DNA of 41,326 bases from Bacillota bacterium (GCA_051745185.1 JBNJDV010000005.1:1-41326); one strand, 5' to 3'; counted from the first letter of the stretch, positions 1 through 41,326 are shown. Notes: generated by a model not told the origin, from the sequence alone. Numbers and translations are program-made.

Positions 1-417
1 TGCTGATTTAAATTCTTTCCTAAAAGCAGAAATATACTTTTCTTCATTCGGTCTTGTTTCAGCTGCTCCAATACTACTACCCCTCTGCATTATCATTTGT
101 TCTCCTGAAATAGCAATAAGGGCACCAGCAGACCATGCTCTATTAGAAACAAAGGCAACTGTTTTTGTATTTGAATTTAAAATTATGTCCTTGATTTTTA
201 TTGCTGGGTCAACATATCCACCAAAAGTATCAATTTTTATTATTATAAGATCAGCATTATTTTCTTCAGCTTGGATAAAGCTTCTTTGAAAAAAAGAAAA
301 CATTGCCTGATCAATATCACCCTCGATAGGTATTTGATAGACAATGTCTTGTGCGTTTAGGCTAAATGTAAATAGAAGTATTATTATTATAGTTAATAAT
401 ATTTTATTTTTTAACAT
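1..417 (-). CDS. nfeD: NfeD/YqeZ-family membrane serine protease (ClpP-like domain), N-terminal part; runs off the window edge
   Basis: Not in the ORF track. Hand translation from ATG at 417 (SD AGAGGTGG): MLKNKILLTIIIILLFTFSLNAQDIVYQIPIEGDID...IKIDTFGGYV...NRAWSAGALIAISG...GSSIGAAE. Signal peptide plus DTxGG and AxSAG motifs; usual position downstream of the dnaK-mtaB cluster. Confidence 0.9.
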   Translation of the reverse strand, partial: MLKNKILLTIIIILLFTFSLNAQDIVYQIPIEGDIDQAMFSFFQRSFIQAEENNADLIIIKIDTFGGYVDPAIKIKDIILNSNTKTVAFVSNRAWSAGALIAISGEQMIMQRGSSIGAAETRPNEEKYISAFRKEFKSA

Positions 418-440
418 CTTTTCCACCTCTTTTTTCAATT

Positions 441-785
441 TTATCCTGGTGGCCACTGCATTTCTCTCCCTCCAAGAAGATGATAGTGGATATGAAAAAC
501 TGTCTGACCAGCCTTTTCTAAATTGTTATTAACAATTCTAAAACCTTCATCAATCAGATTATATTTTTCTGCCATTTTAACAGCCACTTTATGAATATGT
601 GCTATTATATCATACTGATCATCCTCTAGTTCAATAATATTTTCAGTATGATTTTTTGGAACAATTAATAGATGTACTGGAGCTTGTGGATTTATGTCTT
701 TAAAAACTATTACTTTCTCATCTTCATAGATTATATCGGTATCCATTTCTTTATTTGCAATTTTACAAAATAAGCAATCAGTCAC
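441..785 (-). CDS. hit: Histidine triad (HIT) nucleotide-binding protein
   Basis: DCLFCKI N-terminus, GQTVFHIHYHLLGG triad, WPPG end. Start moved to GTG 785 after SD GGAAGGGGG (track start 803). Confidence 0.95.
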   Translation of the reverse strand: MTDCLFCKIANKEMDTDIIYEDEKVIVFKDINPQAPVHLLIVPKNHTENIIELEDDQYDIIAHIHKVAVKMAEKYNLIDEGFRIVNNNLEKAGQTVFHIHYHLLGGREMQWPPG

Positions 786-823
786 AACTATACCCCCTTC
801 CATTATTATATATTATTCTTTAA

Positions 824-2164
824 CTATCCATTAAAATCCTCTTTTTTCAAAATATTACCTATAACTGTGTCATAGCTATTACACTTAGTTATTTTAACAT
901 CTTTTATTTTTTCAATATCTTCTGGTTTTGCATCTACTAATACTTTTATATAATTTTCAGTATATCCTGTATACAAACCAGTTTCTTGATCTTTATTATT
1001 TTCAACAATAATTTTTTTAGTCTGGCCTATATATTTGGAATTATATTCATACATTAGTCTCTTATTTAACAGGCGCAATCTTTTAGCATTTTTTGATTTT
1101 ATATCCCCCTTAACCTTAGGCTTCATATTATAAGCAGGAGTATTTTTTCTTCTAGAAAAAGGAAAAACATGTATCCTACTAAATCCAATTTCTTTTATGA
1201 ATTTATAGCTTTTTCTAAACTCATTTATACTTTCTCCTGGAAAACCTACTATTACATCGGTTGTAATTGCAAGTTCTGGTATGCTTTTTCTAAATGTATT
1301 AACTCTTTGTTTAAACTCTTCAACTGTATATGGCCTATTCATTTTTTTAAGTATTTTATTAGAACCACTTTGTAAAGGGATATGAAGATGTGAACACACC
1401 TTTTGATTTGTTTTAATTAGATTTAATAAACTGTCATTAACCTCAGTTACTTCTATAGAACTTAATCTTATTCGTTTTAATCCCTTTATTAAAGTTAGTT
1501 TTTTAATTAATTTAGATAAAGCATACTGATTATTATCTTCCATTCCATATGCACCAAGGTGAATACCGGTTAATACAACTTCCTTTACACCATCTTTTCT
1601 TACTAAATTTTTTACTTCTTTGAGAATGTTTTTTTCTTTCCTGCTTCTAAGTTTACCCCTTGCATAAGGTATTATACAGTAACTACAAAATTGATTACAT
1701 CCTTCTTGAATTTTTATATATGCCCTTGTGGTTTCACTTAAATCATTAATATTCATCTCTTCAAATTCTGATAATTTTGCATAATCTTTATTGTTTTTAA
1801 GTAATTTTGTTTCATTTTGAATACCTAATTTATCTTCAACTAAGTTTACAATATTGCTTTTACCAGAAGTACCTAATATATAATCTATTTCTGCAACTTC
1901 TTCAACCTCATCTATATCTACTTGTGGATAACAGCCAACCATAATAACTTTGGCATCAGTATTTTTTCTTTTAGCACGTCTGGCATATTTTCTTGATTTG
2001 CTTGCAGCTTGATTGGTAACCGTACAGCTGTTAATTATATATATATCTGCCTGTTGATCAAAATTAATTACATTATAACCTGCTTTTTTGAAATTATCCA
2101 TCATTGCTTCAGTTTCATAATGATTAACTTTACAACCAAGGGTATAAAAAGCAACACTCTTCAT
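824..2164 (-). CDS. mtaB: tRNA t6A37 methylthiotransferase MtaB
   Basis: TLGCKVNHYET UPF0004 domain, radical-SAM CNQFCSYC, C-terminal TRAM-like domain; synteny with rsmE. Confidence 0.95.
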   Translation of the reverse strand: MKSVAFYTLGCKVNHYETEAMMDNFKKAGYNVINFDQQADIYIINSCTVTNQAASKSRKYARRAKRKNTDAKVIMVGCYPQVDIDEVEEVAEIDYILGTSGKSNIVNLVEDKLGIQNETKLLKNNKDYAKLSEFEEMNINDLSETTRAYIKIQEGCNQFCSYCIIPYARGKLRSRKEKNILKEVKNLVRKDGVKEVVLTGIHLGAYGMEDNNQYALSKLIKKLTLIKGLKRIRLSSIEVTEVNDSLLNLIKTNQKVCSHLHIPLQSGSNKILKKMNRPYTVEEFKQRVNTFRKSIPELAITTDVIVGFPGESINEFRKSYKFIKEIGFSRIHVFPFSRRKNTPAYNMKPKVKGDIKSKNAKRLRLLNKRLMYEYNSKYIGQTKKIIVENNKDQETGLYTGYTENYIKVLVDAKPEDIEKIKDVKITKCNSYDTVIGNILKKEDFNG

Positions 2165-2940
2165 TATTCTCCTCCTAGCTCATCAAATTCATACATTAAA
2201 CTGGTTAAAGCAGCTAACCCGGCTGTTTCAGTCCTTAATATTCTGCTACCCAAGGTAACTATTTCAACCTTTTTATCTAAATCATTATTCTTAAACAAGT
2301 CTATTTCTTCAGGAGGAAAACCACCTTCAGGACCTATCAATACTAATATATCTGTTAACTTTTCTCTTTTATATTTTTTCAAAATCTTTTTTAAACACTG
2401 ATTTTTTGTTTTACCAGCATATAATACCAAAATTAGATCATATTTAGAAAATAATGATTGCAATTTGTTCTTATCATCAATTGATAATAAACCTTTAATC
2501 TCAGGTATTTTACCACGCTGAGACTGTTTAGCAGCCTCCTGCGCTATTTTTTGCCATCTTTTTAATCTTCTTTTTTCTTTACTGGGGGTTAATTTTACTA
2601 TAGTTCTTTTTGTATCAAGTGGAATAATATTATTAACACCCATCTCTGTACACTTTTGGATAACTAATTCAATATTTCTATTTTTTGGAACTGCCTGACC
2701 TAAATCAACTCTAATTTTTGGTTCGGACTTATTGATCTTTTTATCAATAATATCACCAAATACAGCCTTCTCAGTAAACTCTTTAAGTTCTGTTACATAA
2801 TCATAACCATCTCCAGTAGTTATAATTATCTTGTCTTTAGGTTTTAATCTTAAAGAATTAGAAATGTGGTTGAAATCATTACCTCTAATTTCAACCACAT
2901 CATTATTAACATAATTAGATTTTACAAAAAATCTATGCAT
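2164..2940 (-). CDS. rsmE: 16S rRNA m3U1498 methyltransferase RsmE
   Basis: MHRFFV start, QKCTEMGV, EAAKQSQR, IGPEGGF, LGSRILRTETA. Confidence 0.96.
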   Translation of the reverse strand: MHRFFVKSNYVNNDVVEIRGNDFNHISNSLRLKPKDKIIITTGDGYDYVTELKEFTEKAVFGDIIDKKINKSEPKIRVDLGQAVPKNRNIELVIQKCTEMGVNNIIPLDTKRTIVKLTPSKEKRRLKRWQKIAQEAAKQSQRGKIPEIKGLLSIDDKNKLQSLFSKYDLILVLYAGKTKNQCLKKILKKYKREKLTDILVLIGPEGGFPPEEIDLFKNNDLDKKVEIVTLGSRILRTETAGLAALTSLMYEFDELGGE

Positions 2941-2967
2941 AATATGCTACCATCCTATTAAAAAATT

Positions 2968-4104
2968 TTACAAAACTCCCAATGCGTCTTTTACTTTGTT
3001 AAAAAAACCTTTTTTCTCGGGATTGATTTCTTCACCACTTATATCAGCAAACTCCATTAATAGTTCCTTTTGTTTTTCGTTTAAGTCCTCTGGTATAACT
3101 ACCTTAGTTTTTATATATTGATCACCACGACCACTTCTATTTAGATGGTTCACACCTTTATTTTTCAGTCTAAATGTTGTACCAGGTTGTGTACCCTGTG
3201 GTATTTTAAACTTAACTTTACCATCAAGAGTAGGTACTTGAATTTCATCTCCTAAAGTAGCTTGTACAAAGTTTATTGGTACTTCACAGTATATATCATC
3301 ACCTTTTCTATCAAATAGTTCATGTTCTTCTACATTAATTAGAATATATAAATCTCCGCTTGGTGCATTTTTTTCTCCTGCTTCACCTTCATTTGACATT
3401 CTCAATTTACTACCATTATTTACTCCGGCAGGTATGTTAATTGTAAGTTTTCTTCTACGTTTAACTTTTCCTGTACCATGACAATTTGAACAGGGATTTT
3501 CAACAATTTCTCCTGAACCTCCACATTTATCACAGGTTCTTGTTTGTGCAAACTGTCCGAATGGTGTCTGTTGAGTGACCCTTATTTGTCCTCTACCATT
3601 ACATTTAGAACAAGTTTTTACATCTGATGCTGATTCAGCTCCGGTTCCATCACATACCGGACATTCTTCGGTTCTTGGAATTGTAATTTTCTTTTTAGTT
3701 CCAAAAGCAGCTTCTTTAAAAGATATATTTAGCTTATACTGTAAATCTCTACCTCGTTGTGGACTATTACGACGGCGATTCATACCGCCTATTCCACCAC
3801 CGAAGAACATATCGAATATATCTTCAAATCCTCCAAAACCTCCTCTGGCAAAATCATCAAAATTAAAGTCATCTTCATTGATACCAGAGTGTCCATATTG
3901 ATCATATCTTTTTCTTTTATCTGGATTGCTTAAAATTTCATAGGCTTCAGATATTTCTTTAAATTTTTCACTTGATTTGTTTTCACCATCATTCATATCC
4001 GGATGATACTTTTTAGCTAATTTTCTATATGCTTTTTTAATTTCTTTTTGGGATGCATCTTTGCTAACACCCAGGATATCATAATAGTCTTTTTTACCTG
4101 GCAT
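2968..4104 (-). CDS. dnaJ: Chaperone DnaJ
   Basis: J domain with HPD, G/F-rich linker, four CxxCxGxG repeats. Confidence 0.98.
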
Positions 4105-4132
4105 TAAAAATCACCTCATATATAATACAATC

Positions 4133-4160
4133 AAAAAAAGGGGAAGAAACCCCTTTTTTT
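4133..4160 (-). terminator. Intrinsic terminator/stem-loop between dnaK and dnaJ
   Basis: AAAAAAAGGGG-aagaaa-CCCCTTTTTTT inverted repeat, extended by flanking TATAATAC/GTATTATA. Confidence 0.8.
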
Positions 4161-4180
4161 GTATTATAACATAATTATTA

Positions 4181-6034
4181 TTATTTTTCATCATCTACTT
4201 CTTCATAGTCTACATCAACGGTATCGTCATCTTCTGAATCTGTACTTTGTTGTTGAGCTCCTGTTTGTCCCTGTGGACCTGCTTGTCCTTGAGCTCCTTC
4301 TTGAGTTTGTGAATACAATTGTGAACTTAACTCTGTCAATTCTTCATTTAAAGCTTCCATCTTTTCTTCAATTAAATGAATGTCATCTTCTTTTATAGCA
4401 TCTTTAAGTTCGTCTTTTGCATCTTCGACTTTATTAATTATGCTTTCATCAACTTTATCATCTGCTTTTTTAAGAGTTTTTTCTGTTGTATGAACTAAAG
4501 CATCTGCTTCATTTTTAGTTTCAACTTCTTTTCTTTTCTTTTCATCTTCTTCTGCGTGTTCTTCTGCTTCTTTTACCATTTCTTCAATTTCTTCTTCAGA
4601 TAAACCTGAGGAAGACTTTATTGTAATTTTTTGTTCATTTCCAGTTCCTTTATCTTTAGCTGATACATGTACGATACCATTTTCATCAATATCAAATTCG
4701 ACTTCAATTTGTGGTACTCCACGAGGTGCGGGTGGTATATCAGTCAACTGAAATCTTCCTAATGTTTTATTGTGTTTAGCCATTTCTCTTTCACCCTGTA
4801 GAACATGAATGTCTACAGCTGTTTGATTGTCCTGAGCAGTAGAGAATACTTTGCTTTTTGAAGTTGGGATTGTTGTGTTTCTATCTATTAATTTAGTAAA
4901 TACTCCACCAAGTGTTTCAATACCTAATGACAACGGAGTTACATCTAACAGTACTATATCATCAACCTCACCTGATAGTACACCACCTTGAATTGCAGCA
5001 CCAACTGCTACAACTTCATCTGGATTAATACCTTTGTGTGCTTCTTTACCAACTTTGTTTTTCACTGCTTCTTGTACTGCAGGAATTCTGGTAGATCCAC
5101 CTACTAAAATAACTTCATCTATATCTGATGGACTAAATCCAGCATCATTTAATGCTTTCTCAGTTGGTCCCATAGTCTTATTTATTAGATCTTCAACTAA
5201 TTCTTCAAACTTTGCTCTTGTTATATCTACATCTAAGTGCTTTGGACCTGAATCTGTTTGTGTTATAAATGGTAAATTAACATTAGTTTGTTTAACACTA
5301 GAAAGTTCAATCTTTGCTTTTTCAGCAGCATCTTTTAAGCGCTGTAAAGCCATTCTATCATCTCTAAGGTCTATACCCGTTTCACTTTTGAATTCATCAG
5401 CTAAATAATCTATTAGTCTTTGATCAAAGTCGTCTCCACCAAGTTTATTGTTACCATTAGTAGATATTACTTCAAATACTCCATCTCCTAACTCAAGTAT
5501 GGAAACATCAAATGTACCTCCACCTAAGTCAAATACTAAAATAGTTTGTTCTTTATCGTCATCTAAACCATAAGCTAATGATGCAGCAGTAGGTTCATTA
5601 ATTATTCTTTTAACAGTTAATCCTGCAATTTTACCTGCATCTTTTGTAGCTTGTCTCTGTGCATCTGAGAAATATGCTGGTACGGTAATTACGGCTTCAT
5701 TTACATCTTCACCTAAGTATTCTTCAGCATCTTTTTTCATCTTTTGTAGTATCATGGCAGAAATTTCTTGTGGAGTATATTCATTGTCTCCCATTTTTTC
5801 TTTTATATCTCTACCCATATCTCTTTTTATTGAAGCTATAGTGTTATCCGGATTTGTTATAGCTTGACGCTTAGCATATTCGCCTACTAGTCTCTCCCCT
5901 TTTTTTGAATAAGCAACTACTGAGGGAGTAGTTCTTTTACCTTCTTTATTTGGTACTACAGTTGGTTCTCCACCTTCCATAACAGCCATACATGAATTTG
6001 TTGTGCCTAAGTCAATTCCTAATATCTTACTCAT
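4181..6034 (-). CDS. dnaK: Chaperone DnaK
   Basis: [28 protein letters not shown]; Firmicute-type length of 617 aa. Confidence 0.99.
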
Positions 6035-6075
6035 TAACGATTCCTCCCTTTAGATTCAATAATTTATATATTTTA

Positions 6076-6663
6076 CTAGATAGCCACTTTAACCATGGCA
6101 GGTCTAACAACCTTGTCTTCCATCAAATAACCTCTTTGAACTTCTTCAACAACATAGCCTGATTCATATTCATCAGACTCTATCTGCATAATTGCTTCAT
6201 GATACTGAGGGTCAAATTCTTGACCTTCGGTTTCAATAATTTCTAATCCTTCTTTTTGTAATACATCTAAAAGTTGTTTATATATCATTTGAACACCTGA
6301 AAGGAACTCTGAATCTTCATCAACCGATTTCAAAGCTCTTTCAAAATTATCAATCACCGGTAAAATAGAATTTATAAATTCCATTTTAGTTCTAGATTCT
6401 ATACGACTTTTTTCTTTCTTTGTTCTACTTCTATAATTTACAAAATCTGCTTTCATTCTTTTTAATTTATTTAAATATTCATCCTTTTCCTCAGTTACAG
6501 CACCTAATTCCTCTTTTATTTGGTCTAATCTTTCTTCTAATAATTCTTCAGTTATATCTTCTTCAAGGTTTACTGTTTCATTTGTTTTACTATTATCATT
6601 TTTATTATCATTCAAACCTTCTTCATTTTCAAATTCTTGGTTTTTATTTTCTTCTGACACCAT
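6076..6663 (-). CDS. grpE: Nucleotide exchange factor GrpE
   Basis: ADFVNYR, LPVIDNFERAL, FDPQYHEA, RPAMVKV. Confidence 0.97.
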   Translation of the reverse strand: MVSEENKNQEFENEEGLNDNKNDNSKTNETVNLEEDITEELLEERLDQIKEELGAVTEEKDEYLNKLKRMKADFVNYRSRTKKEKSRIESRTKMEFINSILPVIDNFERALKSVDEDSEFLSGVQMIYKQLLDVLQKEGLEIIETEGQEFDPQYHEAIMQIESDEYESGYVVEEVQRGYLMEDKVVRPAMVKVAI

Positions 6664-6664
6664 T

Positions 6665-7714
6665 TTATTTGTTCACCTCTGAAATTATTTTACTTAAAAT
6701 ATCGGATACGATATTTACAGTTGATATTACACGTGGATACTCCATACGAGTAGGTCCTAAAACACCAATTTTACCTACTGCTTTATCACCAATAGTATAA
6801 TTGGCAATTACCACACTACAACGCTGCATTTCTTCAATTTCGTTTTCATGTCCTATTCTAACCTCAAGTTCTTTATTGTTATTTGCCTTAATTAATTTTT
6901 TCAAGTTATCTTCATGATCTAAAATATTTAAAACTTTTTTTAGATATTCAAGATCATTAAACTCTGGTTGATCTAATATATAGGATGTACCTCCTATATA
7001 TATTTTCACATCTTCTGGTTTAATTAACTCATCAATTTCTTTATTTATAATAGTAAATAATTGGTGAGATAGATTTATTTTTTTTACTAGTTCATTTTCT
7101 ATTTCTTTAAAATATTGGTCTGTTAGTTCATTTATTTCTTTATCTCTAATCTTATTTATCAAGAAATTATTAATGTATCTTATTTTTCTTTTATCTAATT
7201 CCTCTTTAATATTAATTAATTTATCACTTACAAAGCCATTATCAGTTACCATAACTAACAACAATTTATCTTCAGTTACTTTCATTAGCTGAAGTTCACT
7301 AATTTTAACATCTTTAAATTCTGGTTCAGTAATCATTGTAGCATACTTTGTAAATTCAGACAGCATTGTAGTCATACTAGATACTATACCATGTATTCCA
7401 TGTCTGTTTTTTGTTATTTCACTTAAAGTTTTAATTAACTTATCAGAATTTACTCCCTTATTTTTCATTAAAATATCAACATAATATCTATATCCTTTAT
7501 CTGAAGGAACTCGTCCTGCAGATGTATGAGGCTGCTCTAAATAACCAAGCTCTTCTAAATCTGCCATCTCATTTCTTATAGTAGCAGAACTAACGCCAAG
7601 ATCATATTTTTTAGCAATAGTACGTGATCCAATTGGTGAAGCTGTTATAATATGTTCTTGAATGATGGCGTGTAGTATACTGTTTTTTCTTTCATCTAAA
7701 TTTTTTACCATCAT
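6665..7714 (-). CDS. hrcA: Heat-inducible transcription repressor HrcA
   Basis: SSATIRNEMADLEELGYLEQPHTSAGRVPSDKGYRYYVD and GPTRMEY. Confidence 0.98.
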   Translation of the reverse strand: MMVKNLDERKNSILHAIIQEHIITASPIGSRTIAKKYDLGVSSATIRNEMADLEELGYLEQPHTSAGRVPSDKGYRYYVDILMKNKGVNSDKLIKTLSEITKNRHGIHGIVSSMTTMLSEFTKYATMITEPEFKDVKISELQLMKVTEDKLLLVMVTDNGFVSDKLINIKEELDKRKIRYINNFLINKIRDKEINELTDQYFKEIENELVKKINLSHQLFTIINKEIDELIKPEDVKIYIGGTSYILDQPEFNDLEYLKKVLNILDHEDNLKKLIKANNNKELEVRIGHENEIEEMQRCSVVIANYTIGDKAVGKIGVLGPTRMEYPRVISTVNIVSDILSKIISEVNK

Positions 7715-7728
7715 CTCTCACCTCTTTT

Positions 7729-7755
7729 TTAGCACTCGACTAAATAGAGTGCTAA
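7729..7755. promoter_or_regulatory. CIRCE operator (HrcA binding site)
   Basis: Exact TTAGCACTC-N9(gactaaata)-GAGTGCTAA just upstream of the hrcA SD. Confidence 0.98.
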
Positions 7756-7766
7756 TAACTATTAAT

Positions 7767-7795
7767 AAAATAACATATCACTCTTACTTTGTCAA
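7767..7795 (-). promoter_or_regulatory. SigA-type promoter of hrcA-grpE-dnaK
   Basis: Minus strand TTGACA-17 nt-TATTTT with extended -10 TG, directly before CIRCE. Confidence 0.8.
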
Positions 7796-7816
7796 ATACT
7801 TTTAATACTATTTTGT

Positions 7817-8968
7817 CTACAAGAGAAATTCTGAAAACACTTTATTACCAAGGTTTAGACCTTTTTTTGTTAAGTATATTTTTTTATTATCTTCAGCTAA
7901 TAAACCCTGTTTTTTTAAATCAATAATCACATCTTTATATACATTATTTAAAGAACGTTCAAATCTATTTTCAAAATCCTTTTTGTTAATTCCATCTAAT
8001 AATCTTAAGCCCATAATCATTCTTTCGGATATCAATTCATCCTGTGATAAATAAATAATGCTGTCAACAGGAAGCTTTTCTTCCTTAAGCTGGTCTATAT
8101 ACTCTTTTAAATTAATAAAATTATAGTATCTGTTATGGCCATTAAATCCATGAGCGCTTGGTCCAAGTCCTAAATATGGTCTGTAATTCCAGTAGATTAA
8201 ATTATGTTTTGATTTGTAGTTCTCTTTTGCAAAATTGGAAATCTCATAATGCTTATATCCAGCATTTTCAAAAACATCTATGGCATTGTTATACATTTTA
8301 TAATCAAGTTCTTCTGAAATTGTTGTTATATTGCCCGATTGATATTGTTTATACAATAATGTTCCTTCTTCTATCTGCAGATTATATAATGATATATGAG
8401 GTGGACTATATTTCAATACTTTGTCTAGATTAAATTTAAAATCATCATATTTTTGACCTGGTAAAGCAAATATCAAATCAATATTATAATTACTCATCTG
8501 CTTTTGCAGTATCTCAATTATACTTATCGCTTTTTTTGAATCATGAATTCTGCCTAAAATATTCAATTCTTTATTTATAAAAGACTGTATTCCTATACTT
8601 ATTCTATTTATACCAACTTGTTTATATTCAACTACCTTCTTTTCATTTAAACTATCTGGGTTAGATTCCATTGTTATTTCAATATTATTTGCTATATCAA
8701 AATTTTTATCTATTTGGTTCAATAGATTATCAACTTCAATTGGAGATAACAAGCTGGGGGTACCGCCCCCAATATATATTGTTTTAATTTGTTTATTATC
8801 TAAAGCTTTTGAATATAGTTGAATTTCTTTATTTAAATATTTTAAGTATTCCTTCAGATTATCATTTTTATAGTTAATTGAGTAAAAATCACAATAGCTG
8901 CATTTTTTCCTACAATAAGGAATATGAATATATAATCCAAACTCATCTTCATAATTCAAAAATTTATT
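7817..8968 (-). CDS. hemW: Radical-SAM heme chaperone HemW
   Basis: [26 protein letters not shown] (HNxxYW). Start probably MNKF at 8968, overlapping the lepA stop (track start 8986). Confidence 0.93.
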
Positions 8969-10751
8969 CATCGTCATCCCTTTCAAGTACAGCCATAAAT
9001 GCTTCTTGTGGAATTTCTACTTTGCCAACCATTTTCATTCTTTTTTTTCCTTCTTTTTGTTTTTCAAGAAGTTTACGTTTACGACTTATATCTCCACCAT
9101 AACATTTTTGTAAAACATCTTTTCTTTGAGCAGGAATATTAACTCTGGCCAAAACATTATTGTCAATAGCTGCCTGTACAGGAACCTTAAACATCTGTTT
9201 AGGTATTAATTTTTTTAACTTTCTAACTAGTTTTTGTCCCTGTTGACGTGCCTTATCTTTAAAGACAATAGTTGATAATGCATCAACCGGTTCTTTGTTT
9301 ACCAGTATATCTAATTTTACTAAATCTGATTCTTCATATCCAATCATATCATAATCAAGTGTTGCATAACCTCTCGATTTTGATTTTAATTGATTAAAAA
9401 AGTCTGTAATTATCTCGCTTAATGGCATTTTATACTTTAATGCAACACGATTTTCATCTACATACTGCATATCTATAAACTCACCACGGTTTGTCTGACA
9501 TAATTCCATAATTGAACCGATATATTCTTCAGGTACATGAACCGTAGCTTCTACATATGGTTCTTTAATAACCTTTACTTCATTTTGATCAGGAAAATCA
9601 GCTGGGTTTTCAATATGAAGCTGTTCATTAGACTCTGTTTCTATCTTGTATATTACACTTGGTGCAGTAGTTATCAGATCAATATCATATTCTCTTTCTA
9701 ATCTTTCCTGAATTATCTCCATGTGTAGTAATCCTAAAAAACCACATCTAAAGCCAAAACCTAATGCTTCTGAGGTTTCAGGTTCAAAAATTAATGAAGC
9801 ATCATTTAGCTGTAGTTTTTCTAAAGCATCTTTTAATAAGTTAAAATCATTATTATCAGATGGATAAAGTCCACTATATACCATTGGTTTAACCTTTTTA
9901 TAACCGGGCAGAGGTTTTTCTGCAGGATTGTTTGATAAAGTTATTGTATCCCCAACTCTACAGTTTCTAACATCTTTAATACCTGCTATTATATATCCTA
10001 CTTCACCTGCAGTTAATGTTTCTACTGCAGTCATTGTAGGATTAAATATTCCAACTTCATCAACTTCATATTTTTTATTATTAGCCATCATCTTAATATT
10101 ATCATTTACACTGATTTTACCATCTATAATTCTTACATATGCAATAACACCTTGATATGAATCATAAACAGAATCAAATACTAAAGCCCTTAATGGTTTT
10201 GATGTATTATCGTGGGGGGCTGGTATTCTATCAATAACAGCATTTAATACTTCTTCAATATTAGTTCCTTCTTTAGCACTGGTCAAAATTGCTTCATCTG
10301 GATCTATACCAATTTCCATTAGTTGTTCCTTTACCATATTTGGTTTAGCTCTGTCTAAATCTATTTTATTTATAACTGGTATAATTTCAAGATCATTCTC
10401 TAATGCCAAATATATATTAGCCATAGTTTGAGCTTCAACTCCCTGGGCTGCATCTATTACTAACAATGCACCTTCCGCTGCTGCTAAACTTTTTGATACT
10501 TCATAAGTAAAATCAACATGACCAGGAGTATCTATTAAATTAAGCTCATAACCATTATAATTAATTCTAACCGCCTGAGCCTTTATTGTAATACCGCGTT
10601 CTCTTTCCAAATCCATATTATCAAGAACCTGTTCTTTCATATCTCGACCAGATATTGTATTTGTAAATTCCAGAATACGGTCAGCAAGTGTTGATTTGCC
10701 ATGATCTATATGTGCTATAATACAAAAATTTCTTATATGCTGACAGTCCAT
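8964..10751 (-). CDS. lepA: Elongation factor 4 (LepA)
   Basis: [50 protein letters not shown]. Confidence 0.99.
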
Positions 10752-10787
10752 AGTTTTCCCCTTTCTATATATAAATACCTGCTGCTA

Positions 10788-10882
10788 ATTATAACATTGT
10801 ATATTTCATTTATCAAGATTGCAAAAGATTCAACAATAATATGAGTTAAAAGCTTGCATTTTTATATATCTAATGTTAAAAT
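10788..10882. promoter_or_regulatory. Divergent SigA-type promoters for lepA (-) and rpsT (+)
   Basis: Minus: TTGATA(10811-16)-17-TATAAT(10788-93). Plus: TTGCAT(10854-59)-17-TAAAAT(10877-82). Both have extended -10 TG. Confidence 0.7.
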
Positions 10883-10947
10883 TGATATGTTGCAAATTTA
10901 GGAAACACCATATAAATATATCGTTCACTTACAAGGAGGTGAAAGTT

Positions 10948-11211
10948 GTGCCTATTATTGAATCTGCGAAGAAAAGAGTAAAAACTGCTGAAAAGAAAAG
11001 AAAAGTTAACAGACGCTGGAAGGATAAGCTAAAAAATACTATAAAAAACTATGAAGCAGCTATCGAAGATGGTAATGTTGAAAAAGCTGAAGAATTATTA
11101 CCCGAAACTTATAAAATTATTGATAAAGCTGCATCTCATAACATTATTCATAAAAACAATGCTGCTAGAAAGAAATCAAAAATGAAGAAAATGCTTAATA
11201 AAATTAAATAA
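10948..11211 (+). CDS. rpsT: 30S ribosomal protein S20
   Basis: PIIESAKKRVK...IDKAA...IHKNNAARKKS; GTG start at 10948 after SD AAGGAGGTG (track start 10873 is too early). Confidence 0.97.
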   Translation: MPIIESAKKRVKTAEKKRKVNRRWKDKLKNTIKNYEAAIEDGNVEKAEELLPETYKIIDKAASHNIIHKNNAARKKSKMKKMLNKIK

Positions 11212-11226
11212 TATAGTATTTTAAAA

Positions 11227-11260
11227 GGCTTATTCTGCTTAAAGAATAAGCCGTTTATTT
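11227..11260. terminator. Bidirectional terminator between rpsT and holA
   Basis: GGCTTATTCT-gcttaa-AGAATAAGCC with A/T tracts on both sides. Confidence 0.88.
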
Positions 11261-11261
11261 T

Positions 11262-12263
11262 TTATATACTAATAATAGCATTTTGTATAGCATTTTCAAC
11301 AGTATTACTCCCCGATTTATAATCTATATCTGCTTTAAGAAATTCATTCAACATATTTTCAAGCTCTCCAAAGGTAAAAGAATCAACATACCCATATATC
11401 TTTTTAACCGGATAAGGGTGTTCCCCAATTTTAGTAGCTATCTTTTCATGGTTTATTCCCTGTTTTTTTAAATCTTTAATAATTAACATCAATTTAATTC
11501 TTCTTGCAATCATAGCAAATATTATTTGAGGTATTTCACCATTAGCTATCATCTGATGGAAAAGATATACACTTTTATCCTTTTGTTTTTTACTTAATGA
11601 ATCCAAGAAATCAAATATTATATTTTCCTTTAATCTTCTATCCTTAGTGATTACATTTTTTATATCAGATACCTCAACCTTATTTTTGTTATTTATAAAG
11701 GTACAAATTTTATCTATTTCGGAATCAAGTTGTTGTAAGTTATTGTTAAACATTTTTTCTAATAATCTTATCCCACGATAATCAATTCTTTTACCTCTTT
11801 TTGTAAATTGATCATTTATCCATTTATTCAAATCCTTATACTTAGGAGCTTTAATATTAATCACTTCGGCATGTTTTTTAAGCTTGTCCATTCTTTTATT
11901 TTTAGATATATCTTCATTGACAAATATTATTAAAACCGTTGTGTCTGGTATGTCTTTTGCAAACTTTTTAAATAATTCAAAGTTCGGTATATTAGTTTTA
12001 AAAATATTGCCTGCTTTTACCATAATAAATCTTTTTTCAGACATTAATGGTAGTGTTGATCCTTTATTTACAATATTTTTAAATACTTCCTCTTCTCTTC
12101 TAATATATGTTAGATTAAAATCTTCGTCTTCTTTTTTTATAAACTTATTTTTGAAATTTCTTTCAAATTTATCTAACAGATACTCTTCAGTACTATATAT
12201 AATATATAGATTATCAATTTTATTAATTTTTAAGTTTAATACTTTCTCTACTTTCTTATTCAA
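11262..12263 (-). CDS. holA: DNA polymerase III delta subunit
   Basis: LYIIYSTEEYL, TLPLMSEKR, EIDKI, IFDFLD, HPYPVKK, DIDYKSG; comEC-holA-rpsT synteny; TTG start after AGGAGG. Confidence 0.92.
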   Translation of the reverse strand: MNKKVEKVLNLKINKIDNLYIIYSTEEYLLDKFERNFKNKFIKKEDEDFNLTYIRREEEVFKNIVNKGSTLPLMSEKRFIMVKAGNIFKTNIPNFELFKKFAKDIPDTTVLIIFVNEDISKNKRMDKLKKHAEVINIKAPKYKDLNKWINDQFTKRGKRIDYRGIRLLEKMFNNNLQQLDSEIDKICTFINNKNKVEVSDIKNVITKDRRLKENIIFDFLDSLSKKQKDKSVYLFHQMIANGEIPQIIFAMIARRIKLMLIIKDLKKQGINHEKIATKIGEHPYPVKKIYGYVDSFTFGELENMLNEFLKADIDYKSGSNTVENAIQNAIISI

Positions 12264-12332
12264 GATTATCCTCCTATAAACTCCCTGTATTTATATCTTA
12301 TATTTAATTTTAACACACATAAGTATAACTAA

Positions 12333-14627
12333 TCAATTTAGATACGAATTTATACTGTAATTAAATCCATCGGTTTTTATAATAACTGCCCCTTTTTTAT
12401 CTGTCCTCCAAATATTTACTTTGTTTTGCTTAAATCTATCTAAAACTTTTTGGTCCGGATGACCAAATTTATTAACTCCCACACTTATTAGAGCATGGAC
12501 AGGATTTACTTTTTTTATAAAACTTAATGTACTTGAAGTTCTGCTCCCATGATGAGATACCTTTAAAATATCTGACTTTAATCTATTTTTACTTATTTTA
12601 TTAAGTAAAAGGTTTTCTACTTTCTTTTCAATATCTCCTGTAAAAAGAACCTCAAATTCTTTATATTTCAACCTGAAAACAATAGAATTATTATTTCTAC
12701 TCTCCAGGTTTTTATCAGCCATTGGTGATATAAAATCTATATATGAACTATCAAAATTCAATTTATCCTCATAATCTGCCCAGTAAATATTAATGTTTTT
12801 ACTCTTTGCTTTTTTTATGATCTCTTGTTTGCTCATATAATCAAGATCAACTTTTTTGGAAACTATTAAATTTCTAACAAAATTATTCTTAATTAAATAA
12901 TTAATATCAGAACTATGATCACTGTCAAAATGAGATATAATAAGGTAATCTAAATATCTAATCCTTTTAGATAATAAAAAGGGTACAACTATGTTTTGAA
13001 CTGAATTAATACTACCTGTATCAACTAATATATTTTTATCATTTGGTAGGTCAACAAAAATCGAATCACCTTGCCCAACATCCAAACAATAAATTTCTAA
13101 CAAATCATTGTCTGCTGGATTAATAAAATATAAAATTAAAATTGTAGCTAAAATCATTATGAGTATTATTTTAATAAAAAAAAGATTTACTTTTTTAAAA
13201 TTATTATTTTGAATATAATATCCCAATAAAAACACAAAGATATAATATAAAAATACATTTACTAAAGAAGGCTTAATTACCAGAATTTCTGCTGAAGGTA
13301 ATGTTGACATTAATGTTACACCTTTTTTTAGAACAGAAGATAATAAAAAGATAATTGAACCTGTTAATTCAGTAATAAAGGGTAAGATTAAGCTAATTAA
13401 AAAATGTGTCAAGACGAAAAATACTATTATTGAAACTAAGGGAACTGCCCAAAGATTAGTAATTATCCCAGAAGGGTTAACGGTATTAAAATAATATGCA
13501 GTTAAAGGAATTGAACCAATCTGAGCTGCCAAACTTACTGCAATTGAAGAATGCATATATTTATTAAATATTTTTGTCCAAACAACTATTGATAATAAAA
13601 CTAAAAAACTTAACTTTAATCCGATAGAAAACAACTGATATGGATTTATAATTAAAATAATAAATAAAACAATCGATAAGATACTATAAAAATCTATATT
13701 TATTTTAAACTGTTTTAGATATCTATATATAATAACCAAAAGCGAAGCCCTTAAAACAGAAGCACGTAAACCTGTCATAACTATATATACTAATAATATT
13801 ATAGTTAAAATATTATTTTTAATAAAAACACTGAAATTAAATAAATTCAAGAGTGAAATAATAAATAATGATAAAAATCCTACATGTAGACCAGAAATAG
13901 CTAGTAAATGATTAGCTCCTGCTTTTCTAAAATACTTTGACCAGTTATCATCTAAATTACTTTTTTCACCTAATATTAATGCTTTAACAAATGTATTAAC
14001 AGGAGGAGATATGCTTTGATCAATTAAATTTAGTAATTTAACCTTTAAACTAATTATTGGGTGATAAATACTAAAATGATCCTGTATTTTATATATCTCA
14101 TAAACACTTCCAACACTATATATTTTTTTGTTTTTTAAATAAGTCAAATATGAAAAACCTCCAGGATTTCTTGCATTATTAGGTCGATTTAATTCAATTC
14201 TAGCAATAACCAAATCTCCCTCCCCTACATTATTTTTTAAATCATCTTTCCATAACTGTATTTTCCCATACTTAACCTCTTTATTATTTACAAAAATAGG
14301 TTCTAGAAGTATAGAATTTCCTTCTACTGATTCTAAATTCAATTTTAATTTTCCAACTACTTCGACAACTTGACCATTAAATGTATTTATAGATTGACTA
14401 CTGTTATAGTTATATTCAAAATAGTACATGTAAAAAAATCCAGTTAAAAAAATACAAATTAAGATAACTATTATAACTTTTTCTCTGAATATAATATAAA
14501 TGATCAATATTATAACAAAACTTAAAATTAGAAATATTGTATTAATCTTATTAAAATAGTAGCCGCTTAAAATACCTAATATATATAGTGTCAAAGAACT
14601 TATTATAAATTTTTTATTGAATATCAA
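12333..14627 (-). CDS. comEC: DNA uptake channel ComEC/Rec2 with C-terminal metallo-beta-lactamase domain
   Basis: NPGGFSY, HLLAISGLHVG, DVGQGD, SHFDSDH, KVSHHGS, FGHP; many TM segments. Confidence 0.95.
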   Translation of the reverse strand: MIFNKKFIISSLTLYILGILSGYYFNKINTIFLILSFVIILIIYIIFREKVIIVILICIFLTGFFYMYYFEYNYNSSQSINTFNGQVVEVVGKLKLNLESVEGNSILLEPIFVNNKEVKYGKIQLWKDDLKNNVGEGDLVIARIELNRPNNARNPGGFSYLTYLKNKKIYSVGSVYEIYKIQDHFSIYHPIISLKVKLLNLIDQSISPPVNTFVKALILGEKSNLDDNWSKYFRKAGANHLLAISGLHVGFLSLFIISLLNLFNFSVFIKNNILTIILLVYIVMTGLRASVLRASLLVIIYRYLKQFKINIDFYSILSIVLFIILIINPYQLFSIGLKLSFLVLLSIVVWTKIFNKYMHSSIAVSLAAQIGSIPLTAYYFNTVNPSGIITNLWAVPLVSIIVFFVLTHFLISLILPFITELTGSIIFLLSSVLKKGVTLMSTLPSAEILVIKPSLVNVFLYYIFVFLLGYYIQNNNFKKVNLFFIKIILIMILATILILYFINPADNDLLEIYCLDVGQGDSIFVDLPNDKNILVDTGSINSVQNIVVPFLLSKRIRYLDYLIISHFDSDHSSDINYLIKNNFVRNLIVSKKVDLDYMSKQEIIKKAKSKNINIYWADYEDKLNFDSSYIDFISPMADKNLESRNNNSIVFRLKYKEFEVLFTGDIEKKVENLLLNKISKNRLKSDILKVSHHGSRTSSTLSFIKKVNPVHALISVGVNKFGHPDQKVLDRFKQNKVNIWRTDKKGAVIIKTDGFNYSINSYLN

Positions 14628-14629
14628 AT

Positions 14630-14992
14630 TTAATCAATTCCTTTATTAGGGATAATTAATCTATCTTTATGTTGTAGTTTTCTATTTATATTGATTTTTG
14701 ATAGATCAGCATTATTGTTTAAATTTATATATTTTTTAATTATCTTATCTATAGATGTTCTCTTTTTTACTTTATAAGTACCTGGATTTTTGACAGCTCC
14801 ACCAATATATACTTCTATCATTTTATTATCTTTTGCATCATAATATGTATTAAATTCACTTTCTTTAAATTTGCTTATAGAGATATTTTTATAATTACTA
14901 CTAATATTATTTTTATTAAAATAGTTAAATACAGTCATTAATAATAAGATAATCGCTAAAATAGATATAGAAGAAACAACTTTGGAATTAAT
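14630..14992 (-). CDS. ComEA-like protein: N-terminal TM anchor plus SLBB domain, without the HhH domain; probable ATT start
   Basis: VYIGGAVKNPGTY...ADLSKININRKLQHKDRLIIP is the ComEA N-terminal SLBB. The frame is open 18 codons upstream of track start 14938, to an ATT following AGGAGGTGA. Immediately upstream of comEC. Confidence 0.75.
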   Translation of the reverse strand: MNSKVVSSISILAIILLLMTVFNYFNKNNISSNYKNISISKFKESEFNTYYDAKDNKMIEVYIGGAVKNPGTYKVKKRTSIDKIIKKYINLNNNADLSKININRKLQHKDRLIIPNKGID

Positions 14993-15018
14993 ACTAGATC
15001 ACCTCCTATAACAATATA

Positions 15019-15043
15019 TTTCTATATTTAACATTATTTTCCT
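15019..15043 (-). promoter_or_regulatory. SigH-like promoter of the comE operon
   Basis: Minus strand aaAGGA-17 nt-GAAAT, 10 nt before the SD; one mismatch to the GAAT -10 element. Confidence 0.5.
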
Positions 15044-15054
15044 TTAATGATAAT

Positions 15055-15076
15055 AAAAAAATCCCTCTGCAGGGAT
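15055..15076 (-). terminator. Intrinsic terminator after udk
   Basis: Minus strand ATCCCT-gcag-AGGGAT followed by TTTTTT. Confidence 0.8.
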
Positions 15077-15080
15077 CTAT

Positions 15081-15686
15081 TTAAAGATGGGATTTGATTT
15101 TTTTGATTATTAGATCATTTGCGATGTCATTTAAGCCGCCATTTGGTATAATTATATCAGACATATATTTCGTAGGTTCTACAAATTTTTCATGCATTGG
15201 TTTTACAGTAGAAAGATATTGGTTTTTAACCGACTCAAAAGTTCTTCCCCTATTTTTAATATCCCGATTAATTCTTCTTAATAGTCTAATATCTGCATCT
15301 GTATCAATATATATTTTAAGATCAAACAGTTCTCTTAACTTCGGATAATGGAATATCAAAATTCCTTCTACAATAATTATAGGTGAAGGATTAACTTTTT
15401 TTACTTTAGATAGTCTTTCATTTGTTTTATATGAATATACAGGTCGTTCAATAGGTGATCCAGCTACTAAACTTTTTAAATGTTTAACTAAAAGTTCTGT
15501 CTGAAATGAATCAGGGTGATCAAAGTTAATTTTATTTTCAGGCACATTAAAATGACTTTTATCATAGTAATAAAAATCATGTCTTAACATAGTTACATCA
15601 TCTTTGAAAGAATCCTTTAATATTTGGGCCAATGTAGTTTTACCAGAGGCCGTTCCCCCGGCTATTCCAATTAATAATTGTGACAA
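15081..15686 (-). CDS. udk: Uridine kinase
   Basis: IGIAGGTASGKTT, NFDHPDS, IVEGILI, RRINRD, RGR, IIIPNGG. Confidence 0.96.
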   Translation of the reverse strand: MSQLLIGIAGGTASGKTTLAQILKDSFKDDVTMLRHDFYYYDKSHFNVPENKINFDHPDSFQTELLVKHLKSLVAGSPIERPVYSYKTNERLSKVKKVNPSPIIIVEGILIFHYPKLRELFDLKIYIDTDADIRLLRRINRDIKNRGRTFESVKNQYLSTVKPMHEKFVEPTKYMSDIIIPNGGLNDIANDLIIKKIKSHL

Positions 15687-15733
15687 CTATTTTCATCCTT
15701 TCAGCTTTTATTATATATTTAATATTAAAATAT

Positions 15734-16078
15734 TTATCTATATCCATTCTTATACATCTTACTTAGATTATATGATTTATCATTTTTTTCTTTCTTCTTA
15801 TTCTTTATCTGATGAATATCATTAAATTCTTTGTAAATTTCATGGATAGCAACAACAGCAGTTTTCGTGGAGATGTCCTGATTAATAACCTTATTAATAA
15901 TCTCATTAATTACATATCTTGCTTCTTCAGGTAACCCAGCAATATCATGTATTAACTGTTCAAGATGGTTTTTGATTTCAGAGTGATATGTAATATCCTG
16001 TCTTGAATTATTTTCTTTTACTTGTATCATTTTTCTTAGCTCAATTAACTTTAGTAATGTTTCGGTTCTTGATAACAA
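15734..16078 (-). CDS. Hypothetical helical protein whose C-terminal tail matches that of the DnaD-like protein
   Basis: TTG start after SD GGAGGCGA, 18 nt behind the ATPase gene; 114 aa; ends LSKMYKNGYR. Confidence 0.8.
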   Translation of the reverse strand: MLSRTETLLKLIELRKMIQVKENNSRQDITYHSEIKNHLEQLIHDIAGLPEEARYVINEIINKVINQDISTKTAVVAIHEIYKEFNDIHQIKNKKKEKNDKSYNLSKMYKNGYR

Positions 16079-16096
16079 TGTCTAATCGCCTCCACT

Positions 16097-16942
16097 TTAA
16101 TAACTGTTCTGCCTATAATCATCTTCAGGAGAACTCAAAAATAAAAATTGATATCCTTTTGTCATCTCACTTATACGAGATGCTAAGTATGTAGCAGCTT
16201 TATGATGATTTGTATTGTAATATGGATTTTTTTCATTATCTTGTGCCATTTTAAAGAAATCAATATTTGAAGTAAAGATTACTGGTTTATTATAATCATA
16301 TCTGTGATTTAACCAAGCGGTTAAATTTCCAAATACGAACTCTGTATTGCGTTCTCTTAAAAAATCATCAATCACAAGTAATTTAGAGTTCATTACAGCA
16401 TTTTCTATAGTATCTAATTCTCGCTTGAGATCTTGGTTTGAAGAGTTAAACTGTCGTTTTTTCCATAAGTAATTTACTTCACTCATAAAAAATACCGGCC
16501 GCCAGTTAAAATCACTAAATGATACTCCTCTTCTTGAATAATATTCAGGTCTTTTATCATATATTTCCTGAGCAAAAACTTTAGCAGCAGTTTTTAAAGC
16601 AGCAACAGCAATATGTGTTTTTCCACAACCATTAAACTTACTGTATATATAAACTGATTGTGGACCTTTTATTGCAGTTAATATATTTTCAGCATAGGTT
16701 TTTATAGTTTTTATCTTTTTAACATTTTCTCGTGGACAAGCCTTAAAATTAAAACTTGAAAAACTAGCATTATCAAACTTAGGCGGAATATGACTGTTTT
16801 CGATAATTATTTCATATATTCTTTTAATCGCTTTTTCCTTTGAAATATGTTTATCTATATCCCTTTTTATAGTAGTCTTCGAGGGTTTCTTCTTCATCTC
16901 TTTTTTCTTTTTTTCGATTAATTTCTTGAAGTCTTTTTTCAT
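16097..16942 (-). CDS. DnaC/IstB-like AAA+ ATPase (helicase-loader family)
   Basis: IPPKFDNASFSSF, Walker A SKFNGCGKTH, Walker B LLVIDDF, RYDYNKPVIFTSN, SRISEM, DYR. Start uncertain (16978, 16942 or 16894). Confidence 0.85.
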   Translation of the reverse strand: MKKDFKKLIEKKKKEMKKKPSKTTIKRDIDKHISKEKAIKRIYEIIIENSHIPPKFDNASFSSFNFKACPRENVKKIKTIKTYAENILTAIKGPQSVYIYSKFNGCGKTHIAVAALKTAAKVFAQEIYDKRPEYYSRRGVSFSDFNWRPVFFMSEVNYLWKKRQFNSSNQDLKRELDTIENAVMNSKLLVIDDFLRERNTEFVFGNLTAWLNHRYDYNKPVIFTSNIDFFKMAQDNEKNPYYNTNHHKAATYLASRISEMTKGYQFLFLSSPEDDYRQNSY

Positions 16943-17486
16943 ACTCTTCCATCCTTTGTTTTTCTTCCTTAAAATCATGTACTGTATATATTGATCTATT
17001 TAGATAATCTCTTAGCAATGAAATTATATAATTTGTTGGATTACCACTTGCTTTCTTAGAACTTATTTTCATAACCTCAACAATCACATCTTCACTAATC
17101 CCATCATCTACAAAAGATAACAGCTTCTCCAAAAAAGTGGGAGTTAAGTTTAATGTTCCAAAATATTTATCCCAATTACTGGCAATTTTCGAACCTTTTT
17201 CATCATATTCATTTTCTTTATTTTCTAGATTTTTACTAATCAGTTTGTCTGGTATAGTTAAAAAAATATTAACATCTTCTTTATCTAACCATCCCTTTGT
17301 AAATAATGAATCAAGTAGTTCAAAATCACTTATTATCTCTTTATCAATTAACCATTTAGTTTTATTTAATAACTTAGTAATTTCAATTTTTGAAAATAGT
17401 CTAATAAGTTGACCTAATTCTCTATCACTTAATCTATCATCTTTAATTAAAACATTTGGTACTTTTAAATAGTCTAAATGCTGCAT
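16851..17486 (-). CDS. DnaD-domain (DnaB_2-like) replication protein with phage-type HTH-like N-terminus
   Basis: N-terminal VPNVLIKDDRLSDRELGQL; C-terminal W..YFG...LTP..E.L....DG...DVI...NYI..LL.DY....IYTV pattern. ATG 17486 follows SD AGGAGTGA (track start 17519). Confidence 0.8.
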   Translation of the reverse strand: MQHLDYLKVPNVLIKDDRLSDRELGQLIRLFSKIEITKLLNKTKWLIDKEIISDFELLDSLFTKGWLDKEDVNIFLTIPDKLISKNLENKENEYDEKGSKIASNWDKYFGTLNLTPTFLEKLLSFVDDGISEDVIVEVMKISSKKASGNPTNYIISLLRDYLNRSIYTVHDFKEEKQRMEEYEKRLQEINRKKEKRDEEETLEDYYKKGYR

Positions 17487-17521
17487 TATTATCACTCCTG
17501 ACTCTTTAGGCAGCATCAATT

Positions 17522-17550
17522 ATGATAACACAATTATTTTAATATTTCAA
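17522..17550 (-). promoter_or_regulatory. SigA-type promoter of the DnaD/DnaC-like module
   Basis: Minus strand TTGAAA-17 nt-TATCAT with extended -10 TG. Confidence 0.6.
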
Positions 17551-17633
17551 TTTGATTTAGTTATAAAATATTTTTAATTTCCAAGCGTATATTTTTAATT
17601 CAACATGATGTTATTTATCCCTTTTTTAAATTT

Positions 17634-17659
17634 AAAAAACAGGAGGTGAACTCCTGTTT
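17634..17659 (-). terminator. Intrinsic terminator downstream of csoR
   Basis: Minus strand AAACAGGAG-ttcac-CTCCTGTTTTTT. Confidence 0.8.
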
Positions 17660-17744
17660 GGAAACAAGGCTTAGTACTTACAACTCAATTCTTACAAATA
17701 ATAAAAATAATTTAAAAAAATGTTTTTTGTATTCAAAACCTATA

Positions 17745-18017
17745 TTAATCAATAAATCTATTCACAACATCTAATAATTCATCTATAATTTCTTCATCAT
17801 CATTTTTTAAAGATCTTTGTACACAACCATCTATGTGTTCCTGTAACACCTTTAAAGCAACCTTTTTTAAGGCACCTCTTACAGCTACAATCTGTGTTAA
17901 AATATCAACACAGTACTTTTCATTTTCAATCATCTTTTTTACTCCCCTAGTCTGCCCCTCTATTCTATTCAATCTAACAATCAAATCATCTTTTACTTCC
18001 TCGGAAATAGAATTCAC
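17745..18017 (-). CDS. CsoR/RcnR-family metal-sensing repressor
   Basis: RLNRIEGQTRGVKKMIE, YCVDILTQ, HIDGC (C-H-C ligand set). Confidence 0.93.
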   Translation of the reverse strand: MNSISEEVKDDLIVRLNRIEGQTRGVKKMIENEKYCVDILTQIVAVRGALKKVALKVLQEHIDGCVQRSLKNDDEEIIDELLDVVNRFID

Positions 18018-18037
18018 ATTATCACGTCCTTACCTGT

Positions 18038-18481
18038 TTATTTTTTTGAAACAATTCCTATCATTTCAGATCTAAATTTATTCATTTTTGAAATTTTTTT
18101 ATCAATTTTTCTTGTAAGTAAAAAAGAAAGATATAAAAAGATAAATGAAGCTATAATACCTGTTAATTCCTGTGAAAGTGAACCAAATAAAAAGTTCAAC
18201 CTTACCCCAACAAAGTATCCTCCAACAAAAAATAACAGTGGAATAAGATAAATAATTAAAGAACCCATTACTAATGAACTGTCTTTTAGTTCAATACTAA
18301 CTGTATCACCGACTTCAGCATTCTTAACATTATTTACCTCAACATATATGCTGTCTTGTTCATGACTTTCTTCCATTCCCAATATACAGTCTTTATCACA
18401 CTTACTACAAGCAGAATGTCTTGTTACAACAACTTTGGCTTGGTCTCCATTAACATCTACAACACAAGCTTTTTCTCTCAT
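18038..18481 (-). CDS. RseC/MucC-family membrane protein (SoxR-reducing system family)
   Basis: RHSACSKCDKDC, AEVGDTVSI, IYLIPLLFF and two TM helices; start MREKA at 18481 after GGGGTG (track start 18592). Confidence 0.88.
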   Translation of the reverse strand: MREKACVVDVNGDQAKVVVTRHSACSKCDKDCILGMEESHEQDSIYVEVNNVKNAEVGDTVSIELKDSSLVMGSLIIYLIPLLFFVGGYFVGVRLNFLFGSLSQELTGIIASFIFLYLSFLLTRKIDKKISKMNKFRSEMIGIVSKK

Positions 18482-18497
18482 AAAAACACCCCTAAAT

Positions 18498-19334
18498 TTA
18501 TCTAATAAATTTTGATATATCTTTTCTTTTTGGTGCTTTAGTTTCTTCTTTAATATAACCGACAGGTGTAATTGTGGCAATATAATGTTCAATTGGTATA
18601 TCTAATTTCTTCTTTATACTCTCGCGGTCCATATCAGCAATCCAACATGTCCCTAAATTATACAACCTTGCAGCTAACATAAAGTGATATGCAGCTATAT
18701 CCCCATCTTGTTTATATCGGTTGGAAAGCTCATTATCAGAACAAATTGCAACAGCTATTGGTGCTTTTTTAATTGGTTCAGATGCGTTTTTTCTGATTGT
18801 AGATAAGTCACATATTAACTCTCTATCTCTTATAATTTTGAAATAATAAGATTGAGAGTTCATTGATGTGGGTGCATATCTACTAATATCAATTACCTCT
18901 TTTATAACTTCATCGCTGATTTCTTGATCTGAATACTCCCTATAACTGCGCCTATTTAATAATAATTCTTTGCCACTTAAATAGGGTTTTACATCATGTA
19001 AAAAGGATTGAAATTCTAAAGTTCTTCCTTCTGGATCCTCAGCAAAAAATTGATAAATATTAAAATCTTTATTTTCTTGAGGCGACTTTATAATATTTGT
19101 TTCTCCAGTTAATTGTTTATGTATTTGGTCTACTTTTTCTTTTGAGGTATAATAATATGTAATAACACCATCATTTTCTACCTTATCAGACTGACAGAAC
19201 CCAATTTGTAAATTCCCTTTTTCAAATATTTTACATTGTTCTTGATCTAACCATAGATCCATCCCAAGTTTTTCTTTGTAAAATGTTGAAAGTTCATCTA
19301 ACATTTTTGTTTTCATAAATACTATCCCAGACAT
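18498..19334 (-). CDS. VOC/glyoxalase-like domain fused to a nitroreductase domain
   Basis: N-terminal FYKEKLGM...FFAEDPEGRTLEFQ (VOC); C-terminal RRSYREYSD, APTSMNSQ, LGTCWI (nitroreductase). Confidence 0.88.
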   Translation of the reverse strand: MSGIVFMKTKMLDELSTFYKEKLGMDLWLDQEQCKIFEKGNLQIGFCQSDKVENDGVITYYYTSKEKVDQIHKQLTGETNIIKSPQENKDFNIYQFFAEDPEGRTLEFQSFLHDVKPYLSGKELLLNRRSYREYSDQEISDEVIKEVIDISRYAPTSMNSQSYYFKIIRDRELICDLSTIRKNASEPIKKAPIAVAICSDNELSNRYKQDGDIAAYHFMLAARLYNLGTCWIADMDRESIKKKLDIPIEHYIATITPVGYIKEETKAPKRKDISKFIR

Positions 19335-19357
19335 TTATTAATACACCCCTATATCTT

Positions 19358-19574
19358 TTAATTAGTTAAAAAATCAAAAATATTACTTACTATGCTGCTT
19401 TCTTTAACTTTATAAAATTCTGTGTATCCACAGATATTACAACTTACTGCAAAAAATTTTTTGTTTCGTACATCAAAAAGTTTAGATACTTTCTATTAAG
19501 CCCCCAGTTGTTCTAAACTCAGATTTTCCATATTCGTTACTACCGCATTTTTCAAAGTTATAATCTCTTTTCAA
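19358..19574 (-). pseudogene. Frameshifted small Zn-ribbon protein (DUF2082-like)
   Basis: Frame 1 (TTG 19574): KRDYNFEKCGSNEYGKSEFRTTGGLIESI*. Second frame: VSKLFDVRNKKFFAVSCNICGYTEFYKVKESSIVSNIFDFLTN*. Confidence 0.8.
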
Positions 19575-19612
19575 TATTTTTACAACTCTCACATAGTTTC
19601 TTTCATTATATC

Positions 19613-19642
19613 AAAAAACCCCTGCTATTAAAACAGGGGTTT
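19613..19642 (-). terminator. Intrinsic terminator after leuS
   Basis: AAACCCCTG-9 nt-CAGGGGTTT with a T tract on the minus strand. Confidence 0.85.
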
Positions 19643-19663
19643 GAAATTATCTCTTCAAAAATA

Positions 19664-22159
19664 TTATTTTACTACAACATTTACTAATTTTTTGGGTATA
19701 ACAATAGTTTTTATAATCTCTTTGCCTTCTGTATATTTTTTTACCTTATCTTGCTTAAAGACTTGTTCTTTAAGTTTATCTTTTGGTATGTTTGCATCTA
19801 CATCAATTTTATCTCTAACCCTACCATTTATTTGAATAACTATTGTGATTTCATCTTTTTTTGTTGCCTCTTTACTAAATTCAGGCCACTTTGCTCTATG
19901 AACAGTATCATCATGTCCCATTTTATTCCACAGTTCTTCACTCATATGGGGAGCAAAAGGGGCAAGCATTAATACTAATTTTTCAGAAACAAGTGTTAAA
20001 AGTTCTTCATTTACATCCTCATTATTACCTAAATAATGGTAAATTTCATTTACAAGTTCCATTATAGCACTGATAGCTGTGTTAAAGTTCAGTCTTTCTT
20101 CAATATCATCTGTTACTTTTTGAATTGTTTCATGTAATTTTCTATGAAGTTCTTTTTCATAATCAGTTAGGTTATTTTGGTCAACACTTATTTTTTCTAC
20201 ATCAATATCTTTAATAAGTTCAATATGTTCAGAAATAAATCTCCAAACTCTATTTAAGAATCTATTGGCTCCTTCAACACCTTTGTCACTCCACTCTAAA
20301 TCTTTTTCAGGTGGTGATGCAAAAAGGATAAATAATCTTGCTGTATCAGCACCATATTCATCAAGTATTTTACCCGGGTCTACAACATTACCCTTTGATT
20401 TGGACATTTTATCTCCATCTTTTAATACCATACCCTGTGCTAACCATTTAGTAAACGGTTCACCTTCATCAATTAAATCTAAATCTCTTATTACTTTTGT
20501 AAAAAACCTAGCATATAATAAGTGAAGTATAGCATGTTCAATTCCACCTATATATTGGTCTACTGGAAACCAGTCAGCAGCTTTCTCTTTTGCAACAGGT
20601 AGCTTTTTATTATCAGGATCAATATACCTTAAAAAATACCAGGATGAATCGACAAAAGTATCCATAGTATCTATTTCTCTTTTAGCGTCTCCTCCACATT
20701 TAGGACAAGTAGTATTAACAAATTTTTCAGACTTTGTTAAAGGTGAAACTCCTGTATGTGAAAATTCTACATCATCTGGTAGAACAACGGGTAATTCTTC
20801 TTCAGGAACTGGTACTGTTCCACACTTATCACAGTAAACAATTGGTATTGGAGCACCCCAGTACCTTTGTCTTGATATTAACCAATCTCTTAATCTATAA
20901 TTTTCTTCCCTTTTACCTATGTTTTTTTCTTCCATATCATCAGCAATTGCATCAAAAGCATCACTAACACTTAAATCATTATATTTTTTAGAGTTTATTA
21001 AATAACCATCTCCACTATATGCCTCTTCCATTTTAGATCCATCTAATTTTTCTTCCTTTTCATTAGGTTGTATTACTGCAGTTATTGGAAGACCATATTT
21101 TTTTGCAAAATCAAAGTCTCTTTGGTCATGTGCAGGTACAGCCATAATAGCACCTGTTCCGTATCCCATCAACACATAATTTGCAATTAAGATTGGAATT
21201 TCTTCACCGTTCATTGGATTAGTAGCATAACTTCCAGTAAAAATTCCTTCTTTTTCGGACTCTGGTGAGGTTCTTTCCATCTCTTTTTGTGCCTTTACAT
21301 CTTTAATAAATTGTCTAATTTCCTCTTCTCTTTCCTTGCCTTCAATTAATTGATCAACATATGGATGTTCGGGTGCTAATACCATATATGTTGCACCATA
21401 AATAGTATCTGGTCTTGTGGTAAAAACTTCAAGTTCTTTTTTAATCTCTTCTATTGGAAACTTTATTCTCATTCCTTCACTTTTGCCAATCCAGTTTTTC
21501 TGCATTGTTTTGACTCTTTCAGGCCAGTCTAATTTATCATGACCTTCTAAGAGTTCATCAGCATAATCTGTAATTTTTAAAAACCACTGTTCTAATTCTT
21601 TTTGTTCAACTATAGTATTACAACGTTCACAGCGATTATTTACAACCTGCTCATTGGCTAGTACAGTATCACAACTTGGACACCAGTTCACAGCCTGTTC
21701 TTTTTTATATGCCAAATCATTTTCAAACATTTTTACAAAAAACCATTGGGTCCACTTATAATAATCAGGATCAGCAGTTGCAACTTCCCGATCCCAATCA
21801 TAACTTAGTCCTAAAGCTTTCATCTGTTCTTTCATACTTGCAATATTATCCCAAGTCCATTCCCTTGGATGAATGTTGCCGTGTTTAATTGCTGCATTTT
21901 CAGCAGGAAGTCCAAATGCATCCCAACCCATTGGATGAAGCACATTTAAGCCCTTCATTCTTTTAAACCGAGCAACGACATCTCCAATTGAATATACTCT
22001 TACATGTCCCATATGTAATTTACCTGAAGGATAAGGAAACATCTCTAACACATAATAGTTGTCTTTTTTATCTTTATTTTTTGTTTTATAAAGATTTTCG
22101 TCATCCCACTTTTTCTGCCACTTTTTTTCAATTTCTTTATAATTATAATAACCTTTCAC
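19664..22159 (-). CDS. leuS: Leucine--tRNA ligase
   Basis: [13 protein letters not shown] (HIGH), [17 protein letters not shown] editing domain, KMSKS. Confidence 0.99.
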
Positions 22160-22194
22160 CTATGATTCCCCCTTAATAAAATAATATATATTAA

Positions 22195-22420
22195 AATAAA
22201 AAAACCCATCCCTAAACAAGGGACGAGTTATTACCCGTGGTACCACCCTAATAGATAGTAGTTATCCACTTAAAAAACTTAACGCATTTATACGATGCCG
22301 TCTACTCAAATTTCAACAGCATAAGCTCCAGAACGAGTTCATAATATTATATTACTACTTTTCACCAACCAGCAGTTCTCTATAAATATAATATTATTAC
22401 TACTTTCTTTCATTGCCCTT
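22195..22420 (-). ncRNA. T-box riboswitch, Leu (CUC) specifier
   Basis: Minus strand: stem I with AGAGA and GGTGAA motifs, GAA-CTC specifier at 22335-22337, T-box AGGGTGGTACCACG at 22236-22249, then terminator TCGTCCCT..AGGGATGGGTTTTT. Confidence 0.95.
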
Positions 22421-22471
22421 ATTAACATTATTTATCTATATAAAAAATTATAATAATTTAAAGGCTTAAAG

Positions 22472-22834
22472 TCAAGAAGTTTCTTCCTTTTTTAATATTT
22501 TCTCAGCATCAGCCCATAGTCTATCAAGTTCATAGTATTCTCTTTCGTGTTTATGGAAGATGTGAACAATTACATCAGCATAGTCCATTAGTATCCATCT
22601 ACCATCATCTTTTCCTGCAATTTGTTTAGGATAAATACATTCCTCATCTAATTTTTCTTCGACAGCCCTTGCAATAGCCTGAACTTGTTTATCTGTATTA
22701 CCTGAACAAATAACAAAATAATCTGCTATTATTGTTAAACCCTCAACATTTAATATCTCTATATCAAATGCCTTTTTATCATCAGCAGCTTCAGCTGCAA
22801 GTTCTGCAATTTTTTTGAAATTATCTTGTGACAT
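22472..22834 (-). CDS. rsfS: Ribosome silencing factor RsfS
   Basis: DKKAFDI, ADYFVICSG, WILMDYADVIVHIF, YYELDRLW. Confidence 0.96.
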   Translation of the reverse strand: MSQDNFKKIAELAAEAADDKKAFDIEILNVEGLTIIADYFVICSGNTDKQVQAIARAVEEKLDEECIYPKQIAGKDDGRWILMDYADVIVHIFHKHEREYYELDRLWADAEKILKKEETS

Positions 22835-24000
22835 TAATTAAGTTCCTCCTTTTTTACTAATGAATTGTCTAAAAAATTTTCTCCTAATATAATCTGAAAG
22901 TCGGTTTCAATTTCTTCTGATTTTTCGACTATTCCGCCTAGTATTTCTTGTAGTCCATTTGCTATTTTTTCATCTTCTTTATAATAAATAATTGTATCTT
23001 CATAATCATAGTTGTCTGCATTAGATATATCATCTATATTAAACCCATATTTTTTTAATTCATCTCCAGCTTTATTAGCAACTCCAGATACACCATTACC
23101 ATTTAAAATGGTGATATTATATTTATCATTTTGGATATATTCTTTACTTCTAATTAAATTATCTACCATTATATCCAATGCATCTTCATCTGTTATCCAG
23201 TAACTCGCATTATTAATATATTCCGGTTTGCCCGGTACCATTTCTATTTTTATCTTATTTAAATCAAGTTTATTTACTAACTTCAAAAATGGTGTTACAT
23301 CTTTTAGAGGTATATTTGTATTCACTGAGTTCATTACCTCTTTGTATATAGATGGTGAGTTAAATAGTGTTTGAGAAGATATTGCTTTATTCATTAATGC
23401 TTCAACAAACTTCTGCTGTCTTGAAACTCTTCCTATATCTCCTAATTTATCTCCGCGATATCTCACATATTGAAGTGCTTTCTCTCCATTTAAATGAACA
23501 TTTCCAGCTGGAAGATCAATATTTACTCCCCCTGCCTTATCTACATAATGTAAGGGTTTTTCAATATAAATATCAAGTCCACCTATAAGATCAATAATAT
23601 CTGCAAACCCATTGAAGTCAGTTTCTAAATAATAATCTAATTTTATATCAATAAGGTCTTCAACAGTTTCATTTAACAATTCAATTCCACCATAAGCATG
23701 AGCAGCATTAATTCTATTATATCCCCTACCATTTATTTTCACCCTTGTATCTCTGGGGATAAATAATAGCCCAATTTGATTAGAGCTTAAATCAACACTA
23801 GCAACTATTATTGTGTCTGCCCTAGGTGGTCCATTTATATTTGAATCATAACCAGCAACTAATATATTTACTTTTGACTCCCGAAAAGGATTTAAATCTA
23901 ACAAACTAAAATCATCATTTAAGTATATATATAAAGTCAAACTAATTATTAATAAAAATATTATAAGTCCGATTATTTTCCAGTTAACCTTTTTTAACAT
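22834..24000 (-). CDS. LCP (LytR-CpsA-Psr) family protein with LytR_C domain
   Basis: N-terminal TM, RADTII, IPRDT, INAAH, YVRYR, DIGRVSRQQ; C-terminal ILNGNGVSGVA...IILGENF. Confidence 0.93.
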   Translation of the reverse strand: MLKKVNWKIIGLIIFLLIISLTLYIYLNDDFSLLDLNPFRESKVNILVAGYDSNINGPPRADTIIVASVDLSSNQIGLLFIPRDTRVKINGRGYNRINAAHAYGGIELLNETVEDLIDIKLDYYLETDFNGFADIIDLIGGLDIYIEKPLHYVDKAGGVNIDLPAGNVHLNGEKALQYVRYRGDKLGDIGRVSRQQKFVEALMNKAISSQTLFNSPSIYKEVMNSVNTNIPLKDVTPFLKLVNKLDLNKIKIEMVPGKPEYINNASYWITDEDALDIMVDNLIRSKEYIQNDKYNITILNGNGVSGVANKAGDELKKYGFNIDDISNADNYDYEDTIIYYKEDEKIANGLQEILGGIVEKSEEIETDFQIILGENFLDNSLVKKEELN

Positions 24001-24567
24001 CTAATTTTCTCCCTTCAAGAGTTGATTTCTAGTTAATAATGTATTAGGATGGATTATTTTATTTTGTTTAATATTATATTTAATAGTAAAGTCACAAACT
24101 AAAAGCACAGCTTTATCCAAATTATTATCAGCAGCATCTCTTATATAAATGATATCAGGAAAATCACGACTTGGTTCAATAATATCTGCTACAAAAATTA
24201 TTTTTTCTATCTTACTCATTTTAGTTCTGCCAATAGAATGGTACCTTATTGCATCTAATATTTCATTATCTTTAATACTAAATTTATCATTAGCTATAAA
24301 TGCCGCTACCGGTGAATGTAATAATTCAGGGATCTTCCGTTCCCATTTATCAACATCAATATTATTTTTATTTACTATATCAATTAATTTTTCTATTGAA
24401 TAGTTTCGGGCATAATCATGTAACAAAGCTGCTATTTTAACTTTATAAATATCTGCATCATACTTTTTAGCTAACTTAACTGCAGTTTTTTTAACTAAAC
24501 AGCTGTGTTCATATCTAAAACCATCTAAATTTTTTAATTTGGTTTTTAAAGCTTTGATTTCTATCAT
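24001..24567 (-). CDS. yqeK: HD-domain Ap4A hydrolase YqeK
   Basis: RYEHS, ALLHDYAR, LLH, AIRYHS, VADIIEPSR; follows nadD. Confidence 0.92.
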   Translation of the reverse strand: MIEIKALKTKLKNLDGFRYEHSCLVKKTAVKLAKKYDADIYKVKIAALLHDYARNYSIEKLIDIVNKNNIDVDKWERKIPELLHSPVAAFIANDKFSIKDNEILDAIRYHSIGRTKMSKIEKIIFVADIIEPSRDFPDIIYIRDAADNNLDKAVLLVCDFTIKYNIKQNKIIHPNTLLTRNQLLKGEN

Positions 24568-24572
24568 TTATT

Positions 24573-25166
24573 TCACCTATATAAATTATTTTCTTTGATA
24601 TAATCAATAATCACATCAGGAGTAAGATAACGAATCGATTTATTATCCCTTATATAATTTCTTATCATTGTTGAAGATATATCTATTAAAGAATTATCCA
24701 ACAAATTAATGTTTTCTTGATACTTTCTAAGCCGTTGGTCCTTCATTATTTCAGGATAAGAATAACCGCTCCTTTTAGCAATAATCAAATTTGAATTAGA
24801 TAATACATAAGAAGGTTGATACCAACTATAAATCTGTGATAAAGAATCAGTGCCAATAATTAAATTAACCTTATCGATATCATACTTATCTTTAAAGTAA
24901 TCAATTGTTCTCACTGTATAAGATTTTCCTTTATTGTCTATTTCCCATAAAGATAGGTCAAAATGATCATTATCATCAATAACAGTTTTTAGCATATTTA
25001 TCCTATGTTTTTTATTAATTACTTTTTCATTGCTTTTGTGAGGCGGATTTCCTGCCGGCATAAAAATAACCTTATCCAGATTAAATTCCAGATAGGCTCT
25101 TTCAGCAATAATAAGATGACCAATATGTACAGGATTAAATGTTCCTCCAATAATCGCAAATTTCAT
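24573..25166 (-). CDS. nadD: Nicotinate-nucleotide adenylyltransferase
   Basis: GGTFNPVHIGH, PPHK, SYT, IGTDS, ISSTMIR; start MKFAII after SD GGAAGGTGA (track start 25190). Confidence 0.97.
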   Translation of the reverse strand: MKFAIIGGTFNPVHIGHLIIAERAYLEFNLDKVIFMPAGNPPHKSNEKVINKKHRINMLKTVIDDNDHFDLSLWEIDNKGKSYTVRTIDYFKDKYDIDKVNLIIGTDSLSQIYSWYQPSYVLSNSNLIIAKRSGYSYPEIMKDQRLRKYQENINLLDNSLIDISSTMIRNYIRDNKSIRYLTPDVIIDYIKENNLYR

Positions 25167-25242
25167 GATCTCACCTTCCATCATACTCATTTAATTATAA
25201 TAAATAAATCTCATATATTCAAGTATAATAAATCTAATAAGA

Positions 25243-25267
25243 AGGATTAGAATCTTTTGTGTTGAAT
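25243..25267 (+). promoter_or_regulatory. SigH-like promoter
   Basis: gaAGGAtta, 17-nt spacer, GAAT; 30 nt before the ATG at 25297. Confidence 0.6.
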
Positions 25268-25296
25268 AAAATAAAAATATAAAGGGGGTAAATATA

Positions 25297-25809
25297 ATGA
25301 TTCACAAATATAAAAATCATGAACCTATTATATCAGATAGTTCATTTGTTGCACCAGGTGCGCAGGTTGTAGGCAATGTTGAATTAAAAGAAAAAACAAG
25401 TATTTGGTATAATTCTTCATTAAGAGCAGATCTAAATAAAATAATTTTAGGTAAAGGTACAAATGTTCAAGATAATTCAGCTTTACATGTTGATTCCGAT
25501 CAACCTCTAATAATTGGTGAAAATGTTACAGTGGGTCATAATGCAACCATTCACGGGTGTAAAATTGAAGATAACTGTCTTATTGGTATGGGAGCAATTC
25601 TACTAAATGATGCAGTAATTAAAGCAAACTCAATAGTTGCTGCTGGTAGTTTGGTTACAGAAAACTCCGAATTCCCTCCCACAAGTTTAATTATGGGTTC
25701 ACCAGCTAAAGTAGTTAGAAAGCTTACTGCAGAAGAAATAAATTCTATAACTCAAAATGCTGAGCATTATACTAAGTTAGCTAAAGAACACAAAGATAGT
25801 CTTAAATAA
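25297..25809 (+). CDS. Gamma-carbonic anhydrase-like hexapeptide-repeat protein (YrdA/CaiE family)
   Basis: LRAD, TNVQDNSALH, TVGHNATIHGC, LIGMGA, GSPAKVVR. Confidence 0.93.
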   Translation: MIHKYKNHEPIISDSSFVAPGAQVVGNVELKEKTSIWYNSSLRADLNKIILGKGTNVQDNSALHVDSDQPLIIGENVTVGHNATIHGCKIEDNCLIGMGAILLNDAVIKANSIVAAGSLVTENSEFPPTSLIMGSPAKVVRKLTAEEINSITQNAEHYTKLAKEHKDSLK

Positions 25810-25811
25810 TT

Positions 25812-25841
25812 AAAAACCCTGCATTTAGCAGGGTTTGTTTT
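25812..25841. terminator. Bidirectional terminator between convergent genes
   Basis: AAACCCTGC-attta-GCAGGGTTT with A/T flanks. Confidence 0.88.
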
Positions 25842-25845
25842 ACTA

Positions 25846-26337
25846 TTAAAATGGTTCAAAGCTTTGTTCAGCCCACCAATCTTCTCTTAACATATCATAT
25901 TGTTCTTGAAAGAAGTTCAGATGCTGATATTCCCATTCTATTATTTTTTTATATAAATTCTTTGCTTCATTAGACTCAGTATTACTTACAGCATTTTTAT
26001 AATATTCAATTGCTTCTTTTTCCATTTTTACTCCTAAACCAAAGACTGATAAAGCAAATGATAAATTTTCTTTTTCAATTTTCTCCCATTTGAAAATTCT
26101 TGGTTTTTCAGGAGGTTTGATTTCATCAACTGTAAAATTAATATTTACTTTTCCCTTAATATCTTGATAAAGTTCTTTTAACCAATCAATATGCTTAAGT
26201 TCTTCTTTAGCTAGTTTTTTAAATGACCTACTTATTTCTTCTTTGTTAATTCTCTCTGCTGCCATCATGTAAACTTGATAACCCTCATTTTCATTTAAAA
26301 TTGCTTCTTTAATAACCTCAAGTTCCTTGTTCTTCAT
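25846..26337 (-). CDS. Ferritin-like/rubrerythrin-family di-iron protein
   Basis: AILNENEGYQVY, EELKH, MEKEAIEYY, WEYQH; C-terminal WWAEQSFEPF. Confidence 0.88.
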   Translation of the reverse strand: MKNKELEVIKEAILNENEGYQVYMMAAERINKEEISRSFKKLAKEELKHIDWLKELYQDIKGKVNINFTVDEIKPPEKPRIFKWEKIEKENLSFALSVFGLGVKMEKEAIEYYKNAVSNTESNEAKNLYKKIIEWEYQHLNFFQEQYDMLREDWWAEQSFEPF

Positions 26338-26350
26338 AAAATAAGCCCCC

Positions 26351-26917
26351 TTATAATTCTTTTAAATAATTTCGAGCAGCCTGCCTGATTTTTTCCTCAT
26401 AGAATTCAACACTTTCTATTTCGCCTTTTTTATCAATACCTTCAAAAAATAACTCCCCAGTATATTTTGTATTTAAAGAGTAAAAATAATTTTGTATAAT
26501 TTTTTTAGCATTATTATAAAAGAAATCAGTCTTATAGGCACCAGCACCCAAAAAATATCCTATTTTATAATCTTTATCTGAAACAAGTTTATTTTGCAAA
26601 ATGTTTTTAGCTCTATAAGGTTCTGCTCTATCAATTAATATCTTTAAAGCTGATGTTAAAGAAGCAAAATATATTGGTGAAGATACCACTAAACCTTCTG
26701 CTCTTTCAATTTTTTTATATAAATTAAAGATATCATCATCTAAAGTACAAGAACCATCTTGATGACAGTCTAAACAAGCCTTACATATATTTAAATCATA
26801 TTCAATAAGTTTAATTTTTTTTACTACATTTGATTTAGAAATTTCATCAATAAATATATCCAACATTTTATCTGTATTACCAGATATTCTATGGCTGGCT
26901 GAAATTGCTAAAATCAT
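26351..26917 (-). CDS. Iron-sulfur flavoprotein / flavodoxin-like FMN reductase
   Basis: ISASHRISGNT FMN loop, CKACLDC-x5-C cluster motif, SPIYF, LIDR. Confidence 0.88.
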   Translation of the reverse strand: MILAISASHRISGNTDKMLDIFIDEISKSNVVKKIKLIEYDLNICKACLDCHQDGSCTLDDDIFNLYKKIERAEGLVVSSPIYFASLTSALKILIDRAEPYRAKNILQNKLVSDKDYKIGYFLGAGAYKTDFFYNNAKKIIQNYFYSLNTKYTGELFFEGIDKKGEIESVEFYEEKIRQAARNYLKEL

Positions 26918-27002
26918 TAATATTCCTCCTGCTTTATCTCTATTCTTAGATAAAATATATCAGAATAACCGGCTATTTTCAAGTAATTATAGCTGGTAAC
27001 AA

Positions 27003-27031
27003 TTGACATATATTTTAAAATAAATTATAAT
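27003..27031 (+). promoter_or_regulatory. Consensus SigA promoter of the hutP-like gene
   Basis: TTGACA-17 nt-TATAAT, exact. Confidence 0.85.
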
Positions 27032-27062
27032 TAAATAAAATAAAATTAGGAGGCTTACATAA

Positions 27063-27473
27063 ATGGAAAAAAGCCTTATTATTGCAAAAGCAGCATTAAG
27101 ATTATCTATTTCTGATCGTTCAGAGGAAAAACAATTAAAAAAAGACTATCGTGATTCTCAGGGCATAAAGACTGCTGCCGTTGATTTTGGTGGAGAATAC
27201 AACAAGTCTGTTAAAAAAATAATAGAAAATGCAGTAATAGCTGCAAGACGAGAAAATTTAATCAATGAATCTCACTCAAATCAGGGTGCAGTTGCAGGTG
27301 CTACTCATGAAGCCTTAAAACAGATTATGGGAAGTGCGGTAGGTCTAAACATTGGTGGAAAAATTGGTATAGCTCGCAAAGAAGATCATCTAGTAGTTGC
27401 AATATTTTTCGGTGTTGGGATGTTAAATCTCAATGAAGTAGCAGTTGGATTAAGTCATCGCACAATTAATTAA
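27063..27473 (+). CDS. hutP: HutP-family RNA-binding antiterminator-like protein
   Basis: AAVDFGG, IENAVIAARRENLI, GAVAGATHEAL, GLNIGGKIGIAR, VAIFFGVG: clostridial HutP-like pattern. Confidence 0.85.
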   Translation: MEKSLIIAKAALRLSISDRSEEKQLKKDYRDSQGIKTAAVDFGGEYNKSVKKIIENAVIAARRENLINESHSNQGAVAGATHEALKQIMGSAVGLNIGGKIGIARKEDHLVVAIFFGVGMLNLNEVAVGLSHRTIN

Positions 27474-27484
27474 TTTCTTAATAC

Positions 27485-27513
27485 TTGACATTACTTAATT
27501 TAGTGTGTATAAT
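27485..27513 (+). promoter_or_regulatory. Consensus SigA promoter of the ABC transporter operon
   Basis: TTGACA-17 nt-TATAAT, exact. Confidence 0.85.
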
Positions 27514-27519
27514 TAATAA

Positions 27520-27620
27520 AAATAAATATTTGGTAATATGGTAATATGGTAGGAGAAAATACTAGGAAATTTCTATGTATTTCTATGTCTTTAAACACTC
27601 CTTCCCAGGAGTGTTTTTTT
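27520..27620 (+). promoter_or_regulatory. 5' leader/attenuator with tandem repeats and an intrinsic terminator
   Basis: TGGTAATA-TGGTAATA-TGGTAGGA (27531-54), ATTTCTATGT x2 (27569-88), hairpin AAACACTCCT-tccc-AGGAGTGTTT plus TTTT (27593-27620), all between promoter and start codon. Confidence 0.8.
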
Positions 27621-27674
27621 ATTTCTCTTTCCAAAAAATCCAAACCAAAAAAACAAAATAAGGAGAGATGTAAA

Positions 27675-28664
27675 ATGGTAATTAATGGTAAGATGTCTCT
27701 ATTAGTAGTATCTATTCTCATTTCATTTGTATTATTCTTTACTTTTCAAATTTCAGCACAAACAGAAGATAAGGTATTTAAGGTTGGTATTTCACAATTT
27801 GTTGAACACCCTGCACTGGATTCAGCCCGCGAAGGTTTTATTGAAGGCTTAAATGAAGCAGGTTTTATTGAAGGTGAAAACCTTGATATAAACCTTGAAA
27901 ATGCCCAGGCAGATTTTGCAACTACACAATCAATTGCACAAAAATTTAAAGGGCAAAACCTGGATTTGGTATTAGCAATAGCCACTCCAAGTGCACAATC
28001 AGCAGCTGGTGAATTAACTGATACTCCTCTGCTCATTACAGCTGTTACTGATCCTGTAGAAGCAGGTTTAGTAGCTGATCTAGTAGATAAAGAAGAAAAT
28101 GTTACAGGAACTACAGATATGAATCCTGTTGCAGATCAATTATCTCTAATAAAACAATTTGTCCCTGATGTAAAAACAATTGGTATTTTGTATAATAGTG
28201 GTGAAGTGAATTCAGTTGTTCAAGTTGATATTGCTAAAGAAGTAGCAGCAGAAATGGATCTAGAAATTGTTGAAGGTACAGCAACTAATACAAGTGAAGT
28301 ATCACTAGCAACTTCATCTATTGTAAATAAAGTTGATGCTATCTACTTGCCAACAGATAATACAATTGCCTCCGCTGTTCCTTCCATAATGAAAATTGCT
28401 GAAGAAAATAATACTCCGGTATTTGCAGCTGAAAAAGGTCAAGTTGAAAATGGCGCAATTGCTACAAGAGGTATTGACTATTTCACATTAGGAAAAGAAA
28501 CTGGTCAAATAGCCGCCCGAGTACTAAATGGAGAAAAAGCAGCTGACATACCAATTATAGGATCTCAAAATCTACAGCTTATTGTGAATAAAAATGCTGT
28601 TGAAAAATTCAATCTTGAAATACCAGAATCATTAGTAGATGAAATAGATATATTAATCGAATAA
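27675..28664 (+). CDS. ABC transporter substrate-binding protein, COG2984 type (aromatic amino-acid-binding family)
   Basis: QFVEHPALDSAREGF, AIATPSAQ, AVTDPV, TGTTD, YLPTDNT; ATG 27675 after AGGAG (track start 27546); SPase I-type signal peptide. Confidence 0.9.
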   Translation: MVINGKMSLLVVSILISFVLFFTFQISAQTEDKVFKVGISQFVEHPALDSAREGFIEGLNEAGFIEGENLDINLENAQADFATTQSIAQKFKGQNLDLVLAIATPSAQSAAGELTDTPLLITAVTDPVEAGLVADLVDKEENVTGTTDMNPVADQLSLIKQFVPDVKTIGILYNSGEVNSVVQVDIAKEVAAEMDLEIVEGTATNTSEVSLATSSIVNKVDAIYLPTDNTIASAVPSIMKIAEENNTPVFAAEKGQVENGAIATRGIDYFTLGKETGQIAARVLNGEKAADIPIIGSQNLQLIVNKNAVEKFNLEIPESLVDEIDILIE

Positions 28665-28691
28665 TTTAAGTTAGGCACTGGAGGTTATTGT

Positions 28692-29570
28692 ATGGACTTA
28701 GGCTTTCTTATAACATCAATTGAACAAGGACTAATCTATGGTATTATGGCCATTGGAGTTTATATAACATTTAGAATTCTAGATTTTGCAGATTTAACTG
28801 TAGATGGCAGCATCACTTTAGGTGCTGCTGTCTCATCTAGAATGATAATATTAGGATATAATCCATTTTTAACATTACTTGTAGCTACTTTTGCTGGAGG
28901 AATATCTGGTTCAGTGACAGGATTTTTAAATACTAGGCTTAAAATTGCACCATTACTTTCAGGAATACTTACAATGACAGCACTATATTCAATAAATTTA
29001 AGGATTATGGGTAGACCTAACATCCCTTTAATTTCAAGTAGGACAATTTTTGATATTTTTAACTTTACTAAATATAATGAGCTGCTATTAATATTAATTG
29101 TTGTTATTTTAGTACTAATTACTCTCATATTATTTATGAAAACCAAACTAGGTTATGCTCTAAGAGCTACAGGTGATAATCCTGCTATGGTTAGAAGTAT
29201 GGCAATCAATACAGATAATATGAAGTTTATGGGATTAATTATTGCAAATAGTTTTGTTAGCTTGGCAGGTTCTTTAATTGGACAATATCAAGGATTTGCT
29301 GATATTAGTATGGGGATTGGTACAATAATTGCCGGTCTAGCATCAGTTATTATAGGTGAAGTCATTTTTAACAATGATAAACTCTACTATACTATTCCGA
29401 GTATAATAATTGGTTCAATACTTTATAGAGGCAGCATATCTTTTGCACTTATGAGTGGTTTTGCAGCTTCAGATTTAAAACTTTTAACAGCTTTAATTGT
29501 TATTGTCTTTTTATCAGCACCAAATATTAAAAAGCAGATTGGAGGTAAATTAAATGCTAAAACTAACTAA
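28692..29570 (+). CDS. ABC transporter permease (COG4120 type)
   Basis: GVYITFRILDFADLTVDGS, LRATGDN, GLASVIIGE. Confidence 0.92.
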   Translation: MDLGFLITSIEQGLIYGIMAIGVYITFRILDFADLTVDGSITLGAAVSSRMIILGYNPFLTLLVATFAGGISGSVTGFLNTRLKIAPLLSGILTMTALYSINLRIMGRPNIPLISSRTIFDIFNFTKYNELLLILIVVILVLITLILFMKTKLGYALRATGDNPAMVRSMAINTDNMKFMGLIIANSFVSLAGSLIGQYQGFADISMGIGTIIAGLASVIIGEVIFNNDKLYYTIPSIIIGSILYRGSISFALMSGFAASDLKLLTALIVIVFLSAPNIKKQIGGKLNAKTN

Positions 29571-30354
29571 TGTTTCAAAGACGTTTAATAAAAATACCTG
29601 TAATGCAACAAATGCTTTAAAAGATATTACATTAGAAGTAAAAGATAATGATTTTATAACAATCATTGGAGGTAATGGAGCAGGTAAATCTACATTATTA
29701 AATAGTATTGCTGGTGTTTTTAAATTATCAGCAGGTCAAATTATATTATCAGGAAAAAATATTACAGAGATGCCTGAATACAAAAGGGCAAATTTTATTG
29801 GTAGAGTTTTTCAAGACCCACTTATGGGAACTTCCCCTGATATGACAATAGAAGAAAACTTATCGATGGCATTAAATAAAAGTTCAAGTTTATCCCTTAA
29901 ATGGGCTATGAATAAGAAAAAAAGAAATATCATCAAAGAACATCTTGAAGAAATTAACCTTGGGTTAGAAAAACGTCTTGATACTAAAGTGAAACTTTTA
30001 TCTGGTGGACAAAGACAGGCTTTAACACTACTTATGGCAACTATCATAGAACCTGAATTACTACTTTTGGATGAACATACAGCAGCTTTAGATCCTGCTA
30101 CTGCTATTAAGATTAATAAGCTAACTCAAAAAATTGTTTCAAACAATAATATTACAACTTTAATGATTACTCATAATATGAAGGACGCTTTAAAATTTGG
30201 AAACCGAATGTTAATGATGAACCACGGTAAAATTATTATAGATATTGAAGGTAAAACTAAAAATAATATGACAATAAATCATTTATTAGAAGTATTCCAG
30301 GAAAAAAACAAACAGGGCTTTTATAACGATAGATCATTATTGAGTTTAGCCTAA
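29554..30354 (+). CDS. ABC transporter ATP-binding protein (COG1101 type)
   Basis: GGNGAGKST, FQDP, LSGGQRQ, LLLDEHTAALDP. Confidence 0.95.
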   Translation: MLKLTNVSKTFNKNTCNATNALKDITLEVKDNDFITIIGGNGAGKSTLLNSIAGVFKLSAGQIILSGKNITEMPEYKRANFIGRVFQDPLMGTSPDMTIEENLSMALNKSSSLSLKWAMNKKKRNIIKEHLEEINLGLEKRLDTKVKLLSGGQRQALTLLMATIIEPELLLLDEHTAALDPATAIKINKLTQKIVSNNNITTLMITHNMKDALKFGNRMLMMNHGKIIIDIEGKTKNNMTINHLLEVFQEKNKQGFYNDRSLLSLA

Positions 30355-32025
30355 CCTAAAAACTATACTCTCATATGGTTTTAAATCAACATTTTTGTTA
30401 CTATACTCATTGTTTTTGTAATTAGAAATTATTATTTCATATTTATCTAAATTTAAATCATCAGGTAAATTTATTTTTAATCGTTCTTTGAAAAAATTTA
30501 AAATTATTAAATATTTTTGTTTTTCATAAGTTCTCATATAGGCAAAAACTGTCTCATTTTCATCCATCACACTATCATATTTACCATATATTAACCCTTT
30601 ATTACTTTTCCTTAATTCAATTATTTTTTTATAGTAATTTAAAATTGAATTACTTTCTTTTAGTGAACTTTCAACATTGATTTTCTTATAGTTTGAATTC
30701 ACATTGATCCAGGGAGTGCTTTTTGAAAAACCAGCATTTATACTTTTATTCCACTGCATAGGTGTTCTTGCATTGTCCCGGCTTGTTTTATAAATTTCCT
30801 GCATAACTTCATCTCTAGGTCTTCTTTTTGTTTCTTCTCTATAATAATTAATTGTTTCTACATCCCTATACTCTCCTATATGATCAAACTTTACATTTGT
30901 CATCCCTATTTCATCACCTTGATATAAATAAGGGGTACCAGGCATTGTTAAAAGCAATGTCGCTAGCATTTTTGCTGATTCTTCCCTATACATTTTATCA
31001 TTACCAAATCTTGATACAATTCTAGGTTGGTCATGATTGCCCAAATAGATAGCATTCCATCCTTTTTTATATAACTTTTTATTCCATTTTTCATAAACAT
31101 CTTTTAATAGTTTTAAATCAAGTTCTTTTTGTTTCCATTTATTTTTTTCATTTCTATCTACTGACATGTGTTCAAAATGAAATACCATATTTAATAAATC
31201 ATTTCCATTATATTTTGAAAACTTTACTGCATTATCTACACCAAATCCCGGTGTTTCACCTACGGTCATTATATCATAATCAAATAATACCTCTTCACCC
31301 ATCTCAGATATATAGTCATATAGTTTTGGACCATTTAAAAAATATGGGCTCCCATCACCATACTTTTCATTATTCTCAATTTTGCCATCAGGAAAGTCTT
31401 GATCTTTTGAAAGCATATTAATTACATCCATTCTAAAACCATCTATTCCTTTATCTAACCACCATCTCATTCTATCATATATTTTATTACGTACTTCAGT
31501 GTTTTCCCAATTTAAATCAGGTTGCTTTATATCAAACAGATGTAAATAATATTGACCGCTATTTTCGTTATATTTCCAGGCAGAACCACCAAATATTGAC
31601 CCCCAATTATTTGGAGGTGAATCATTTTTACCGTCTTTCCAAATATAATAATCTCTATAGGAACTATTAATTGACTGTTTCGATTTTCTAAACCACTCAT
31701 GTTCATCAGAAGTATGATTAACAACTAAATCAAATATTATTTTCATATCCTTATTATGGACTTCCCTGATCAACTTTTCTACAGCCTCTATATCCCCAAA
31801 TTCATCCATCACTTTTTTGTAATCTGCTATATCATAACCATTGTCAGCATTTGGAGACTTATAGATCGGACATAACCATAATATATCAACACCTAAGTCT
31901 TTAATATAATCCAATTTTTTAATTATGCCCTCGATATCTCCTATCCCATCATCATTGCTATCATAAAAACTTCTTGGATAAATTTGATATACAACTGATT
32001 CTTTCCACCATTTTTGCTTTTCCAT
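30346..32025 (-). CDS. GH13 oligo-1,6-glucosidase/alpha-glucosidase
   Basis: YQIYPRSF, DNGYD, QPDLN, GFRMDVIN (nucleophile), GETP (acid/base), NHDQPR, RDNARTPMQW. Confidence 0.93.
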   Translation of the reverse strand: MEKQKWWKESVVYQIYPRSFYDSNDDGIGDIEGIIKKLDYIKDLGVDILWLCPIYKSPNADNGYDIADYKKVMDEFGDIEAVEKLIREVHNKDMKIIFDLVVNHTSDEHEWFRKSKQSINSSYRDYYIWKDGKNDSPPNNWGSIFGGSAWKYNENSGQYYLHLFDIKQPDLNWENTEVRNKIYDRMRWWLDKGIDGFRMDVINMLSKDQDFPDGKIENNEKYGDGSPYFLNGPKLYDYISEMGEEVLFDYDIMTVGETPGFGVDNAVKFSKYNGNDLLNMVFHFEHMSVDRNEKNKWKQKELDLKLLKDVYEKWNKKLYKKGWNAIYLGNHDQPRIVSRFGNDKMYREESAKMLATLLLTMPGTPYLYQGDEIGMTNVKFDHIGEYRDVETINYYREETKRRPRDEVMQEIYKTSRDNARTPMQWNKSINAGFSKSTPWINVNSNYKKINVESSLKESNSILNYYKKIIELRKSNKGLIYGKYDSVMDENETVFAYMRTYEKQKYLIILNFFKERLKINLPDDLNLDKYEIIISNYKNNEYSNKNVDLKPYESIVFRLG

Positions 32026-32154
32026 TATATCACTCCACTTATTATATATATTCTTATCCTATATATATTTTATACTTTATAAATTTGTATGTAAAATTAC
32101 ATATAAAACCAGATATTAATATTCAAAATAATTAAAATATTTTAAATAAATAGC

Positions 32155-32179
32155 AGGAATTTACTGATCAATATTGAAT
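32155..32179 (+). promoter_or_regulatory. SigH-like promoter of the LacI/ABC sugar operon
   Basis: gcAGGAatt, 17-nt spacer, GAAT. Confidence 0.65.
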
Positions 32180-32192
32180 CTAATAAACACAA

Positions 32193-32219
32193 TGAAATGG
32201 TTTTCAGAAATCGTTTTCA
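32193..32219. promoter_or_regulatory. Tandem LacI-family operators
   Basis: TGAAATGGTTTTCA (32193-206) abutting AGAAATCGTTTTCA (32206-219); both resemble the palindrome TGAAAnCGnTTTCA. Confidence 0.75.
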
Positions 32220-32244
32220 TCTTTATCTTTGAAGGAGAATTATT

Positions 32245-33240
32245 ATGGACATAACAATGAAAGACGTTGCGGAAAAAGCTGGTGTTTCCCTATCAACAGT
32301 TTCCCGTGTTATTAATGATAGTACATTGGTGAGTAAAGATACAGCTATTAGAGTAAAAAAAGCTATAGTTGAATTAGACTATCAGATAAATGACTCTGCC
32401 CGTGCTTTAAGAACAAATATCAGTAATTTAATTGGAGTAATAGGTGCTGGTATGGACAATCCATTTTTAATGGAAGTTCTTAAAAGCGTAGAAACTGAAG
32501 CCATTAAAGATGGTTATAACATTATATATGGTGATTCCGAAGGTGAACTAGAACAAGAATTATATTATATTAATATGTTCAAACAAAAAAAGATTGATGG
32601 ATTAGTTATTCTTACTGCAAACTTTTCTGAAGAGCTTATAAAAGCAGTTAAGAAAAGTAAAATTTCTAGTGTATTCGCTTCTGGATACTTAGAAGATCCT
32701 GATTTACCAGCTGTTACAGTAAATAATATTAAAGCTGCAGAAGATGTTAGTAAATATTTGTTAAAAACAGCTAACTATTTTGGTATCATTAGAGGTCCGT
32801 ATCGAGATTCTGTTGCAAGTGAAGAAAGAATGAAAGGTATTATAAATGTATTTAATAAGAAAAATATTATATTAAAAGATAAGTATATCGCAGAAGGAGA
32901 TTTTAGTTACAAAAGTGGTTATGAATGTGCAAAAACTTTAATAAATAACAATCCGAATTTAAAATCAATATTTGCTTTCAGTGATCAGATGGCTATAGGT
33001 GCTATAAGATACTGTGTAGATAATAACATTCAAATACCGCAAGAATTATCAATAGTTGGTTTTGACGGTATTGAAGCCTCAAAGTATGTTAATCCATCAC
33101 TTAGTACCATATTTCAGTCTGGAACAGAATTAGGTGCTGAAATAATGAAAGTATTGATAAAAAAGATTAATAATGAGGAAATTGATGACAATAAAATATT
33201 TATTCCTCATAAATTAATAAAAAGAGAAAGTAGTAGATAA
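32245..33240 (+). CDS. LacI-family transcriptional regulator
   Basis: TMKDVAEKAGVSLSTVSRVIN HTH, ARAL hinge, SIVGFDG, PSLSTI, RESS. Confidence 0.96.
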   Translation: MDITMKDVAEKAGVSLSTVSRVINDSTLVSKDTAIRVKKAIVELDYQINDSARALRTNISNLIGVIGAGMDNPFLMEVLKSVETEAIKDGYNIIYGDSEGELEQELYYINMFKQKKIDGLVILTANFSEELIKAVKKSKISSVFASGYLEDPDLPAVTVNNIKAAEDVSKYLLKTANYFGIIRGPYRDSVASEERMKGIINVFNKKNIILKDKYIAEGDFSYKSGYECAKTLINNNPNLKSIFAFSDQMAIGAIRYCVDNNIQIPQELSIVGFDGIEASKYVNPSLSTIFQSGTELGAEIMKVLIKKINNEEIDDNKIFIPHKLIKRESSR

Positions 33241-33405
33241 TCACATTAGGAGGTGATTAATTAGTTAATTAATAAAAGCAAAAAACTAACAATAATTAAA
33301 TTGTTGGTGGCTTAGCTTAAAGACTGCATTTAGTTCTGATTTGCAGGTAAATTTATGTTTTTAAAGAATATTAAAAGTAGTAAAATAAGAAAGGGGTTTA
33401 AAACA

Positions 33406-34704
33406 ATGAAAGCTAAATTGTCTACTGGTTTAACATTGATGTTGTTGGTTAGTTTATTGTTATTTTCTTTTCAGGCTTCTGCCCAAGACGAAACTGTTAG
33501 TGTAATGGGTGTCTGGGGTGGCGGTGAATTGGATGCGTTTAACAAGATGGTAGAACCTTTTGAAGCTGCTACTGGAATAGAAGTCCAATATGAAGGAACC
33601 AGAGATCTCCCCACTTTATTAACAACAAGACTTGAAGCAGGTAATCCTCCAGATATTGTAGCTGTGTCCGGACCTGGTATGATGAAAGACTTAGCTGAAG
33701 ATGGAGATTTAGTAAATTTAGAAAATGTATTCAATATGAGTTATTTAAGAGAAGACTTTGATGAAAAATGGCTGGAGTTAGCAACATTTGAAGACGGTAT
33801 GTATGCACTATTTATTGCTGCAGATGTAAAAAGTTTAGTATGGTACAATCCTCGAGTATTTGAAGAAAACGGTTATGAAATACCTGAGACCTGGGAAGAG
33901 ATGGATCAATTAGCTCAACAAATGCAGGAAGATGGAATTTCACCCTGGTCTATTGGTTTAGAATCTGGTGCTGCTAGTGGATGGCCAGGTACTGACTGGA
34001 TTGAGGACATTATGTTAAGAACAGCTTCACCTGAAGTATATGACCAATGGGTAGCACATGACATTCCTTGGACAGATGAAAGAATTAGAAATGCATTTGA
34101 AATCTTTGGTGATTATGCTAAAGATCCTGATATGGTATATGGGGGAACAAATTCTGTATTATCTTCTAACTTTGGTGATGCACCAAACCCATTATTCACA
34201 TCGCCTCCAAGAGCTGGATTACACCGTCAGGCTAGTTTCATTACAAGTTTCATAAAAGAAAACAATCCTGAATTAGAAGCAGGAATTGACTTTGACTTCT
34301 TCCCACTACCTTCTATTGACGAAGAATACGGAACACCTGCATTAGGTGCTGCAGATATGCTTAGTATGATGAATGATAACGAAGATGCTCGTAAATTCAT
34401 GAAATATATAGCCACACCTGGTGCTCAATCAATTTGGTTAAGTGAACTTGGTAAATTAGGAACACACAATAGAATCAATCCTAATATTTATCCAGATGAA
34501 ACAACAAGACAAATGGCAGAATTCTTAAATAATGCAGAAACATTTAGATTTGATGCTTCTGACTCAATGCCTTCGTCAATCGGTTCTGGTGCTTTCTGGC
34601 AAGGTATTTTAGACTATGTAAGTGGTGAAAGCTTAGATAGTGTATTAGAATATATAGAAAGAAATGCTGATGATGCATATAGTTCCGGAGATGCAACAAA
34701 TTAA
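33406..34704 (+). CDS. Alpha-glucoside ABC substrate-binding protein (AglE/GgtB-like)
   Basis: AGNPPDI, KSLVWYNP, ESGAASGWPGTDWIEDIMLR, RFDASDSMP; start MKAKL at 33406 after AAGGGG (track start 33355). Confidence 0.88.
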   Translation: MKAKLSTGLTLMLLVSLLLFSFQASAQDETVSVMGVWGGGELDAFNKMVEPFEAATGIEVQYEGTRDLPTLLTTRLEAGNPPDIVAVSGPGMMKDLAEDGDLVNLENVFNMSYLREDFDEKWLELATFEDGMYALFIAADVKSLVWYNPRVFEENGYEIPETWEEMDQLAQQMQEDGISPWSIGLESGAASGWPGTDWIEDIMLRTASPEVYDQWVAHDIPWTDERIRNAFEIFGDYAKDPDMVYGGTNSVLSSNFGDAPNPLFTSPPRAGLHRQASFITSFIKENNPELEAGIDFDFFPLPSIDEEYGTPALGAADMLSMMNDNEDARKFMKYIATPGAQSIWLSELGKLGTHNRINPNIYPDETTRQMAEFLNNAETFRFDASDSMPSSIGSGAFWQGILDYVSGESLDSVLEYIERNADDAYSSGDATN

Positions 34705-34727
34705 AGTATAGCCGGGAGGTTTAATAT

Positions 34728-35600
34728 ATGGAAGAGTTAGGTAAAAAGAAATGGGTGGCCCTCTTTGTAGGGCCAGCCACTCTTATTGTTGGATTAATGT
34801 TGTTGTATCCATCTATTCATACGATAATTTTAAGTTTTTTGGGTCCTAATTCAGAAGCTTTTGTAGGTATTAAAAATTATATTTATGCTTTTACAAATCA
34901 GACAATGCTTACTTCTTTTAGAAATAACCTGTTATGGCTTGTAGTATTTACAACATTTACTGTAGGGTTAGGGCTTATCTTTGCTATTCTTTCAGACCGA
35001 GTTAAATATGAAAAAATAGCAAAATCTATTATCTTCATGCCGATGGCTATTTCATTTGTTGGTGCTGGTGTTGTTTGGAAGTTTGTTTATACTTACCGTC
35101 CAGCAGGATCTGAACAAATCGGCTTATTAAATCAAATCCTAATGTCACTAGGTATGGAACCTATGGGTTGGTTAATACAAGGACCCTGGGTAAATAATCT
35201 TGCTTTAATTTTTGTTGGGATTTGGATGTGGACTGGATTTTGTATGGTAATCCTCTCTGCTTCTTATAAGGGTATACCTAGAGATCAAATTGAAGCTGCC
35301 AAAGTTGATGGAGCAACCGAATGGCAGGTATTTAGATTTGTTATTTTGCCTTACATGAAGTCTACAATAGCTGTTGTTGCAACAACAATGGTGGTTAATG
35401 TACTTAAAATATTTGATATTGTTTATGTAATGACAAATGGTAATTTTAGAACTGAAGTAATAGCAAATAGAATGTACAAAGAAATGTTCCAATATAGAAA
35501 CTTTGGTCGTGCAAGTGCTATATCTGTAGTATTATTTCTTTTAATTATTCCTGTAATTATTTTAAATATTAAAAGAATGAGGGGGGAAGCAAATGAATGA
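34728..35600 (+). CDS. Sugar ABC permease (AglF-like)
   Basis: FMPMAISFVGAGVVWKFVY, EAAKVDGA EAA loop. Confidence 0.92.
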   Translation: MEELGKKKWVALFVGPATLIVGLMLLYPSIHTIILSFLGPNSEAFVGIKNYIYAFTNQTMLTSFRNNLLWLVVFTTFTVGLGLIFAILSDRVKYEKIAKSIIFMPMAISFVGAGVVWKFVYTYRPAGSEQIGLLNQILMSLGMEPMGWLIQGPWVNNLALIFVGIWMWTGFCMVILSASYKGIPRDQIEAAKVDGATEWQVFRFVILPYMKSTIAVVATTMVVNVLKIFDIVYVMTNGNFRTEVIANRMYKEMFQYRNFGRASAISVVLFLLIIPVIILNIKRMRGEANE

Positions 35601-36444
35601 TAACAAATTAACCAAAACCATAATACATGTTTTTTTATTAGTTATCATGTTAATTTGGATACTACCAACTTTAGGTTTACTAATAACTTCTGTAAGACCG
35701 GCTAGTGAAGTTAGCAGTAGTGGTTGGTGGACAGTACTTAACAGCCCCCTAAAATTCACACAATTTACACTTGATAACTATCAGCAGGTGTTAAATGTAA
35801 ATAACATGAACATCGCATTTAGAAACAGCTTTATAATTGCAATTATGGGAACAATTTTACCTGTTGGTATTGCATCATTTGCAGCTTTTGGATTAGCTAA
35901 ATTAAGATTTAGAGGCAGAATGGTTATTTACGGACTTATAGTAGGGTTATTGGTTATTCCACTTCAATTAACTTTTATACCTATTTTAAGAATTTTTAAC
36001 ACATTAAATATTTCAGGTACTTTTGTTGGGTTGTGGATAGCCCACACTGGTTATGGAATGCCGTTCTCGGTATTTTTATTATATAACTTCTTCTCTACTC
36101 TACCTGACGATTTATTTGAAGCTGCCTATATAGATGGTGCATCAATGTGGACTGTATATTATAAACTAGCACTACCTTTATCAGTACCTGCTTTAGCTTC
36201 TCTTATAATTTTCCAATTTTTATGGACCTGGAACGACTTACTTGTAGCATTAATTTATTTAGGTGGTACTCAAGATGTTGCACCTGTTACAGTTAGGTTG
36301 GCTAACTTAGTAGGGTCTTACGGACAAAACTGGCATGTTCTGACAGCTGGAGCATTCATATCAATAGTTGTACCTCTAATTATATTCTTCTCACTACAGA
36401 GATACTTCGTACGCGGTATATTAGCTGGATCAGTAAAGGGTTAA
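35593..36444 (+). CDS. Sugar ABC permease (AglG-like)
   Basis: EAAYIDGAS, FQFLWTWNDLLVAL, LQRYFVRGILAGSVKG. Confidence 0.92.
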   Translation: MNDNKLTKTIIHVFLLVIMLIWILPTLGLLITSVRPASEVSSSGWWTVLNSPLKFTQFTLDNYQQVLNVNNMNIAFRNSFIIAIMGTILPVGIASFAAFGLAKLRFRGRMVIYGLIVGLLVIPLQLTFIPILRIFNTLNISGTFVGLWIAHTGYGMPFSVFLLYNFFSTLPDDLFEAAYIDGASMWTVYYKLALPLSVPALASLIIFQFLWTWNDLLVALIYLGGTQDVAPVTVRLANLVGSYGQNWHVLTAGAFISIVVPLIIFFSLQRYFVRGILAGSVKG

Positions 36445-36461
36445 AAAGGAGTAAAAAAAAT

Positions 36462-39400
36462 ATGTTACCAGATAAAGTCGATTTAATCTTAAGAGACTTA
36501 AAAGAAAGAACTTTTGAACAAAAAATATCTCTTAAAGAATGGACTATACAAGAAGTAAAAAAAGACAATAAAAACCAATATAACCCTATTGAAAGAGAAA
36601 ATATAATTCTTACCGGTAATGATAGTTTTTGGGACAATACCGGTAAGATTTTTTTCTTTAAGAAGAGGGTTAATTTAAATGAAGAATATGACAATCCATA
36701 TCTTTATTTAGATATTGATGGTGAATGTACATTATTTATAAATAAAAAAGTATATCGTGGTATTAATGAAAAAGAAATAAAACTACCTATCCTTAATGAA
36801 AATACATATTACTTTAAAATTTTAGCTGCACATGATGTTCATTTATCAGCAAGACATCAGAGAATGTACAATAAGCCTTATCCCCCTCATCTATTTAGAA
36901 AAGCCTTTGTTTGCAATAAAAATAATAAAGTAGAAAAATTATATGTGTTAATTAAAAATATAAAAAATACAATTGAAGTTATTGATGATCAGAAAAAGAA
37001 ATCTAATCTAAATAAGATTATGAAAACTGGTATTAAAAAAATAGATTTTTTTACTTCTTCTAGAAGAGTTTTTATTAAATCAATTAATATCTCTTATAAC
37101 TATATTTTAGAATCATTTCATAAACTAAATAAAAAAGATAGTTCTGGTAAAGTATTTGCTCTTGGTCATTCTCATTTAGATATAGCTTTTAAGTGGACTA
37201 TTTCCGATACTATCAGAAAACTGGAAAGAACAATTAGTACCACTTTAAATTTGATGGAAAATTATAATAATTATTATTATGTCCAAGCTCAAGGAATTTT
37301 ATATGATTATTTAAAAAAATATTATCCCGAACTATTCCAAAAATTAAAAGAAAAATTTAAACAAAAACAGTTTATTATTGATGGATCTTTTTGGGTTGAA
37401 GCAGATTTAAATTTAACTCACGGTGAATCATTAATTAGACAGATTCTTTACGCTAAAAAGTTCTTTAAAAATCATTTTAATACAGAAACAAAGATATCCT
37501 GGTTACCGGACTGTTTTGGATTCAGTGCTATTCTGCCACAAATATTGAATAAATCTAATATAGATTATTTTATAACAACAAAACTACAGTGGAATGATAC
37601 AAATGACTTTCCATATAATATATTTAAATGGAAGGGTATTGACGGAAGCCAAATATCATCTTATTTATTAAGTGATACATATGGTGGAGACTTAGATCCA
37701 AAAAAATTATATGACGCATATAATAATAGAAAACAAAAAAATATTGATGAAGTTTTATCTCTATACGGCTATGGAGATGGTGGTGGGGGTAATACAGAGT
37801 CACAATTAAATAATTTAAACGAAATGAAAAAAATACCCTTTCTTCCTGAGATTAATACTGGTCATATTTATGATCATTTAGAAAATATATTTGCTAAAGA
37901 TAATTTGCCAATCTGGAAAGATGAACTATATTTAGAAAAACACCGGGGAACTTACACAACACAAGCTAAGTTAAAAAAATACAATCGTAAATTAGAGTTT
38001 TTATTAATAAATACCGAGTTCCTCTATTCAATTGCTCATATTGAAGGAATAAATTTTGAAGTAAACTTTGAAAAATTATGGAAAGTTCTATTGAAAAACC
38101 AATTTCATGATATCTTACCTGGTTCATGTATCGAAGAAGTCTATAACGAAGCTGTGGATGACTATAAAGATTTAGAAGAAGATTTAATAAATATTAAAAA
38201 TAATATTTTTAAATTTTTAACCAAAAATTTTAAAACGACTCCTGATCATTTTTTCATTTTTAATCCATATAGTTTTAAAATGAATAATATACTATCTATA
38301 CAAAAAAAATATTTAGAAGGCAACTATAATTCTATTAACATTGATGGAATAATATATCCCCTACAATTTGATGAAAAATTTATCTACTTTAAAACAAAAG
38401 ATTTTAATCCTTTTCAAATCAAAAAAGTTAAGTTATTAAAAGAATCTACTGAAATTAAAAATAGTTTACAATCTAGTACTTATCATTTGGAAAATAAATA
38501 TTTGAAAATATCTTTTGATAAAAAAGGAAGAATTTATTCTATATATGATAAAGAAAAAAGGATTAAATATGTAGAAAATAATAAATTTGCTAACCGCCTT
38601 AAATTATATGATGATAAATCTACCTATTTTGACTCCTGGGATCTATCAATATCAGAAGACAATAAAAAATATATTGACCAACTTGAATATATTAAGATCA
38701 AAGAAAAAGGTCCTTGCTTCCATTCAATAATATTAAAAAGAAAATTTTATGATTCATCTATTACACAAGAAATAAGATTATTTGAGAATAAAAGGAAAGT
38801 TGATTTTAAAACTAAAGTTAACTGGAATCAAAGACAGCAGTTACTAAAAACCAGTTTTCCTATAAATATTGATAAAAGTGAAGCTCTTTTTGATCTTTCA
38901 ATGGGATATATTAAAAGAACTAACTATAAAAATGATTCCTGGTCTAAAGCAAAATCAGAAGTACCTGCTCATAAATGGGTAAACTTAAACAATGACAAAA
39001 TTAGTGTTAGTCTATTGAATAACTGTAAATATGGTCATAATATTACTAAAAATGTCATAAATTTAACTTTGCTCAAAGGTGGAATATATCCTGATCCTAA
39101 GGCTGATATAGGTAATCATGAATTTACTTATTCATTATTGCTATCTCCAAAACCTATAGATATTGTTTCTATAGAAAAAAATGCAATGCAGTTAAATAAT
39201 AAACCTTTATATTATTTTCCTAATAAAGCAATACTAAAAAATGATAAATATAATAATTTGGAAAGTATTTTAAATATAGATAAAAACAATATTACAATCG
39301 ATGGTTTCAAACTGTCTGAAGAAAAAAATGGATATATCTTAAGATTTCATGAATTTGCTGGAAAGAAAACAAATCTAACATTATCTTTTAATAAAAATAT

Positions 39401-39521
39401 TAATAAAATAATTGAAACTGATTTAATGGAAAATAATATTAAAATACTAACAAAAAGTAATCAACTAAAACTAAATGTAAAGCCTTTTGAAATCAAAACT
39501 TTAAAAATATACCTAAAGTAA
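36462..39521 (+). CDS. GH38 alpha-mannosidase
   Basis: GHSHLDIA Zn ligands, WLPDCFG nucleophile, GYGDGGGG, ELYLEKHRGTYT, NQFHDILPG. Confidence 0.93.
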   Translation: MLPDKVDLILRDLKERTFEQKISLKEWTIQEVKKDNKNQYNPIERENIILTGNDSFWDNTGKIFFFKKRVNLNEEYDNPYLYLDIDGECTLFINKKVYRGINEKEIKLPILNENTYYFKILAAHDVHLSARHQRMYNKPYPPHLFRKAFVCNKNNKVEKLYVLIKNIKNTIEVIDDQKKKSNLNKIMKTGIKKIDFFTSSRRVFIKSINISYNYILESFHKLNKKDSSGKVFALGHSHLDIAFKWTISDTIRKLERTISTTLNLMENYNNYYYVQAQGILYDYLKKYYPELFQKLKEKFKQKQFIIDGSFWVEADLNLTHGESLIRQILYAKKFFKNHFNTETKISWLPDCFGFSAILPQILNKSNIDYFITTKLQWNDTNDFPYNIFKWKGIDGSQISSYLLSDTYGGDLDPKKLYDAYNNRKQKNIDEVLSLYGYGDGGGGNTESQLNNLNEMKKIPFLPEINTGHIYDHLENIFAKDNLPIWKDELYLEKHRGTYTTQAKLKKYNRKLEFLLINTEFLYSIAHIEGINFEVNFEKLWKVLLKNQFHDILPGSCIEEVYNEAVDDYKDLEEDLINIKNNIFKFLTKNFKTTPDHFFIFNPYSFKMNNILSIQKKYLEGNYNSINIDGIIYPLQFDEKFIYFKTKDFNPFQIKKVKLLKESTEIKNSLQSSTYHLENKYLKISFDKKGRIYSIYDKEKRIKYVENNKFANRLKLYDDKSTYFDSWDLSISEDNKKYIDQLEYIKIKEKGPCFHSIILKRKFYDSSITQEIRLFENKRKVDFKTKVNWNQRQQLLKTSFPINIDKSEALFDLSMGYIKRTNYKNDSWSKAKSEVPAHKWVNLNNDKISVSLLNNCKYGHNITKNVINLTLLKGGIYPDPKADIGNHEFTYSLLLSPKPIDIVSIEKNAMQLNNKPLYYFPNKAILKNDKYNNLESILNIDKNNITIDGFKLSEEKNGYILRFHEFAGKKTNLTLSFNKNINKIIETDLMENNIKILTKSNQLKLNVKPFEIKTLKIYLK

Positions 39522-39528
39522 AAATTAA

Positions 39529-39568
39529 AGGCTCCCCTTTGATATAAGACCTTCAAAGTAGGGAGCCT
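39529..39568. terminator. Bidirectional terminator between the sugar operon and the nrd operon
   Basis: AGGCTCCC-CTTTGA...TCAAAG-ta-GGGAGCCT long stem. Confidence 0.82.
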
Positions 39569-39579
39569 AATTAATTATT

Positions 39580-39720
39580 TTAAGATGTTTTTAATTTTTG
39601 GTTAACATCATAGGTTTTTCTGTCTTTAAATTCCTCTTGTTTACCATCATTCCATTCTGATACTGGAGAAAGGTAACCAACTACTCTAGAATAAACTTCA
39701 CATTTTTGTTTTTTACTCAC
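39580..39720 (-). CDS. Stand-alone glycyl-radical domain of class III ribonucleotide reductase (46 aa)
   Basis: Not in the ORF track. SD AAGGAGGAG then GTG: MSKKQKCEVYSRVVGYLSPVSEWNDGKQEEFKDRKTYDVNQKLKTS*. RVVGY plus WNxGKxxEFxDR is the NrdD C-terminus. Confidence 0.92.
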   Translation of the reverse strand: MSKKQKCEVYSRVVGYLSPVSEWNDGKQEEFKDRKTYDVNQKLKTS

Positions 39721-39735
39721 TTTTCTCTCCTCCTT

Positions 39736-40449
39736 TTAATTTCTTGTTTTCGCATTAATACCATTATCTTTAAATATTTTTATAAATTCTTTTAGTTCTG
39801 TTTCAGAAAAACTTCTTTTCTCATTAAAGTTTGCATCATTCACATTTTCTGATCTAAAGTTTTGAATATAATAATTTTTTACACCCTTTAGTTCCCGTGC
39901 TATATTTCTAATAGTTTTTTTGGAATGAAGTCCAGGAACTACAGTTGTTCTCAATTCGTAATCAACTTTTGAATTTAAAATATATTCTTTGCTTTTAACA
40001 ATATTATCTATTAATACCTTATTTAATTTAATTCCACAAAACCTCTCATAATCCTCTATTGGACCTTTAATATCCATTGCTACATAGTTCATCAAATCTT
40101 CCTCAACTAATTTTTTTAGTAGATTAAAATTAGTTCCATTTGTATCTAATTTAACTAATAAATTATAATTTTTTATGTTTTTTATAAAATCATAAATAGA
40201 TTCCTGAATTAAAGGTTCTCCCCCTGTTATAGCAATTCCATCTATTAGGTTTTTTCTTTTTTCTAAATACTGCCAAAAGTAATCTAAATTCATATATTCA
40301 TTATCATTTTCATTTGGAATCAAAGTTGGATTATGACAAAAAGGACAGTCCATATTACATCCTTGAGTGAACAGTACTGTAGCTATCTTATCGGGATAAT
40401 CAATTAATGATGTTTTTTGTAGCCCTGATATCTTAATGATCTCACTCAT
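39736..40449 (-). CDS. nrdG: Anaerobic RNR activating enzyme (radical SAM)
   Basis: SLIDYPDK, FTQGCNMDCPFCHN, ITGGEP, KLDTNG, YELRTTVVP; start MSEII at 40449 coupled to the nrdD stop (ATGAGTGA). Confidence 0.92.
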   Translation of the reverse strand: MSEIIKISGLQKTSLIDYPDKIATVLFTQGCNMDCPFCHNPTLIPNENDNEYMNLDYFWQYLEKRKNLIDGIAITGGEPLIQESIYDFIKNIKNYNLLVKLDTNGTNFNLLKKLVEEDLMNYVAMDIKGPIEDYERFCGIKLNKVLIDNIVKSKEYILNSKVDYELRTTVVPGLHSKKTIRNIARELKGVKNYYIQNFRSENVNDANFNEKRSFSETELKEFIKIFKDNGINAKTRN

Positions 40450-41326
40450 TATTTTTTGCCTTTTCTTCTGCCTCACACTTAGGACAGTATTTGTGTTCAC
40501 CTGGTAAATAACCATGTACAGGACAAATACTAAAAGTAGGAGTTATTGTATAATATGGAAGTCTGAAGTTTCCAGCAATTCTTTTAACCAATTTTTTAGT
40601 ACTTTCAACTCCATTTAACCTTTCTCCTAAAAATCCATGAAACACAGTACCTCCAGTAAATTCAACCTGGAAATCATCCTGTATTTCTAAAGCATCAAAG
40701 ATATCTTCTGTATAACCTACTGGTAAATGAGTTGAATTAGTATAATAGGGTTCGGCATCATTTTCTTTAATTCTGTCTTCATTTGCAGCAATAATATTAT
40801 CTCCAAATCTTTGTTTATCTAATCTTGCTAATCTATATGAAGTAGACTCAGCAGGTGTAGCTTCTAAATTATATAAATTATTTGTTTCAGTTTGATATTC
40901 CTGCATTCTATCTTTCATCAGCTGCATTACTTCGACAGTAAATTCTTGAGCTTCTTTTTTGGTTAAATCTTTTCCCATAAAGTTTAACATCGATTCATTC
41001 ATACCATTAACACCTATAGTGTTGAAGTGATTTTTCCAGTATTCATCAAACCTCTTTTTAATATTTTTTAAATAAAATTTAGAGTAAGGATATAAACCCT
41101 GTTCAGTTAAATTTTCTAATACTTTTCTTTTCACTTCTAGGCTTTCTTTAGCAATATCCATTAATTCATATACTCGGTTCATATAATCTTCTTTATTATT
41201 TGCAAGATAACCTACTCTAGGCATGTTTAATGTTACTACACCAATTGAACCAGTCATTGGATTTGCTCCAAAAAGTCCTCCACCTCTTTTTCGTAATTCT
41301 CGATTATCCAGTCTAAGTCTGCAGCA
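40442..41326 (-). CDS. nrdD: Class III ribonucleotide reductase large subunit, 3' part (starts outside the window); lacks the glycyl-radical tail
   Basis: Frame is open to the window edge: CCRLRLDNRELRKRGGGLFGANPMTGSIGVVTLN, LEATPAES, YYTNST, TGGTVFH, CPVHGY..CPKC, then EAEEKAKNNE*. Confidence 0.95.
   Translation of the reverse strand, partial: CCRLRLDNRELRKRGGGLFGANPMTGSIGVVTLNMPRVGYLANNKEDYMNRVYELMDIAKESLEVKRKVLENLTEQGLYPYSKFYLKNIKKRFDEYWKNHFNTIGVNGMNESMLNFMGKDLTKKEAQEFTVEVMQLMKDRMQEYQTETNNLYNLEATPAESTSYRLARLDKQRFGDNIIAANEDRIKENDAEPYYTNSTHLPVGYTEDIFDALEIQDDFQVEFTGGTVFHGFLGERLNGVESTKKLVKRIAGNFRLPYYTITPTFSICPVHGYLPGEHKYCPKCEAEEKAKNNE

Follow-up and report, generated by a model that had tools for sequence, protein, structure and literature searches.

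A short C-terminal peptide shared by a DnaD-like protein and an unrelated small protein in a Halanaerobiales helicase-loader operon

A chromosomal operon in a Halanaerobiales genome encodes a DnaD-like protein, a DnaC/DnaI-type helicase loader and a 114-residue protein, and we found that the first and the last of these proteins, whose bodies are unrelated, end in the same short peptide. Sequence comparisons support the view that this ending (the class B tail) is under selection as a short linear motif common to both proteins. On balance, they also suggest that it is probably a portable docking peptide, with the loader as its most likely partner and the small protein acting as an adaptor or a competitor. 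The small protein belongs to an uncharacterised family that is likely a component or a regulator of helicase loading.

The window that we analysed is a stretch of 41,326 bases, in which the three genes of the module lie tightly packed on the minus strand (Table 1). In the gene caller's version, the DnaD-like protein starts at 17486 and comprises 211 residues. The longest open reading frame of the loader gene covers 16097..16978, with the conserved start at 16942, and the TTG start of the small gene is found 18 bases past the loader stop, with a GGAGG site upstream. The operon is flanked downstream by the uridine-kinase-family gene and by ComEA/ComEC-type genes, and upstream by a gene for a metal-sensing repressor, which indicates a chromosomal setting. 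The hairpin that follows the kinase gene is likely the 3' end of the operon, and a second terminator-like hairpin is located at 17637-17659. Among related genomes, a uridine-kinase-family gene 3' of the small gene is confined to 11 of 30 loci, all in the genus of the window, and the chromosomal neighbourhood of the module is therefore not fixed across families.

Table 1. Features of the operon and its surroundings, in coordinates of the window.
Feature	Coordinates	Strand	Remarks
DnaD-domain (DDBH2) protein	16851..17519	-	222 aa from first TTG
DnaC/DnaI-type AAA+ helicase loader	16097..16942	-	281 aa from conserved ATG
Small protein	15734..16078	-	114 aa, TTG start
Terminal peptide, DnaD-like protein	16851..16877	-	last 8 codons and stop; class B tail, Y type
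Terminal peptide, small protein	15734..15760	-	last 8 codons and stop; class B tail, Y type
Small-protein N-terminal domain, conserved	15803..16078	-	residues 1-92
Small-protein variable linker	15761..15802	-	K-rich in the window's genus
Out-of-frame overlap of DnaD-like and loader genes	16851..16942	-	92 bases
Promoter-like site ahead of DnaD-like gene	17522..17550	-	10/12 consensus positions, with TG; consensus match only
Terminator-like hairpin after uridine-kinase-family gene	15059..15078	-	
Uridine-kinase-family gene, downstream of small gene	15081..15686		

Metatranscriptomic contigs from four libraries of a single study cover the operon at an identity of at least 99%, and two RNA-library contigs (15108-17006 and 15286-17284) bridge the kinase gene into the DnaD-like gene. 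These bridging contigs are a weak hint of co-transcription, since contigs cannot prove a single transcript. One RNA-library contig lacks two bases within the tail codons of the DnaD-like gene (16875) and one base further upstream (17260), which could reflect a strain variant or an assembly error.

The assignment of the first two proteins is based on profile searches. The DnaD-like protein matches Pfam DnaB_2 (PF07261) at E 2.8e-9 with 37 bits against a cut-off of 22, which places it among the DDBH2 proteins, and it matches the PHROG DnaD-like helicase loader at E 1.9e-10; its orthologues are encoded upstream of the loader gene in related genomes. The loader matches the PHROG DnaC-like helicase loader at E 1.1e-31, and a profile of 39 loader orthologues detects Aquifex DnaC (3ec2) at 1.1e-16 as well as E. 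coli DnaC and DnaI chains. In the loader alignment (A3), the residues of G-x-G-K-T-H and D-D do not vary, so that the protein carries the Walker A and Walker B motifs of the DnaC/DnaI/IstB clade of AAA+ proteins. Cut-offs of the NCBIfam equivalog models were not reached by the loader, which is therefore a divergent DnaC/DnaI member. It is the sole DnaC-like gene detected in this assembly, where it occurs as a single copy, and a profile search of genome contigs with the loader alignment returned only two Halanaerobiales loci together with distant DnaC genes of other phyla.

The small protein has no match among Pfam, NCBIfam, PHROG or PDB sequences. None of 29 family members matches PF07261 at E<=1, a profile search with the family alignment (A1) against PDB chains including 5he8/5he9 returned nothing at E<=0.1, and the spacing of the YxxxIxxxW-type motif that marks the last DDBH2 helix (PMC5204125) is absent from the conserved helices of A1. 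Similarity to the initiation control protein YabA is weak (E 0.41 for the window's protein; matches in 7 of 29 members, best E 0.013, all under the 30-bit cut-off), and we rejected that identity; this and the weak matches to Peptidase_S64 and other Pfam families lay below their cut-offs and are attributed to low-complexity linkers. Searching 1.84 billion representatives at E<=1e-10 recovered 26 clusters of 82-135 aa, all of which bear the tail; one named member is annotated as a hypothetical protein. The N-terminal domain is acidic, with R4, L11, R15, V76, A77 and E80 invariant in A1. We read it as helical from its sequence pattern, and its invariant charged residues suggest that it may form a second interface.

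The initial annotation had drawn attention to an ungapped match between the C termini of the DnaD-like and small proteins at 13 of 25 positions. The count is correct, and none of 100,000 shuffles reached 13 when the small protein was shuffled as a whole, over its last 40 residues or over its last 25 residues. The DNA match reported with it was also recovered: the window holds just two copies of the 12-base word TTATCTATATCC, one at 15734 and the other at 16851, with an expected count of 0.01 and with two matches in none of 100 shuffles, and 49 of the last 78 coding bases are identical between the two genes. Across the 1.86-Mb assembly, nine of the 7,378 open reading frames with a length of 50 aa or more have the ending G-[YW]-[RNDKE]-x0-1, and the ending Y-K-x-G-Y-R is confined to the DnaD-like and small proteins among these 7,378.

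The caveat that part of the match is low-complexity K/E proved justified, with 6 of the 13 matches (N, K, K, E, K, D) falling within the K/E-rich linker. In the small protein, this stretch is not conserved outside its genus, which deprives the linker part of the match of meaning; in the DnaD-like gene, the matching stretch is co-encoded with the loader N-terminus in another frame. The meaningful match is the terminal peptide of approximately eight residues. Likewise, the remainder of the two proteins is unrelated, as had been proposed: hhalign without linker and tail gave a probability of 0.5% (E 0.12), compared to 69% (E 4.4e-5) in the profile-profile comparison that included the tails, and the sole stretch aligned between the small domain and the tail-less DnaD-like alignment spans 14 columns and lacks significance. 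We accordingly rejected the small protein as a DDBH2 homologue, because its profile match vanished after tail removal.

Both carriers are built in the same manner across genomes: a conserved domain leads into a linker whose length and composition vary widely, and the chain closes with a conserved peptide of the form hydrophobic-x3-(G)-aromatic-(R/N/D/K). Among 17 genus-group representatives, the mean pairwise identity of the last eight residues is 0.37 for the small protein, compared to 0.11 for the 20 residues that precede them; the corresponding values for the DnaD-like protein are 0.31 and 0.15. The tail is kept in every readable small-protein orthologue (42 genomes, 26 database clusters), which speaks against the recent neutral duplication that the initial annotation would have recognised by a tail missing from orthologues.

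The tail of the DnaD-like protein is encoded within a gene overlap. The start of the loader gene, which we placed by means of a conserved N-terminal motif with its Shine-Dalgarno site, was found in 39 of 45 loci; of the others, two lack the motif, one is cut at a contig end and three have no stop. From this start, the first ~30 loader codons share their bases, in a different frame, with the final ~30 of the DnaD-like gene, among them those of the tail, so that the DnaD-like tail is dual-coding, and conserved motifs are present in both reading frames. An overlap of ~30 codons is unusually long for bacterial genes. The small-protein tail lies outside any overlap and is conserved nonetheless, which indicates that the peptide itself is under selection. 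The overlap is present in every two-gene locus except those of G052 (L080) and G055 (L084), where it is reduced to ATGA: here the DnaD-like protein is ~30 residues shorter, its tail is entirely lost and its stop overlaps the loader start codon. The small protein of both genomes retains the tail, with a 3-residue extension, and is the only tail-bearing module protein left.

At the codon level, residues common to the two tails are encoded by an identical codon in 101 of 176 pairs; leucine, for example, is encoded by TTA or CTG in one gene and by CTC or CTT in the other. Because synonymous codons differ between the tails, recent gene conversion is unlikely.

The tail occurs in two types, …G-Y-R and …G-W-N(x), and the aromatic type agrees between both proteins in 40 of 40 genomes (24 Y/Y and 16 W/W). 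This comparison omits G030, G050, G052 and G055; the small gene of G030 was not assembled, its contig ending within the loader gene, and the contig of G050 ends inside the small gene. In a loader tree calculated without the overlap columns, the W-type rows (18) and the Y-type rows (21) each form one clade with a support of 100. The Y/W switch thus maps to one deep branch, and the 40/40 agreement therefore reflects one historical event. Co-variation of the tails, which the initial annotation proposed to test, is hence weaker than the agreement in type makes it look.

Within clades, tail co-variation is weak. In permutations uncorrected for kinship, the observed value was reached in 951 of 10,000 cases in the Y clade and in 194 of 10,000 in the W clade. 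Parallel changes are seen in G037, where both tails end in I instead of N (codons ATA and ATC), and in G019, where the terminal R is lost in both proteins. Non-parallel endings are found in most f8 genomes (E/D-Y-R in the DnaD-like protein versus G-Y-R, or R-Y-R in two genera, in the small protein), in G004, G007 and G010 (R-Y-R versus G-Y-R) and in G017 (G-Y-Q versus G-Y-R).

The distribution of the tail follows that of the module. An intact small-protein open reading frame was detected by profile search in 43 of the 102 genomes of the class, spread over families f1 (10/12), f3 (16/17), f5 (3/4), f6 (2/2) and f8 (11/11), and it is present in every genome whose assembly reads through the module; among the same 102 genomes, it was not found in f2 (0/23), f4, f7 or f9-f13. 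Strong matches to the DnaD-like subfamily and to the loader are restricted to the same five families, and the class B tail occurs only where the three-gene module occurs. A scan of viral contigs for the small protein gave 17 pattern matches, none of which is a relative. In f2, f4 and f7 of the same order, and in f9-f11 of the same class, neither a module-type DnaC-like loader nor DciA was found. DciA occurs only in f12 and f13, plus once in G057, and was rejected on these grounds as the alternative loader of the module-lacking families of the order.

Mobile elements and viruses reuse these tails. From a family search of 72 genomes of the order for additional DnaD-domain proteins, we took 30 loci, in which 27 open reading frames matched the DDBH2 profile. 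In Y-type hosts, five of nine extra DnaD-domain proteins end in G-Y-R and one ends in N-Y-R; the genes adjoining them include RecE-like and RecT-like genes, an excisionase-like gene or a ParA-like gene. In W-type hosts, G-W-N-T is found near the end of five of 14, all in genus g3, whose small protein ends in R-G-W-N-T. The prophage initiators of G001, G002 and G007 bear the tail, and the only loader in these genomes is that of the module. Extra DnaD-like genes that have their own adjacent DnaC-like gene encode a different tail, the class B tail being present in none of four. In f2 hosts, which lack the module, all three extra DnaD-like proteins copy the tail of a universal 351-aa DnaD-family protein.

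Viral contigs related to one prophage initiator carry either the class B tail (85% and 72% identity) or an f2-type tail (42% identity), so that one phage scaffold bears either of two tail classes. Since tails on mobile initiators match the host, the tails are swappable tags that follow the host. One mismatch was encountered in G031 (L115), a member of a W-type family with an extra DnaD-like protein of Y-type tail; the module was not found in the G031 assembly, which is 83% complete.

The closest published analogue of such a tail is that of B. subtilis DnaD. Its last eight residues, of which W229 is essential, bind DnaB, and ssDNA binding does not require them (PMC10201431, PMC10201434); the tail of B. 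subtilis DnaB in turn binds the AAA+ domain of DnaI (PMC13326638). The DnaD-like protein studied here resembles B. subtilis DnaD: both belong to the DnaD family and end in a disordered, bipartite tail with a basic proximal part and a distal tip of ~8 residues. An aromatic residue of this tip is critical in B. subtilis, and docking through the tip is predicted for the protein of the window. Here, too, the linker is variable and the terminal peptide behind it conserved, with its aromatic residue present in 40 of 40 genomes. In both organisms, a DnaD-family gene adjoins a loader gene.

Other features differ from those of B. subtilis. The motif is hydrophobic-x3-G-Y-R or G-W-N here and an F-Y-N-W region there; the same peptide here also ends a protein outside the DnaD family, encoded after the loader; the module here is confined to part of one order; and in B. 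subtilis the partner of the DnaD tail is a DnaB(Bsu)-type protein rather than the loader.

Two other described systems share single aspects with the operon. C. difficile CD3653 (DnaD-like) and CD3654 (loader) form an adjacent gene pair (PMC5204125), and thus another chromosomal DnaB_2-family gene beside a DnaC/DnaI-like loader gene in a clostridial-type Firmicute; CD3653 has three domains, however, and the accessible text of that report describes no third small gene and no shared tail. Phage 77 ORF104, a 52-aa inhibitor of S. aureus DnaI, requires its C-terminal tail to bind the AAA+ domain, and that tail occupies the pocket used by the linker of DnaI itself (PMC4887207). It sets an example of a small protein that occupies a site on the loader through its tail, although it is phage-encoded and inhibitory and has a tail not common to the host initiator, whereas the small protein of the operon is chromosomal.

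Taken together, these comparisons lead us to propose a lineage-specific helicase-loading module, in which the DnaD-like protein would serve as initiator or organiser alongside the DnaC/DnaI-type loader and the small protein. In each carrier, a folded domain would be joined through a flexible linker to the terminal peptide of ~8 residues, hydrophobic-x3-(G)-aromatic-(R/N), and, if docking follows the B. subtilis example, the peptide would fit into a groove of its partner. The best candidate for that partner is the loader, whose gene lies between those of the two tail carriers. It is the only module member without a tail, and it is the most economical target because the class B tail is restricted to genomes with the module and initiators with their own loader have another tail. 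The small protein would present the same peptide on an unrelated, well-conserved domain and would thus occupy the site of the initiator tail, either as a bivalent adaptor that links the loader to the partner of its N-terminal domain or as a competitor controlling which proteins reach the loader. Protein binding by the tail, the loader as its target and the role of the small protein are what we infer from these patterns; since the invariant charged residues of its N-terminal domain suggest a second interface and the small protein is the sole tail carrier in G052 and G055, we lean towards an adaptor rather than a competitor.

The same design recalls SSB. The acidic C-terminal tip of SSB is an interaction hub, and SSB too joins a folded domain through a flexible linker to a terminal peptide that is conserved, with partner recruitment being a prediction in our case and with a different motif and chemistry.

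A more far-reaching possibility, which we regard as unlikely although worth stating, is that the small protein is a chromosomal tail decoy or adaptor, produced in step with the loader and dedicated to its docking site, that gates which tail-bearing initiator, of the host or of a phage or plasmid, gets the loader. If true, control of helicase loading would be combined with protection against replication hijacking, and the small protein would have taken over the function of the DnaD-like tail in G052 and G055.

A different partner is proposed by the reading that the tail docks in the DDBH2 groove of the universal DnaD-family protein mentioned above. This protein has 351 aa and two DnaB_2 stretches (contig 28, 11927-12979), adjoins the replicative helicase gene, is found in 61 of 61 relatives and has a conserved aromatic and acidic C-terminal tail of its own, which in f2-type hosts is copied not only by the extra DnaD-like proteins but also by a viral contig. 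In its tree, f5 stands apart from f3, and an AU test does not reject the W-type hosts as one clade (p 0.565), so that the tree does not set the history of the module apart from that of its hosts and favours neither partner. Docking on the 351-aa protein would mirror that of B. subtilis DnaD through W229 on the C-terminal domain of DnaB (PMC13326638, PMC10201431); such a protein is encoded here and throughout the 61 relatives, and the DnaD-like protein of the window has the two-domain size of DnaD with an aromatic residue near its end. However, the class B tail is restricted to module-bearing genomes whereas the 351-aa protein is universal, the extra DnaD-like proteins of f2 copy its own tail rather than class B, and extra DnaD-like genes with their own loader bear a different tail. 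A groove confined to module-bearing hosts would be compatible with all of these points; we consider this partner improbable.

Still less probable, in our estimation, is that the tail is a nucleic-acid-binding tip and the small protein a small accessory factor that binds DNA. In favour are the basic and aromatic residues of the Y-type tails, the K-rich linker in the window's genus and the ssDNA binding of the B. subtilis DnaD tail; yet the residues responsible there are 205-224, the last eight being dispensable (PMC10201434). Moreover, W-type tails are neutral to acidic, the small-protein linker of G057 is strongly acidic, and neither the lineage switch nor the host-matched tails of mobile initiators would be expected if the ligand were unchanging DNA. 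That the match is functionless, whether left over from a partial duplication, produced by gene conversion or carried along by selection on the loader N-terminus, is very improbable: the DnaD-like tail region is dual-coding and 60 residues align at 31% identity in BLAST when composition is not corrected for, but the small-protein tail is free of overlap and nevertheless the best-conserved part of the C-terminal half in five families, synonymous codons differ and the same tail recurs on other scaffolds.

The initial annotation knew of no described system of this kind. That statement does not hold for the docking tails themselves, which have been published for DnaD-family proteins of B. subtilis, but it stands for a chromosomal tail-sharer outside that family: in the literature searched, we found no chromosomal non-DnaD small protein with the tail of an initiator. 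The docking-tail principle is thus known from B. subtilis DnaD and DnaB, and a tail shared with a non-DnaD chromosomal protein appears to be new.

Only recently has work on B. subtilis begun to map how Firmicute-type initiators pass the helicase-loader complex on to the origin, with short C-terminal tails as connectors, and the locus described here provides a natural comparative data set for this idea. In it, a tail is common to two unrelated operon proteins and switches type together in both; it has been lost from one carrier and kept on the other in two genomes; and it is copied or class-swapped by phage and plasmid initiators according to the host.

Finally, two phage-type modules (L097 in G026 and L098 in G034) contain genes in the order DnaD-like, DnaC-like and SSB-like. 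Their SSB-like genes end in a P-F tip rather than a class B tail. Their overlap architecture is that of the chromosomal module, with a different initiator tail, and the chromosomal module may descend from a phage element similar to L097 and L098.
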